This document shows, piece after piece, positions 1 through 64,000 of a stretch of DNA of 64,000 nucleotides. Position numbers and translations under genes: made by a program. The stretch covers positions 3,488,001 to 3,552,000 of the forward strand of contig OY762492.1 of the NCBI GenBank assembly GCA_963665845.2, read 5' to 3'. The stretch is from Candidatus Poribacteria bacterium (GTDB taxonomy: Bacteria > Poribacteria > WGA-4E > GCA-2687025). Each line of letters begins with the position of its first letter. Position 1 is the stretch's first letter. The notes below the pieces were generated by a model. It saw nothing but the letters and a program-made list of their open reading frames with translations, had not been told where the DNA came from and did no database searches.

Positions 1-50
1 GGCGTATCATGCGTTTCGTTGAAACGCCGCGCATATCGGAAAGGCATGTT

Positions 51-839
51 ATGAAATCTGGGTTCATGAGTTCCGTCTGTCCAAAGCAGACGCTCCAGCA
101 GCTGACCGCCTCCGCCCAAAAGTACGGCTATACGGGCATTGAGTTCCGCGTCGAATGGGGGCATGGGCATGGCGTTGAGCTGGACGTTTCGCCCGCCGAC
201 CTGCAGAACGCCCGCCGTCATCTCGCCGACGCCGGCATAGACGCCTCATGCGTCGCGACGAGCGTCAAATTCAACACAAACGATCCGCTTCACCATGAAA
301 GCCATCAGGAAACGTTGAGGCGTTACATACCGCTTGCCGCCGAGATCGGCGCGCCATGCATCCGTACCTTTTCGGATCCGCTGCCTGAAGAGAACGAAGC
401 GGCGCGCAGCGAGATCTTGAAACGCGCCGCCGATTCCTACGCCGCCGTGAACGAGCTTGCCGCGGAGCATGACATCCGCGTTCTCGTGGAGACGCACACG
501 AACATGCGCGCCCACTGGGCAATGCAGGTTCTGGAGCTGGCGCAGGCGTCCCATCTTCAAGTTCTATGGGATCCTGGGCATCATGTGCGGCGGGGTCAGT
601 CGGTTGATGAGGCGCATGGTTATCTGCAGGGCAGCGTCGCGCATCTGCATTTTGGAACGGCCGGCCCTGGGGAAGGCTCCATGTCGGAGGAGGAGCATGC
701 GCGCGTGGTGGAGCTGCTGAACGCGGACCGGTTTGAGGGGTATTTTTCGGTGGAGGTGATCAATCCGGACGATTCGGACGCGGTCTTGGCATACAACAGC
801 CGGCAGTTTGAAACGTATCTGGAGGCGGCGCGTCGATAA
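51..839 (+). CDS. Sugar phosphate isomerase/epimerase (xylose isomerase-like TIM barrel)
   Basis: GYTGIEFR, LVETH, LWDPGH and FSVEV metal-binding motifs; ATG at 51 after GAAAGG. Confidence 0.85.
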   Translation: MKSGFMSSVCPKQTLQQLTASAQKYGYTGIEFRVEWGHGHGVELDVSPADLQNARRHLADAGIDASCVATSVKFNTNDPLHHESHQETLRRYIPLAAEIGAPCIRTFSDPLPEENEAARSEILKRAADSYAAVNELAAEHDIRVLVETHTNMRAHWAMQVLELAQASHLQVLWDPGHHVRRGQSVDEAHGYLQGSVAHLHFGTAGPGEGSMSEEEHARVVELLNADRFEGYFSVEVINPDDSDAVLAYNSRQFETYLEAARR

Positions 840-914
840 GATTCCCGCTTTGACCCAAAAGCGTTTGCGCAACCCGCTGTTCCCCGTTTTCACGAGGATA
901 TGCATTTCGGGCGC

Positions 915-990
915 GGCTAAAACCCCCAGCCCTCCTTTTTTTTAAGGGGGAGTCCAGAAACCCGCGCCCTACACCCGCTGTCATCGTCCG
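915..990 (+). repeat. REP-like family B (CCCCC..CCCCCTTTTCAAGGGGGAGTCyAGAAA hairpin)
   Basis: Related copies near 10118, 15935, 37558, 44570 and 58508; reverse copies near 34455, 34510, 36840 and 62866. Confidence 0.8.
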
Positions 991-995
991 CTGCA

Positions 996-2252
996 TCAAC
1001 CCTTTCTCTGACAGACAACGATGCATTCTTCATGCATCGTCGGCGCCGTTTTCCCGGCGATGTTTGCGGGGCTGTTCGTTTTCGGCATGCGCTTGTTCGG
1101 GATATTGCGGACGATCGTCTCTCGGTGGGCGAAGCCATGGCGTTCAAACGCGGCGGCGATGAATTCGTCTGTCCGCAGATATTCGCCTTTCACCCGGCGG
1201 TTTCCGACAACATAACAGACCGTCGACACGGGCTTCAGCGCCTTGGCGACCGCGGCGGCGCTGCGTTCCAGGTCGGCGTAAAACGCGGACGCTTCTCTCC
1301 CCCGTTTCTCGTCCTGCGCGCGAATCCTCTCAACCGCCGAGGCGACCGGCGAATCGGGGTCATGCGCCGCCTCTCCGACGCGCCCGCCCATGCTCATTTT
1401 GTCGACGCGCCGCGCCTCGGCGTATCCGATCCACTCCGACGCCAGCCGCGAAAATTGCCCGTACGCGACGGTCGTCTGCGAATCGCCGTACGGCGGCGAG
1501 GTCAGCGCGAGCGCATACCCGTTCGGCGGATGCGGCATCGGCAACTCGCCATGCGCCGTATTCGCGCTTGAAACATGCGCCTCCACCCGCTTTCGCTTCT
1601 GAAGATAGGCGGACATGCCCAGCCTGTTTCGGTACAGCTTTTTGCGGAAAACGTCAAAAACATCGGGGTTGAAAGTTTCCATCTTCGGCGCGGGGATGCG
1701 ATGCAGTTTGAATTCGCCCGTCCGCGTGTATGAGCATTCTCGTACCGTTTCGGAAAAGGCGACCCAGAAAAAATCGCGGATCGAGTCATCCTCCTCGGCG
1801 CCGATTTCAGCCCGAAGAAACGCAAGCCTTTCGATCACATCGTCCGAGAACCAGTACTCAAGATTGAGTATGTCAGGGACGGGGCGTTCTGGGACGTCTC
1901 CCGAAAAGCCGACCTTCAGCAGCCTTCCGCTCAAGCGGTCTAGACGCAAATCCAAGAGGGCGGGCGGAATCGGCGTCGTCTTGACGCGCGCGATGAGCCG
2001 CGCCAGCGGGTTGATGTCGCACCCGACGCTATGCATTCCGAACAGCGACGCCTCCGCCAGCGATGTTCCTGTCCCGCAGTACGGATCCAGCAGCCATTCG
2101 CCCTCAACGCCGTACCGTTTCAGAAGCTCCCGCGCGATCTGCGGGATCATTCGGGCGGGGTAGTTGTGGAAGCAGTGCGTGTACTCTTTTGTGTTCGCCC
2201 CGCGGAAATCCCAGTCCGCCTCATGCGTCTTATTGATGGGCGTCCCTTTCAT
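996..2252 (-). CDS. Alpha-class N4-cytosine DNA methyltransferase (orphan)
   Basis: Motif I DPYCGTGT precedes catalytic TSPPY; HNYPARMIPQ N-terminal motif. Confidence 0.88.
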   Translation of the reverse strand: MKGTPINKTHEADWDFRGANTKEYTHCFHNYPARMIPQIARELLKRYGVEGEWLLDPYCGTGTSLAEASLFGMHSVGCDINPLARLIARVKTTPIPPALLDLRLDRLSGRLLKVGFSGDVPERPVPDILNLEYWFSDDVIERLAFLRAEIGAEEDDSIRDFFWVAFSETVRECSYTRTGEFKLHRIPAPKMETFNPDVFDVFRKKLYRNRLGMSAYLQKRKRVEAHVSSANTAHGELPMPHPPNGYALALTSPPYGDSQTTVAYGQFSRLASEWIGYAEARRVDKMSMGGRVGEAAHDPDSPVASAVERIRAQDEKRGREASAFYADLERSAAAVAKALKPVSTVCYVVGNRRVKGEYLRTDEFIAAAFERHGFAHRETIVRNIPNKRMPKTNSPANIAGKTAPTMHEECIVVCQRKG

Positions 2253-3091
2253 TCACCCCAGAGGTCCAAACCCAGCAGTTTCCGTCCGAGCGGCGAGAGC
2301 GGCGCCGGTCCGTAATTCTCCGCTTCCCATCCGCGCGCGTCGCCGCGGAAGGAGCCGTGTCCAGAAGCGCGCCGTTCGCGCCACAACGCGACGCGCCCAT
2401 CCCGCGCCGCCTCGCTCGGAGACTGCGGCGCCGGACTCTGGTTGATGTACTGCGCGATGCGCGGCTTGTCGGAGGTGTTGCGCCCGTTGCCGTGCGGCAA
2501 GGCGCGGTGCCAGATCAGCAGGTCGCCCTGATTTGCCGGTATTTGGTGAAACAGCCCTGGCTCCAGCTTCGGCGCAAACGGGTCTTTCTCCCGGATCAGC
2601 GTCTTATGCGCCCCCGGCATGCAGACGAACGAGCCTTGATCGGAGGCGGTGTCGCGCAGAAACAGAACGCCCTGCGTCCCAAACCCCAGCGGCAGCTTCG
2701 TCACATCTGCGTCCCAGTGGTACATTCCCTTATGATCCCACTGCGGATGGTCGGGATGGCGCGGCGGTTTGAAATTGACGCGGTCAAGCGACGTCCACAG
2801 CTTCTCCGTTCCCCAAAGCTCCGAGAACGCCTGATGAATGCGCGGACTTTGCCGCGTCTGCCACATGGCGGGATGCTGATACATCTCCACCATGCCGGCG
2901 CCGGGGCGGTGCGGCGCTTTATACCAGTCGTTCGGATCGCTCGGGTCGAAGCCCAAGAAGCTGAAGACGGCGTCCACAACCGCTTCGCAATGCTTCTTCG
3001 GCGCCGCTTCGCGCACAATCACATACCCGTTTTCGTTAAAAAAGTCTCGGTCTTTTTGCGTCAAAACGCCCATTTTCAACGCTCCTTTCAT
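2249..3091 (-). CDS. Phytanoyl-CoA dioxygenase (PhyH) family Fe(II)/2OG enzyme
   Basis: FFNENGYVIV, HxD (YHWD), GDLLIWH..LPHG..N.S..PR. Confidence 0.9.
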   Translation of the reverse strand: MKGALKMGVLTQKDRDFFNENGYVIVREAAPKKHCEAVVDAVFSFLGFDPSDPNDWYKAPHRPGAGMVEMYQHPAMWQTRQSPRIHQAFSELWGTEKLWTSLDRVNFKPPRHPDHPQWDHKGMYHWDADVTKLPLGFGTQGVLFLRDTASDQGSFVCMPGAHKTLIREKDPFAPKLEPGLFHQIPANQGDLLIWHRALPHGNGRNTSDKPRIAQYINQSPAPQSPSEAARDGRVALWRERRASGHGSFRGDARGWEAENYGPAPLSPLGRKLLGLDLWGE

Positions 3092-3104
3092 GGAGAATTG
3101 CGCC

Positions 3105-4082
3105 TTACCGGTCGCGGACAGCCAGCCCGCGCGCCAGATTTATCAGCGCTTCCTTGGCGCCGCTTTCGGGCAGCGCCTTCAAATGATCAATCGCCTGCTC
3201 CGTATAATCGGCAGCGGTCTTCAAAGCGTATTTTAACCCGCCCAACGCCTCGGCGCGCTGAACGATCCACTCCGTCTCTTCGGGCGAACGCTCATCCGCC
3301 AGCATCAGTTCGCGCAGGCGGGCGCGTTCTTCGGGGCTGCAGTTGTCCCGAAAAAACATCGCCGGGAGCGTCATTTTGCCTTCGCGCAGGTCGTTGCGCG
3401 TCGGCTTGCCGAAAACGCTCTCCTCGCCGATCATGTCTAAGACATCGTCCATCACTTGAAACGCGATGCCGACCGCATGTCCGTAGGACGCCAGCGCCTC
3501 AACCGCGTCGGAACCCGCCGAGCCTTGCAGCGCGCCGATGCGGCATGAGCAGGACATCAACCGCGCCGTCTTCAGCTCTATCACCTTAAAGTAGTCGTCC
3601 AGCTCCAGTTCAAAGTCGCGCGCTTGGTAGGCGTGAATCACTTCGCCTTCGCACATGGACTGCGTCGCTTCGGCGACCGCCTCGTACACCTCTTCGTTCG
3701 CCTTGCATGCGACGAGTACGGCTAAAACGCGCGCATGCATATAGTCGCCGACCAGCACCGCCACCTTGTTGCCGAATTTGGCGTTCAGCGTTTCCTGTCC
3801 GCGGCGCATAGGCGATTCGTCGATCACATCGTCATGGGCGAGCGAGGCGATATGGATCAGCTCCATCGCGGCGGCGAGGTCGTACATGGCGCCGCCTGAC
3901 GCGCCGGCGGCGCGCGCCGAAAGGAGCGTCAGTATCGGCCGCAGACGTTTTCCGCCGCCCTTGATGACATGTTGCGCCGCTTGATCGACAAACTCATAGA
4001 CGTTCGCCGCCCGCTCCAAGAGGCGCCGCTCCACAATCTCAAGGTCGCTTTGGACGAATGCGTTCACCTTTTCAATCGACAT
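3105..4082 (-). CDS. Polyprenyl diphosphate synthase (IspB/HepT-like)
   Basis: GGKRLRP, HDDVID..RRG and FQVMDDVLD motifs; start MSIEK overlaps the hemL stop. Confidence 0.93.
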
Positions 4083-5388
4083 GCGCGCCGCCCGCTTCAA
4101 CCTCTTCAACCGCTTCTTTGAACGCTTTCTCGGTCGCTTCGATTTCCGCCGCCGTATGCGCTGTTGAAACAAAAAACGCCTCAAACTGCGCGGGAGGCAG
4201 GTAGACGCCGCGGTTCAACATGGCGCGGTGAAAGCGTCCAAACTTCTCCGTGTCGCACGCGAGCGCGCCGTCATAATCGGTTACAGGTCCTTCGCCAAAA
4301 AAGACGCACAGCATGGAGCCGACGCGCGCCGTGTAAAACGGACCCGCCGCCTCTGAAAGCGCGCGTCGAATGGCCGCCTCTAATTGCGCGCCGAGCGTTT
4401 CAAGCCGTTCATAGACGCCCGGTTTTTTCAACTCGGTCAACGCGGCAATGCCCGCCGCCGCCGCCAGCGGATTTCCGGACAGCGTCCCCGCCTGATAGAC
4501 CGGACCGGTCGGCGCGACGACCGCCATGATGTCGGCGCGCCCGCCGTATGCCCCAACAGGCAAACCGCCGCCGACAATCTTGCCGAGACAGGTCATGTCG
4601 GGGGAGACGCCGTAACGCTCCTGCGCGCCGCCGTAAGCGAGGCGAAAGCCGGTCATCACCTCGTCAAAGATGAGCAGCGCGCCATGTTTCGTTGTCAATT
4701 CGCGCAGCGCCTCTAGATACCCTTCCGCCGGCGGAACCAGCCCCATATTGCCGGCGGCAGGCTCCAAGATGACGCAGGCGACTTCGTCCGGATGTTCCGA
4801 CATGGCGCGGTCGACCGCATCGGCGTCGTTGAACGGAACGATGAGCGTATGTTTGGCAAAATCGGCGGGGACGCCCGCGCTGGTCGGCGTTCCAAAGGTG
4901 GTCGCGCCGGAGCCTGCTTTCACCAACAGATAGTCGGCATGTCCATGGTAGCAGCCGGCGGCTTTGACAATCATATCGCGCCCGGTGAAGCCGCGCGCCG
5001 CGCGTATCGCGCTCATCGTCGCCTCGGTGCCTGAATTGACGAGGCGTACGCGGTCCATGGACGGGTACGCTTCGAGGATCATCGCCGCCAGCCGCGTTTC
5101 GTATTCGCCGCAGGTTCCAAAGCTGGTTCCGCGCTTCAACGCTTCGCCGACCGCCGCTTCAATGGACGGATGCGCGTGTCCTAAAATGAGGGGACCCCAT
5201 GAGGCAACATAGTCGATATATCGGTTTCCGTCGGCGTCCATGAGATGCGGCCCGGCGCCGCGCTCCATAAAGACCGGGTCGCCTTGGACGGCTTGAAAGG
5301 CGCGGACGGGGCTGTTGACGCCGCCTGGCATCGTTTGCTGCGCCTCCGCCCACAACTCCGCCGACCGACTCCGTTTGCGATTCGGCAT
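4072..5388 (-). CDS. hemL: Glutamate-1-semialdehyde 2,1-aminomutase
   Basis: [47 protein letters not shown]. Confidence 0.97.
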
Positions 5389-5563
5389 CGCTCCAACGCT
5401 CCTGCCCTACAACTGCGATCGCTAATAAGCATACCATACCAGATTGCGCTCTGAATAGAAAGCGCAACTCTTCGACGGCGGTACGCTGATGCGGTAAAAC
5501 GCGCGGGAATCCAGAGGCGCCGTAGAAACCATCCGCGTTCACCTGATGTCAAGAAAACGCGGT

Positions 5564-5591
5564 TTGACAACCCCCCAGCATCGTGTATAAT
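5564..5591 (+). promoter_or_regulatory. Sigma70-type promoter of the TPR-PIN-PIN operon
   Basis: TTGACA(5564)-16 nt-TATAAT(5586), both hexamers at consensus. Confidence 0.7.
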
Positions 5592-5640
5592 AATCTGACA
5601 GCGCGGCATAGCGCCGCATCGGTTGCGATTGGAGCGAAGC

Positions 5641-7647
5641 ATGGCTGAACGAAGCGAAATTCAGAGCGATCGATTTTTAGCGCATCTTACATCGCAGAGC
5701 ATTGTTGCGGACAGTGAATCCATCTTTCAGGGCGGTTTTCAACAACCGCAAATCATGGCGTTTTCAGTAGAATCTAACAGTCCCCTATTCACCTCGCTCA
5801 ATGAGGCTGTTGATCAAACACGGACTTCCTCTGATCAATCGAAAGGCTCCGGCGGCGCCGTTGAAGCGCAGCCTAAAGATCGGTCGGCTGCTCTGAACGA
5901 AATTGCAGATCCGAAACTTCGCGGAGCTCTGAATAGAGCGTTGAAATCGCAAGACGAAGCGGACGAAAAAGGCGTCAATAAAAAAACGCGCTACAGATTG
6001 CTGATGCAAGCAGTCGGGAACTACAGTGACGCTTTGGATTTGATGGCGCGACAGAACGAAGGCGAAAAAGACGTTGCGTTGGAATCGGCTATTCATAATG
6101 GCATTGGCGTCGCTTACGGGATTATTGGCCGTTCAGATGACGCAATTGACAGATTTGGCAAAGCCATCAAGATTGATCCCGACAATGCGATTGCCCACTA
6201 CAATTATGGCGTCGTTTGCATACAGAGCGGGAAGATTGACGCGGACGCATATCATAGCCTGGGCGTCGGTTCCATGTTACGCGGCAACGCCGACGAAGGC
6301 GTAAAAAATCTCAAAAAAGCGATTGATCTAGGCTCTAAGAACTCTGACACATTTTTGTATTTGGCTACCTATTATACACAAATTGGCGATCTTGATCAAA
6401 CTATAGCCTATCTTAAAAAAGCCGTTAATATTAGTCCAAAAGATGCAAAATTATATCACAGGTTAGGCATTGCGTATGGAGAATCGAAAAATCCGAACAA
6501 AGCAATTGAAAATTTTGAAATAGCCGTCAAAATTAATCCAAATGATGCGGGAATTTACTATAGTCTGGGTGTTGCTTACAGTCTGGTAGGCAATCGCAAG
6601 AAAGCGATTGAATATGGACATATGTCTATTGATCTCAATCCTGATTTTGCTGACGCTCTCTTTAACCTAGGGAATGAATACATAAGGGAAAGAGAATTCG
6701 ATACCGCAATAAAATATCTCAAAAGGGCTATTGAAAAAGGTCCTCGCCGCATAGACGCTTATATGAACCTGAGCTATGCGTATGAGAAAAGCAACAGATC
6801 TGAGGATGCAATTGAATGTTGCCTTAAGGCGCTTGCGATCAACCCCGAAAACATCGTTGCGCATCATAACCTAGGTATTGCGTATGCGAGAGCCGACAAC
6901 CTTGAAGCCGCCCTTGAAAGCAGTCTTCAAGCGATCCGAATGAAACCCGACTTCGCCGCCGCATATATGGGGCGCAGTTTCATCTATCTTATAAAAAGAG
7001 AACAGGACGAGGCAGCAGGTCAGCAGGACGAGGCAGCAGATCAGATGAATGAGGCAGCGGAAGACTTCGCTGTCGCGCTGTCGCTCAATCCAGAGCGGTA
7101 TCAGGAGTATGCCGACATATTTGCTGATGTTCTGCGGAAGATCGAAGAAGATGAAGCGCCCTGGAACGAGCTGCGCGCCGCGCTCATCCAGGCGCAGTCG
7201 GACGCGGAGCATGAACAGCCGGAGGGATGGACGACTCTCCTCAATAGCGCGTTGGAGGCGGTCGACAAGCTCGCCCCGCTGCGAAAAGACATACGCCGCC
7301 TCAACCGCGCGGCGAAATATTTGGCGGTAGAAGAATGCCGCGATGTCCGGACAGAGCTTGGATATGTCCTGAACGAGGCGCTGGATCGATTAGGCTCTCT
7401 AGCGGCGTTTCAGCGCGAGACGGCGCGGCATGCGCTTTCGATGGAAGCGTCGGGAGAAGAAAAAGATGGCTTTGCGGCGGCGCTGCTCCGGCTCAATCGG
7501 TCGCTGGACGCCATAAAGATTGAGGAGGTCAACGATGATTTTCTGAAAATTCGGGCAGATAATTCGATGCAAACCCTCCGCTATCTGCAGACCCGTATCA
7601 AAACGGGCGGGCGAAAGTTCACATGGGAAGAAGCGAATGAGCGTTGA
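5641..7647 (+). CDS. Multi-TPR protein with a C-terminal VapB-like antitoxin tail
   Basis: About 9-10 TPR motifs (e.g. AHYNYG, ALFNLG, AHHNLGIAY..P); ends GGRKFTWEEANER and overlaps the PIN start; start codon uncertain (5623, 5641 or 5755). Confidence 0.85.
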   Translation: MAERSEIQSDRFLAHLTSQSIVADSESIFQGGFQQPQIMAFSVESNSPLFTSLNEAVDQTRTSSDQSKGSGGAVEAQPKDRSAALNEIADPKLRGALNRALKSQDEADEKGVNKKTRYRLLMQAVGNYSDALDLMARQNEGEKDVALESAIHNGIGVAYGIIGRSDDAIDRFGKAIKIDPDNAIAHYNYGVVCIQSGKIDADAYHSLGVGSMLRGNADEGVKNLKKAIDLGSKNSDTFLYLATYYTQIGDLDQTIAYLKKAVNISPKDAKLYHRLGIAYGESKNPNKAIENFEIAVKINPNDAGIYYSLGVAYSLVGNRKKAIEYGHMSIDLNPDFADALFNLGNEYIREREFDTAIKYLKRAIEKGPRRIDAYMNLSYAYEKSNRSEDAIECCLKALAINPENIVAHHNLGIAYARADNLEAALESSLQAIRMKPDFAAAYMGRSFIYLIKREQDEAAGQQDEAADQMNEAAEDFAVALSLNPERYQEYADIFADVLRKIEEDEAPWNELRAALIQAQSDAEHEQPEGWTTLLNSALEAVDKLAPLRKDIRRLNRAAKYLAVEECRDVRTELGYVLNEALDRLGSLAAFQRETARHALSMEASGEEKDGFAAALLRLNRSLDAIKIEEVNDDFLKIRADNSMQTLRYLQTRIKTGGRKFTWEEANER

Positions 7648-8101
7648 TGCGTTTATCGATACAAACGTCGTACTATACAAGTATGACCATAAGGATGCGT
7701 CTAAACAAAGAAAGGCGGACCGTCTCATCAAAAGCGCGGTCGAAAATAAAGACGCGTGCATCAACTATCAGGTCGTTCAGGAGACGCTGGCTGTTCTGTC
7801 GGGCGGAAAATTCAGAGCGCCTCTTAGAGAGCTGGAAGCGGAGCTGCGGGATACGTTGTTGCCGCTCTGGACGGCAAACCCTGCGCAAAATGCGACGCCG
7901 ACCCCAGACCTCTACCGCCGCGCCGCCGCTGTCATGGACAAGAGCGGCTACAGCTTTTATGACAGCGTTGTCATCGCCGGCGCTCTTGAAGCAGGCTGCA
8001 AAACGCTTTACACCGAAGATATGGAGGACGGACATCAACTCGAATCTGTAACGATTGTCAACCCGTTCAAAGAAGAGGAGAACGCGCATTCCAAATCCTG
8101 A
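7637..8101 (+). CDS. PIN-domain ribonuclease (VapC-like, COG5573 type) with intact active site
   Basis: FIDTN, QVVQE, SFYDS, LYTED and IVNPF motifs. Confidence 0.93.
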   Translation: MSVDAFIDTNVVLYKYDHKDASKQRKADRLIKSAVENKDACINYQVVQETLAVLSGGKFRAPLRELEAELRDTLLPLWTANPAQNATPTPDLYRRAAAVMDKSGYSFYDSVVIAGALEAGCKTLYTEDMEDGHQLESVTIVNPFKEEENAHSKS

Positions 8102-8585
8102 GAATGAAAAGAGCGCTAATCAAGGAGAACCGCCGCCCAAAGACGCGCCGATAAAGATCGAGTACATGATCGGCCCCGATGTCGTCGCAGCCGCCTTTGA
8201 CGATACGAACGGCAGGAGGCGTGGAATAGCGGAACAAATCATACAACGGGCGCTCAGCAACCAAAGCGGATGCGTCAGTTTCCAAGTCGTTCAAGAAACC
8301 CTCAACTGGCTTGACAAGAAACAAACGTTGCATCCAAGAGATCGCAACACTTATATGGAGACCGAGCTGATTCCCCTTTGGACGCAAAATCCTGTTTGGC
8401 AGAACCAGCCGACGCTGGACACATATCTGCGCGCTTTACAGATCCAAGACGCATACCAGCTGCATTTCTACGCTGGACTTCTTGTGAGCGGCGTCATCGA
8501 TGCAGGATGCCAAACGCTTTACTCGGGGATGTACGATTCTCGGCAGAAAATCGAGGGAGTGGACATCGTCAACCCGTTCAACTAA
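8055..8585 (+). CDS. Degenerate PIN-domain paralogue (pseudo-nuclease)
   Basis: Colinear with the upstream PIN (QVVQETL, PLWT.NP, AGC.TLY, IVNPF) but DTN>GPD, FYD>FYA, TED>SGM; start uncertain (TTG 8055 or ATG 8166). Confidence 0.8.
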   Translation: MSTRSKKRRTRIPNPENEKSANQGEPPPKDAPIKIEYMIGPDVVAAAFDDTNGRRRGIAEQIIQRALSNQSGCVSFQVVQETLNWLDKKQTLHPRDRNTYMETELIPLWTQNPVWQNQPTLDTYLRALQIQDAYQLHFYAGLLVSGVIDAGCQTLYSGMYDSRQKIEGVDIVNPFN

Positions 8586-8635
8586 AGAGGATGGGGCATG
8601 CTTGGTCAGAGCGTCGGCATTCGCAAGCCTCATGT

Positions 8636-8700
8636 CAATCTTTTCAATCTTGGAAATCCTAGTTCAGACCACAAACGCGGCGCCTAAGATTCCCGCGCGT
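8636..8700 (+). repeat. Half copy of palindromic family D plus a REP-A fragment
   Basis: AATCTTTTCAATCTTGGAAATCCTAGTTCAGAC matches the arms at 58390 and 62980. Confidence 0.75.
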
Positions 8701-8758
8701 TTTACCTCAAGGGAGGAAACGACTTGCGCCGCCGCCCCGAAACATAGACAATGCGCCT

Positions 8759-9892
8759 ATGTCAAAGGCGCGCAGCGAACGCAAACGGCAGGATGAGCAA
8801 TGGATGGCGCGCGCGCTGGAGCTTGCCCAAAGCGCGGCGCGGCGAACCTCCCCCAACCCGATGGTCGGCGCTGTCGTCGTCCAGAACGGGCGCGCTGTCG
8901 GCGAGGGGTTCCATCGAGGCCCTGGACATCCGCACGCCGAAGCGGAAGCGCTGAAACAGGCGCAGGAAAAAGCCGACGGCGCCGCGCTCTATGTGAACCT
9001 AGAACCATGCGCCCATGAAGGGCGAACGCCGCCATGCGCTGATCAGCTGGTCGAATGCGGCGTCGCGCGCGTCGTCTCCGCCATCGAAGACCCTGACGAG
9101 CGGGTGTCGGGGCGCGGACATGCGCGCCTGCGGGCGGCGGGCATACGGGTTGAAATCGGGCTGATGGCGGAAGAAGCGCGCCGCCTCAACGCCCCGTACC
9201 TAAAATGGAAACGGCGCGGCGTCCCGTTCGTCACGCTCAAAATGGCGATGAGCCTAGACGGCAAAACGGCGACCGGGACAGGCGAATCGAAGTGGATCAC
9301 CTCGGAGGCGGCGCGCCTGGACGGCAGGCGTCTGCGCGTCTCGCATGACGCGATACTGATCGGAGTCGGTACCGCCCTCGCGGACGATCCGCATCTCACC
9401 GCCCGCCTCCCCGACAGCGGCGCCGATCAAGACCCGCTCCGCGTTGTCGCGGACACGCATGCGCGCCTCCCGCCGACCGCGCGCATGTTTCAAAACCGCG
9501 GCGGTAAAACGATCCTCGCCGTCGGCGAGACGGCTCCTGTCAGCCGCGTCCGCGCGTTGGAGTCGGCGGGGGCGGAGGTATGGCGCCTGCCGCTTTTGGA
9601 GGGGCGCGTCTGCCTTGAGTCGCTGCTTCGGCGCCTGGGCGAAGCGGGCGCGCTGAGCGTTCTGGCGGAGGGCGGCTCCGCGCTGCATGGAAGCCTCGCG
9701 CGCGGTCGGCTGGCGGACAGGGTCGCCGCTTACATCGCCCCGATCATCATCGGCGGAGAAGGGCTGCCGGCGGTCGGGGACGCCCAGCTCAACCGCCTCT
9801 CCGACGCCCTGCGCATACGCGACTGGACAACGACCCGCATCCCGCCGGACATACGCATCGACGGGTATATTGAAGAAGCGGACAGCGAATAG
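8759..9892 (+). CDS. ribD: Riboflavin biosynthesis deaminase/reductase
   Basis: PNPMVGAV, HAE, LEPC..TPPC, KMAMSLDGK, DDPHLTAR, EGG. Confidence 0.97.
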   Translation: MSKARSERKRQDEQWMARALELAQSAARRTSPNPMVGAVVVQNGRAVGEGFHRGPGHPHAEAEALKQAQEKADGAALYVNLEPCAHEGRTPPCADQLVECGVARVVSAIEDPDERVSGRGHARLRAAGIRVEIGLMAEEARRLNAPYLKWKRRGVPFVTLKMAMSLDGKTATGTGESKWITSEAARLDGRRLRVSHDAILIGVGTALADDPHLTARLPDSGADQDPLRVVADTHARLPPTARMFQNRGGKTILAVGETAPVSRVRALESAGAEVWRLPLLEGRVCLESLLRRLGEAGALSVLAEGGSALHGSLARGRLADRVAAYIAPIIIGGEGLPAVGDAQLNRLSDALRIRDWTTTRIPPDIRIDGYIEEADSE

Positions 9893-9930
9893 CGCGGTTG
9901 ACGAACCAGAAAGCGTCCGCGCCACAATTC

Positions 9931-10165
9931 GTCATTCCCGCGCAAGCGGGAATCCAGAGGCGCCGCTGACGACGTCCGCATTCCCCGAAACCGTCATCCT
10001 ACCAAACGTCATTCCCGCGCAAGCGGGAATCCAGAGGCGCCGCAGACGGCATCCGCATTCGACGTCATTCCCGCGCAAGCGGGAATCTTAAGGCATCGCC
10101 GCCGCTCCCGTCCTTTTAAACCCCCCTAACCCCCCTTTCAAGGGGGAATCCAGAGGCGCCGCATT
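9931..10165 (+). repeat. BIME-like cluster: three REP-A (GTCATTCCCGCGCAAGCGGGAATC) plus one REP-B
   Basis: Copies at 9931, 10008 and 10064; ATTCCC-N8-GGGAAT palindrome; lies between convergent genes. Confidence 0.9.
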
Positions 10166-10191
10166 CGCCGAAACCGTCATTCTACCCGCTG

Positions 10192-11328
10192 TCATTTCTG
10201 CACAGCGTCTATCAGCCTGTTGATTTCCTCTTCGTTGTTAAAAAGCGCCGCGGAGACGCGAATCCCATCAATCTCCTCCACATACCGTACGCGGATGCGC
10301 TCCTGTTCGTACAGCTCCGCCGCAAGCGTCTCGCCTGAAACGCCCTCGACCGAAAAGGAGGTCATCGCGCATGAATGCTCCCATGCGTCAGGCGTGTGGA
10401 GGCGGACATTCGGCGCCGTTTTCAGCCCCTCTTTCAGCATGCCGGTCAACGCGCGCATACGGCGCCATGCGTTCTCAAAACCGACCTGATCCCACCATTC
10501 AAACAGCGGCTCAAAGCCCGCATAACGCCCGCAGCCGCGCGTTCCGCATTCAAACCGCCGCGCGGAGCGGTCCAGCGTCAGTCTGTCCGCCGCCTCGTCG
10601 TAAATGCCCGAACCCATGCCCACCTGCGTCGGCGTCAGCGCGTCCATCAGCGCGGGGCGTATGCGCAGATAGCCCGTGCCTTTCGGTCCGAGTAGCCACT
10701 TATGCCCGTTGCCCGCGTAGATGTCCGCTTCCTCCGCCGCCTCCTGTATCGGCATTTGCCCCGCCGCCTGCGCGCCGTCGATGAGCGACAGGACGCCGCG
10801 CTCTCGACAGCGGCGCGCCATCTCGGCGGCGGGCGCCCGCTTGCCCGTGACGCAGCTGACATGGCTGAACGCCGCGAGGCGCGTTTTAGGGGTAAAGGCG
10901 GCTTCGAGAGCGTCCAGCGTTTCTTCAGGCGTGTTGCCAAAACGAAAACGGCGGACCGACACGGCGTTTTCTCCCGCGGAACGCTGCGCCAAAAACGCCC
11001 ATGGAAACAGCAGCGCCGCATGTTCCTCGTCCGAGATCAGTACCTCTCCGCCGCCGCTCCAGTCAAGCCCATGGGCGGCGGCGTTGATGCCTTCGGTGGC
11101 GTTGCGCGTGAAGGCGACCTCGTCCGCGGAGACGCCCAAAAACGCCGCCAGACGCGCCCGCCCCCGTTCAAGCCGTTCAAGAGAGGCGGTCCACTCCACC
11201 TCTCCGCCCAGTTCAAACGCGCGGACGGACTCCTCCGTCTTCTCGGCGACCGACAGCGGACACAGCCCCGCCGCGCCTACGTTTAAATACGCGCACCGTT
11301 CTAACAGCGGAAACTCGCCCCGTATCAC
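10192..11328 (-). CDS. Class V PLP aminotransferase (cysteine desulfurase/isopenicillin-N epimerase-like)
   Basis: YLN, TRNATEG, DGAQAAG, GHKWLLGPKGTG. Confidence 0.9.
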   Translation of the reverse strand: MIRGEFPLLERCAYLNVGAAGLCPLSVAEKTEESVRAFELGGEVEWTASLERLERGRARLAAFLGVSADEVAFTRNATEGINAAAHGLDWSGGGEVLISDEEHAALLFPWAFLAQRSAGENAVSVRRFRFGNTPEETLDALEAAFTPKTRLAAFSHVSCVTGKRAPAAEMARRCRERGVLSLIDGAQAAGQMPIQEAAEEADIYAGNGHKWLLGPKGTGYLRIRPALMDALTPTQVGMGSGIYDEAADRLTLDRSARRFECGTRGCGRYAGFEPLFEWWDQVGFENAWRRMRALTGMLKEGLKTAPNVRLHTPDAWEHSCAMTSFSVEGVSGETLAAELYEQERIRVRYVEEIDGIRVSAALFNNEEEINRLIDAVQK

Positions 11329-12134
11329 AACGCCACAATACGGCGCATGCGCCGCGCCGTTTCGATATGGTCGTCCCGCGATCCGCCCACCTCATGGATA
11401 ACAGGCGCGGAATACCCTGCGGCGCGCAGCTCCGCCATGACGCCCGCCCAGTCGGTGTCGCCGTCCATGAGGCGGGTCCAGGCGTGCGGTCCGCGCTTGA
11501 AGTCCTTGAAATGAACCCGCTTGATGCGCGTCCCAAGCGCCCGTATCCACTGCTCCGTATAGCCGTATGCCATCATGTTGGCGGTGTCCAGATAGGCGCC
11601 GATCCATTCGCTGCCGACCTGGTCGATGAGTTGGCGCATTTCGCGCGGGCTGAGCAGAAACTTGTTCCACACGTTTTCAACGCCGACGGCGCATTGCCGC
11701 TTTTCCGCGATGGGAGCCAGCTCCTTGAGGCTGCCGCAGAGCGCGTTCCAAGCGTCGTCGTAGGTTCCTTCTTGGGGGAGGGCGCCGGGGTGAAGCAGCG
11801 TCGCGCCGGCGCCGAGAGCCTCCGCGATTTCGCATGACCTCTGGACGCGCAGAATGCCGTGTTCGCGCTGGTCGGGGTCGGTTGAAAGCAGGTTTCCGCC
11901 GCCCCCTTTCGGCGAGGCGGAGATGACGCTGGCGATCTCAACGCCGGCGTCGGCGCACCGCCGGGCAACGTCCGCCAGTTCGCTGTCGGTCATGTTCGGA
12001 TGGAGGTCTTTGCCGTCGCGGAAAGTCAGCTCGACCGCTTCGTACCCCGCTTCTTCGCACAGGTTGAGCGTTTCGTCCAGGGTGGCGGCGCCGAGTATGA
12101 TCTGTGTGATGCCGATTTTATTCGTTGTTGTCAT
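11325..12134 (-). CDS. Sugar phosphate isomerase/epimerase
   Basis: ENVWNKFLLSP, YLDTAN, HFKDF. Confidence 0.9.
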   Translation of the reverse strand: MTTTNKIGITQIILGAATLDETLNLCEEAGYEAVELTFRDGKDLHPNMTDSELADVARRCADAGVEIASVISASPKGGGGNLLSTDPDQREHGILRVQRSCEIAEALGAGATLLHPGALPQEGTYDDAWNALCGSLKELAPIAEKRQCAVGVENVWNKFLLSPREMRQLIDQVGSEWIGAYLDTANMMAYGYTEQWIRALGTRIKRVHFKDFKRGPHAWTRLMDGDTDWAGVMAELRAAGYSAPVIHEVGGSRDDHIETARRMRRIVAL

Positions 12135-12328
12135 GGCGGCTCCTTTTTCTTGGATTAAATGTAAGCCGATCGGGCGCGCAGGTCAAGCGCCCATGGTTAT
12201 CGTCATGACGCGGCGGAGATTTGTTGCGCTCAAAATATTGCGGCGCGGCAAAGCCTATGCTATGGTTTCGGACGTTGGCAGCAAGCGTTCAGGTACTCGG
12301 CGGAAACACCGCCAGAGAGGCGTTGACG

Positions 12329-13426
12329 ATGCGATTCACTGCGGCTTTCCAGACAGCCGTTTTGGCCGTCGCGCTGCTGTCGGCTTATTCCGCGGCGGCG
12401 CAGCTGCCGTCGCCCAAAGAGAATGTGCTGCGGCTTGAGAGGCCGACGATCGTTTACAAAGCCAACGAGGCATACGAGCTGCGCCTCATCGACTGGGACG
12501 GACAGAACGACAGGTTGTGGATGACCGACTCGCGCAAGCGAATGCGCTTTCTAGCAGGCGTCGAATGGTCGCCGGACGGCAGGCGCGCGGCCATTGCCGG
12601 ATTTTACGGAGGAGGAAATTACGCGGTCAATGTTCTCAACCTGTCCACAAACCAAGTCGATATTGTGACGAAGCCTTTTGAAGGCAAGATCGTCCTCAAC
12701 TCCCCTGCATGGTCTAGAGACGGCCGTTCGCTGCTTCTTGCAGGCTTTCCGTTGCCTCCAGGAGGTTTCTGGTCAGATATTTACAAGCTGGATCTATCGT
12801 CGGGGCGTCTGAAAAATCTGACAAACGCGCGCGACAACCTCAATCAATTTCCTTCATGGTCGCCTGTTGAGGATAAGATTTTGTTTCGCTCGAAGATCCC
12901 TGGTGAGGACAACCATGACATCTATGTGATGAACGCGGACGGCAGCGGCGCCGTTCGCTTCGTTGATCCGAGTTATGAGAATGCTCCCGCATGGTCTCCC
13001 GATGGCAAGCGGATCGCGTGGTCGTCCACCCGCGGCTCCAAATTTCCCGACTACAACATCTTTGTGATGAACGCGGACGGTTCGAACAAGGAGCCGCTGA
13101 CAACCAGCCCGAACTATGATTACGCTCCGAGGTGGTCGCCGTGCGGAAAATGGCTCGTCTATTGTTCAAGAGAATGGGTTGACGGCGCCGTATGGAATGT
13201 GTACCGCGTTCATGTGGAGACAAAGGAGGTTGTTCAGCTGACGGTCAATGGGGGGCGCGACCCGCGGTGGGTCTTGGCGGGCAAGAGCCGCTTCCTCTCT
13301 GTCGACCCAGCGGATAAAAAAAAGGCGCCATGGGGCAAGATAAAAGAAGCGGAGGCTCAAGATTCCCGCGCGCTTTACCGCAAGGGCGGGAATGACGGTC
13401 TGGCTTGCGAAGCCTTTTTTCCATGA
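12329..13426 (+). CDS. Secreted TolB-like (PD40/WD40) beta-propeller with a Poribacteria-type C-terminal motif
   Basis: Signal peptide; repeated PxWSPDG and IYVMNADGS; SVDPADKKKAPWGKIK. Confidence 0.88.
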   Translation: MRFTAAFQTAVLAVALLSAYSAAAQLPSPKENVLRLERPTIVYKANEAYELRLIDWDGQNDRLWMTDSRKRMRFLAGVEWSPDGRRAAIAGFYGGGNYAVNVLNLSTNQVDIVTKPFEGKIVLNSPAWSRDGRSLLLAGFPLPPGGFWSDIYKLDLSSGRLKNLTNARDNLNQFPSWSPVEDKILFRSKIPGEDNHDIYVMNADGSGAVRFVDPSYENAPAWSPDGKRIAWSSTRGSKFPDYNIFVMNADGSNKEPLTTSPNYDYAPRWSPCGKWLVYCSREWVDGAVWNVYRVHVETKEVVQLTVNGGRDPRWVLAGKSRFLSVDPADKKKAPWGKIKEAEAQDSRALYRKGGNDGLACEAFFP

Positions 13427-13558
13427 ATAAAGGCTTTGTTCGATCAATGCCCCCACTTTCTGCCTAGTTCAGACAAACCCTGTATGCGCGAACATACGCA
13501 ATTTCGCGTTACGAACGCTGCGGGCGCAAGCCTAGACCGCCTGCGCCCGCAGCGTAGA

Positions 13559-15793
13559 TCAACCGCGAAGGATGTATTCTTTCCCCGCCTCCGTCTCAAT
13601 TGCGACGAGTCCGTCCTCGTCCGCCGGCGCTGCGGCGCCGTTCACTTCCAGCGGTGACGCCGAACGAACGCGGCATGCGTTGCCGAGAATGGACAGAAGG
13701 CGCGCCTCCTTCAGCCCGCCGTTTTCCCACTCGATATCGACCTCAAAACCGCCGCGCGCCCGCAGACCCTTCACCCACCCGCTTTGCCAGGCAGACGGCA
13801 GCGCCGGCAGCAGCGCGATCTCGCCCGCGTGGCTCTGAAGCAGCATCTCCACAACGCCCGACGCGCCGCCGAAGTTGCCGTCGATCTGAAACGGCGGATG
13901 CGCGTCAAACATGTTTGGATAGGTGCCGGTCGCAATGAGGCTCTCCAGCATGAGATATGCATGGTCGCCGTCCTCAAACCGCGCCCAGAAGTTCACTTTC
14001 CACGCCTTGCTCCAGCCGGTGCCGCCGTCCCCGCGTATGAGCAGCGACTGCTTCGCCGCGTCGCACATGTCGGGCGTTCCGCGCGGCGCGATCTCGCTGC
14101 CCGGATGCAGCCCCCACAGGTGCGACACATGGCGGTGCCGTTCGTTCGGGTTGTCCTTGTCCTCAAGCCACTCTTGAAGCTGCCCCAGCCGTCCGATCTG
14201 GTTCGGCGCGATGCGCTCATGCATCTCCTGGAGCCGCGCGCGGAAGTCGGCGTCCACATCCAGGATCGCGCTCGCCTTCGCGCACGAGTCGAACAGGGCG
14301 CGGATGATCTGATGATCCATCGTCGGGCCGGCGACCAGCCCGCCCAGCTCGGGCGAGTTGGACGGCGTACTGATGAGCCAGCCTGTCTTCGGGTCTTCGA
14401 TGAGAAAATCGACAAAAAACTGCGCCGCGCCTTTCATGAGCGGATAGGCGCGTTCCGCCAAGAACGCCTTGTCTTCGGTGAACAGATACCGCTCCCAAAG
14501 ATGCTGGCACAGCCACGCGCCGCCCGTAACCCAGATGCCATGGTTGGAGGCGTTGATCGGCGCGGCGCCGCGCCACATGTCGGTGTTGTGATGGAGAACC
14601 CATCCGCGGCAGCCGTAATGTTTCTGCGCCGTTCGGACGCCCGTTTGCGCGACATCGGCGATCATGTCGAACAGCGGCTCGTGGCATTCGGACAGGTTTG
14701 CCGCTTCCGCCGGCCAGTAGTTCATTTCGATGTTGATGTTGACCGTATACTTGCTGCCCCAGGGCGGATTCTGGCTCTCGTTCCAGATGCCTTGCAGGTT
14801 GAGCGTCTGCGTTCCAGGGCGCGAGCCGCTGATCATGAGATAACGCCCGAATTGAAAGTACGCCGCCGCCAATTCAGGATCGTTGTTGTCGGCGAACGCT
14901 TTGATGCGTACGTCGGTCGGCCGGTCAGGGTCGTCCGAGTCGCCGAGGTGAATCTGAACGCGGTTGAACAGCGCCTGATAATCGTCGATATGCTCTTTTT
15001 TGGCGGAATCGTAGTCGGTCTCAAGGGCGAGGGCGGCGCGTTCGGCGCACAGCGCGGCTGGGTCGGCGTCGGCGGTTTGGAAGTCGCGCGCGCTGGACGC
15101 TCCCGTCAAAATGAGCGTCGCCGACTCCGCTTCTTCGACCTGTATATGCGCGGTTCCGTCCGCGATGCTGACGCTTCCGCCTTCTGTCTGAATGTGAAGC
15201 CGCGCCTCAAACTGCGTGACCCCGCGCTCCACCTTGCCGCGCATGACCAGCGCCTCGTCCGACAGCGGTTCCGTTTCAAACCCGCTGTGGGGCGACACCA
15301 GACGCGCCGCGAAGGAGATGGGCTTTCCTCCCCCCTGAATGCGAAGAAAAATCGCTTGGCGCGGCGCGCTCGCAAACATCTCCCGCGTCCATTCGATGCC
15401 GTTTTCGTCTGTGTATTGAACGGAGGCGATCGCGCTGCCGATGTCCAGCTCGCGCCTGTAGTTTTGAAACTCGCCGCCGCCTTCAAATTCTAGGAGCAGG
15501 TCGCCGAACGGCTGGTACGATTCTTGCCCCAGCGGTATGCTCATGAATTCGCGCGCGGCAAGCTCTTCCGCTTCACGCTGTTTGCCGTCGAACAGCAGCC
15601 GGCGTATCTCGCCGAGATGCTGCGCGGCTCCTTCATGGGCGTAATCGTGCGGTTGCCCCGACCAGATCGTGTCCTCGTTGAATTGTATGCGTTCCGCGTC
15701 CGTTTTGCCGAAGATCATGGCTCCGAAGCGCCCGTTTCCGATCGGATGCGCTTCGACCCACTGCTCAGCCGGCTTGTCATGGTAAAGTTTCAT
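13559..15793 (-). CDS. GH95 alpha-L-fucosidase
   Basis: [50 protein letters not shown]. Confidence 0.95.
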
Positions 15794-16027
15794 CGGCGCC
15801 CCGTTCTGTTGTTTTGTCCATGTTATACCATGCCTGCGCCCGCCCGTCTTTATTCTCTTCCGCCGGGCAGTTTCTATAGGCGATGATGTACGAAAATCCT
15901 GTTTGTGTCGCGCTACTCGTCATTCTACGCGCGGCTAAAATCCCCCCAGCCCCCTTTTCAAGGGGGGAGTCTAGAAATCCCGCGCCCTACCCGTTGTCAT
16001 CGGACGGCCGTCATTTGTATGATGATC

Positions 16028-17441
<1,414 letters not shown>

Positions 17442-17661
17442 AAACCCTTTCCGAGAGACAGCTGCGGCGGCTCCTTCGGCTCTTGCCGAAAAATATCCGC
17501 CGCGGCGACTTTCGGGACAACAGAAAGTGCGAAATGGTTGACTTTGAACACAGATACTCCCGTGTAAGCGGGAATCCAGAGGCATCGGGGATGACGTCCG
17601 CGTTCCCATGCCGACATGTCCCAACTTAAGACGTAAGGTCAGGAACGATCCGCAGACGAAC

Positions 17662-19458
17662 TTACCAAGCCGATGTGCTATCGTTGCGAAACTTCAGAGG
17701 GTGAACGTCTCTCGGATGACCTATTTTCTGTTTTGTCACCTGATAAGGCTCCCATGTGAATAGGTTCCCGTACGACATGGCAATATCCTGCGCGAGCCGA
17801 ATCTCTTCCTCGGTCGCGCCGCCGTCCGTCAGAGCCGCCTGCCATTCCTTGACCGCAATCAGCTGGTCGAAAGCTCCCTCCGCCCTCTCTTCTCTGCCGA
17901 GCCGAACCAGATCATAATAGATATGTTCAATGTCCATAGCGATGGACATGCTCTCGGCGATTTTATGTACCGCAATCTCATAGACCGCCGTCTCCACATC
18001 CATGCTCGACTCTTCGCCTTCCATGAAGATCGGAATGCGGTATTTCTCATCCACAAACGACCAGTAATCCGGCTTCGGAACGGCGCGGCGCTCATCTTGG
18101 GCAGCGAGGACCGCCTCTGCCGCGGCAATCTTTTCAGCGTCGTCGGCGTTCTCGTCCACTAAAACCGTCTGCCAATTTTGGACTGCATCCCGCCATTTAA
18201 GAACAGGCTCCGATTCAAAGACAGCGATGTTAGCGGGCAGCGCTCTGAACGCTTTTCGGAATCCCTCGGCGCTTTTGTACGGCTCATAGCTGAGGATATT
18301 GCTATAGGGGCGCATGTCGAACCGCCTCCACACCGCGACGCCCGCCCGCGCCGCTTCAAGCGCGGCTGTAGCGGGGTCTAGACGCCAGTCCGCTTCGCGC
18401 TTGTTTTTGCTCATCCCAATGAAAGCGGGCGGAGACGGCAGCCATGCTGGGTTCAGCGCCTCAATGCATGCGTTTGCAAACGCCTCATACGCCGCGTAAC
18501 GCGCTTTCCAAACGGACGCTTGAAATGGGCGCAGTTCTCCTCCTCCGCTCCTGAGAAATTCCGCGTATGCGTCTTCCGCTTCAAGCCTTTTTTCAGCGGC
18601 TATGAGCCACGTTTGAACGGCGGCGCGCGCCGCTTCATGGCGGGCGGTACGTTCAGGCGTCCATTCTGAAAGGTCGGCGGGTCTGGCAAGCTTCTGGGAA
18701 ATCTTCTTCGCCCGATAGACAGCCTGCCAGGCTCTCATGACGCCTTCCTCCGCGTTCGGAAACTCCGGCGGAGACAGCTTTCCTCTCACGGTAACAAGCT
18801 CTTTGACGAACGCCGCGCAGGACTGTATCTTGTCTCGCTTTGCCGTTGACAAAGGTACGCCGCTCTTGAGCGCGCCCAGCCATGCTTGTTCAATCGCCGT
18901 CTTCTTTTCAAACATGCGCAGCGACGCCGCATGATTCTTCACGAGATCGCGATGGTCGCCCAGCCGATCGTCTGTCCCCCGCAAATAGTCCAGCAGGAAT
19001 TGATCCCGTTTCAAACGCTCCTCGGCGCAGTGGATATACAAGCCCCGTATGCCGTCGGCGGCAAGCGCCTCATTGACAGCAGTTTTTTGAGGCATGATTA
19101 AAATGGGCGGACCATGCATATCGTCTGGCGTCGGATCGCGAAAATAGGCGACGCCGCCGTTTGCGGCAATGAGACGCTCTATGTCGTCCGTGTTCTGAAT
19201 CGAATGGCCGATCAGGTCCGTAATGACCGCTATATCCGCTACGACGCCGAGACCTGGGATGGATCGGATATACCCTTTCCGGTAGTTGAGCGCGACTTCT
19301 CTAGAGCCGAAACTTACCTGACCTCGGCGCAAACGGCGATCCTCCGCCTCCATGCTTGCGGCAGCTGCATGCTCAGTCGCGGGAGGGGGCTGCTGCGTAT
19401 AACATCCCGCTATCGCCAAGAGAGCCGAAGCAATGAGCGCGTTCAACAAGCGCGGCAT
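17662..19458 (-). CDS. Hypothetical helical lipoprotein
   Basis: Long ORF with lipobox AIAG-C; no family recognised. Confidence 0.65.
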   Translation of the reverse strand: MPRLLNALIASALLAIAGCYTQQPPPATEHAAAASMEAEDRRLRRGQVSFGSREVALNYRKGYIRSIPGLGVVADIAVITDLIGHSIQNTDDIERLIAANGGVAYFRDPTPDDMHGPPILIMPQKTAVNEALAADGIRGLYIHCAEERLKRDQFLLDYLRGTDDRLGDHRDLVKNHAASLRMFEKKTAIEQAWLGALKSGVPLSTAKRDKIQSCAAFVKELVTVRGKLSPPEFPNAEEGVMRAWQAVYRAKKISQKLARPADLSEWTPERTARHEAARAAVQTWLIAAEKRLEAEDAYAEFLRSGGGELRPFQASVWKARYAAYEAFANACIEALNPAWLPSPPAFIGMSKNKREADWRLDPATAALEAARAGVAVWRRFDMRPYSNILSYEPYKSAEGFRKAFRALPANIAVFESEPVLKWRDAVQNWQTVLVDENADDAEKIAAAEAVLAAQDERRAVPKPDYWSFVDEKYRIPIFMEGEESSMDVETAVYEIAVHKIAESMSIAMDIEHIYYDLVRLGREERAEGAFDQLIAVKEWQAALTDGGATEEEIRLAQDIAMSYGNLFTWEPYQVTKQKIGHPRDVHPLKFRNDSTSAW

Positions 19459-19597
19459 CTTTCCTAACCTCAAAGGCGCGGGGCAGGCGGTAAAAACGTT
19501 CCAAGAGGAGCCACATCACTATGCCCTTTGTTACATGTTCATCCAACAAACGCATTATGGCATAGGCATTTGAGAAACGCAACCTTCTTCACGGCAG

Positions 19598-20422
19598 GGC
19601 AGTACGCTCATACGATGATTATGGTAGAATCCGATTTAAATTGGCTCAACAGGAGAATCGCAAATGGCCCGCCCACGCTCGTATCGTCACGACATTCGCT
19701 GCATCCACTGCGGATCCAACTGGATGGTGAAAAACGGCAAAGACGGCGAAAAGCAGACATACCTTTGCCAGGATTGCAATACCCGACACACTCCATCGGG
19801 AAAACGCCGCTGGTATTCGAAAGAAATCAAAGATCAAGCGGTGAAAATGTATGAGAACGGAACCAGCGGTCGCGCCATCGCCCGCATTCTAGGGGTAAGT
19901 CCCAGCGCGGTCTACAGGTGGATCAAAAAAAAAGCTGAACATGCGCTGCGGGTGAGGGAAGAGCGGAGAAAAAACAACCTGAAAAAGCGCATGGCCAAAG
20001 CGATCGCGATCGATGAGATGGTGACTTATCAGCGCGCCCGAAGGGGTCCTGGTCAGAAGAAGGTGTGGATTTGGACCGCGCTCATTGAATGGTTTGATGG
20101 GTCTCTGTCGTTCGATTTTGTCGTTGGAGATCGTACGGCGGAGACCTTTCAGAAGCTCATGGATCGTCTGCCTGTGGCGGAGACGTATCATACGGATGGA
20201 TATGGCGTGTATGATGAGATTTCGCGTCGTCATCGTGTCATCGGCAAGGGAGGAAAGGTGAACCGCAACGAGTCGCTTCATTCTCGTCTTCGGGAGAGTT
20301 TATACCGCTTTCGTCGGGGCGCCAAAGGTCTTACGCGGAGCCTCTGGATGCTTGAGGCTTCGATTGCTCTCGTCGCTGTCATGAAAGGGTTTTTATGAAT
20401 ATCATCGCCTGTAGAGACTGCC
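19598..20422 (+). mobile_element. IS1-family insertion sequence
   Basis: Imperfect 22-bp inverted repeats GGCAGT-N9-CGATGAT at 19598 and 20401-20422; no TSD seen. Confidence 0.85.
19664..20398 (+). CDS. IS1-family transposase (InsA-InsB in one frame)
   Basis: CxxC..CxxC zinc ribbon, HTH, IDEM / HTDG / NE DDE triad. Confidence 0.92.
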   Translation: MARPRSYRHDIRCIHCGSNWMVKNGKDGEKQTYLCQDCNTRHTPSGKRRWYSKEIKDQAVKMYENGTSGRAIARILGVSPSAVYRWIKKKAEHALRVREERRKNNLKKRMAKAIAIDEMVTYQRARRGPGQKKVWIWTALIEWFDGSLSFDFVVGDRTAETFQKLMDRLPVAETYHTDGYGVYDEISRRHRVIGKGGKVNRNESLHSRLRESLYRFRRGAKGLTRSLWMLEASIALVAVMKGFL

Positions 20423-20579
20423 GTCCAGAACCCTTGCGCTTTACCCGACGTCATTCCCGCGCCCCTCTTCGGCGCCGATCCTACCTGTCGTCATTTCCGC
20501 GCCCCACTTTCTGTCATTCCCGCGTAAGCGGGAATCTTAAGGCGCCTCATGCAAAGTTAGCGTTCATGTTAGGATTTGA

Positions 20580-20957
20580 TCAGGCGTAGTCGGTCAACGC
20601 GCCTATCAGATACGGCAATTCGGACGCGACGCGCGAGTTGGACGCGACGATGTCGACCCCAAGCTCCTTCGCTTTTTGAAACGCTTCAACGTTCATATGG
20701 CTTCCGAAGGCGAGCAGCGGCAGCGTCTCGGCAAGCGGTCCCGATTTCACCTCTTCGATGAACCCGACCCAGTCGAACCCGTCTTTGTCCATGGAGACGA
20801 GCGCGGCGGTGAATTCGTTTTCTTTAAGCCGCCGCCGCGCAATCTCTAAGTTGCCCGCCCCGGTCGCTTCATAGCCGAGAACCTTGGCGCCTTCCAGCAG
20901 TTTGGCGAAGAAGAACAGGTCGGCGATGATGAGCAGTTTGCCTTTGCTTTCGGTCAT
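20580..20957 (-). CDS. Stand-alone atypical receiver-like protein
   Basis: CheY-like pattern (DLFF..K, PLLAFGSH, A.ELG.D); phosphoacceptor position appears to be Ser (LVSM). Confidence 0.7.
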   Translation of the reverse strand: MTESKGKLLIIADLFFFAKLLEGAKVLGYEATGAGNLEIARRRLKENEFTAALVSMDKDGFDWVGFIEEVKSGPLAETLPLLAFGSHMNVEAFQKAKELGVDIVASNSRVASELPYLIGALTDYA

Positions 20958-21502
20958 ACCTTCTCCTTTGGCGTCCATACCGTTTCATCTTGCCCGCCGC
21001 GTATCGCGACGGCGCGCGCCGCGACAAAAAGCAGATCGGACAGGCGGTTCAGATAGATGAGCGCGGACGGATGGACAGGCTCCTTTTCGGCGAGAGCCGC
21101 GACGCGCCGTTCCGCCCGCCTGCAGACGGCCCGCGCGGTATGAAGCGCCGCCGCGGCGCGGTTTCCCCTCGGCAGAATGAACTGTTTCAGCGGCGGAAGC
21201 TCCTTTTCAAGCTGGTCTATGCCGCGCTCAAGGTCCTCCGCCGCGTTCTCGTCCATCATCGGCGAGTCGCTTTTCGGCGCGGCGAGGTCGGCTCCCAGCT
21301 CAAACAGGCGCGCTTGCGACGCGGCCAGAATGTCCAGCAGGTCGCCGTTTCGCGCGTCCAGCTCCGCGTCTGCCGCGCCGAGAAAAGCGTTCAGCTCGTC
21401 CACGGCGCCAATCGCTTCCATGCGGGGCGAACTTTTAGAGATTCGCCCCGCGCCGAAGAGATCGGTCTCTCCGCTGTCGCCGCGCTTGGTGTAAATCTTC
21501 AC
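20954..21502 (-). CDS. PduO-type ATP:cob(I)alamin adenosyltransferase
   Basis: KIYTKRGDSGET, GAVDELN, RAVCRRAER, YLNRLSDLLF; GTG start. Confidence 0.95.
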   Translation of the reverse strand: MKIYTKRGDSGETDLFGAGRISKSSPRMEAIGAVDELNAFLGAADAELDARNGDLLDILAASQARLFELGADLAAPKSDSPMMDENAAEDLERGIDQLEKELPPLKQFILPRGNRAAAALHTARAVCRRAERRVAALAEKEPVHPSALIYLNRLSDLLFVAARAVAIRGGQDETVWTPKEKV

Positions 21503-21783
21503 GCGACCGTTTCGGCGGTGTCGCCGTCGTCCGCTTCCTCTTCCGCCTCTTCTTCGATGTCGACCCGTTCGCCGCCGCATGATTCCGCCCGGCGGGCGCG
21601 TTTCTCTTTGGAGAGTTCGACGCAAGCGTCCATCGTCTGGACCGCTTCGTCAACGCACTCGCTGACGCAGGATTTGACGCCCAGCAGCAGCTCCCGCTTT
21701 GCGTTCGTGAAATGTGTAACAAACTCTTCTGGCCAGATGGACAGAAACTCAGATGCCGCTTCTTCAAAGATGCTCGCGCTCAT
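21499..21783 (-). CDS. Small acidic hypothetical protein
   Basis: GAGGAG RBS before ATG 21783; overlaps the next gene by GTGA. Confidence 0.7.
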   Translation of the reverse strand: MSASIFEEAASEFLSIWPEEFVTHFTNAKRELLLGVKSCVSECVDEAVQTMDACVELSKEKRARRAESCGGERVDIEEEAEEEADDGDTAETVA

Positions 21784-21811
21784 GTCGTTCTCCTCATGTG
21801 AATGCCTGTCT

Positions 21812-24352
21812 TTAGTATGCCAGCTCCCAGCCGACATAGTAAAGCGCGCCGTTGAAACCAAACGGGGCGGATCGGCGCGAATACGCAAAAACGCCCGGCG
21901 AATCGACAATGATATTGCCGTTCGCGTCCAGGATCGTTCCGCCCCGCGCCTGACCGATCTTGTTCGCGTCCGGCGTCGCATTGAACAGGTTGTTCGCCCC
22001 GAATTTCAGCCGCGCCGTCTCGCTGATGTTGAAAGCGATCTGCGCGTCCGTAACGATCTTGGGCGAATAGGTCTGGCTCCGTCCGCCGTCAATGACCGTG
22101 TATGCGCCGTAGCGGTGCGCGGCAAGGTCGATGTCCAGCCCTTCGCCTCGATACCGCGCCGACCATGAGAACCGATCTTTCGGCTGCCACGTTTCAATGA
22201 TGGAGCGGTCCTGCTCCGAAAAAAGCGATTCAGGCAGATCGGCGGGCAGATTCACATCCGTAATCTCCGTCTCCGTCACATTGCCCGCGACGCTCAAAGT
22301 CAGAATGCCGCTCTCGCCGACCGGCTGCATGTAGGTTGCCACCACATCCATGCCGTTCGTTTCGGTGTCCGCGGCGTTCATGAAGAACTGCGCCCCGGCG
22401 ACGCCTGCGGACGAAAGCGCGGTTCGCACAGCGTCGGGAAGCGAGTCGTCGCCCGCTTGCGCGCGTCCGCTGATGATGATGCGGTCTTCAATGGCGATGC
22501 GGTACACATCCGCCGTCACGGTGAATTGCGAATGCGGACGCATAATGACGCCCCCGCCGATATTGACAGCGGTCTCTTCGCTCAGCTCCGGCACTCCGAC
22601 CGCCTTCGCGATCTCGCTGTCGTTGCGGAAGGTGCCAATCTCCTGCGGAATGTTTTCGCCCGTCACAGGGTCAATGTTGAACTGCGTGCTGACATTGTTG
22701 AAATACAGCTGCTGCATGGACGGCGCCCGAAAGCCGGTGCTGATGGAGGATCGGAACGCCAGCTCCTCGGTCAGTTCCAGCCGCGCGGCGATCTTGCCGT
22801 TGGCGGTCGCGCCGAAGTCGCTGTAATTTTCAACGCGGACGGCGGGGCTAATCAGAAACGACTCGCTCAAATTCAGCTCAAGGTCGGCGTATCCGGAGAT
22901 TGCCGTGCGGTCTTCGTCCACAACGTTCGTCGGCTGAAAACCAGGGAAGACCTGAATGCCGCCGGAGGCTCCGCCTGGGCCGTCGTAGTCTTTATAGGAC
23001 AGCTCCTCGCCCTCTCGAATTTCATAGCTGTCAAGGCGGAATTCGGCGCCCCAAGCCAGATGCCCCGCGTCCATGAACGGGTACGCGAAATCAAGATTGG
23101 CGGTCGTCAACCCAAGCTGCAGTCCGCCCGCGTCCGCCGACGTTTCGTCAGGGTCAGGACCGTTCGCGGCGACGCGCGAGGCGTTGTGCGAATTGCTGAT
23201 GGTGAAGTCGAACGTGTTCAGCCCGCCCGAAAGGCTTGCGTCGATTCGCATGCCGTTCTCCAGCTCTTTTTCCGCCCCAAGCGCGACCGAATAATCAAAG
23301 ACGTCCGTATTGATGAGCGGAAGAAAGCCGTCCGGATAGAGCGAGCCTTCAGGGTTTCTATCCAGCTGATTGGCGCGGCGGTAGAATCCCGCGCTTTCGT
23401 TGTTTCGGGACGAGATGTCAAAGGAACCGTACAGGTTGTATCCGCCCGCCGGCAGCGATCCGTTCAAGACCAGCGCATACTGCGTGGAGGCGGCGTCGCC
23501 CAGTCGGAAGTTGAGTCGGTCAAATTTCGCCTCTTTGCTTCCGGGGTCCGATTCGATCATTGGCGGATCGCTGCCTTCCACAAGCGTTGTGCTTGGAAAT
23601 TGAACGTTGCCGGTGAGGCCGGCGCGGTTGGTCGCTTCTCTGTCGCGGAATTCTGCCGCGATATGCAGCGCGCCTTCTTTTCCGAGCCGCAGGCTGTGGT
23701 AGGCGTTCAGGAGCGTTGTCGCGCCGTCGCCTTCATGGGTGATCCCGTAAGAGGTGGAAAAACCGCCGCCGAACTCGTCTTTCAGGATGATGTTCATAAC
23801 GCCGGCGATGGCGTCGGTGCCGTACTGGGCGGAGGCGCCGTCGCGCAAAATCTCGATGCGCTGGATGGCGGCGGCGGGTATCGCGTTCATGTCGACGCCG
23901 GCGGTTCCGCGTCCGACGGAGGTGTTGACATGGATGAGCGCGCTGCCGTGGCGCCGTTTTCCGTTCACCAGAACCAGCGCCTGGTCAGGTCCGAGGCCGC
24001 GCAGCGTCGCCGGACGGAGCGCGTCGGTGCCGTCGGAGATGGAGGAGCTGGAGAAGTTGAAAGAGGGCGCGAGCGTTTGCAGGATGCGCCCCAGTTCAGT
24101 ATGCCCCGTTTGCCGCATCTGCGTTTCGGTGATCACATCCACAGGGGCGGGCGAGTCGAGTCGGCTGCGTTCAGGAGCGCGCGTCCCGACCGTGACGACA
24201 GGGTCTAACTCCGCGTCGGTTTCGGTTGACGATTCCGTTTCTTCGGTAGTTTCCTCTTCTTCATGCTGGTCGGCTTGTAGAGCCGCGCCAAAGAGCATCG
24301 ACGCAAAAGCCGCTGTCCAAAAGACATATATCCATCGTTCAGTTCGCTTCAT
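21812..24352 (-). CDS. TonB-dependent outer-membrane receptor
   Basis: TonB box VVTVGTR, plug LRGLG..LVLVNGKR..IEILRDGASAQYGTDAIAGVMNIILK, GFRAPS, NLFN, terminal Tyr. Confidence 0.95.
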   Translation of the reverse strand: MKRTERWIYVFWTAAFASMLFGAALQADQHEEEETTEETESSTETDAELDPVVTVGTRAPERSRLDSPAPVDVITETQMRQTGHTELGRILQTLAPSFNFSSSSISDGTDALRPATLRGLGPDQALVLVNGKRRHGSALIHVNTSVGRGTAGVDMNAIPAAAIQRIEILRDGASAQYGTDAIAGVMNIILKDEFGGGFSTSYGITHEGDGATTLLNAYHSLRLGKEGALHIAAEFRDREATNRAGLTGNVQFPSTTLVEGSDPPMIESDPGSKEAKFDRLNFRLGDAASTQYALVLNGSLPAGGYNLYGSFDISSRNNESAGFYRRANQLDRNPEGSLYPDGFLPLINTDVFDYSVALGAEKELENGMRIDASLSGGLNTFDFTISNSHNASRVAANGPDPDETSADAGGLQLGLTTANLDFAYPFMDAGHLAWGAEFRLDSYEIREGEELSYKDYDGPGGASGGIQVFPGFQPTNVVDEDRTAISGYADLELNLSESFLISPAVRVENYSDFGATANGKIAARLELTEELAFRSSISTGFRAPSMQQLYFNNVSTQFNIDPVTGENIPQEIGTFRNDSEIAKAVGVPELSEETAVNIGGGVIMRPHSQFTVTADVYRIAIEDRIIISGRAQAGDDSLPDAVRTALSSAGVAGAQFFMNAADTETNGMDVVATYMQPVGESGILTLSVAGNVTETEITDVNLPADLPESLFSEQDRSIIETWQPKDRFSWSARYRGEGLDIDLAAHRYGAYTVIDGGRSQTYSPKIVTDAQIAFNISETARLKFGANNLFNATPDANKIGQARGGTILDANGNIIVDSPGVFAYSRRSAPFGFNGALYYVGWELAY

Positions 24353-24452
24353 GAGACATCCTCTCCGCTTTCCGTAGACCGTCCAAAATGAACCGATTTT
24401 CGCATGAGAGTATAACGGCAATCGGGCTGCGCGTCTATATTGGCGTTTCTGA

Positions 24453-24607
24453 GGCAGTACCTACAGGCGATGATATGCATTTTTGCGCGACTGCCTGCGG
24501 ATCCAGGCCGTCATTCCCGCGCAAGCGGGAATCCAGAGTTTTTCCATAGAGCCTTCGCATTCCAAAACGGCGCTCTAAAATCGAAATCATCGCCTATAGA
24601 GACTGCC
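24453..24607 (+). mobile_element. 155-bp IS1-derived MITE carrying a REP-A
   Basis: IRs GGCAGTACCTACAGGCGATGAT / ATCATCGCCTATAGAGACTGCC; 8-bp TSD GTTTCTGA (24445, 24608). Confidence 0.88.
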
Positions 24608-24782
24608 GTTTCTGAGGCAGTACGCTCATGCGATGGACTTCATTTTGACCTTAAAGCGTTGGCGCCGCTTGTCGTCATTCCCGCCCTTGCGATAAAACGT
24701 GCGGGAATCTAGAGGCGTTTCAGAAGACGTCCGCATTCGCCAGGCGGAATGTCCCAACTAAAGATGTGATGTCGGAAGCTTG

Positions 24783-24950
24783 CTGACCTTATGCTTAAAG
24801 TTGGGACATTTGAACCGACGATCGCTCTATTCATGGGAAAAAGGCGCCGCCAACCAGACCGTCATTCCCGCGTAAGCGGGAATCTAGAGGCGCCGCAGAA
24901 GACGTCCGCGTTCGCATGCCGACATGTCCCAACTTAAGACGTAAGGTCAG
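24783..24950 (+). mobile_element. Family C MITE (CTGACCT...AAGTTGGGACAT TIRs, central REP-A)
   Basis: TIRs of about 27 bp; flanking duplication AAGCTTG. Confidence 0.88.
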
Positions 24951-24960
24951 AAGCTTGCAG

Positions 24961-24989
24961 TTGACAGCCGGCGCATGATCAGGCATACT
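24961..24989 (+). promoter_or_regulatory. Sigma70 promoter of the rpsT-recR operon
   Basis: TTGACA-17-CATACT. Confidence 0.65.
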
Positions 24990-25018
24990 TTAAACAACTT
25001 TGACCTAGGAATAAGCGA

Positions 25019-25342
25019 ATGTCTCGACGAACAGCGGAGAAGAAATACACCAGCACTGAAGAGCGCGTCGCCTATAAAAACCGCGTCAAGCGGAGCATCA
25101 TCGCAAATGCGGAGAGGAAGCGGCTGCGAAACCGTCGCGTCATGTCGTCGCTGCGGACCGCTCTCAAAAAGGCGCGGTTCAACATCGCCGCCCAGAGCGA
25201 AGACGCCCAAGAAAGCGTCCTGCGCGCCGTCAGCCTTCTCGACAAAGCGGCGAAAAAAGGCGTCATCAAAAAGCGAACGGCGAACCGCAACAAGTCGCGG
25301 TTGATGAAACGGCATCATCTCGAAACGATCCGCGCCGAGTGA
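25019..25342 (+). CDS. rpsT: 30S ribosomal protein S20 (N-terminally extended)
   Basis: RLRN....S.LRTALKK, LDKAAKKGVIKKRTANRNKSRL. Confidence 0.92.
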   Translation: MSRRTAEKKYTSTEERVAYKNRVKRSIIANAERKRLRNRRVMSSLRTALKKARFNIAAQSEDAQESVLRAVSLLDKAAKKGVIKKRTANRNKSRLMKRHHLETIRAE

Positions 25343-25394
25343 GCGTTTAGACGCGCCTTGGTTTCGATTCCCCCTTGAAAACAGGAGCGTTCGG

Positions 25395-26003
25395 TTGCGG
25401 TACTACCCTGAGAATCTCGCGCGTTTGTTGACGGAGCTGCGCAAGCTCCCTGGCGTGGGCGAGAAGACTGCGCAGCGTCTTGCGTTTCATATGCTGCGCG
25501 AGCCGGCGGAAGATATTCGCCGCCTCGGCAATTTGATTGCAGAGTTGCATGATCATCTGACGCGGTGCGATGTGTGCGGCAGTTTCACCGACAAGGCGCA
25601 GAACCCGTGCAGAATCTGCGAAAGCCCCAACCGCGACCGCAGCGCGATCTGCGTTGTGGAGAAGCCGGACGACATCGCCGTCTTTGAGCGCATGGGCAGC
25701 TACCGCGGGCTTTACCATGTGCTGGGCGGCGTCCTGTCCGCGTTGAACCATGTCCGCCCCGACGATCTGCGCATACCGGAGCTGCTGTCGCGCGTGAAGA
25801 AGGAGCAGACGGCGGAGGTGATCTTGGCGCTGAATCCGAGCGTGGAGGGCAACGCGACCGTCACCTACCTGTCGCGCCAGCTGGAGCCGCTGCCCGCGCG
25901 CGTGACGCAGATCGCATACGGCATTCCGATCGGAAGCGAGATCGAGTATGTGGACGAGGTGACGTTGAACCGCGCCTTGGAGAGCCGAAGCGATGTGCCT
26001 TAA
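25395..26003 (+). CDS. recR: Recombination mediator RecR
   Basis: LPGVGEKTAQRL, C4 zinc finger, ICVVE, YHVLGG, EVILALNPSVEG. Confidence 0.97.
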   Translation: MRYYPENLARLLTELRKLPGVGEKTAQRLAFHMLREPAEDIRRLGNLIAELHDHLTRCDVCGSFTDKAQNPCRICESPNRDRSAICVVEKPDDIAVFERMGSYRGLYHVLGGVLSALNHVRPDDLRIPELLSRVKKEQTAEVILALNPSVEGNATVTYLSRQLEPLPARVTQIAYGIPIGSEIEYVDEVTLNRALESRSDVP

Positions 26004-26883
26004 GAAGAGTCTCTCGGCAATTCTCGCGCTTTTTTTATGGGCGGGATTTCACACGCGCGCGCAGCAAATCCCGCAGATAGACGCCGACCGCGCGATGGCG
26101 TACTTGACGGCGCAAACGGACCTCGGACCCCGCAACCCAGGCTCGGACGGACACAAGGCGGGGCGCGACTATCTCGCCGCCGAGCTGAAAAAATGGGCGG
26201 ACGAGGTACATCTTCAGCCGTTCACCCACAAAAAGATTGAGATGTGGAACATCGCTGCAACTTTCGGCGAGGGGGAGAATCCTGTCCTGCTGTGCGCCCA
26301 CTGGGACACGCGCCCGTTCGCCGAGCATGACCCGAAGAAAGAGAATCGCAAAACGCCTATTTTAGGGGCGAACGACGGCGCTTCCGGCGTCGCGGTACTT
26401 CTTGAGATGGCGCGTCAATTTCATGCGGCGCCGCTTCCGTATCCTGTCGTCATCGTGTTGTTTGACGGGGAAGATTACGGTCCGACGACCGATGAGATGT
26501 TTCTCGGCTCCACCTACTACGCCGCGAATCCGATTCCGTCCAAGCCCCGCTTTGCGATTCTGCTCGACATGGTTGGGGACGCCGATTTGTCGATACCGGT
26601 AGAGCCGTTTTCGTATCGGGCGGCGCCGGAGCTGGTGAAAGGCGTATGGAAAACGGCGCATGAAATCGGCGCGGACGCCTTCGTCGAACGAATGGGTCCG
26701 GCGATACTGGACGACCATATTCCGCTCATCAAGGCGGGCATTCCCGCCATCGACATCATCGATTTCTCATACCCGCACTGGCACACCATCGCGGACACTC
26801 CCGACAAATGCTCCGCTCAAAGTTTGAAAACGGTAGGGGATGTTGTGCTGCGGTATCTGTTCACGCGCGTGTCGCCTCCATGA
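25993..26883 (+). CDS. M28 peptidase / glutaminyl cyclase-like, secreted
   Basis: AHWDTR, GANDGASG, FDGEDYG, LLDM, DDH.P, WHT..D. Confidence 0.92.
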   Translation: MCLKKSLSAILALFLWAGFHTRAQQIPQIDADRAMAYLTAQTDLGPRNPGSDGHKAGRDYLAAELKKWADEVHLQPFTHKKIEMWNIAATFGEGENPVLLCAHWDTRPFAEHDPKKENRKTPILGANDGASGVAVLLEMARQFHAAPLPYPVVIVLFDGEDYGPTTDEMFLGSTYYAANPIPSKPRFAILLDMVGDADLSIPVEPFSYRAAPELVKGVWKTAHEIGADAFVERMGPAILDDHIPLIKAGIPAIDIIDFSYPHWHTIADTPDKCSAQSLKTVGDVVLRYLFTRVSPP

Positions 26884-27524
26884 CGGCGGCGGAGGCAATT
26901 CGAGAGGCGTTCTCGGAGGCGTCTCTTCCGCTTTCGGATCGTCAAGCGCGCGCGTTTACGGCGCATGCGGAGCTGATGCTGCGCTGGAATCGGACGCATA
27001 ATTTGACGCGGATCGCGACGCCTGCCCAGATTGCGCGGCGCCATTTTTTGGACTCGGCGGCTGTTCTTGACCATGTTGATGCGCCGTCTGGAGCGTTGAC
27101 TGCGGACATCGGATCGGGGGCGGGGTTTCCAGGGCTTGCGGTGGCGGCGTACCGCCCGGATCTGCGCGTTCGTCTTTTTGAGTCGTCCTCCAAAAAAGCC
27201 TCCTTTTTAATGGCGGCGCTGCCGGCGGTCGGCGCCGGCAACGTTCAGGTTGAGCATACCCGCTTGACGGTCGGCGCGTCCATAGCGAACAGCGGCGCGT
27301 ATGATCTTATTCTGTCCCGTTATACAGGCTCGCTGGAATGGCTGGGTCGATTGAGCGGGCAAATGTTGAAATCGGGCGGATGGCTTGCGGCGCATAAGTT
27401 TGACGACGCGGACGAACGGGAGGCGCTGGCGCGTTTCCCGGACGAGTTTGGCGCGCGGCATGTAGAATGGCGCTCTGACGCCCGTTTGGACGCGCGGCGC
27501 CGTTTTGCGCTGGCGCAGTTTTGA
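26880..27524 (+). CDS. rsmG: 16S rRNA m7G527 methyltransferase
   Basis: WN..HNLT, HFLDS, DIGSGAGFPG, ES..KK..FL. Confidence 0.93.
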   Translation: MTAAEAIREAFSEASLPLSDRQARAFTAHAELMLRWNRTHNLTRIATPAQIARRHFLDSAAVLDHVDAPSGALTADIGSGAGFPGLAVAAYRPDLRVRLFESSSKKASFLMAALPAVGAGNVQVEHTRLTVGASIANSGAYDLILSRYTGSLEWLGRLSGQMLKSGGWLAAHKFDDADEREALARFPDEFGARHVEWRSDARLDARRRFALAQF

Positions 27525-27576
27525 GCGCGCGGGCGTTTGGCGCTAAACTGAAGACCATTCGGCGCTGGACAAAACG

Positions 27577-30141
27577 ATGGAAAATCGCAAATCAACGCTG
27601 CGGCGCATACAGTACCGCTGGTTTGGAAGCTTGAGCGGTCAATTGCTGCTCATGTTTGTGGCGGCGTCGGCGATACCGGCTCTGGCGGTGGTGTTTTTGC
27701 CGAGGATCGGATTGTATGCGCAGAGCCGCGCGTCGCTTCAAAGGGCGATCGGATCCGAACTGCATAAAACATCGGTGGAAGCGCGCGAGAGCGCAACCCT
27801 GCTTGTTACAGAAGAGCTGAAATGGGCGGAGCAGCAGGCTGACCGCGCCATCGGCAAACATGTGCGGGAAATCGCCAAGCAGAACATGGACACGATGCTC
27901 ATCATCGGCGCATGGGGAAGCGGCGAATCTCCTCTTGGCAGCGGGGCGGATATTATTGTCAGCAATATCGTCAGGGAACGTTCGCGCGTCGTCGGTTACA
28001 CGATCGCCGACCATCGCGGACTGACCCTCGCATCCAACGAAAAGAGCCGTCCCGCCACCGTTTTAAACGAAACATGGTGGAAGGAGACGGTTCAAAACAA
28101 CAGACCGCATATCGGCAAGACAGGTTTTCATAACAAACACGATTCGGTTGTCGCGCGGCTTGCCGTGCCGATACGCGAGAACTCCAACCGCAGCAGCAAG
28201 CCGGTAGGCGCGATGCGTTTAACGCTCTCCTTTCCAGAGCTGGCCGATCTCAGCGGCGCCGGCGCCCAGGAGGATCCGCGCCGCATTGAAATTTTAGGGC
28301 GCGATCCGCATGACCCTGACAACCGCTATGTGTATCTGGTCAGCTCATCGGAGCCTGGATGGGACCGCCTTGAAAACGAGGACACGGTCTGGGTGGAGCT
28401 GGAGCCGAGGCGAAGCGGGCGCGCCGCCGGCAACAACGGCGCCGTGAAAAGCCTGATGATCAGCGCGCGCGTCTCTCTCGGCAAATTTGCGCATCCCGAC
28501 CTGGGCGAGGAAGAGTATGCGGTGGAGGGTTTGACAGCGTCTGAATTTGCGGACATGGCGTTTGAAAGGCTGTCCGATTCTCCAAATCCGCCGTTGGGGG
28601 TCATGGTTTCCGTTCGAAAAATGGGACTGACCTTTTCAAAATCGGCGGAAGACGCGACGGACGCCGCCAGCAGATCCGACGCCCCCGTCTACCGCATCGA
28701 ACCGGACAGCAAAAATGTGGAGCGGGTCTGGGCATACGACAAGTTTATCGGACCGATACCGCTCTGGTCGGCGCTCGTCTCGGAGCCGACGACGGTCGCC
28801 TTCATCTCTGAACAAATGCTCTGGAAGCGCATCCTGTGGACGATCGGCTTGGCGGCGGTCGTTTTCGGCATCGTCTCGTTTCTCTTTGTGCGCCGAATTG
28901 TGCGCCCGATACGTCAGATCACCGACGCGGCGCACACCATCCGCCTCGGAAATTACCAGCAGGCGATACCGATCACAAGCCATAACGAGATCGGAATACT
29001 GGGCGAAGAATTCAACGCCATGACGCAGACGCTGCAGGACGCCCTGGCGCGAATCCGCCAAGAAGAGCGGAAGTTGAACTCGGTCTTGAACGGCATCGCC
29101 GAAGGGATCGTCCATTTAGACCTGGAGCGGCGCATTGTGCTGCTGAACCCGGCGGCGGAGGCGCTGCTGAATTTGCCGTCGGACGCGGTCGGCAAGACGG
29201 TCGACGAGGCGCTGGACCCGCAGCTGCTGGAGCGGCTCTTTCCGCCCGACAGAATGCGCCCATTGAGCCATCGAGTGAACGCCTACGAGGTGGAGATCGA
29301 ACGGAATAAACAAAAAATCGCGCTCAAAGTGGTGCGCGGGCCGGTCTACTACACGGACGGGGCGCCGACGGGCGCGGTGTATGTGCTGGACGACATCACC
29401 CGCGAAAAAGAGATTGACCAGATGAAATCGGAGTTTGTCGCGCTGGTCTCGCATGAGCTGCGCACCCCGCTGACCTCCATTTACGGCTACACGCGGCTCA
29501 TTTTAGACGGAAAAACAGGCGTCATACCAGAGGTGATGCGCGACAAACTGGAGCGGGTGGAACGGCAGGCGGTCAGGCTGTCCGGTTTGATCAGCGACCT
29601 GCTAGACCTTTCGCGCATCGAATCGGGGCGCATTGAGCTGAAGTTGGAGCCGCTGGACCTTGCGGAGGTCGGAAAGACGCGCATGGATGAAATCAGTCCC
29701 CAAGCCGCCGAGAAACGCATCCGTCTTTCGTTTGAAGCGGAACCTGGACTTCCGCTTGCGACAGGCGACGCGGACCGCATCGGGCAGGCGGTAACGAACC
29801 TGCTCGGCAACGCGGTCAAGTTCACCCCGGACGATGGAACGGTTGAAACGCGCGTCGGGCGGGAGGGCGGCTATCTTTGGTTGAGCGTCAAAGACACTGG
29901 CCCCGGCATCGCGCAAAGCGACCAGGAGATGATTTTCGACAAGTTCCGTCAATCGTCCAATCATCAAACGCGCAAGCAGGGCGGAACAGGTTTAGGACTC
30001 GCCATCGCGCGCAGCATTATTCAGGCGCACGGGGGCGAAATATGGGTCGAAAGCGCCCTCGGCAAAGGAAGCGAATTCGCCTTTCGAATACCGATAGACG
30101 AAGCGGGCGAGACGGTACAGTTCACCGAAAACTCGATCTAG
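27577..30141 (+). CDS. Membrane sensor histidine kinase (Cache-like, HAMP, PAS, HisKA, HATPase)
   Basis: Two TM helices, NEIG.L..FN.M, SHELRTPL, NLLGNAVKF, DTGPGI, GTGLGL. Confidence 0.95.
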   Translation: MENRKSTLRRIQYRWFGSLSGQLLLMFVAASAIPALAVVFLPRIGLYAQSRASLQRAIGSELHKTSVEARESATLLVTEELKWAEQQADRAIGKHVREIAKQNMDTMLIIGAWGSGESPLGSGADIIVSNIVRERSRVVGYTIADHRGLTLASNEKSRPATVLNETWWKETVQNNRPHIGKTGFHNKHDSVVARLAVPIRENSNRSSKPVGAMRLTLSFPELADLSGAGAQEDPRRIEILGRDPHDPDNRYVYLVSSSEPGWDRLENEDTVWVELEPRRSGRAAGNNGAVKSLMISARVSLGKFAHPDLGEEEYAVEGLTASEFADMAFERLSDSPNPPLGVMVSVRKMGLTFSKSAEDATDAASRSDAPVYRIEPDSKNVERVWAYDKFIGPIPLWSALVSEPTTVAFISEQMLWKRILWTIGLAAVVFGIVSFLFVRRIVRPIRQITDAAHTIRLGNYQQAIPITSHNEIGILGEEFNAMTQTLQDALARIRQEERKLNSVLNGIAEGIVHLDLERRIVLLNPAAEALLNLPSDAVGKTVDEALDPQLLERLFPPDRMRPLSHRVNAYEVEIERNKQKIALKVVRGPVYYTDGAPTGAVYVLDDITREKEIDQMKSEFVALVSHELRTPLTSIYGYTRLILDGKTGVIPEVMRDKLERVERQAVRLSGLISDLLDLSRIESGRIELKLEPLDLAEVGKTRMDEISPQAAEKRIRLSFEAEPGLPLATGDADRIGQAVTNLLGNAVKFTPDDGTVETRVGREGGYLWLSVKDTGPGIAQSDQEMIFDKFRQSSNHQTRKQGGTGLGLAIARSIIQAHGGEIWVESALGKGSEFAFRIPIDEAGETVQFTENSI

Positions 30142-30154
30142 GGAGGAAAGCCGC

Positions 30155-32086
30155 ATGCGTAAAAGGGCGCGGCGCATGGCGGCTTGGACGCTCGCGCTGA
30201 GCATTCTAGCGCTGACCGGCTGCGGACCGGAAGAGCCGACGACCATGCCCCTCGGCGCATGGAAAATCGCGCGGCAAGGAAAATGGCGCGGCACGTTTTA
30301 CGATCTGGAGTTTGCGAATGCCCAGACCGGATGGGCGGTCGGAAGTACGGAAGGGGCGCAGAAAGCTCTCATCGCGCATACCTCCAACGGCGGAGCGGAA
30401 TGGACGCCTCAACATGCGGATGTACAAGGACCGATGCGCCGCGCCGCCTTTCAAAACGAAAAGGTCGGATGGATCGTCGGGGACGGCGGAATCGTTGTCG
30501 GAACGGGCGACGGCGGAACGACATGGACGCGCCTTAACCTGAACAGCTCCAGCGCCTTTTACGACATCTTTGCAGGACATGGCGCCGTTTGGATCGTCGG
30601 GGACCACGGCGCCGCGTTCCGCTCCCGGAACGAAGGACTCGATTGGGAACCTGCGGGGAAGGGGCTGGAGCAAGCGTCGCTGCGGGCGGTTCATTTTATC
30701 GACGCGCAAACGGGATGGGCGGCAGGATGGAGCGGGCGCATTTTCCGCACCGACGACGGCGGAGACGCATGGATCCCGCAGCAGACGCCCGATTCCATCG
30801 GCGGCGCCGAATTGACGCGCATCCGTTTTTTTGACGCGCAAAGAGGCTTTGCGGTCGGCGACCAGCGGACGATCCTAGCGACGGAGGACGGAGGCGAAAC
30901 ATGGCGCCATATCACCGACGGCTCCAACGAGCGGCATTTTCAAATCTACGGACAAAAACGCCGCCTCGGCGACGAGCCGCTTCACAGTTACATGCTGTAC
31001 GACCTGCACATCGAGCCGCCGAACAGGTTATGGGTCGCGGGCGATCTGGGCGCGGCGCTGAAGTCGGAGAACGGAGGCAAAGTTTGGACTCACATGCTGG
31101 GCGGCCGCACCGGAAAGCGGGGGGCGCATCCCGTTTTTCTCGCCGTTGAATTTGCCGACGCAAACGCAGGATGGGTCGCGGGCGAAGGCGGCGGGATCTA
31201 CGCCACCAACGACGGCGGAAAGACATGGACGGCGCAATCGACAACGGCGGGGCTGCTCTACGGCGTCTGCTTCGCCAGCCCGAAGGTCGGCTGGGCGGTC
31301 GGCGACCGAGGCGACGCCCTGTTCACCTCCGACGGCGGACTCAACTGGACGGCGCAGGACAGCTCCACCGACGAATGTTTCAGCTCAACGCATTTTATAG
31401 ATGAACGGCGCGGCTGGGCGGCGGCGGAGTTCGGCGTCATCGTCCATACCGACGACGGCGGCGAAACATGGACGAAACAGGAGACGCCCGGCAATATCGA
31501 CCTGTTGGACATCTACTTCGCGGACAAGCGAAACGGATGGGCGGTCGGCGTCGCAGGGAAGATTTACCGAACGGCGAACGGAGGCGCCGACTGGACAGAA
31601 TCGGAGGCGCCTGTCAAGCGGGAGCTGTTTGCCGTCCATTTTGTGAACCCAAAGATCGGATGGGCGGCGGGGAAGGAGGGCGCCGTCGTACGCTCAAGCG
31701 ACGGCGGCGTTACATGGACGCGCCAAGCGGAGCAGATCGGATCCGATGTGTGGCTGATGAGCGTCTACTTTCATGATAAACAAAACGGCTGGACATGTTC
31801 AGCCGAAGGGCGCATTTTTATGACGCAGGACGGCGGGCAGACATGGACAGAGCAGGAGACGGGCGTTGACGCAGTTCTTTACGACATCGCCTTTTTAGAC
31901 AAACGAAACGGATGGGCGGTCGGCGGCGGCGGGCTGATCCTGCAGACGACAGACGGCGGAACCCGTTGGCGCAAACGGCCAAGCGGAGTCGATGTGGACT
32001 TAACAGGCATCGATTTCGCCGACTGGCGCAACGGCTGGATCGTCGGGCAATGGGGAACGATCCTGCGGTATGCCGCGCACGAATAA
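30155..32086 (+). CDS. YCF48/BNR-repeat beta-propeller lipoprotein
   Basis: Lipobox LTGC; about 14 repeats of F.D...GW.VG..G....T.DGG.TW. Confidence 0.92.
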   Translation: MRKRARRMAAWTLALSILALTGCGPEEPTTMPLGAWKIARQGKWRGTFYDLEFANAQTGWAVGSTEGAQKALIAHTSNGGAEWTPQHADVQGPMRRAAFQNEKVGWIVGDGGIVVGTGDGGTTWTRLNLNSSSAFYDIFAGHGAVWIVGDHGAAFRSRNEGLDWEPAGKGLEQASLRAVHFIDAQTGWAAGWSGRIFRTDDGGDAWIPQQTPDSIGGAELTRIRFFDAQRGFAVGDQRTILATEDGGETWRHITDGSNERHFQIYGQKRRLGDEPLHSYMLYDLHIEPPNRLWVAGDLGAALKSENGGKVWTHMLGGRTGKRGAHPVFLAVEFADANAGWVAGEGGGIYATNDGGKTWTAQSTTAGLLYGVCFASPKVGWAVGDRGDALFTSDGGLNWTAQDSSTDECFSSTHFIDERRGWAAAEFGVIVHTDDGGETWTKQETPGNIDLLDIYFADKRNGWAVGVAGKIYRTANGGADWTESEAPVKRELFAVHFVNPKIGWAAGKEGAVVRSSDGGVTWTRQAEQIGSDVWLMSVYFHDKQNGWTCSAEGRIFMTQDGGQTWTEQETGVDAVLYDIAFLDKRNGWAVGGGGLILQTTDGGTRWRKRPSGVDVDLTGIDFADWRNGWIVGQWGTILRYAAHE

Positions 32087-32133
32087 CGGACATTCCGACG
32101 CCGATCCTGCCCGTCAGGACATCGTCCCACGCC

Positions 32134-32217
32134 GTCATTCCCGCCCCCTCCTTGTCATTCCCGCCCCCTCCTTGTCATTCCCGCCCCCTCCTCGTCATTC
32201 CCGCGCAAGCGGGAATC
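32134..32217 (+). repeat. 20-bp tandem array of REP half-units ending in a full REP-A
   Basis: GTCATTCCCGCCCCCTCCTy at 32134, 32154 and 32174, then a full REP at 32194. Confidence 0.9.
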
Positions 32218-32264
32218 TTAGACGCCGCAGAAACCTTTCGCGCCCGCCAGACGTCATGTCAAGT

Positions 32265-32432
32265 ATGACCTCACGCCTAAAGTTGGGACATTTGAACGAC
32301 CAAAGCCTTTATTCATGGGGAAAAAGCCTCGCAGACCAGATCGTCATTCCCGCGTAAGCGGGAATCCAGAGGCGCCGCAGACGACGTCCGCGTCCGCCCG
32401 CCGGCATGTCCCAACTAAAGACGTAAGGTCTG
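32265..32432 (+). mobile_element. Family C MITE
   Basis: TIRs plus 9-bp TSD ATGTCAAGT (32256, 32433). Confidence 0.88.
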
Positions 32433-32444
32433 ATGTCAAGTGTC

Positions 32445-32473
32445 TTGACACGTGAATCAGCCGATGTTATTGT
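32445..32473 (+). promoter_or_regulatory. Sigma70 promoter
   Basis: TTGACA-17-TATTGT with an extended -10 TG. Confidence 0.55.
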
Positions 32474-32524
32474 GTTGGCGCATCGGCAAGAAAGCTGTTG
32501 ATTCAAAAGAACCTAGGTTACGGT

Positions 32525-32902
32525 ATGTCAATGAACGAGAACACAATGGCGAATATAAAGCTTCTGCGTGAGAAGACGCAGCGGCGTCTGGAATCCAAGC
32601 TGGCGTCTGTGAATCTGGCGCCTGCAACGTTTGGTCTCAAGGCGGGATGGGATCCGACCCCCTATGTCGAGTATATCGACCAGGAGCATGTCCGCGTCTG
32701 CATTCAGGTTGGCGAATTCATGATCTTTCTCGATACGCAGCGGAAAGAGCTGTGCGGTCAACATAAATACGCTAAGCATGCGATCCCAGTGGGCGCTGAC
32801 TTGGCGGAGATTGTCGCTGAATACTGGCAATGGCGGCGCGCCTGCATTCTGGCGCGGGAAGCAGAAATTGAGGCGGAGAAACAAGATATTCCTGTTTTCT
32901 AA
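32525..32902 (+). CDS. Hypothetical protein
   Basis: ORF downstream of the promoter, convergent with the algJ-like gene; no family recognised. Confidence 0.55.
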   Translation: MSMNENTMANIKLLREKTQRRLESKLASVNLAPATFGLKAGWDPTPYVEYIDQEHVRVCIQVGEFMIFLDTQRKELCGQHKYAKHAIPVGADLAEIVAEYWQWRRACILAREAEIEAEKQDIPVF

Positions 32903-32935
32903 GCGGGCTTCAGGCTCATCCGGCGAACTTCAATA

Positions 32936-34375
32936 TCAAAACCTTTGAAAGCTCTCGCCCCAGTAGACATCCAGAAGCCAGGACTCTTCGCTCTCCAGCT
33001 CTTTTCGGCTGTAACGCCCGTATTCCGCTTCCGCCTCCGACCATGGGCGCAGCCGCAGCTCTACCCGATCGCCGACCTCCAAAGAAGCGGCGCGCGTCCA
33101 CTCATGCGCGCGCATTCCCCACACAAACGCGACCGCCTCCGCAGGCGTCTCCGCGCCCGCGCCTAACAGCGACAGCTCGCCTAAACGAAGCGCGATGACG
33201 CAATCGCCGTACGGCGTGGAACCCGGCGCCGGCGGCCGCGTCAACTCCAACACCACGCCGCGCGCCAGACCCGCCTCTGACAGCGCAGGCTGCTCAGGCG
33301 AACGCTCAAACGAACCCATCGGATACAGCCGCCAATCGCCCCAAGACAGCTCCCGCGCCGCAAATTGCCACAACACAACCCGCGCGTTCGCCAAACGACC
33401 CGAATCGCGCGCCAGTTCGCGCCGCGTCGTATGGCTGCCCCCCTCGTTCAACACGATGCGGTCAACCGGACGCCCAAGCGCATAGGACAATTGCTCCGCA
33501 AACCCAGCCGACGATCCCCAGCTCATCTCCTCCAGCGAATAGATGTTGCTGAAGCTGTCGCCCAGCAGCAGAATTTCGGCGCCGCGCCGCGCCTGCCAAG
33601 GCGTTCCGTCCGCCGCCGCTATCGGCTCAATCTCGACCCGCTCCGCCGGCAGATCGATGTCCAGCATTCCCGCCAGATCGCCCCGCCCCTTGACCGAGCG
33701 CGTTTGGCGAACATATCGGTCGGTTTTCGGCGACAGATCAACGCGCGCCTCCTCAACCCGCGCTTCGATGAAACGCGCCGCCTCCTCCGATATCTCGCGC
33801 ATCGCCGAGGGGGTCCAGTGCGTGTCGGTTTTCAGATAGGCGCGCGGAACCGCCTCCAGCGTCCAGACGCCCTCGCCGCGCAGCCGCTCAATAAACGCTT
33901 CATAGGACGGGTTGCGCAGGACAGTCCCTGGTTCAAGCCGCCGCCGCGTGAAATGCGTCCACTCGACCGCCGACTTCGGCGCGACCGGCATGACGATGAG
34001 ACGAATGCCGCGCTCCTCCAGCTGACGCTGAAAATCCAGTATCGCATTCAGCGGCTGTTCAATCGAAAAGGGGGCGCCGGAGGTGTGTTCTATGTCCGGC
34101 TGATAAAAAAGCCAGCCGCCCTTGCCAAGATACGCCTGTCCGCCGCCCGCCGCGCCGACATGCGTCAACGCGCGCTGCGTCCAAGGGCGCAGCCGCTCCG
34201 ACAACGGCGGCCGCTCCTCCAGCGCGTCCTCATACGCCTCTATGTGCGGGAGGGAAATGCCGGCGGGGGGAGGAGGCGCGCCTTCTCCAAACAGCTGATG
34301 AAGCAGCGCCGGAACCCCAACCGTCAAGCAGAAGAGAATGACGATCGCCCATCTCGTTTTAGAAAATGCCGCCAT
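32936..34375 (-). CDS. AlgJ/AlgX-type SGNH O-acetyltransferase with an extra C-terminal domain
   Basis: GKGGWLFY, P.K, KTDTHWT, GDL..ML, LLLGDSFS. Confidence 0.9.
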   Translation of the reverse strand: MAAFSKTRWAIVILFCLTVGVPALLHQLFGEGAPPPPAGISLPHIEAYEDALEERPPLSERLRPWTQRALTHVGAAGGGQAYLGKGGWLFYQPDIEHTSGAPFSIEQPLNAILDFQRQLEERGIRLIVMPVAPKSAVEWTHFTRRRLEPGTVLRNPSYEAFIERLRGEGVWTLEAVPRAYLKTDTHWTPSAMREISEEAARFIEARVEEARVDLSPKTDRYVRQTRSVKGRGDLAGMLDIDLPAERVEIEPIAAADGTPWQARRGAEILLLGDSFSNIYSLEEMSWGSSAGFAEQLSYALGRPVDRIVLNEGGSHTTRRELARDSGRLANARVVLWQFAARELSWGDWRLYPMGSFERSPEQPALSEAGLARGVVLELTRPPAPGSTPYGDCVIALRLGELSLLGAGAETPAEAVAFVWGMRAHEWTRAASLEVGDRVELRLRPWSEAEAEYGRYSRKELESEESWLLDVYWGESFQRF

Positions 34376-34639
34376 CTGTTGACCGCCTATTCGCCCGCTT
34401 TGATGAAAGCGAACTGATGATACCGCGCGCCGATGCCGCGGTCAACGGCGGCGCGTCCGATTCCCCCTTGAAAAGGGGGTTAGGGGGTTTGAGCCGCGCG
34501 CCGACGCGTCCGATTCCCCCTTGAAAAGGGGGGCTAGGGGGGTTTTATGCGCCGCAGAAACTGTCCGATCCTCAATTCGTCATTCCCGCGCAAGCGGGAA
34601 TCTAGAGGCGCCGCAGAAGCCGCCCGCGTTCCCATGCCC

Positions 34640-35218
34640 TTAAGTTGGGACATTGTCTTGAGGCATTCCTCTCGATTCTTCATAAGCCTCGACAAGCGCT
34701 TTTGCCGCGCTTGGCGTCAATGCGCCTTCCGTCAACATCGCCCGAATTTTCAGTAAAAACGGATTTTCCGTATTCTCGAGGCTTCGCGTTAAATCCTCCA
34801 ACATCGATTTTCTATGTTCAGCCTCTCTTATTCTTTTGAGAAGTACCGGAAACAAGACGCCGAAAATGATTGCGCCAAGGAGTCCGCCATAACCAAATCC
34901 GAACCATACGCCGTAAGGTTGTCCGGACAGAAATGCAGCGATGCCGACGACGAGTGAAACGACCGAGAGGAGAAACGCGAAGGCGTGGACTCCTAAAGTA
35001 AGTTTCACCGCTTTTCCTCTTGACGCAAACACGCCTCCCAATGTGCCGACAACCCCGCCAAGGATGCCCAATGTCGAACCGAGTATCCCCCCTATCCATC
35101 CAGGGTGGACCCAAGGTTCGACGACACGCGCTCCGTTTTGAGCCGACGCGCTCAAGCATAAAACCGAGAAGAGGACGCTCAACGCGGCGGCGAAGCGAAC
35201 GAACCGATTGCCTGTCAT
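34640..35218 (-). CDS. Hypothetical membrane protein (signal peptide + 3 TM)
   Basis: GGAGG RBS; hydrophobic Gly-rich helices; co-oriented after the ECF gene. Confidence 0.75.
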   Translation of the reverse strand: MTGNRFVRFAAALSVLFSVLCLSASAQNGARVVEPWVHPGWIGGILGSTLGILGGVVGTLGGVFASRGKAVKLTLGVHAFAFLLSVVSLVVGIAAFLSGQPYGVWFGFGYGGLLGAIIFGVLFPVLLKRIREAEHRKSMLEDLTRSLENTENPFLLKIRAMLTEGALTPSAAKALVEAYEESRGMPQDNVPT

Positions 35219-35243
35219 GAGAAGAATTCCTCCATTCTTATGG

Positions 35244-36560
35244 TTAGTCTTTGCCCTGAAACGAATCATTGGCGCGTTTCTGCGCCGCCGACCATTTCGC
35301 CCGATATTCAGGATTCTCCTGTATCTTGCGCATGATATCTTGAGGCGTCATACCGCCCATGAGAAGCATTTCCAACTTTGAAGGGATGCCAATAGAGCTA
35401 GCCGCGCTTCTAAACATCGCATCCTTCTTTACACTTGCTGAATTTGCGTCGTGAATGATCATGCGATCCAAGACGTTGACGAAATACTTTTCGGATACCT
35501 GCGCTTTCCGCTCTTCAACCGACGCCCCTTGCCGCCGCAATTGAGCGTCCAGATTGGCAAGGTCCTCCATTGATTCGGTCATTACGTCCGCATACTCCGT
35601 CAATTCAGGCGAATGGGCTTTCAGCTTTTTTGCGAAGTCGAACACTTCCTGAATGCCCTCTAGGAGCTGGTTTGCAAAATCGTCAAGAACGTCGGCGGGA
35701 GCGGCCTCCGGGGGCGGAGCGGTCAAGGTTTCCGGCGTTTCGCCGGCGTCCTGCGGGGCGTCAGAAGAGAGCGTTGAGTCGGCGCCGTTAGCTGTTTCGG
35801 TTTGGGTTGAGACGCCGTCGTTTGAAGCGCCGTCGTTTGAAGCGCTGGTCTCGACAGGCGGCGTCTGCTCTTCAATCGTCAACCCCGGCGTCTCGCTGTT
35901 GGATGAACCGCCGTATTCCAGCCAGAGATACCCGCCCAGCAGCGCGAGAATCAGAACTGCCGTAATTCCAAGAACGATCTTCGTTGATTTTGTCATGAGA
36001 ACGATTCCTCCAAATGCGTTGCGCGTCAGGTTGACAAGCGGCAAAACGAGCGCGATCTTCATGCCTTCCATTATTTTTTTGAGACGCTGTTTGGCGCGGT
36101 GCAGCCGTATCCCGACCGCCGAATAGGACAACCCATGCCGCTTCTGCAGATCGGCGTACGACTCCTCGTCCATATACCTCCCGCGCAGCAGATCGCGGTC
36201 AACAGGGTTCAGCCTGTTCATCGCTTGGCGTATCAGCTCGTTCCTCTCCGCTTGTTCGAGGGCGTCCAGCGGGTCGCTTTCGTCTGTCAGCTCCGCCTCG
36301 TCCGTCAGCGGATGCTCTGCCCTGCGGTAATGCGCTCGGTTCCAGTCGTCCGCCACGTTGCGCGCAATGCCGGCGATCCACTGCTTCAGCTTGGCAGGGT
36401 CGCGCAGCTGCGCTCGGTTCGCATAGACCCGCGCGATTGTTTCTTGGACGAAGTCGTCCAGCTCGTTTTGGTTGCGCAGTTTGCGTCTCCCGACGGCGCG
36501 TATATGCTCCATCTGTTCCAGAACCGTCTTGTCGAAATCGGTCAGCGGTCGATCTTTCAA
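35244..36560 (-). CDS. ECF sigma factor fused to a TM helix and an extracytoplasmic domain
   Basis: DFVQET, WIAGIARN (region 2); SYADL....V..RLHRAK (region 4); TM IVLGITAVLILALLGGYLW. Confidence 0.9.
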   Translation of the reverse strand: MKDRPLTDFDKTVLEQMEHIRAVGRRKLRNQNELDDFVQETIARVYANRAQLRDPAKLKQWIAGIARNVADDWNRAHYRRAEHPLTDEAELTDESDPLDALEQAERNELIRQAMNRLNPVDRDLLRGRYMDEESYADLQKRHGLSYSAVGIRLHRAKQRLKKIMEGMKIALVLPLVNLTRNAFGGIVLMTKSTKIVLGITAVLILALLGGYLWLEYGGSSNSETPGLTIEEQTPPVETSASNDGASNDGVSTQTETANGADSTLSSDAPQDAGETPETLTAPPPEAAPADVLDDFANQLLEGIQEVFDFAKKLKAHSPELTEYADVMTESMEDLANLDAQLRRQGASVEERKAQVSEKYFVNVLDRMIIHDANSASVKKDAMFRSAASSIGIPSKLEMLLMGGMTPQDIMRKIQENPEYRAKWSAAQKRANDSFQGKD

Positions 36561-36669
36561 AGCGCAACTCCCTCGTTCAGATGGTTTGTAGCGTTCGCCC
36601 TGCAGATTTTACATGTTTTTGCGGGCATTACGCTCATACGGGATATTCGCGGCGCCGCGTCCGATTCCC

Positions 36670-36837
36670 CTGACCTCATCCTTAGAGTTGGGACAATTCT
36701 GGTTGTGAACGCGGACGGTTTCGGGGTAGACTCTGGATTCCCGCTTGCGCGGGAATGACGGTTTGGTTGGCGGCGCCTTTTTCCCATGAATAAAGCGATT
36801 GTCGGTTCAAATGTCCCAACTTTATACATGAGGTCAG
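36670..36837 (-). mobile_element. Family C MITE inserted into a REP-B
   Basis: TIRs CTGACCTCAT / ATGAGGTCAG; flanks ATTCCC / ATTCTC. Confidence 0.85.
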
Positions 36838-37066
36838 ATTCTCCCCTTGAAAAGGGGGTTAGGGGGGTTTAGCGCCTGCGGTAAAGCGCGCGGGAATCCA
36901 GAGGCGTCGCAGACGACGTTCGCGTTCGCCCGTCATGCCCGCGCCCGGGAGGCGTCATTTATATAATGACTCCCGCATAAGCGGGAATCTAGAGGCGCCG
37001 CAAGAGACGTCTCGCGTCCGCTATCAGATTTGTCTCAAATCTATGGGCAGGCTCAGAGAAATCCCA

Positions 37067-37408
37067 TTATTTGATGACCAGATTCACGATTACCATGACC
37101 AGGGGTCCCAGTAGACCAGCCGCAAGCCCGATGATGATAATGCTGCCGGCGATTTTTCCCTCGAGCCGCGCGATGGCTTTTCCATTGTCCAAGATGGCTT
37201 TTCCATTGTCCAAGATGGCGTTTCTGTTCACCTCAATGGCGTTTTTGTTCGCTTCAATGGCGTTTTTGTTCGCTTCAATGGCGATTCTGTTTTCCGCGAT
37301 CGCGCTTCTGTTTTCCGCGATCGCGTCTTCGAGGCGGTCTGCCCGCGCAATGTGGGCGTCAAGTTTTTGGATCAGCGCGTAGAGTTCCCCACTGATGTCG
37401 TCGTTCAT
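37067..37408 (-). CDS. Small heptad-repeat coiled-coil protein with a C-terminal membrane anchor
   Basis: Eight AIxxNxx-type heptads encoded by 21-bp tandem repeats; C-terminal TM; GAGGAG RBS. Confidence 0.8.
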   Translation of the reverse strand: MNDDISGELYALIQKLDAHIARADRLEDAIAENRSAIAENRIAIEANKNAIEANKNAIEVNRNAILDNGKAILDNGKAIARLEGKIAGSIIIIGLAAGLLGPLVMVIVNLVIK

Positions 37409-37648
37409 GGCGTATCTCCTCAGTTGTGGGCGGATGATGCCACCGCTTTCATCATACGATAAGCGTCTTTAAAATGCAAGCATTCTGTCGGCGAAGTGGG
37501 CTGCGGAGCTTTCCGTCCGCGGCAGTAAGTCCCGCCCCGACGCGCCCTTCGCCTTCTAAAATCCCCAGCCCCCCTTTTCAAGGGGAGTCCAGAAGCCCCG
37601 CGTCCGGCAGGCGTCATTCCTGCCCTTAACGTATTTTAGATGCGCTCG

Positions 37649-38206
37649 TCAGGTATCCGAGTCGTTTTCATGCTCTCTGTTTTGAAGCTGGCGCGTCAGT
37701 TCATCAACCTGTCGGCGGAGGTACGCCAGTTCAGCGTTTTGGGGCGATCTTGCGTCGCTCATCAGAATGGTTAGGTCGGCGATTTCTTGGCGCAGCCGCG
37801 CGACCTCCTCGTCCGGCGGCTGCTGCGCGTTTTTCAGCTGGCGCGTCAGGTCGTTGATCTGCTCCTGCATATGAGCGATTTCCCGCTCCGAACGCGATTC
37901 CCGTTCCTGCCGCCGCCATCCCGACGAAGCGGAAAAACGCCGACTCGTCCGCTCTCTTCTCGCCGTATAAGACTGCTCAACCCGTTCATAATCTTCCTCG
38001 TCCCACTCCATATCCCGCTCCCGCCTCTGCCGAAGCGTCCGCGTAAAACGCGGTTTCGGTACTCGCCGCAATAGCGTGTCCATTCTATTGCCGGACTCCG
38101 TGGACTTTTTCTGCCCCCCGAAAAAACCAATAACGGCTCCAACGCCGACCGTACCTAAAAGAAAAAAGCAGCAGCAAAGCAAGCATTCCAAAGAGCCTAC
38201 CATCAT
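37649..38206 (-). CDS. Membrane-anchored protein with three short coiled-coil repeats
   Basis: Cys-rich N-terminal TM; EIAHMQEQINDLT / EVARLRQEIADLT / ELAYLRRQVDELT. Confidence 0.7.
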   Translation of the reverse strand: MMVGSLECLLCCCFFLLGTVGVGAVIGFFGGQKKSTESGNRMDTLLRRVPKPRFTRTLRQRRERDMEWDEEDYERVEQSYTARRERTSRRFSASSGWRRQERESRSEREIAHMQEQINDLTRQLKNAQQPPDEEVARLRQEIADLTILMSDARSPQNAELAYLRRQVDELTRQLQNREHENDSDT

Positions 38207-38226
38207 CCTCCCGTGAGCAGGTTCGG

Positions 38227-39630
38227 TTAAAAAATGAAGTAGATAAAGGGATTATACGTCTGGGCGGACAATAACGCTAGCGACAGCCACAAGCCCGCCA
38301 GCGCCGCCCCCGCTTTCAACGGCGTCAACCGCTCCGTCCAGTCCCACGCCGTCGGAGAGAGCCACACCGTCAACCCGCTGACTGCCATGCTGATCAGATA
38401 ATACGGCTGATACAGAACGCCCGATACGAGCGCCGCCTCCGGCGTCGGCGATCCGATCCCCGCCAGAGAGCCTAAAAACGCCCATGCCGAGCCGAGGTCA
38501 GGGGCGCGGAAAAACGCCCAGCCGAGGCACACCAGTAAAAAGGTCAGCCCGACGCGCGCCCCGCGCGGCAATCCGCTGTACGCCGCCCGCTTTCCGCGCC
38601 AGCGTTCCAGCGCCAGCATCCCGCCATGCAGCGACCCCCAGACGACGAAGTTCCAAGAGGCGCCATGCCATAGCCCGCCGAGTATCATCACCAGCGCGAG
38701 GTTTAGATAGGTGCGCCGCGGACCTTTGCGGTTGCCGCCGAGCGGTATATAAAGGTAGTCGCGCAGCCAGCTGGAAAGGGAGATATGCCATCGGCGCCAA
38801 AATTCGGTGATCGATTCGGAGCGGTACGGCGAGTCGAAGTTCTTTGGAAACGCGAAGCCGAGCGTCAAGCCGAGGCCGATCGCCATATCGGAGTAACCGC
38901 TGAAATCGAAGTAGATCTGAAACGCATACGCGAGCAAGCCGTACCAAGCGTCCAGAAAATGGAGCGACCCAGCCTCAAAGACCGTGTCTGCCATTTTACC
39001 GCACGGGTTCGCCAGCGCGACCTTCTTCGCCATGCCGACCGAAAAAAGAGCCGCCCCACGCGCAAACTTCTCCAACGTATGCGTACGGCTGCGCAGCTGC
39101 TCCGACACATCCGAAAAACGCACAATCGGACCCGCCACCAGTTGCGGAAACATCGACACATAACAGGCGAAGTCGATGAAACGGCGAATCGGCTGCGCGT
39201 CCCCCCTGTAGACATCGATCGTGTAACTCATCGACTGAAACGTATAAAAGCTGATGCCGAGCGGAAGCGCGACCTGCAAGGCGCCTTCCCATGCGGGCGA
39301 CTCCAAACCGACGAGCCGCATGAGCGCGGCGGCGTTTTCAGAAGCGAAGTTGAAATATTTGAAGAAGCCGAGAAGCGACAGGTTCGCGCAGATGGAAACA
39401 ACTACGGCGCGCTTGCGGGTCGATTCGCCGCCCGACATCGCCAGCCCGCACCGGTAATCGACCAGCGTGGAGCCGAGCATGAGCAGTATGAACCACGGGT
39501 TCGCCCAGCCGTAAAACAGGTAGCTGAACGCGGTCAGCGCCAAATGCTTCGCCCGCCGCGGCATCAGATAATAAACGGCGAGCGCCAGCGGCAGATAATA
39601 ATAAACGAACAGCGGCGAACTAAAGACCAT
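38227..39630 (-). CDS. AlgI-type MBOAT O-acyltransferase
   Basis: MVFSS, PLGISFYTFQ, FPQLVAGPI, YFDFSGYSDMA, FWRRWHISLS, GLWHGA. Confidence 0.96.
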   Translation of the reverse strand: MVFSSPLFVYYYLPLALAVYYLMPRRAKHLALTAFSYLFYGWANPWFILLMLGSTLVDYRCGLAMSGGESTRKRAVVVSICANLSLLGFFKYFNFASENAAALMRLVGLESPAWEGALQVALPLGISFYTFQSMSYTIDVYRGDAQPIRRFIDFACYVSMFPQLVAGPIVRFSDVSEQLRSRTHTLEKFARGAALFSVGMAKKVALANPCGKMADTVFEAGSLHFLDAWYGLLAYAFQIYFDFSGYSDMAIGLGLTLGFAFPKNFDSPYRSESITEFWRRWHISLSSWLRDYLYIPLGGNRKGPRRTYLNLALVMILGGLWHGASWNFVVWGSLHGGMLALERWRGKRAAYSGLPRGARVGLTFLLVCLGWAFFRAPDLGSAWAFLGSLAGIGSPTPEAALVSGVLYQPYYLISMAVSGLTVWLSPTAWDWTERLTPLKAGAALAGLWLSLALLSAQTYNPFIYFIF

Positions 39631-39655
39631 GCGCCATGCCGCGCCGGGCGCGCCG

Positions 39656-40435
39656 TTACAGCAGCGACGAGGGCGGCGGCGGAGGCAGCAGAGCGTTCCA
39701 GCCGTATCCAGGACCCTCGGCGTCCAGCGCCGTATCTTGCTCCATCAAGAGCGGCAACCCGTCGTCCATCGGAAACGCGTTGCTGACATAAGCGCCGTCT
39801 TGGGATTCATACGGGCGCAGGCGCAGTATATGCGCGCCGCCGATCTCATACGCCAGCGCCGGCTGACGCGCTTCGTTGCGAACCGCCCAGTGAGCCACGC
39901 GCAGGCGCAACTGATTGGTCAAACCCTTGATGCGCCGTAAAATGCGGTACTCATACACCACCAGCACATTGCGGAACGGCGCCTCTTCAAAAACGGGCAG
40001 CGGCGACTTCGCCACCAGCTCCGCCTCCACCATAAATTGGCTCTCCTCTACCGACGGATCGGAGCCGCTGTCCGCATCCTCTAAGGGCGGGTACGTTTCG
40101 TCGTCTATTGAGGCTGTCGCGCCGTTTCCGCCGCTCTCCGCGCTGTAAGGCTCAACGCTTTCGACATGCCGCTCGTTCGCTTCCCATTCGCGTATCATCT
40201 TTTCTAATTCGGCATTCGATATGCGTGAGCTTTCTTCGTCAAAATTCGGGTCTGCCTTTGAGACGGGAACATGCGTTTGGCGCGGCGTCTGAATCAACGG
40301 CGCCCCGCTCTCCTGCGAGCGGGTCGACATGCCCACATAATAGAGGGCTGCCGCCAACAAGCAGCCGAGTCCAAAACCAATCAAAAAAGCGAATCCGCGA
40401 TCCGATTTGCGCATATGCCGCCGCCTTTCCATCAA
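39656..40435 (-). CDS. Membrane-anchored hypothetical protein with the alg-cluster shared domain
   Basis: N-terminal TM, acidic linker, C-terminal domain resembling those of neighbouring genes. Confidence 0.75.
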   Translation of the reverse strand: MMERRRHMRKSDRGFAFLIGFGLGCLLAAALYYVGMSTRSQESGAPLIQTPRQTHVPVSKADPNFDEESSRISNAELEKMIREWEANERHVESVEPYSAESGGNGATASIDDETYPPLEDADSGSDPSVEESQFMVEAELVAKSPLPVFEEAPFRNVLVVYEYRILRRIKGLTNQLRLRVAHWAVRNEARQPALAYEIGGAHILRLRPYESQDGAYVSNAFPMDDGLPLLMEQDTALDAEGPGYGWNALLPPPPPSSLL

Positions 40436-43400
40436 GGGTCTACCGCGTAAAATAAGGGCGCATTAAAATCCGGTTCCAACGTGTCCGACATGTAAAACGA
40501 TTCCAGTTGAGGGTTCCTCTCAAAAGGCTCAATGCGGAGGCGGACGGAGCTTCCCGCCTTCCATTGCGCCGAATCAAGCGTCTTGCCGTCCATGGCGACC
40601 CAGTGAACGACGCGCATCTTCGAGGGCGCCGCCGAGCCGTCCAACGCCCGCGCCGATTCATACTCATAAACCGCCAGCGCCTCCCGATACGGCTTGATCT
40701 CCTCTAGTGTCGGCGCGCGGGAGAGATTTGTCAAGGTAGCCTCCACCTCCAGCGGACGAATCGATTCGCGGCTCTCATAAAGACGCCAGTACGCCTCGCT
40801 GTTTTGCCGCGCCTCGGCGGCGTCCATCCAGCGCGAATAGATTGCGGCGCCCTCCAGACGCCCCGACCAGTCGCGCCCGCCGCCCCATTCGTCGCCGAAC
40901 AGGAGCCGCTGCGCTTCCCAGTTTTCAAAACCGCCGCGAACGTTCGTAGTACGCAAAACCTCAACCCCGTCTCGATAGCATACCAGCAAACCCTGCCTAT
41001 ACGTAATTGAGACATGAACAGGCGAATTTTTAGGCAATTCGAACAACGGCGTTTGCGGATTAATCCCGTTCTCCCCTGTCGACGGCGTCCGAAGCCGCAA
41101 AATAAGCCGCCCGCCCTCCTGCCCCAACGTGAAATTGCGCGACGTTGCGCCGCTGGAAAAGGTAACAATACGCGCCGGCCCGAATTGGTCCATCGAGTCG
41201 GTCTGTATAAACGCCTCAATCGTCAACTGATTCGTCCGCTTTGCCGCGTCCAAAAGCCGCTTCGCCGCGCTCTCGTCGGCTAAAAACGCCCCGCCCGACA
41301 GCGCCATCCCATACGCGCCTGTCAAACGCCCCTTCCCTGTCGGTTTGAGGACGCATGCGCTGTTGCCGATAAGATTGTCCGCCTTGTCGGTCTGCCAAAT
41401 AAATTGAAGGCCGGCGCGGCTCGCCGGCCAAGGCGTCGGGTTCTCCGCAAAACGCCGCTCGCGCAGCGCCTTAAAGTCGCGCCAGCTGCGCCGCGCCTCC
41501 TCAGCGGACAACGCCCGGCTGTGTGCCGCAAACGCCTCCACAACGCCGTTCCATCGGCGGTTTCCGTCCGCCTCGTCGCCCAGCAAAAAGTAATGGTCAG
41601 TCCACGCCTTCAGATCGCCTTTCAGCGCCGTTGTCTGAAACGCCTTCTCGCCGTCACGGTAGGCAGTCAATTGCCCGTTGCGGTACGCCGCGACGACATG
41701 GACGGTCTCGTACGCCTTCAGCGGAAACAGCGCGAACTCGCGGTAGCCGCCGCTTTCCGCTGTCGTTTCGGAGGTGCGCAGACGAAGGATGAGCTGGGCG
41801 TTCTGTTGACCGAGCGTGAAGTTGCGCGCCGACGCGGTGCTTGAAAAGGTAACGATACGGGCAGGACCGCTCTGGTCAAGCCGATCGGTCCGAAACACCG
41901 CCTCTATCGACATCTCTCCAGACGCGCGGCATGCTTTCAAAAGAGCGGCCGCGGCAGTCGGAAAACGAGCCGAGCCGCCTGAAAACTCCAAGGAACCGTC
42001 CCAGCCCTCTTGGACCGCGCCTTCGCGCTTCATTTCATGCGTTCCCGCGGACGCCTCGCCCGACGACCATGAAACGACCGCGGCGTCCGCATCGACCGGC
42101 CAAGCGGGCGGACGAACCGCAATGCGCAGCGGCTCCATCTCGTTCGGGCTTTGCGCCAAATCCTTCGCGCCCGACAAGATCAACGTATCTGTCGACTCCA
42201 CCGGCTCCCGAAGCGTCAACGCCGCCGCGTCCGCGCCGACCGCCGTCACCGACTCGATCTCCACCCCAGACGCCAGCGACGCCTTAAAACGGCTCAAATC
42301 AACCGGCTCGCTGAACTGAACCCGCGCAAGCCGCTTCGATGGAAGCGACGCATCCTTTACATACGGAATGGTGCGCGGCTCCGCCTTGACGCGCCCGCGG
42401 TAGGTCTCTTCGCCGTCTGCCGCCGACACCTCATATTCGCCTGCTTCTTTGTAGATATAGGAGACGCTTGAACCGCGCAAACGGGTCCCATCCCCCATAT
42501 CCCACGCGGCGCCCTTCGAAACGCCTTCAGGCGCCAACTCCACCCGCAGCGGAACCTCCCCCTCCGCCCTGCCCAACTCCAAACCGCGCAGATACACATC
42601 GGGGAAACGATCCGCGGCGCCGTCAAACGTATAGCGCGCCGGCTCGCCCATCAGCTCCAGCGTTTCAGGGTCGATGCGGGAGATAAAGATGTCGTAATCG
42701 GAGCGGAAATGGTCATGCTGATTGGGAGACGCGCCGAACGCGATCAGGTCGGAGCGGTCGGAGATCATCGGAAAGTAGATGTAGCTGCGCTCCGCCGGCA
42801 AACGGCTGTCATTTTTATAGAGGATCGCTTCCACGGCGCCCGTTTCAAGATGGATGCGGTTGACGGGTCCGCCCGCGCCAGCCATCCAGTACCCCCAGAC
42901 GCCGTCGCGCGTGAAGTAGGGCTGACAGCCGCCGCGGTGTTTTCGGCGGGAGATCTGCTTGCTGCTCAAATCATAGGGGGAAAACTCTGGGCGGCCGGGC
43001 GTCGCATGCGTCAAGGAGGCGTTGATGAGCATACCGAACTCTTTTTGCGGCTCGGAGGTGAGGCGCAGATTGCTGTCCGTTTTCAGATTCATCTGATAGG
43101 TATGCCCGTCGCCGCCGATGTAGATAAATTCGTCGGGGCTGATCCAGACGGCGGCGCGGTCCTCAAAATAAGCGCGCGCGTTCTCAACGAGAACCCGATC
43201 CCGCCCTGTCTCGATATGGAACAGACGCAGCGGAACCTTGATGTTGTGCAGTTCGGGCTTGCCGTGGAGGTTCTTGTCGTAGCTGTTTCGCCCTTTCGGG
43301 TAGCTCAAGTAAAGAAGCCGCTTGCCGTCGGGAGAGACATGCGGGCAAAAGTGGTCGCGCCCGTTTTCATCAGGGACCAGCTGGCGCAGACCGCTCCCGT

Positions 43401-43593
43401 CCAGGTTGCGCATCCAGATGCGCCAAGCGCCGGTTCGGCTCGATTCCCACACGACAAAGCCGTCGCCGAGCTGCGCGATCTCTTTCCATGCCGCTTTTTC
43501 GCCGGCGGTCTGCGCCTCCGCCCCGCCCAGAAAGGCGGTCCCAAAAAGGAAATATCCCAAAGCAGACAACAGAGATAACCGACGAGAACTCAT
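40432..43593 (-). CDS. Large secreted protein: TolB-like propeller, PKD, two LamG/ConA domains, shared C-terminal domain
   Basis: Signal peptide; P.VSPDG; WDMGDG; duplicated GPARIVTFS....RNFTLGQ....LRLRT. Confidence 0.85.
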   Translation of the reverse strand: MSSRRLSLLSALGYFLFGTAFLGGAEAQTAGEKAAWKEIAQLGDGFVVWESSRTGAWRIWMRNLDGSGLRQLVPDENGRDHFCPHVSPDGKRLLYLSYPKGRNSYDKNLHGKPELHNIKVPLRLFHIETGRDRVLVENARAYFEDRAAVWISPDEFIYIGGDGHTYQMNLKTDSNLRLTSEPQKEFGMLINASLTHATPGRPEFSPYDLSSKQISRRKHRGGCQPYFTRDGVWGYWMAGAGGPVNRIHLETGAVEAILYKNDSRLPAERSYIYFPMISDRSDLIAFGASPNQHDHFRSDYDIFISRIDPETLELMGEPARYTFDGAADRFPDVYLRGLELGRAEGEVPLRVELAPEGVSKGAAWDMGDGTRLRGSSVSYIYKEAGEYEVSAADGEETYRGRVKAEPRTIPYVKDASLPSKRLARVQFSEPVDLSRFKASLASGVEIESVTAVGADAAALTLREPVESTDTLILSGAKDLAQSPNEMEPLRIAVRPPAWPVDADAAVVSWSSGEASAGTHEMKREGAVQEGWDGSLEFSGGSARFPTAAAALLKACRASGEMSIEAVFRTDRLDQSGPARIVTFSSTASARNFTLGQQNAQLILRLRTSETTAESGGYREFALFPLKAYETVHVVAAYRNGQLTAYRDGEKAFQTTALKGDLKAWTDHYFLLGDEADGNRRWNGVVEAFAAHSRALSAEEARRSWRDFKALRERRFAENPTPWPASRAGLQFIWQTDKADNLIGNSACVLKPTGKGRLTGAYGMALSGGAFLADESAAKRLLDAAKRTNQLTIEAFIQTDSMDQFGPARIVTFSSGATSRNFTLGQEGGRLILRLRTPSTGENGINPQTPLFELPKNSPVHVSITYRQGLLVCYRDGVEVLRTTNVRGGFENWEAQRLLFGDEWGGGRDWSGRLEGAAIYSRWMDAAEARQNSEAYWRLYESRESIRPLEVEATLTNLSRAPTLEEIKPYREALAVYEYESARALDGSAAPSKMRVVHWVAMDGKTLDSAQWKAGSSVRLRIEPFERNPQLESFYMSDTLEPDFNAPLFYAVDP

Positions 43594-43740
43594 GGGCGAA
43601 GCCTTCCGCATTCCGTATCCGCATGAATCATACACTATAGCCCCGCCGGCTGATGTTATATGTTTATGAAATCAGAATAAAAAACGCCCCTGCAATGCGC
43701 CTCTCTTGTTAACGATGTCCAGAATCGAATGCGAAGTTAT

Positions 43741-43907
43741 CTGACCTCATGCTGAAAGTCGGGACATTTGAACTGACAATCGCTCTATTCACGGGAAAAG
43801 GCGCCGCCAACCAGACCGTCATTCCCGCGTAAGCGGAAATCCAGAGGCGGCGAAGAAAACGTCCGCGTTCGCATGCCGACATGTCCTAACTTAAGGCGCG
43901 AGGTCAG
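43741..43907 (+). mobile_element. Family C MITE
   Basis: TIRs plus 8-bp TSD GAAGTTA(T/C). Confidence 0.88.
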
Positions 43908-43911
43908 GAAG

Positions 43912-44463
43912 TTACAGCTTCACAATGCGAAAATCCTCAAACCGTATCCAATGCTCGGCGTCCGGCGGGCCGTTGTAACACTGTATGCTGACCTGATCGG
44001 CGTCCGGCGCGGGCAGGGCGCCTTCTGCCGCCGTTTGAAATTCGGTCTCGCCTTCCGGGCGAAAGGTCGCTTCCCACGAATCCGCCGTCACAATCAGGCG
44101 CAGGCGAACGCTTTTTGTCCGCATGGAGACATGACCGGGGATGATCCAGAGATCGCCGTTGATCAGTTCCTTCACGATTTTAAAGACGGGGCGTCCGCCG
44201 CAATACCATGTGATGCCCGCCTGCTCGTACTGCTGAATCGGCAAGGTGTGGTTCATGACGGTTATTTCGATGGCGAAGGCGCCTTCGTTTCGGTCCGGCG
44301 CGGGGCGGCAAAGCGCGTTGATGACCGTGTCGGCGACGCCAGGCTCCACCCGTATCTCCAAGCCCCCGCCCTCCGCGAGGCGCCAATGGTCAGGGTTTTC
44401 GCGCAGCCATGTCCAGCCGTCTCCCAGCTGTCCGTCAAATGCGTCTTCAAAAATCGTTTCCAT
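43912..44463 (-). CDS. ConA-like beta-sandwich protein (DUF1349-like)
   Basis: F.D.FDG.L..GW.WLREN, QYEQAG. Confidence 0.7.
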   Translation of the reverse strand: METIFEDAFDGQLGDGWTWLRENPDHWRLAEGGGLEIRVEPGVADTVINALCRPAPDRNEGAFAIEITVMNHTLPIQQYEQAGITWYCGGRPVFKIVKELINGDLWIIPGHVSMRTKSVRLRLIVTADSWEATFRPEGETEFQTAAEGALPAPDADQVSIQCYNGPPDAEHWIRFEDFRIVKL

Positions 44464-44569
44464 GCATTCCGTCCTCTTGTGTGGGTTCCGCGCCTTCATG
44501 ATACATCAAAGCGCGCCTGAATAGTAGCGCCTATCTTCTTGCGGCAGTCTCTATATTCCGCTCGCGGCG

Positions 44570-44740
44570 AAAACCCCCCAGCCCCCCTTTTCAAGGGGGG
44601 AGTCCAGAAACCCCGCGCCCCCTCTTCGTCATTCCGCCCCACTCCTCGTCATTCCCGCCCCCTCTTCGTCATTCCCGCCCCCTCCTCGTCATTCCCGCCC
44701 CCTCCTCGTCATTCCCGCGTAAGCGGGAATCTTAGGCGCC
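44570..44740 (+). repeat. REP-B + 20-bp tandem array (four units) + REP-A
   Basis: Units at 44628, 44648, 44668 and 44688; full REP at 44708. Confidence 0.9.
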
Positions 44741-44794
44741 ACAGGCGCCGTCCGCATTCACATTGGGACTGAAAAGGACGGAGAAAATAAATGT

Positions 44795-44868
44795 TGGTTG
44801 GCCGGGTAGGATTCGAACCTACGATCGCGGGTCCAAAGCCCGCTGCCTTGCCGCTTGGCCACCGGCCA
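44795..44868 (-). tRNA. tRNA-Gln(UUG)
   Basis: Acceptor TGGCCGG/CCGGCCA, anticodon arm GCGGG-CTTTGGA-CCCGC, GGTTCGAATCC, encoded CCA; directly after ispE. Confidence 0.97.
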
Positions 44869-44880
44869 ACATCGGACTGC

Positions 44881-45756
44881 TCAACGCCTCGGCGGCCAGA
44901 ACGCGCTCGCTTCCGCAAACGGATAAAATCCCTGCAGAGCCTTCAAGGCGCCGTCGCGCTGCGCCTCCGTCTTGAAGACGCCGAAAACCGTCCCGCCTGT
45001 TCCGCTCATAAGGGCGGCGGCGCCGAAACTGCGGAGCCTGTCCCGCGCCTCGCGTATCTGCGGAAAACGTTTGAAGACAGACGCCTCAAAACCGTTTCGC
45101 GCGGCTCCCGTCTTGAACGGGTCGTCAAGCCATCCGTTTCTTATATTAACCCGTTCTAGAAACGGCGGCAAGTTAAAAGAGCCGAGAGGAGGGGCGTTCA
45201 GCGCCGCATACGCCTCGCCCGTATGTACCTGCGCGCCAGGATTGATCAGCAGAAGCGGACGCCTCGGCAGGGGCGGAAGCGGACGAAGGCGGGCGCCGAC
45301 CCCTTCTCCAGAGGCGCATCCGCCGGCGACGCAGAACGGAACATCCGCGCCGAGCGATCTGCCCATCCGCGCGAGAACATCTTTCGGGTAACGGGTTTCG
45401 CACAGCGCGTTCAATCCGACCAAGACAGCCGCCGCGTCCGCGCTTCCGCCGCCGAGTCCGCCGCCGACAGGAATCCGTTTCATGATGCGGATATGAACGC
45501 CGCCGCTGACTCCCGTAAACCGAAAAAACAGGCGCGCCGCTTGACAGGCGAGGTTGCGGTCGTCTGTCGGGATGTCCGCGCCGGCGCATTCCGCCGACAC
45601 GCCGCGCCTGCGCAGCTCCAGCTCAACATCGTCCGCCAGCTCTATCGAGTGCAGTATCGTCTGGACGGCATGGAGTCCGCTTGGGAGCTTGCCGAGAATC
45701 TCAAGGTACAGGTTGATCTTCGCCCTCGCTTGGAGGCTCAATCGGGTCGCCTTCAT
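44881..45756 (-). CDS. ispE: 4-diphosphocytidyl-2-C-methyl-D-erythritol kinase
   Basis: AKINLYL, KRIPVGGGLGGGSADAAA, GADVPF, MSGTG. Confidence 0.96.
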   Translation of the reverse strand: MKATRLSLQARAKINLYLEILGKLPSGLHAVQTILHSIELADDVELELRRRGVSAECAGADIPTDDRNLACQAARLFFRFTGVSGGVHIRIMKRIPVGGGLGGGSADAAAVLVGLNALCETRYPKDVLARMGRSLGADVPFCVAGGCASGEGVGARLRPLPPLPRRPLLLINPGAQVHTGEAYAALNAPPLGSFNLPPFLERVNIRNGWLDDPFKTGAARNGFEASVFKRFPQIREARDRLRSFGAAALMSGTGGTVFGVFKTEAQRDGALKALQGFYPFAEASAFWPPRR

Positions 45757-46552
45757 CGTTCACCCATATCGTTTTTGCGCGGGGGGGAAGCCGATGCCGA
45801 AACATCAACGGGTTGATCTCCGCGTTCACCTCCGGATCGGTCGCGTGGAAACGCATGCTCACCTGTTCTGGTTTGCGCTCTATGGAGACGTCCATCGGGC
45901 GGAGAAGTCCGCCGACGCTTCGGTAATTCCAAAAGCGGATGGCAAGCGTCTCCCCGCCGTCTGCGGCGCGCTGCTTCCACTCCGAGACGACCGGCTCCCC
46001 TTTGATCCATTTAAGCCGTATCTCCTCCTCGCCGCCGGTCGATTCCATCGGGCGTATCAGGACGGCTTCATCATCCGATCTGCGCAGATTTCCGTCGGTG
46101 AACGGCGCGCCGACAAACGGGTTGGCGGCAATGGCGCGCCGTATGTCAGAGACGCGCACATCCATTTCAAACAGCCGCTTCAAACGGGCGTCGCTCAACG
46201 GACCGCGCACTGCAGTATTGGAGCGGACATAGATCTCCGTCAGCTTCCCCTCCGACGCGACCATGACCGCGACGGGCGAACCGAAAGGATCCAGCGCGCT
46301 GAATCGAAACGAATCGGGCTTGTGAAAATGCAGTAAAGCGCGCGCCTCCTGCGATCCGCTGGGATCGTTCACCTTGACCGTCATCTGCGTACGCATGGAG
46401 TCCATCTGCCGCCATCGGACGTTCAGATCGTCAAGCGCGTCCCGAAACGCTTCGCGCTCCATCGGCGCGAAGACCGCCCCGCCGCCGCATCCGTTCGCCG
46501 CCGCGAAGAGCGCAGCCAAAAAGATGTGCGCCAAGCCCCGAACCGCCTTCAT
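45701..46552 (-). CDS. LolB/LolA-fold (DUF4292-like) lipoprotein
   Basis: Lipobox-like ANGC; occupies the usual lolB position upstream of ispE. Confidence 0.65.
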   Translation of the reverse strand: MKAVRGLAHIFLAALFAAANGCGGGAVFAPMEREAFRDALDDLNVRWRQMDSMRTQMTVKVNDPSGSQEARALLHFHKPDSFRFSALDPFGSPVAVMVASEGKLTEIYVRSNTAVRGPLSDARLKRLFEMDVRVSDIRRAIAANPFVGAPFTDGNLRRSDDEAVLIRPMESTGGEEEIRLKWIKGEPVVSEWKQRAADGGETLAIRFWNYRSVGGLLRPMDVSIERKPEQVSMRFHATDPEVNAEINPLMFRHRLPPRAKTIWVNDEGDPIEPPSEGEDQPVP

Positions 46553-46562
46553 CCGCGTTGTT

Positions 46563-47273
46563 TCAATCCTCCGCAATGCCATACGCTTCCACCTCATGCA
46601 GACGAATGGTTCCTTTCACATAAAATTCATGTCGGCCGTACGCTCTGAACACATCCTGTTTTTGGGAGCCGTTGACCCAGAGAACGGCGGCGCGCAGATA
46701 CTGCGTTTCGACAGGGTCGAACGACACGGCGAGACGGGGGAGTCGGTTGCCGCGCGTCTCGCCCGCGTTCACCCAGACGCTCTGGGCGTCGTCCCAATAC
46801 TGAACTAGAACGTCCCGAACGCCGAAGCGGGTGGCGGGGTAACGCTCCGTGTCGACCGAATGCAGAACGACGCGCGCCGCCTTTCTCGGTTGGTCAAAAC
46901 GTATCATGACCCAGCCGAAAGCGGCGTACTCCTTGCCGAGGCGGTAGTTTCGGCGCAGCCCCCGCCATTCAAACGGCTCCGCCGCCGCGTTCGCGTCGAT
47001 CTCAACATTGAACAGGCGGCGCCGTTCCAACGCGCCGTCAAAGACCCATTCCCAGCCGGCGGCGGGCGACCATTCCTCCGCCGAAACAACGCCGTCTGTC
47101 AACGCGGCGGGATCGAACCCCTCCTCCCATGAGGAGACGGCGACCGTCGTTCCCGGCAAAAGCGTCAGGTTGACAAGTTGAGGAGGGGGCTGAAACAGCG
47201 CCGTTTGAGAGCCGCAGCCCGCGCAAACGATCCATACCGCCAACATCCATCGTACCATTCTCCACATGTTCAA
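46563..47273 (-). CDS. Lipoprotein with a discoidin/F5-8-like domain
   Basis: Lipobox CAGC; ALTDG, WVMIRF, FDPVET.YLR, RLHEVEAY. Confidence 0.7.
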   Translation of the reverse strand: MNMWRMVRWMLAVWIVCAGCGSQTALFQPPPQLVNLTLLPGTTVAVSSWEEGFDPAALTDGVVSAEEWSPAAGWEWVFDGALERRRLFNVEIDANAAAEPFEWRGLRRNYRLGKEYAAFGWVMIRFDQPRKAARVVLHSVDTERYPATRFGVRDVLVQYWDDAQSVWVNAGETRGNRLPRLAVSFDPVETQYLRAAVLWVNGSQKQDVFRAYGRHEFYVKGTIRLHEVEAYGIAED

Positions 47274-47282
47274 GTCCCCTGT

Positions 47283-50200
47283 TCATTCTTCGTCGACTTG
47301 GCGGCGCGCGGTGTGAAACGCCGATGTCGGCTTTCCGTTGACAAAGGCGACCGCGGCGCCCGTCAATTGCGGGCATTCCAGCAGGCGCAGCGCCGCTTCC
47401 GCCGCCAAGCGCGCCGCTTCATGAAGATCGACTGAACCGCTGTAAATTACAACCGCCGCCGCCAGCGGCGCCTCTTCGCCCATCATGAGCGCGTCGATCT
47501 GGTCTATTGAGCCGTCGGACGAGTCGGCGTTTGGGAAAGCCAAGTTCGTCAGAATTTCGGCGTCGGGATACTCCTTTTGGAGCAGGTTTTTTATTAAGAC
47601 GGCGCGGCGGGCGGCTCGAACCGCTTCTTTTTGGGTTGAGTCGGCGGAGCCGCGGCCCAAATACGCTTCAGCGCGCTCCGTCAGCGATTCTTCATCCATG
47701 CCGTCCACGGCCAGCGGAAACAGAAAACGGCCTAATTCGATTGGACGGCTGTCGGTCGGCGAATCGTCCGGCGGGGCGCAGCGCTCCCAGACAGCGTCCG
47801 CGTCAAAGTCGACAGGGTCTTTGACCTGTATGGGTTGAAGCGGGGCGGCGGCGTCTCCTTTTGACAGATCGTAGACATCCACATACTCCTCCGGGTCCCA
47901 TCTGCTTAAAATGGATTCAATCCAGTCTGTCCAGCAGTTGCCCGCCTCGACGCTTTGCGGCGGCTTTTCTTTTTCGCGGGTGAAGAGGACAAGCCGCTCC
48001 TTCGCGCGCGTGAACGCCACATAAAGCAGCCGTTTCTCTTCCGCCCTTGTCCGCTTCCGGTTTTCGATCTCCAGCGCTTCCCACATGAACGGCTGGGGCG
48101 CGTTTTTTTCTTCAGGGTCTAAGGTTATTTTTACGGCGGCTTCGAACTCGTCCCGCCCGCCGAAACCAGGGAGGCGCCCAACCGCGACGCCCGCCCAGTT
48201 GCTCGTCGCATCGATACGGTACTGGAATCGAGCGTCCATGTCCGGCAGGATGACGACGGGCCATTCCAACCCTTTGGCGCGGTGGACCGTCAGCAGCTGA
48301 ATGCTTCCCCCGTCGGGCAGGTCGGCGTCCCCGGCGTCTGAAAAGCCGGCGTCCAGCGCGTCCAGATACCGCATGAAATCGACCAGCGCGCCGGAGCCGA
48401 CCGATTCCCAGTCGCGCGCAAAATCGATGAACTTTTCAACGTTCAGGACGCGCTGCTGTCCCAGAACGCCCATCGCCATCGGCGCGTACATGCCCGATTC
48501 TTCGATGACTGCCGTTAGCGTGTCCGCGACGCCGGACGCGCGCGACGTCTCCGTCCACCGAGAAAGAAGCGCCTGCGCCTTCCGCAGAGCCGCCGCGTCC
48601 TCTTCAGACAACTCGTTCAGCTCAGCGGGGTCTGACAAACGCTCCAAGCGGATCCGCAGCCGCCCCCTGGAAGACTCGCTCAAAAACAGCAAACCTTCGT
48701 CGCTGCATCCGATGAGAGGCGAGCGCAGAAAGCCGGCAAACGCGATCTCATCCGCCGGGTCGTTGATGACGCGGAGCGCGTTGCGCAGGTCGCGTATCTC
48801 CTGCCGTTGAAAAAAACCGCGCCCGCGCGACGCCGTAAAGGAAATGCCGCGCCGAAGCAGCGCGTCCTCATACAGCCGCTGGTGCGTTGAACGTCTGAAC
48901 AGAACAGCGATGGCCGGTTCGGAGGCGGCAATGCGGTCGGCGATGCCGGGGAATTTGTCCTCTTGCCGCCCTTCAGAGATCTCCTGGATCAGTTCGGCGA
49001 CAGCGTCCGCCTCGCGCGCGCGCGTTTTCTCCTTTTCGTCAGGCAAGACGAAGCGAAAGACGCATCCGCCTTCTTGGAGGGGCGCGCCTTCTTTGGGCGA
49101 AGTCGGGGCGTCTCCCGCGCGCAAAGACTGCGCCTCCGCCTCATAAGAGGCGCCGCCGGTCAAGAGCGAACTGAAGAAGCGGTTGAAGAAAAGGATCAGG
49201 TTCGGAAGCGAGCGGAAATTCGCGGTCAAGTTCAACTCGGCGCTCGGATCGAACTCGGCGCGCGCTTGAGAGAACAGGTCCACCTCGCCCCCTCGGAAGG
49301 AGTAGATCGCCTGTTTTTCGTCGCCGACGATGAACAGCTTGCCGGCGTCCGCGACGGAGCCGTCCGCGTCGGTTCCGAGATGTTTGAAGATGTCCCATTG
49401 CCGCCGGTTCGTGTCTTGAAACTCGTCAATGAAAACGGCGCGGAACAGCTCCCGAAAGGCGCGCAGCCCCTCCGGGTGATCAATCAAACCGTGAGCCAGC
49501 CCTTCAAGGTCGTTGAAATCAAGCGCGTTCTGAATGCGCTTTCGCCGGCTGTACAGTTCTCCGCCCGCGTCCGCCAGTTTTGCCAGCGACTTGAGCGTTT
49601 CCAGCGCTTCGCGCTCTAGCTCCTCGTCCCAGGCAAGCTCCAGCGACGGCTCCGCTTCAACCAGCTCGGCGTATTCGTTCATGAGGGCGCGCAGCCGCTC
49701 TAGGGTTTCTTTTCCCCAGAAAGCGGCGCTGCCGACGCGGCCAAAGCTCCGCGCTTTGCCGGAGGCTGTTGTGAACAGCTCGCGGATGCGTACCGAGTCC
49801 CGCTTCTCTGTTGCCTCCAGCATGTTGGCGCGCTGTTCAGCCATCTTGTCCGCTCCGTCCTTGGGCGGAGGGCAGTTTTCAACGGCGCGCGTCAGTTTAA
49901 CAACCAGCGCCGATTTGAAAAACTCCTCTTTAAGATTGGAGACATACTGCTCCGCGTCGGCGCGGTAGGCGTCCAGCAGCGCGTCTATATCGGTCGTCAA
50001 AAAACGATTCATCCACGGCTGCAGATCGTAACGCCTTTCGATCAACGCTTTCGCCGCGGAGCCGACCAGCGTTCTCCGCCGGCGATGCATGAGCCAGCGC
50101 TGCAGATCGTCCCGCAGCTCCGCGTTCGGAGTGAACGCTGTTTCGTCTAAGATGCGGTCAACGGAGCGAAGCAGCAGCGTGTCCGCCTCAAAGCCTTCGA

Positions 50201-50600
50201 TGACGCGGTATTCTCGGTCGACGCCGGGGTCGTTGCCCGCGCCGGGGACAAGGTTCGGAAAACGGCGCAGGATCTTCGCAAAAAACGAATGCATCGTGGA
50301 AACGAAGTTGTCCGAATAGTTTTCTTTCAGGGAGGTGAGCCGCTCTAGGCGCGCGCCTTCCGCCGTTTCCATTTCGCTCATGACCGCGCGGTAGATGCGT
50401 CCGCGTATTTCGCTGGCGGCTTCCTCGTTGAAAGCAAGCACGAGAGCCTGCTCAATGCGTTCAAATCCGGTCAAGAGACGGATGATGCGATCTGTCATGG
50501 CGCGCGTCTTGCCGGTTCCGGCGCCTGCCGTCACGGCGACCGCCCCTGGCCGTTCGACCGTCTCCCGCTGCTCTTTTGTGAGGGCGAATTTAGCCGCCAT
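47283..50600 (-). CDS. AddA/UvrD-like helicase with a degenerate C-terminal nuclease domain
   Basis: AGAGTGKT, IDEFQDTN, VGDEKQAIYSFRG, NFRS, TVHRAKGLEW, RLLYVAFTRA. Confidence 0.93.
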   Translation of the reverse strand: MAAKFALTKEQRETVERPGAVAVTAGAGTGKTRAMTDRIIRLLTGFERIEQALVLAFNEEAASEIRGRIYRAVMSEMETAEGARLERLTSLKENYSDNFVSTMHSFFAKILRRFPNLVPGAGNDPGVDREYRVIEGFEADTLLLRSVDRILDETAFTPNAELRDDLQRWLMHRRRRTLVGSAAKALIERRYDLQPWMNRFLTTDIDALLDAYRADAEQYVSNLKEEFFKSALVVKLTRAVENCPPPKDGADKMAEQRANMLEATEKRDSVRIRELFTTASGKARSFGRVGSAAFWGKETLERLRALMNEYAELVEAEPSLELAWDEELEREALETLKSLAKLADAGGELYSRRKRIQNALDFNDLEGLAHGLIDHPEGLRAFRELFRAVFIDEFQDTNRRQWDIFKHLGTDADGSVADAGKLFIVGDEKQAIYSFRGGEVDLFSQARAEFDPSAELNLTANFRSLPNLILFFNRFFSSLLTGGASYEAEAQSLRAGDAPTSPKEGAPLQEGGCVFRFVLPDEKEKTRAREADAVAELIQEISEGRQEDKFPGIADRIAASEPAIAVLFRRSTHQRLYEDALLRRGISFTASRGRGFFQRQEIRDLRNALRVINDPADEIAFAGFLRSPLIGCSDEGLLFLSESSRGRLRIRLERLSDPAELNELSEEDAAALRKAQALLSRWTETSRASGVADTLTAVIEESGMYAPMAMGVLGQQRVLNVEKFIDFARDWESVGSGALVDFMRYLDALDAGFSDAGDADLPDGGSIQLLTVHRAKGLEWPVVILPDMDARFQYRIDATSNWAGVAVGRLPGFGGRDEFEAAVKITLDPEEKNAPQPFMWEALEIENRKRTRAEEKRLLYVAFTRAKERLVLFTREKEKPPQSVEAGNCWTDWIESILSRWDPEEYVDVYDLSKGDAAAPLQPIQVKDPVDFDADAVWERCAPPDDSPTDSRPIELGRFLFPLAVDGMDEESLTERAEAYLGRGSADSTQKEAVRAARRAVLIKNLLQKEYPDAEILTNLAFPNADSSDGSIDQIDALMMGEEAPLAAAVVIYSGSVDLHEAARLAAEAALRLLECPQLTGAAVAFVNGKPTSAFHTARRQVDEE

Positions 50601-53600
50601 TTTCTTCCCCGCCTCCAAACGGTTTTGGGCGGTACGCCGGCAGCTCTTCGGGCATTCCGCGCTGCCTTGTTTCATCCACCCTGCAGATTTCTTTGTATTG
50701 ACAGTACGCGCAGCCGGCGTCGACCGGTTTGATGATCGTCGGGTGAAACCGCCCCGCTCGGATATGCGCGTCGATTTCGGCGATGCGCGTGCGCGTGAAC
50801 AGCAGCAACCCGCTAAACTCATCTGACTGCATCATGCCTGAACGCCGGCTGGAGCCGCCCTCTAAGAGCGCGCCGACCGGCTCCTGCCCGCCGACGTCGC
50901 GCGGGTCGCCCGCTGAATAGTACGCGCCGCCGACCGGCTCCGCGCACTCTCTATGTCCAGACGCCGCCATCATATACAGGGGCAGTTGAAAATGCAGCCC
51001 CTCCAGCGTCAAGCGCGCTCTTGGCAGCCGCCCCGTTTTGTAGTCGTACACCGTAAACTCGCCCGTTTCAGGATGCTTATCGATTCGGTCGATGACGCCG
51101 CGTATGCGCATCGGCTCCATCTGACCGCGCTCAATTTCAACATACGGGAAATCAGGCTCTTTTGACAACCATGGCGCCTCGCCGAAGATCGCCTCGACAA
51201 AATGCCCGCGGTCAAAATGCTTCCCGAATTTAAAATGGCCGCCGTCCATCTCCGCGTCAATAAACCGGCGGAGAACCCCCTTCGGCTCCGTGTCGTCAAG
51301 GAGTCCACTCAACAGACCGCGCCGCCGCTCCTGCCAGTACAGGTTGCGGAAAAGAGCGTCGTACGGCCGGACGCAGTCCAGGGCGTGGCGATGCAGCTGC
51401 GTCCGAAGCCTCCGCTGCGCTTCATCGTCCATGTTCTCCGCGCGCCCCGGCCATGAGCGAAAAAAGCGCTCCAGTATCTGATGGATCAGCTTGCCGTAGG
51501 TCATCGAGTCGACGTCGGAATCGTCCTGATCCTCGCCTTGCAAACGCAAAACGCTTGCGAAGAAGTAGCGCATTGGGCAGCTCGCGTACATCTCCAGGCG
51601 GTAAGCGCTGTAAGGTTCCAGGGCGGCGCTGAGCAGCAGTTCGAGAGCCGCCGGGTTTTCGGTTACATGCCCGTCATGGACGCTCCATTCTTGGCGCGAG
51701 TGGCGCAGCCGCTCCTGTTCAATGAGGCGGGGGGCGTTGCTCTGCGGGAGGCGCAGCCGCTCATGCCCTTCCGCGTTCGCCTGTTTTCCCATTGCGATGA
51801 GGGCGTCGCGCGCGCAGAGAATCTTGGCGCGCTCATGCTCTTGAAGCGGGTCGATTTCGTCCTCCGCCTCTTCAAACAGCGCGAGCGCGTCGTCAATGAA
51901 AGGGGAGGGTTCCATTCGCTTTCCGCGTTCTCGGCGCGGATAAGTTAAGACGGCGGAGTCGGAGTTGAGCAGCGTCTGTTGAAAGAAAAAGCGGTCGGAG
52001 AGCGGCGCGCTCATTCGATCCGAAAATCGATGGACGCTGGACGGAGCCGGCGCTTCGCCTTCCGCTAGACCCAGTATAAACAGCGTGTCGAACGACAAGC
52101 CCGCCGCGTCTCGAAAGGAGAGAACCGAGACCGCGTTCATCGTTTGCGCCGAGTCGGCCGTTCGGCTCGGATCAGCTAAAGACTGCGCCAGGAAATCCGC
52201 ATACGCGCCCGCTTTGAACTCATTTCTGTCGACATCTCTGAAGACGCGGACCGCCTCGTTCATGAGGTTGTTGAAGGCTGACCATGCGCTGCGCTCCTTC
52301 GGGGCGTTTGCCGGCAAGCCGTAATCTCGGAAGAGTTGATGGAGGGCGTTGCGGGCGTCGTCGGGGTTATCGGCGTCTGAAAACGCCTGCGCCTTTTCAA
52401 CAAAACGTTCGATCTCGCTTAAATCGAAAGCGAGCTTGCGCAGTTTATCCTGGGAAATCGACTCCTCCTGTTCAAAAAAGTCGATCTCGTCGCGCGGCGC
52501 GTCGGTTAAAGACTGCTTGATGTCTTCCATCCATTTGTCGGCGTTGAACGGCGCGATGTAGAGGCCGGCGGCGCGCGCCTGCTGCGCGATGTCCCGCATA
52601 GAGAAACGGGTTCGGCGGTCGGGCATGTCGACGTCAACGCCTAGAAGCCTGGACGCCGCTTCGGATAGATCCTCTGAATGGGCGATTTCGGCGCGGGTCA
52701 GTACCTCGGACAGATCCTCGAGGTCCCATTGCTCCGAGAAGCCTTCCCCGCGCAGTTTTAAAGCGATCCGTTCTAGGAGCGTGTGCGCGAACCGTATCGC
52801 GGCAAATTGAAGGAGCGGCGCGCCGCGGCTAAAACGGGTCGGCAAGCCGTAGGACGCAAACTCGGACGCCGCCAAATCTTGATACAAGCGGAGAGACGGC
52901 GCCGCAACCGCGAAGCGCGTAAAATCTGCTTCGTCGGGGGAGGCGTTCCCTAGTTCCAGACGTATCAAACGGGCGGCTGTGCGCGCTTCATCGCGTCGGC
53001 TGGCGCAGCTCAACACGCGGAATCTGCCGTTTCCGTCGGAGGCTTCAACGCGCGCGTTTCGTTGAAAGACAGCGGCGCCGACCCGCTGCGTCAAGCTTTT
53101 TTCGCCCGACGGCGCGTTCAACTCCTCCGCCCCTAAGTCTACATGCCATTGGCGCAGCTCTTCGGTCTCTCGGCTAAGAGGAAGCGTCGCGGCAGCCGCT
53201 TCAAAGAAGGGCAACAGCGACTTGATGAGCCGTCGGTCTAAAGCGCGCAGACGGGTGAATTCATCCAACACAAGCGCCTTGGCGCGAACAGGCGCGTCGG
53301 TTCCGATATGAGCGGCGACGGAGCGCGAATCCCATAAACTTAACTGCTCCAGCGTCTCATCGTAAATATCGGCGAAGCGGGACAGGTCATGAAACGGGTC
53401 GGCATCCCCGCCGCCCATGTCGTAGAGCATATACAGCGCCTGCTTTGCAAAGTTGCGCGTTGCCGGCTCGCCGTCAAAGAGGCTCCGCTGCTGGATCAAC
53501 TTTTGGGCAAGGCTCGTTCGCGCGCTTTCGGGGATCCACCGCCGGCGCGAAGACATGCTCAAGGCGCATTCGTAGAGAAACGAGTCGACCGTCCTTACCT

Positions 53601-53793
53601 GCGGCGACCAGACGCGCCCATTAAAAGAGCGGTCGACCGCCGACTTTAAAGCCTCGCCTCTCTCCCGGCTTGGCGCCAGAAGCAGCGCGTCCAGCTGCAT
53701 GGAAGCGGGATGCTTATACCGCTCAAGCCATTTCATTAAGGCGCGCTGACGGTCGCGCTGTCGATCCGCTGTGATGAGAAGCAGGCGGTTCAT
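50590..53793 (-). CDS. AddB-like PD-(D/E)XK nuclease with Fe-S cysteines
   Basis: SCPMRYF, G.LIH, RGVIDRID, DYKTG, QLPLY, CAYC....IC. Confidence 0.9.
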   Translation of the reverse strand: MNRLLLITADRQRDRQRALMKWLERYKHPASMQLDALLLAPSRERGEALKSAVDRSFNGRVWSPQVRTVDSFLYECALSMSSRRRWIPESARTSLAQKLIQQRSLFDGEPATRNFAKQALYMLYDMGGGDADPFHDLSRFADIYDETLEQLSLWDSRSVAAHIGTDAPVRAKALVLDEFTRLRALDRRLIKSLLPFFEAAAATLPLSRETEELRQWHVDLGAEELNAPSGEKSLTQRVGAAVFQRNARVEASDGNGRFRVLSCASRRDEARTAARLIRLELGNASPDEADFTRFAVAAPSLRLYQDLAASEFASYGLPTRFSRGAPLLQFAAIRFAHTLLERIALKLRGEGFSEQWDLEDLSEVLTRAEIAHSEDLSEAASRLLGVDVDMPDRRTRFSMRDIAQQARAAGLYIAPFNADKWMEDIKQSLTDAPRDEIDFFEQEESISQDKLRKLAFDLSEIERFVEKAQAFSDADNPDDARNALHQLFRDYGLPANAPKERSAWSAFNNLMNEAVRVFRDVDRNEFKAGAYADFLAQSLADPSRTADSAQTMNAVSVLSFRDAAGLSFDTLFILGLAEGEAPAPSSVHRFSDRMSAPLSDRFFFQQTLLNSDSAVLTYPRRERGKRMEPSPFIDDALALFEEAEDEIDPLQEHERAKILCARDALIAMGKQANAEGHERLRLPQSNAPRLIEQERLRHSRQEWSVHDGHVTENPAALELLLSAALEPYSAYRLEMYASCPMRYFFASVLRLQGEDQDDSDVDSMTYGKLIHQILERFFRSWPGRAENMDDEAQRRLRTQLHRHALDCVRPYDALFRNLYWQERRRGLLSGLLDDTEPKGVLRRFIDAEMDGGHFKFGKHFDRGHFVEAIFGEAPWLSKEPDFPYVEIERGQMEPMRIRGVIDRIDKHPETGEFTVYDYKTGRLPRARLTLEGLHFQLPLYMMAASGHRECAEPVGGAYYSAGDPRDVGGQEPVGALLEGGSSRRSGMMQSDEFSGLLLFTRTRIAEIDAHIRAGRFHPTIIKPVDAGCAYCQYKEICRVDETRQRGMPEELPAYRPKPFGGGEENGG

Positions 53794-53811
53794 GTGAACG
53801 CTCCTTTTCGT

Positions 53812-54945
53812 CTATCGCCGGACGCCGCGGAACAGAAGTACCGAAGCGCCCGCAAACAGTATATTCGCAAGCCAGGCTGCAAGCATCGGAGGCAGCCGCC
53901 CGTTTTCGCCCATCGCCTCAAAAGTGGCGCTCGCCAAGCCCCAGTAAATGAAGCTGATGAGCAGCGTGGCGGGAAAGCCGATCGATACCGCGAACCGCCC
54001 AAAAAGCAGCGACAACGGAAGACTCAACATAACGCCGACCAGCAGCGTGAACGAGTACGCGATGTTGTGATGAAACTGCACCTCCTCAGCGAGCGAGGAG
54101 AAACCGATGCGCCGTTTGAAATCGGCGACGCGGCGCAGTTCGGCGAAGGTCAGCTCCTCCGGCTTGGAGGAGGAGGCGAGCAGCGTGCGCGGGTCGGCGT
54201 CCAGAACGCGCTCCTGGCGGTCAAACGGTTCAAACTTGGCGACGCCGCCGCCGCTGTATTCGCGCGTCCATCCGAAGCTCAAGAACCATTTTTGGTCGTC
54301 CCAGCGCGCCTGTTTTGCATAGATTTGGCGGGTCGGTTTGCCGTTTTCGAATTCAAAAAAGGTGAGGTTTCGGGCGATTTTGTGCGTGACGGTCAGGCTT
54401 TGGATGAAGGCGAGAGCGCCTGTTTTTTCGCGGTAGACAACCTCGCGCGCCTGCGTCGCCGTCGGTTGCATCGGGTCGATTTCGGCGGCGAGGCGGGTAC
54501 TTGGCGCCAGGATCTTGTCCGTAAAAAGAAGCGAAATGACGCAGACGGCGCATGTGAAAAGGCAGATCGGAACCGCCAAGCGGGTTAGGTTGAAACCAAG
54601 CGCGCGGAACGCGGTCAGCTCGTTGGAGCGTATCAGGCTGCCGGCGGTAAAGAAGCATGCCAAGATGCCCGAACCTGGGATCACCTCCATGACGCGCGGC
54701 GGCGATTTATACAAAAACAGAAGCCACGCCTGCTTCGCCGACCCCGCCGCTTTCATATGGTCAAGCTCCTTGTCGAACAGGCGCACAATCAGAATGAGGC
54801 AGACCCACATCAGAAAGCAGAGCAGGAACGAAACGGCAAATTTTTGAAGCGCATACCGGTCGCGCAGCGGCATCGGCAGCTTCCACACGGCGAGCGCCAG
54901 CAACGCGCACGGCAACAGAACATAAACGGCAAGGTCGAAGATCAT
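53812..54945 (-). CDS. lptG: LPS export permease LptG-like
   Basis: DRY, NELTAFRALG, YjgP/Q topology, AAWLANILF. Confidence 0.85.
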   Translation of the reverse strand: MIFDLAVYVLLPCALLALAVWKLPMPLRDRYALQKFAVSFLLCFLMWVCLILIVRLFDKELDHMKAAGSAKQAWLLFLYKSPPRVMEVIPGSGILACFFTAGSLIRSNELTAFRALGFNLTRLAVPICLFTCAVCVISLLFTDKILAPSTRLAAEIDPMQPTATQAREVVYREKTGALAFIQSLTVTHKIARNLTFFEFENGKPTRQIYAKQARWDDQKWFLSFGWTREYSGGGVAKFEPFDRQERVLDADPRTLLASSSKPEELTFAELRRVADFKRRIGFSSLAEEVQFHHNIAYSFTLLVGVMLSLPLSLLFGRFAVSIGFPATLLISFIYWGLASATFEAMGENGRLPPMLAAWLANILFAGASVLLFRGVRR

Positions 54946-56141
54946 CGCCGCGCCATCCGTATCGTGAGATAGATTCCGATTGCAAGCGGGGGAAGGTTCG
55001 GCAGCCAGACGCCCAAGCCCGCGCCGAGCCATGGCGATTCAAACAGCGGTCCGAGCATCGACCCGCCCCCGCCCTGCGACGCGCCGAGAAGCATGCCGAT
55101 GTCTTCGCCCGCGCGCAGCATGACATAATAGACGATGATGAGCGGAAGGCCGATCGCCAGCCCCGCCATGAAACCGCTTCGGCGCGTCAACGCCCCAAGC
55201 GGAATACTGACAAGCGCAAACGCGAGACATGCAAACGGGATCGACAGCTTTTTATGCCACTCGATCCATGCTCTATAGATGGAGGAGCGGAGGTACATAG
55301 AGGTGTAGTCGGAGGGGGATTCTTCCAGCCGTTTTTCCAGTTTCCCGACTTCGTTCAGGATGTCGCCCATACGCATCGCGCGGAAGCTGGTGGAGCGGAA
55401 GGTAGCCCCTCTTGTGTCGTCCTCCATCGGCAAAAAGATGGCCTGCCGGTCGAAGGTTCTCCATGCGGCGGTTTCAGGCTGGTCTTTGTCGCCCTGCTCG
55501 TAGGTTGAGCCGTTGTAAAGGGCGAGGACGGAGCGTCCGTTTGCGGTTTCTAAGGCGCCTTCTTCGGCGACGCTGAAGGTCGGAATGCCTTTTTCGTACG
55601 ACTGCCAGACGCGCACATCTTCAAGCCGCCCCGTTTTCAGATTGTCGCGTTCATACATCCAGAGTATCTTTTCTCGTTCAAAGGTGCGCATGACGGAGCC
55701 TTCCGTCAAGATAAGCGTCGGGTACTGACGGCTAATCTCCCAGCGCAGATGCGAAAATTGGCGGTTGCCCCATGGGAGCGCCAGCTCCATGACGCAGAAA
55801 TCGACCGCAAAGAAAAACAGACCCATGCAGAGCGCAAACGGAGCCAGCTGATGTACGCCGATTCCGCTCGCCTTCATGGCGGTGATTTCGCCTGAAAAAG
55901 AGAGCTGACCCAGCGCCATGAGCATGCCCGCCAGGACCGAGATCGGCATCGTCAGCGCGAGAACGGACGGAAGCGCGTAAAACACCAGCTCCGCCATATG
56001 CCAGAGCGAGACATCCTTCTGCACAAATTGCCGCGTCAGCAGAAACACCTGACGCAGAATCAATATCGTAGTGGACGCCGACAGCATGAGCGAGAAATAG
56101 AGCAGGAACTCTGCCGCAACGTAACGTATGATTAGGCGCAC
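54942..56141 (-). CDS. lptF: LPS export permease LptF-like
   Basis: IIRY, GEITAMKASG, EWHKKLSIPFAC, WLPN. Confidence 0.88.
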   Translation of the reverse strand: MRLIIRYVAAEFLLYFSLMLSASTTILILRQVFLLTRQFVQKDVSLWHMAELVFYALPSVLALTMPISVLAGMLMALGQLSFSGEITAMKASGIGVHQLAPFALCMGLFFFAVDFCVMELALPWGNRQFSHLRWEISRQYPTLILTEGSVMRTFEREKILWMYERDNLKTGRLEDVRVWQSYEKGIPTFSVAEEGALETANGRSVLALYNGSTYEQGDKDQPETAAWRTFDRQAIFLPMEDDTRGATFRSTSFRAMRMGDILNEVGKLEKRLEESPSDYTSMYLRSSIYRAWIEWHKKLSIPFACLAFALVSIPLGALTRRSGFMAGLAIGLPLIIVYYVMLRAGEDIGMLLGASQGGGGSMLGPLFESPWLGAGLGVWLPNLPPLAIGIYLTIRMARR

Positions 56142-56195
56142 GACGCTCTCAAGAACAGCCTCCTATATGCGATCGGTTCATATGCGCGCCTTTGT

Positions 56196-56951
56196 TCACA
56201 CTGGAAATTCGGCGTTGCCGGCGGTCAATCCGCCGTCGATGACAAATGCGGCGCCGGTCGCAAACGAGGATTCGTCCGACGCCAAGAACAACGCGCAGTT
56301 GGCGATGTCGTTCGGCTTGCCCAGCCTTCCGAGCGGATAGAAGCGGACGATCTCGTCCCAGATGGCGGGGTTGCGCTCCAGCATCGGTTTCCATATCTCC
56401 GTCTGAACGGTGCCGGGGCAGATCGCGTTGACGCGGATGCCATGCTTCCCCTGCTCAACCGCGAGCGAACGGGTGAACGCGACAACCCCGCCCTTCATGG
56501 CGCTGTAAATATGCAGCCCCTGCAGCCCGAAGATGCCGTTCACCGAGGCGATGTTGATGATGCTGCCGCCGCGGTCTTGCATCGCGCCGACGGCGGCCAT
56601 GGAGCAGCGGTACACGCCGCGCAGGATCACTTCGGACTGCGCCTCCCATTCATGCGCCAGCACCTGCTCGGTTCCGCAGACGGCGTTGTTGACGAGAATG
56701 TCCAGCTGTCCGTACTGTTCAAGCGCGAAGTCGAACAGCCGGCGCACTTGCTCTTCACTTGTCACGTCCGCTTTGAAAAAGGCCGCGTCGCCGCCGGCTT
56801 GGCGCGCTTCGGCGGCTGCCGCTTCGCCCCGTTCCGCGTTCAGATCGTCGATGACCACCTTGGCGCCTTCTTGGGCGAAGCGGAGCGCCGCCGCTTTGCC
56901 GATTCCCCGCGCGGCTCCCGTGACGATGGCTGTTTTGCCTTTTAAGCGCAT
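56196..56951 (-). CDS. Short-chain dehydrogenase/reductase
   Basis: TGAARGIG, NNA, YSAMK, RVNAICPG. Confidence 0.95.
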   Translation of the reverse strand: MRLKGKTAIVTGAARGIGKAAALRFAQEGAKVVIDDLNAERGEAAAAEARQAGGDAAFFKADVTSEEQVRRLFDFALEQYGQLDILVNNAVCGTEQVLAHEWEAQSEVILRGVYRCSMAAVGAMQDRGGSIINIASVNGIFGLQGLHIYSAMKGGVVAFTRSLAVEQGKHGIRVNAICPGTVQTEIWKPMLERNPAIWDEIVRFYPLGRLGKPNDIANCALFLASDESSFATGAAFVIDGGLTAGNAEFPV

Positions 56952-56963
56952 CTGATTCCCGCG

Positions 56964-57386
56964 TCAATGGGTTTGAAAAAACTCGATCACTTCGCCGCTC
57001 GGTCCGATGAAGAAGGAGATCGTGACCTTCAACGCGCCGAGATCGACATCGGTCGGCTCCATCGTCACCTTGCAGCCGGCTTTGCGGACGCGCTCGGTGG
57101 CGGCTCTCGCGTCGGTCGTCGCTAAAGCAAAGTGTATCACCGGATCGTTGACGGCATCGTCCCCTTCTGAAGGAGTCGCGCCGGTGGGCTGAAACAGCTC
57201 AATATGGCTTCCGTCGCCGGCGTCCAGCAAGACGATCTTGCGTTCAGGCGTTCCGAATTCGGCGACCAGTTTCATTCCCAGGACGTCTTGATAAAACGCC
57301 ATGGACTTGTCCCAGTCGCGCGTCTGGACAGCGATATGGTGCGTTCCGCAGCCCGGTATCGCTTCGTTCCGTGTTCCGACAGGCAT
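56964..57386 (-). CDS. VOC/glyoxalase family protein
   Basis: HHIA, FYQDVLG, IELF, HFAL, GPSGEVIEF. Confidence 0.92.
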   Translation of the reverse strand: MPVGTRNEAIPGCGTHHIAVQTRDWDKSMAFYQDVLGMKLVAEFGTPERKIVLLDAGDGSHIELFQPTGATPSEGDDAVNDPVIHFALATTDARAATERVRKAGCKVTMEPTDVDLGALKVTISFFIGPSGEVIEFFQTH

Positions 57387-57441
57387 CTTTCATGTCTCCA
57401 ATCTTGAACGCGCCCGTTTGGGGCTTCTTTTTATGTTACCG

Positions 57442-58227
57442 CTATTTTCCTTCTAAAGCCTTGCGCATTTCGTCTCCGTTGCGGGTCCACCAGCTGCGCA
57501 GGATCGCAAAATCGCTGCTGAGGTTGAAATGGCGCACGCCGATGTCGAGCCACCGCTTGGCGTCGTCGGGGGAGCCGATCTCGGCGCGGGGAGGGATTCC
57601 CGCCGCGATAGCCGAGCTGAAAACGCGCTCCTGCGCTTTCACAACCTCCGCGGCGCCGCTCTTACCGATAAGCCCAACGCTCATCGAATAATCGGAGCCG
57701 CCCCATTGAATCATATCCAGCCCTGGCAGCTCCAGAATCGCGTCCAGCTGTTCGACGGCGCCTTTCTTTTCGATCATGAGAACGACGACGATGTCGCGCA
57801 CCATCTGGGCGTAATCTTTTCCGCCGTAACCCATGTAGGTGAACCGCCGGGCGACGGAGCCGAAGGTTCCGCCGTCTTCAGGCGTGTCGGGGCGGACGGA
57901 GCGGATGCATTCCTGGGCGTCTTCAACGGATCGGCAGTCGGCAAACAGGACGCTCTGAAAGCCGGAGCCGACGGCGCGCTGCGCCAGGTATCCGCGCGAT
58001 TCCGCCTCAACTTTGATCATGAGGTCGATGTTGTGGACGTCGGCGGCGCGCGCCAGGTTGTCCAGGTCATGGGCGGTGTAGGGGGCGTATTCCCCTAAAA
58101 ACTCGACATAATCGTACATTCCCGACCGCGCCGCCAGCTCTATGACCGACGGCCAGGGGGAATTGACGCGGGTGCCTAAGGAGGGGGCATTCTCCTGCAG
58201 CAACTGACGAAGCCTGTTTTGACGCAT
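57442..58227 (-). CDS. HpcH/HpaI aldolase family protein
   Basis: YDYVEF..EY, MIEK..AV..LD.I, G..DYSMS. Confidence 0.9.
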   Translation of the reverse strand: MRQNRLRQLLQENAPSLGTRVNSPWPSVIELAARSGMYDYVEFLGEYAPYTAHDLDNLARAADVHNIDLMIKVEAESRGYLAQRAVGSGFQSVLFADCRSVEDAQECIRSVRPDTPEDGGTFGSVARRFTYMGYGGKDYAQMVRDIVVVLMIEKKGAVEQLDAILELPGLDMIQWGGSDYSMSVGLIGKSGAAEVVKAQERVFSSAIAAGIPPRAEIGSPDDAKRWLDIGVRHFNLSSDFAILRSWWTRNGDEMRKALEGK

Positions 58228-58325
58228 CGCGCGCTCCTTTCAGGAACGTATCATTGCAGTTTACGGCGGAAACGGCAAGCTGTTTCTTGGCGGGCATTCT
58301 TTACGGACGGCGATAGCGGTAAAAC

Positions 58326-58545
58326 GCGCGGGAATCTAGAGGCGCCGCAGAAGCCGCCTGCGTTCAACTCTCGGCGCCAACCTGCTGCCGTCTGAACTAG
58401 GATTTCCAAGATTGAAAAGATTGCCAAGAAATACCCGTGAGCCGCTGTCTTGGCAATCTTAATCATCCTTCAATCCTAGTTCAAAACCAAGCGCAGCCCG
58501 GACGCTCAAACCCCCCAGCCCCTCTTTTCAAGGGGGAGTCTAGAA
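58326..58545 (+). repeat. Composite repeat (REP-A end + family D palindrome + REP-B)
   Basis: TGAACTAGGATT..AAGATTGCCAAG / CTTGGCAATCTT..AATCCTAGTTCA; inverted copy at 62866-63058. Confidence 0.88.
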
Positions 58546-58586
58546 ACCCGCGCCCTACCTGCTGTCGTCAGGTTAGCCCATTACGC

Positions 58587-58615
58587 TTGACATCTCCCGC
58601 CGGCGCCTTTACAAT
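58587..58615 (+). promoter_or_regulatory. Sigma70 promoter
   Basis: TTGACA-17-TACAAT. Confidence 0.7.
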
Positions 58616-58652
58616 GCGTTTCAAACAGCGCGAAGGCGGGAGTCTGGTTTAT

Positions 58653-61382
58653 ATGAAAAAAGTTGCGGCGGCGTTCTGTTTCGTCTTCATACTTGCGCCG
58701 CTTTTCGCCAAGGACCCGATGCGCTTCAAGCGCGACATCTATCCTGTCCTGCAGGCGAAATGCATGGCATGCCACGGAGCCGACCCTGACGAACTGCGCG
58801 GCGGGTTCGACCTATCTACCCGCGCGCTGATGATCGCGGGCGGCGACTCCGGCAAACCCGCCGTTCTCCCAGGCGACCCCGACAACAGCCCGCTCTACCG
58901 CGCCGTTCAATGGCAAGACCCGCATCTGCGCATGCCCCCCAAGAAGAACGACCGCTTGACCGACGAGCAGGTCGAAGCGATACGGCTCTGGATACTGGAA
59001 GGCGCCGACTGGAATCTGAACCCGACGCCGATCAGCTGGGACGCGCCGCCGGACGCGCACGGGCGAAAGCCGATCCCAACAAGCGGCGGACTGGCGGACG
59101 AATGGACATACAGGCTTTACCGCCCCGACGACCTGTGGGCGTTTCAGCCGCTGACGCGCCCCGCTGTCCCGCAGATAGAGGGGGTTGACCATCCGATTGA
59201 CGCCTTTATACAGCGCAGATTGCGCGAAGAGGGTCTTGAAACGGCGCCGCCAGCCAGCCGAAGAGACCTCATCCGGCGCGTCTCGTACAACCTGACGGGG
59301 CTGCCTCCGACGGCGGAGCAGATCGCCGCTTTTGAACAGGACATCGAAGACGGCGCCTTCATGCGTCTAGTGGAGCGGCTTTTGGCAAGCCCTCAATACG
59401 GCGAGCATTGGGGGCGGCGATGGCTGGATGTGGCGCGGTATGCGGACACAGGCGGATTTTCCAACGATTATGAGCGCCCAAACGCATGGCGCTACCGAGA
59501 CTATGTGATTCGGGCGTTCAACGAAGACAAACCGTACGATCAGTTTGTGAAGGAGCAGATTGCGGGCGACAACATGGACGGGGGCGGTTTGGAGCCGCTG
59601 ATTGCAGTCGGTTTTCTGCGCATGGGGCCATGGGAGCAGACCGGCATGAGCGTCAGCGCCGAGACGCGCCAGTTCTTTTTAGACGACGCGACCAACAGCG
59701 TCGGCGCTGCGTTTTTGTCGATACCGCTGCGCTGCGCCCGCTGCCATGACCATAAAACAGACCCGATCCCGACGCGCGATTTTTACCGGGTACAGGCGGC
59801 GTTTGCGACGGCGCAATTTGCGGAGCGGGATGTTCCGTTTCTACCAAGTGAAAATACCGCTCGTTTTGAGGAGGGGCGTCAGCGCATTGAGGCGCTGTTG
59901 AACGAAACGAAGGCGCAGCAGTCGGCGCTAAACGCGAAGGAAGAAGAGGCGGCGCGCAAATGGATGGAGGAGCGCGGTCTGGAGTACCTCCCGTTCAAAG
60001 AGCGGCAGAAGCTGCCGAAAGACCAGAAACCGCCGCTCGCCTACGGGCTAACCTATCAAGACCTCGGAACGCGCAAGGCTCTCAACAAGCGCGCTCGAAT
60101 TCTGGCGTGGCAGCTGGATCGTTACCGCCCCATCGCGTTGAGCGTGTACGACGGGCCGACGGCCCCGACCGGCAACATCGGAGCGCGCATCCGCATGCCG
60201 GAGTCGGTCGAAGGGGAGCCGGTCGATACGTTCATATTGGGCGGCGGATCGATTCATTCGCCGGGCGAATCGGTGAATCCAGGCGCGTTGAGCGTCATCG
60301 AGATGGCGGAGGGTCCCGCCGCGTCGATGCCTGACGGGTTGAAGGGTCGGCGGCTCGCGCTGGCGGAATGGATCGCGGACGAGGGCAATCCGCTCGCGGC
60401 GCGCTCCATTGTGAACCGCGTCTGGCAGTGGCATTTTGGGCGCGGGCTGGCGGCAAACTCGAACAACTTCGGCGCGACCGGCGCCAAGCCGACACATCCT
60501 GAACTGCTGGACTGGCTCGCCTCGTATTTCATCGACAGCGGCGGGTCGTTTAAAGAGCTGCATCGTCTCATTCTTAGTTCCGAGACCTATCGGCAGTCGG
60601 CGTCAAGCCCCGATCTGGCGGAGACGCTGGCGCTGGACCCGCGGAATGAGCTGCTGGCGCGTTTCGCGTCCCGGCGTTTGACCTCCGAGGAGCTGCGCGA
60701 CAGCATGCTGCATGCGTCCGGCGAGCTGCGCATGGAGATGGGCGGTCTGCCCATTTTCCCGGAGATGAATCTAGAGGCGGCGCTGGTGCCGAGGCATATC
60801 ATGGGTTCCATCGGGCCGGCGTATCAGCCCTCTAGAACGCGCGATGAACGGCATCGCCGCTCGGCGTATGCGTACCGTTACCGCGGGCTGTCGGACCCGT
60901 GGATGGAGGCGTTCAACCAGCCGGACGCGAACGCGGCATGCGAAATGCGCGAGTCGTCCATCGTGACGCCGCAGGCGTTCGCGCTCATGAACAGCCATTC
61001 CAGCCAGGACAGGGCGCTCGCCATGGCGGCGCAGATCGAAACGGAACGGCATGAGCCGACAGGTCAAATTGAGCGCGCTTTTCAACGCGCCTTCGGACGC
61101 AGCCCGACCGACGCGGAACGGCACAGCGCCGAACAGTATCTCAAGGCGGCGGAGAAACGGCATGAAACCCGCATGCCGACGCCGTACGTCTACCCAACCA
61201 GCGTTGAGCGCGAGATGATTGAAGAGATGACCGGCGAGCCGTTTCTCTATGTCGAACGGCTGGACATTTACGAGAACTATGAAGCGGATTTGAAGCCGTG
61301 GGAGGCGCCGCCGCGGACGCGCGCGCTCGCCGACCTGTGCCTGCTGCTGCTGAACGCGAACGAGTTTATCTACATCTACTGA
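58653..61382 (+). CDS. Planctomycete cytochrome c + DUF1549/DUF1553 (PSD1) protein
   Basis: CMACH, CARCHDHK, YGEHWGRRWLDVARYADT, NRVWQWHFGRGL, HPELLDWLA. Confidence 0.93.
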   Translation: MKKVAAAFCFVFILAPLFAKDPMRFKRDIYPVLQAKCMACHGADPDELRGGFDLSTRALMIAGGDSGKPAVLPGDPDNSPLYRAVQWQDPHLRMPPKKNDRLTDEQVEAIRLWILEGADWNLNPTPISWDAPPDAHGRKPIPTSGGLADEWTYRLYRPDDLWAFQPLTRPAVPQIEGVDHPIDAFIQRRLREEGLETAPPASRRDLIRRVSYNLTGLPPTAEQIAAFEQDIEDGAFMRLVERLLASPQYGEHWGRRWLDVARYADTGGFSNDYERPNAWRYRDYVIRAFNEDKPYDQFVKEQIAGDNMDGGGLEPLIAVGFLRMGPWEQTGMSVSAETRQFFLDDATNSVGAAFLSIPLRCARCHDHKTDPIPTRDFYRVQAAFATAQFAERDVPFLPSENTARFEEGRQRIEALLNETKAQQSALNAKEEEAARKWMEERGLEYLPFKERQKLPKDQKPPLAYGLTYQDLGTRKALNKRARILAWQLDRYRPIALSVYDGPTAPTGNIGARIRMPESVEGEPVDTFILGGGSIHSPGESVNPGALSVIEMAEGPAASMPDGLKGRRLALAEWIADEGNPLAARSIVNRVWQWHFGRGLAANSNNFGATGAKPTHPELLDWLASYFIDSGGSFKELHRLILSSETYRQSASSPDLAETLALDPRNELLARFASRRLTSEELRDSMLHASGELRMEMGGLPIFPEMNLEAALVPRHIMGSIGPAYQPSRTRDERHRRSAYAYRYRGLSDPWMEAFNQPDANAACEMRESSIVTPQAFALMNSHSSQDRALAMAAQIETERHEPTGQIERAFQRAFGRSPTDAERHSAEQYLKAAEKRHETRMPTPYVYPTSVEREMIEEMTGEPFLYVERLDIYENYEADLKPWEAPPRTRALADLCLLLLNANEFIYIY

Positions 61383-61406
61383 AAAGGGCGACGGAAGGAA
61401 CGCAAC

Positions 61407-62846
61407 ATGAAAGATCGGACGCACGCGCAATTGAGCCGATACGGGATACGGGAGATGAGCCGCCGGGAGTTCTTTTTTGGGTTGGGAGCGAGCGTCGGCG
61501 CCGCGGCGTTCAGCAGCTTGTTGACGCGCGAAGCGTCCGCCGCCGTAGACACCCCGCTCGCCGCAAAGCCGCCCATGTTTCCCGCCAAAGCGAAGGCATG
61601 CATCTGGCTCACCATGGAGGGCGGACCGAGCCACATCGACACGTTCGACCCGAAGCCGAAACTGGCGGAGCTGCATATGACGCAGTTTGAGCGGCGCGGC
61701 AAGGCGTTTTCGCCGATGGCGCAGGGCAAGCGGTATTATGTCCAAAGCCCGTTCAAAAGCCGAAAGGTCGGAAAGTCGGGCGCGGACATGTGCGATCAGT
61801 TTCAGCATTTGCCCGCTGTCGCGGACGACATCTGCTTCTACCGAGGCTGTCAAGGCGAGTCGGTCGATCATCCGACCGCGTTGTACCATATGAACACGGG
61901 GGCAAAATTCGGCGGCGACCCTGCCGTCGGCGCCTGGGTGACGTACGGGCTGGGGACGCTCAACGAGAACCTGCCGGCGTTCATCGTTCTCCCGGAGGTT
62001 GCCCATCCGCAGGGCGGCGCGGGGAACTGGTCAAACGGCTTTCTGCCTGCCCATTATCAAGCGACGCCGCTGCGCTCCAAAGGCTCGCCCATCTTGAACC
62101 TGACGCCCCCTGACGGCGGCGACCCCGACCATCAGCGGCGCGGGCTGGAACTGCTGAACGAGCTGAACGATTACCACGCCGAGCATCGCCCAAACGCCGC
62201 CGACCTGAACGCGCGCATGGAAAGCTACGAACTGGCGTTTCGCATGCAGATGGAGGCGCCGGACGCGCTGGACATCTCCGGCGAAAATGAAAAAACGCGC
62301 GATATGTACGGAATCGGCGAGAAGGCGACCGACGCCTTCGGACGAAAATGCCTGCTCGCGCGCCGCCTCGTGGAGCGGGGCGTCCGTTTTGTGCAGCTAT
62401 ACTCAAGCGGATGGGACTCGCACGACTACCTAGAGCGGTCGCACAGCGCTCTCATTCACAGCGTCGACAAGCCGATTGCGGCGCTCATTCAGGATCTGAA
62501 ACGGCGCGGAATGCTAGAGGAAACGCTCATCGTCTGGGGCGGCGAATTTGGGCGAAGCCCCGACAACGGCATGCGGCGCGGCGGCGTCGCATACGGGCGC
62601 GACCATAACTCCAACGCGATGGCGGTGTGGCTCGCGGGCGGCGGCGTCAACGCGGGCAGCGTCGTCGGCGCGACGGATGAAATCGGCGAAACAGCCGTCG
62701 AAGCGGCGCGCCCGATACGCGACATCCATGTGACGATCCTGCGCCTGCTCGGTCTAGACGACAGCCAGCTGACCTATTTTCACGGCGGGCGGTATAAGCA
62801 GCTGTCCCAAACGGGCGGGGAAGCGATTGCGGAACTGATTGCTTGA
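61407..62846 (+). CDS. DUF1501 protein with a Tat signal
   Basis: SRREFF, GGPSHIDTFDPK, CLLARRLVERGVRFV, WDSH, GEFGR, GRDH. Confidence 0.95.
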   Translation: MKDRTHAQLSRYGIREMSRREFFFGLGASVGAAAFSSLLTREASAAVDTPLAAKPPMFPAKAKACIWLTMEGGPSHIDTFDPKPKLAELHMTQFERRGKAFSPMAQGKRYYVQSPFKSRKVGKSGADMCDQFQHLPAVADDICFYRGCQGESVDHPTALYHMNTGAKFGGDPAVGAWVTYGLGTLNENLPAFIVLPEVAHPQGGAGNWSNGFLPAHYQATPLRSKGSPILNLTPPDGGDPDHQRRGLELLNELNDYHAEHRPNAADLNARMESYELAFRMQMEAPDALDISGENEKTRDMYGIGEKATDAFGRKCLLARRLVERGVRFVQLYSSGWDSHDYLERSHSALIHSVDKPIAALIQDLKRRGMLEETLIVWGGEFGRSPDNGMRRGGVAYGRDHNSNAMAVWLAGGGVNAGSVVGATDEIGETAVEAARPIRDIHVTILRLLGLDDSQLTYFHGGRYKQLSQTGGEAIAELIA

Positions 62847-62865
62847 CAGGGGGGCTATTCCATAA

Positions 62866-63265
62866 CTCCCCCTTGAAAAGGGGGGCAGGGGGGTTTTGCG
62901 CGGTCTGGTTGCGCTTGGTTTTGAACTAGGATTGAAGGATGATTAAGATTGCCAAGATAGCGGTTTGCGGGAATCTCTTGGCAATCTTTTCCATCTTGGC
63001 AATCCTAGTTCAGACAGCAGGCGGTTTTGGCGGCGCCTAAGATTCCCGCTTGCGCGGGAATGCATGTCCTCGCGGAAGCGGGGAACGATTTGAGCCGCCG
63101 GACGCTTGGGGTGAACGCGGACAGTTTCGGCGGCGCCTAAGATTCCCGCTTGCGCGGGAATGACGCTTTGGGCTGCCGGACGCTTGAGGGGAACGCGGAC
63201 GGTTTCGGCGGCGGCTAAGATTCCCGCTTACGCGGGAATGACAGGAAGAGGGCGCGGGAATGACC
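62866..63265 (-). repeat. Inverted composite repeat followed by a REP-A cluster
   Basis: REP-B, family D palindrome, then three GATTCCCGCTTrCGCGGGAATG copies (about 63041, 63141, 63219). Confidence 0.88.
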
Positions 63266-63285
63266 CCCGTTTTCACGGGGGCAGG

Positions 63286-64000
63286 CTATGAGGGCGGCGA
63301 TAGCGGAGGGAGGGCGTTGACGATCTCAACGGTCTTGAGGCTGACGGAAACGACGCGCTTGATCAGCTCTAGGATGTAGCGTTCGTTGTCGGGGCGGTTC
63401 GGGTCGTTTAGGATGCCGCTTCGCTTGTCCGTCTTCACCTGATACTGATTGACGACCCACTCCAGCGCCGACCGATTCCCCAGACGATACTCCAGCGCCG
63501 CAGGCGGTATGCCCGACAGCGTCAAATAATCGTTATATAGAATCGAGCGCTTGTCTTTGGAGAGGCGCATCTTCTCGACCAGCAAATCGACCGGCGCGTC
63601 TTTCTTCTCTTCCGTTTGCAGCGGATACGAGTCCGCCGACTCGTAGTTCACATGCAGATCTGCCAACGCCGCCCCCGCCGACGCAAACGCCCGGAATTCC
63701 GGCGCCAACGGAATATGCGGCAGGTCGCGCTTCAGATTCTTCTCATAACGCTCTCGATAATCGGGATGATGCAGCAGCCCGTAGACGTAATGGAAAATGT
63801 CCCAGCGCGAAATGGACGGATCGCCGTAATGCGAACGGAAAGCGGACAACGCCCAATCGGTGATGTTTTCGCGCCGGTTGGAACCTTCCTCGTCGTAGGT
63901 GTAGAACGGAAACGATTGACAGGAATCAATGATGCCGAGACACGGTATCACATCCACCATCAAGGGATGAAAAGGTTTCTTACTTCCGATGCCGTTGACA
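63286..64000 (-). CDS. C-terminal target-recognition domain of a Type ISP restriction-modification enzyme (5' part outside the window)
   Basis: QSFPFY, ENITDWAL, DIFHYVYGLLH...YRERY..NL..DLPHIP, YRLGNRSALEWV, SGILNDPN. Confidence 0.9.
   Translation of the reverse strand, partial: VNGIGSKKPFHPLMVDVIPCLGIIDSCQSFPFYTYDEEGSNRRENITDWALSAFRSHYGDPSISRWDIFHYVYGLLHHPDYRERYEKNLKRDLPHIPLAPEFRAFASAGAALADLHVNYESADSYPLQTEEKKDAPVDLLVEKMRLSKDKRSILYNDYLTLSGIPPAALEYRLGNRSALEWVVNQYQVKTDKRSGILNDPNRPDNERYILELIKRVVSVSLKTVEIVNALPPLSPPS

Follow-up and report, generated by a model that had tools for sequence, protein, structure and literature searches.

Variable TPR heads on predicted antitoxins for PIN and ParE-like toxins in a Candidatus Poribacteria lineage

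Results

Organization of the Locus

The window (the whole 64,000-nucleotide stretch analyzed) contains a three-gene cassette between two neighbors that we take, from reading their translations, to be hemL and ribD. Its features, in window coordinates, are as follows:

5490–5546, no strand assigned: REP-like dispersed repeat fragment, left flank (265 genome-wide blastn hits, E ≤ 1e-5)
5564–5591, + strand: sigma-70-type promoter of perfect consensus, TTGACA-16-TATAAT (12/12 matches)
5641–7647, + strand: TPR–antitoxin fusion gene P0001, a 668-aa ORF ending MQTLRYLQTRIKTGGRKFTWEEANER and stop
5641–5883, + strand: P0001 residues 1–81, probably disordered (low-confidence model, pLDDT < 50)
5911–7086, + strand: TPR region, residues ~91–482, about 11 helical hairpins (Pfam TPR_1 and model)
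7159–7173, + strand: PWNEL junction, the joint between TPR head and antitoxin module (W[DN]EL; DNA microhomology)
7159–7551, + strand: helical domain of the long antitoxin, residues 507–637, lineage-specific (56–67% identical to six stand-alone genes)
7552–7644, + strand: antitoxin tail, residues 638–668, predicted PIN-binding element (profile match, E = 5.4e-7)
7637–8101, + strand: PIN1 (P0002), of a PcrIIC1-related PIN family, acidic active site intact (PF01850, E = 9e-10, over the cut-off)
8055–8585, + strand: PIN2 (P0003), degenerate (active-site columns G/E/A/G/M vs. D/E/D/E/D)
8614–8723, no strand assigned: REP-like dispersed repeat fragment, right flank (178 blastn hits)

The cassette lies among housekeeping genes and not in a defense island, a setting that counts against reading it as a sensor-gated toxin–antitoxin module. 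The single consensus promoter described in an earlier sequence-only reading is borne out, and perfect copies of it number only six genome-wide. The repeat fragments which that reading placed on both sides are likewise dispersed elements, a control stretch giving one genome hit. The leader of P0001 has homologues ahead of the stand-alone long antitoxins and of one TPR-ParE antitoxin gene, and the GTGTAC/GTACAC operator motif found in ordinary relatives is missing from it; the motif occurs in 54 of 56 ordinary leaders vs. 3 of 56 background sequences and none of seven long-antitoxin leaders, a pattern that favors the sensor-gated reading.

An assembly join or frameshift artifact is ruled out by independent contigs: a single contig from run X4 crosses 5497–8665 with 0 differences, and a contig from run X5, of another study, spans the TPR/helical junction (6902–7346), again with 0 differences.

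Architecture of the Fusion Gene

P0001 is indeed the ~670-aa TPR protein first described: Pfam TPR_1 covers it in seven stretches (E = 4e-45), and no strongly hydrophobic segment appears across its 668 residues. It begins MAERS, as the stand-alone long antitoxins do, and the middle of its TPR region is low in GC (32–43%) and variable between alleles.

The final 31 residues resemble the C-terminus of ~74-aa antitoxin-like proteins encoded upstream of related PINs, in agreement with the original suggestion that the tail is like the small antitoxins of PIN toxins. The tail profile, built on 70 small partner proteins and searched among 58,028 ORFs, gave its first unrelated match only at E = 0.3, and its positions 1–44, an RHH-like N-terminus, had no match in P0001. 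The proposal that a DNA-binding domain had been replaced by TPR repeats therefore stands in its first half only: the domain is gone, and a helical domain of ~130 aa occupies its place. Direct substitution by TPR is rejected because that helical domain occurs alone, residues 507–668 corresponding to a separate helical long antitoxin (~180 aa) with six further TPR-free copies in this genome. As judged from these alignments, the RHH-like N-terminus has been replaced by the helical domain, with the TPR region as a further, exchangeable head.

The helical domain has a helical model (pLDDT 83) and has no convincing relative outside the long-antitoxin group. Together with the tail it retrieves nothing meaningful from Pfam or NCBIfam; residues 500–640 have no usable match in the ESM Atlas, and Foldseek with the helical model returns only generic bundles, none at E ≤ 0.001.

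One Intact and One Degenerate PIN

The fusion stop overlaps the PIN1 start by 11 nt (ATGAGCGTTGA), as originally read, and this overlap is family-typical, recurring at 71 of 80 related loci; with the tail homology, it favors the sensor-gated reading. PIN1 carries the acidic residues D8, E49, D109, E127, and D128, whereas PIN2 keeps the E49 equivalent as its sole active-site residue, and the initial call of an active and a dead PIN accordingly holds as a residue-based prediction. Pfam returns nothing for PIN2, but the profile of the PIN1 family, to which PIN2 itself contributes one of the 50 rows, recovers it at E = 1.2e-51, and it also resembles named PIN proteins (E = 7e-20). Scanning genome contigs with the single PIN1 protein gave no match, whereas the family alignment found relatives there.

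Candidate PIN2 starts are TTG 8055 (47-nt overlap with gene 2), ATT 8088 (preceded by GAGGAG), and ATG 8166 (used for orthologues; no overlap with gene 2). The description of three overlapping genes consequently holds for genes 1 and 2 and stands or falls with the chosen start for gene 3. The PIN2 reading frame is kept in relatives. The NAHS[KR]S stop is common to P0004, P0005, P0006, and P0135, which makes it improbable that PIN1 and PIN2 are a fusion that a stop codon has recently split. Values of pN/pS (0.29 for PIN1, 0.38 for PIN2) speak for the sensor-gated reading, but the marginal significance of the tests (P = 0.02 and 0.04) and their basis in a partial difference list speak against it.

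A Putative Sensor-Gated Module

The observed arrangement is a TPR region, a helical domain, and an antitoxin tail in that order, an overlap with PIN1, and loss of the operator and of the DNA-binding N-terminus. We propose that the locus is a constitutive type II toxin–antitoxin module with an exchangeable TPR sensor head, whose tail would restrain PIN1 for as long as no ligand occupies the TPR repeats; on sequence evidence, we consider this proposal evenly poised between right and wrong. The module would be constitutively expressed, the C-terminal tail would bind and inhibit PIN1, a presumed toxic RNase, and a foreign protein, probably from phage, would bind the TPR repeats and release PIN1. 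PIN2 may damp PIN1 by dimerizing with it as an inactive partner.

A Head-Swapping Family beyond the Window

The fusion is not a one-off event: this genome (G000) encodes 12 TPR fusions with a ParE-type antitoxin tail, eight of them followed by a ParE-like ORF, a genome of the same genus (G001) encodes 11, one tandem triple included, and the window allele itself recurs in independent contigs. Since TPR heads also occur on ParE-type antitoxins, the unit of interest is a head-swapping family and not a fixed TPR-PIN-PIN trio. Heads and tails join at a common W[DN]EL, and two heads and two tails are seen in all four combinations. The heads span about 3 to 11 repeats, those of P0133 and P0130 being short, and this spread counts against the sensor-gated reading. 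Allele P0151 is identical to the window allele over its last 170 aa and only 28–36% identical over residues 151–300; a contig equal in size to that of P0151 carries PIN1 and PIN2 at 99% identity, and a low-depth contig from run X2 shows the P0151 indel geometry beside the window's allele. These comparisons show heads being exchanged at W[DN]EL between the antitoxins of two toxin families, and heads that vary while tail and toxin are conserved: the lineage places variable TPR repeats in front of predicted antitoxin-like proteins whose toxins belong to two unrelated families. Like these features, the position of one paralogue array within a type III R-M/SNF2-helicase locus favors the sensor-gated reading. 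A more ambitious version, possible though doubtful, is that the genus runs a combinatorial immune kit in which a dozen or more TPR heads, diversified through replacement of alleles and recombined at W[DN]EL onto tails of antitoxins against the unrelated PIN and ParE-like nucleases, would each gate their toxin by a different phage or host ligand in NLR-like fashion, with the inactive PIN as a rheostat.

The same recombining arrays could instead yield tolerated chimeras of no new function, tandem copies with common leaders recombining at W[DN]EL and a ParE gene being deleted. At C1:3608159-3609567 in G000, genes for a TPR-antitoxin, ParE, a long antitoxin, and a PIN follow one another in this order, so that one deletion between its two W[DN]EL sites would yield the window layout; dispersed repeats flank the cassette, and G001 synteny breaks at its edges. 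Such neutral rearrangement would account for the origin of the PIN version but not for the retention of 12 and 11 divergent TPR-ParE fusions in two species. Fusion to the long antitoxin also seems to have taken place on at least three occasions (the P0001 group, P0130, and P0152), and TPR-fused tails share a co-diverged end, FTWEEANER. We regard this account as the least probable of those considered.

Several family members bear on whether the toxins are still gated at all. The six long antitoxins of G000 without a TPR head indicate that the module can do without one, and, as represented in the assembly, frameshifts or truncations affect four of the six PINs paired with them, three frameshifted PINs lying at C1:3609557-3612130. 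No toxin lies downstream of 4 of 12 TPR-ParE-type antitoxins in G000 and 3 of 11 in G001, where two more have a broken or weak toxin. All of these observations count against the sensor-gated reading. The broken and missing toxins, together with the lost operator and DNA-binding domain and the long non-TPR N-termini found ahead of ParE-like toxins in the family relatives G004 and G005, would fit antitoxin domestication, in which the helical domain and TPR repeats would build a large, stable antitoxin, permanently neutralizing a toxin that then decays, with no sensing by TPR. We consider this unlikely, because PIN1 retains its active site and frame in data from three other studies and its pN/pS is below 1, ParE partners are mostly intact, and allele replacement is limited to the TPR middle, which would be unexpected for a mere stabilizer.

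Distribution and Significance

TPR-headed antitoxins are a narrowly distributed variant of a known toxin–antitoxin type. The family occurs in only 2 of 176 genomes of the phylum, and its PIN version only in G000, which weighs against the sensor-gated reading. Searches for the long antitoxin in JGI metagenome contigs and in viral contigs found none, 80 metagenome TPR loci retrieved with a TPR-ParE paralogue included none with either tail, and that paralogue matched only generic TPR clusters in the ESM Atlas. PADLOC 2.0 assigned no system, which counts against the sensor-gated reading; the three-part architecture had not been recognized as a described system in the original reading either. For P0001 it returned TPR-type hits of a generic kind and a single weak one (E = 1e-3), and it matched neither PIN1 nor PIN2 nor the long antitoxin. 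No TPR-fused antitoxin appears in the literature surveyed, including the accessible text of PMC10910872, PMC13069673, and PMC13092281, nor in the corresponding text of PMC10440598 or 10.1101/2023.12.08.570793. For this apparently uncultured lineage, a literature search on toxin–antitoxin systems yielded general sponge-microbiome papers only.

What triggers type II toxin–antitoxin systems, and whether these serve in defense, are long-standing questions. The family supplies natural matched sets: a constant tail–toxin pair that occurs headless, short-headed, or long-headed; a pair of alleles whose heads differ although the tail is identical and the toxin nearly so; and one head on two unrelated toxins. 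Whether an accessory antitoxin domain sets the trigger thereby becomes testable by swaps. If the sensor-gated reading is correct, TPR-headed antitoxins would join the known sensor designs and offer a programmable ligand-to-toxin switch.

Comparison with Known Systems

The closest likeness is to VapBC-type loci, represented by 80 loci in which a PIN of this family is accompanied by a ~74-aa DUF6364/RHH-like protein. Their PINs are 40–49% identical to PIN1, and they share the C-terminal tail GGRKFTxxExNER and the 11-nt overlap. The window accordingly has a PIN toxin candidate with an acidic active site and an overlapping upstream gene with a putatively cognate C-terminus; it lacks the RHH-like N-terminus and the operator palindrome and has instead a 130-aa helical domain, about 11 TPR hairpins, and an extra inactive PIN. 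Against curated families, 19 of 31 small partners match DUF6364, three FitA-like RHH, and three VapB, all weakly (best E = 7e-4). ParE-like (PF24732) toxins in other genera of the class have small antitoxins that match the TPR-ParE paralogue tails (E = 1.6e-5 and 7.6e-3 among 524 ORFs), whereas every ParE-like ORF found in G000 (eight loci) stands behind a TPR-fused antitoxin.

Searched against the PDB, the PIN profile has PcrIIC1 (8wmm) as its sole match (E = 1.4e-14). The accessible text of PMC13153721 describes PcrIIC1 as forming a heterotetramer with CbCas9 and predicts that it binds the CbCas9 C-terminal helix; there and in the accessible text of PMC12669027 it figures as a Cas9 partner and not as a released toxin, which counts against the sensor-gated reading. 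PIN1 might by this precedent be an adaptor, a barely toxic PIN1/PIN1 or PIN1/PIN2 dimer that dimerizes or scaffolds the TPR protein as the real worker, and the retention of a catalytically dead PIN2 and one of the 80 loci (L046), where a 794-aa helicase-like protein ends in the same antitoxin tail before a PIN, would suit such a role. As far as those texts go, the two systems share a PIN family and putatively its engagement by the C-terminal helix of a large protein. The large partner here, however, is TPR/helical and not Cas9, with no recognizable effector or enzyme domain, and TPR heads of the same kind sit on ParE-type antitoxins. Neither the tail nor the small-partner profile has a sequence match to any Cas9 chain, and no Cas9 or CRISPR link was seen at the window locus. 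An adaptor role is, in our estimation, distinctly improbable.

In the main text of PMC10440598, Panacea antitoxins join a single accessory domain, hypothesized to be sensory, to different neutralizing elements for unrelated toxins, much as described here; that main text has 0 occurrences of TPR, and the TPR heads are lineage-restricted and allele-variable. Sensor-gated defense is established for CapRel (10.1101/2023.12.08.570793) and for HigBAC/CmdTAC (10.1101/2024.02.24.581848): in both, a phage protein is recognized on the antitoxin side and a toxin of translation is released, and in TAC systems sensor and warhead are modular; as far as the accessible text of both sources extends, this analogy supports a sensor role for the TPR head. 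The putative sensor differs from both: neither a SecB-like chaperone nor a domain fused to the toxin, it consists of TPR repeats joined to the antitoxin itself, and the third gene, where TAC systems have the chaperone, encodes a degenerate PIN.

Operon Layout and Genomic Context

The sequence-only reading had placed a TPR–antitoxin fusion, an active PIN, and a dead PIN in one operon between hemL and ribD, and its coordinates are correct. The parts are:

5564–5591: sigma-70 consensus promoter, 12/12 match, upstream of gene 1
5641–7647: gene 1, TPR fusion P0001, 668 aa (Pfam TPR_1, E 4e-45)
7637–8101: gene 2, PIN1, 154 aa (PIN, above the curated cut-off)
8055–8585: gene 3, PIN2, up to 176 aa (no match in the Pfam scan; 34% identity to PIN1)

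Used as a query, gene 3 retrieved named PIN proteins. Perfect copies of the sigma-70 consensus number six genome-wide, the window's included. The locus has housekeeping genes on either side; at both edges of the cassette, synteny with a same-genus genome (G001) is interrupted. The repeats described on both flanks are dispersed (265 and 178 genome matches vs. one for a control stretch). Upstream of hemL, G001 holds other cargo (L131:9062–11104), including a gene labeled methyltransferase-HNH-like from sequence reading; the site seems to take up varying insertions. Also in the window are a Type II DNA methyltransferase 3.3 kb from the cassette (996–2252, minus strand; PADLOC E 1e-116) and, past ribD, clustered repeated GTCATTCCCGCGCAAGCGGGAATC palindromic elements (9930–10180).

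The fusion is not an assembly artifact: a single contig from metagenome run X4 spans 5497–8665, and an X5 contig from a separate study crosses the TPR/helical junction, each with 0 differences. Because the genome may itself derive from the study behind X2 and X4, independent support is limited to X5–X8; X6, which holds a relative, is a sponge metagenome.

Antitoxin Tail and Long-Antitoxin Family

Among the best 80 of 474 confirmed PIN1-relative loci, drawn from many phyla, all 80 carry an upstream ORF, typically encoding a 74-aa partner; 71 loci show an 11-nt overlap with the PIN, and 70 of the ORFs end in [NH][EAD]R under a picking rule that favored an NER end. A tail profile built from these 70 partners and run over the full set of 58,028 ORFs from the window's genome gave seven matches (E 2e-8 to 3e-6), P0001 among them, with the next only at E 0.3. 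The last 31 residues of P0001 align to profile positions 45–75 (E 5.4e-7), bearing out the proposed homology of its tail to the small antitoxin-like partners of related PINs. These partners are called antitoxins because of position, size, and operator, their family matches being weak (DUF6364 19/31, FitA-like RHH 3/31, VapB 3/31). One of the 80 loci (L046:627–3417) encodes a 794-aa helicase-like protein, presumably of DUF1998 type, with the same tail, an 11-nt overlap with its PIN, and no RHH-like start; the tail has therefore been captured by large proteins more than once.

The antitoxin DNA-binding domain had been read as replaced by the TPR sensor. The N-terminal domain is indeed absent, but the TPR array did not replace it directly: residues 507–668 represent a separate gene family, with six stand-alone ~180-aa copies in the genome (56–67% identical), each preceding a PIN and arranged in two tandem arrays (main contig C1, 1.674–1.680 and 3.609–3.612 Mb). 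A GTGTAC/GTACAC/GTGCAC motif, picked after inspection of the same loci, occurs in 54 of 56 small-partner leaders (those of the 80 loci with a standard start) vs. 3 of 56 background stretches, and in 0 of 7 long-antitoxin leaders of the window's genome. Loss of both N-terminal domain and operator suggests that the TPR/long antitoxins may be constitutively expressed.

The ~130-aa helical part is predicted as a helical bundle (pLDDT 83); in the full-length P0001 model, residues 91–482 form about 11 helical hairpins ahead of the bundle, with residues 1–81 and the last few at low confidence. Among 1.84 billion representatives, no convincing relative of the helical part appeared beyond this group, the eight matches being four true members (E ≤ 2e-40) and four weaker multi-stretch matches to long proteins; Foldseek with its model returned nothing at E ≤ 0.001. 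The long antitoxin was found in the window's genome only, and tail-only matches in three other genomes are ordinary small partners (two of three confirmed so).

The six paralogous PINs comprise, in the assembly, two intact, one shortened, and three frameshifted in A-rich runs. In one array (L011:7558–10131; C1:3609557–3612130) all three are frameshifted (+2, −1, −1), two at the same site; pseudogenes, slippage, and assembly error are not distinguished. Broken or missing partner toxins, like the existence of long antitoxins lacking a TPR head, count against the mechanism proposed below. That the antitoxins are stabilized and domesticated and the toxins decaying is rather unlikely; the window's own PIN1 has an intact active site. 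A type III R-M and SNF2-helicase locus surrounds one of the two arrays. A four-helix-bundle gene (L010:10573–10986; C1:1678572–1678985; Pfam 23S_rRNA_IVP, E 1e-39) sits in another frame within a fully open 1060-aa type III methyltransferase ORF, an apparent nested overlapping gene.

Head Variation and Exchange

The last 170 residues of P0001 recur unchanged in its 637-aa allele P0151, but identity falls to 36, 28, and 34% in the 50-aa bins across 151–300. PIN1 and PIN2 proteins on a 16,404-bp ENA contig, probably the one bearing P0151, are 99% identical to the window's. A depth-2 contig from X2 matches TPR-region pieces at spacings of +48 and −42 nt relative to the window; these shifts correspond exactly to the 16-aa insertion and 14-aa deletion of P0151. 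The window's allele is present alongside at depth 18–19. The variable TPR block is low in GC (32–43%). Such a variable head on a fixed tail and toxin would look as expected of a sensor under diversifying pressure; free recombination of repeat arrays could also be the source.

The genome holds 12 further TPR proteins with a different tail, W[DE]E...EA.E....GKT.P. A ParE-like ORF follows 8 of the 12 (one weak and split), and all nine ParE-like profile matches (eight loci) lie behind a TPR-tail gene. G001 has 11 such genes, the ParE-like partner being clear in six, split in one, weak in one, and absent in three. In other genera, small antitoxins upstream of ParE-like toxins match this tail, the best two at E 1.6e-5 and 7.6e-3 in a set of 524 ORFs and the rest more weakly. 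Three tandem TPR-antitoxin/ParE pairs in G001 (L155; C26:173500–176250) have near-identical heads and diverged tails and toxins, the reverse of what P0001 and P0151 show.

The joint between head and tail is W[DN]EL, where the DNA shows micro-homology. Both tails are found with head a (MAVSASK) and with head b (MAERS/MVKR..RFLAHL): the ParE tail at C1:1680518 and 3608159, respectively, and the PIN tail in P0130 (head a; 82% over 131 aligned positions) and P0133/P0001 (head b). The P0001 gene has its promoter and 5′ end in common with C1:3608159 (76% over 164 nt), a locus arranged as TPR-antitoxin, ParE, long antitoxin, PIN; a single deletion would therefore yield the window's layout. P0152 carries a head on a third long-antitoxin clade (91–96% to stand-alone P0132/P0134), and P0130 is not part of the supported P0001 clade in a tree that recombination makes unreliable; together these suggest at least three head/long-antitoxin fusion events. 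That the arrangement is a neutral product of recombination is quite improbable.

A family profile from members in the two genomes (E ≤ 1e-22; 24 candidates scored per genome) found the family in 2 of 176 phylum genomes, a narrow distribution that also weighs against the proposed mechanism. In two family relatives (G004 and G005; L163–L168), ParE-like toxins are preceded by ORFs of about 160–500 aa, stop to stop, that end in an E[ED]GGF-like motif and are not recognizably TPR; large antitoxin-like partners may be family-wide.

PIN1 and PIN2

PIN1, read as active from the sequence alone, keeps D8, E49, D109, E127, and D128; PIN2, read as dead, has G, E, A, G, and M at the corresponding positions, as in its orthologue P0138 and in P0146 and P0147. 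X6, X7, and X8 all preserve the PIN2 frame. Among 40 differences listed (71 more exist), with three outside genes left out, PIN1 has 7 synonymous and 7 nonsynonymous (pN/pS 0.29, P 0.02). For the PIN2 core the counts are 8 and 11 (pN/pS 0.38, P 0.04); the stretch of 66 nt preceding that core, with 1 and 3, is uninformative. These offer weak evidence that PIN2 may be kept as a protein. At 8075–8090, GAGGAG lies 7 nt 5′ of an in-frame ATT, a possible nonstandard PIN2 start; the family's usual ATG position reads ATA (8151).

Against the PDB, the sole match of the PIN family profile is PcrIIC1 (E 1.4e-14). PcrIIC1 is reported to form a heterotetramer with CbCas9, whose C-terminal helix it is predicted to bind (PMC13153721; PMC12669027). 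A PcrIIC1-like scaffold is an improbable account of the window's PINs.

Proposed Mechanism and Known Systems

The toxin–antitoxin architecture itself is highly probable. Within it, the P0001 tail would neutralize PIN1, the module would be constitutively expressed, the swappable TPR head would act as sensor and gate PIN1, and PIN2 would be an inactive dimer partner; we give this full scheme about an even chance, sensing being the uncertain step. PADLOC assigned no system to the window cassette, a further point against this scheme.

The operon would work like a type II toxin–antitoxin system. It departs from classical VapBC in autoregulation, and it is neither a TAC nor a PcrIIC1–Cas9 system. 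The sensing step may resemble that of CapRel (10.1101/2023.12.08.570793) or TAC (10.1101/2024.02.24.581848), and the TPR head may parallel the sensory role hypothesized for Panacea (PMC10440598). No TPR-fused antitoxin was found in the open-access literature searched. The original observation is real, and the TPR-fused antitoxin is a new form of an already known kind.
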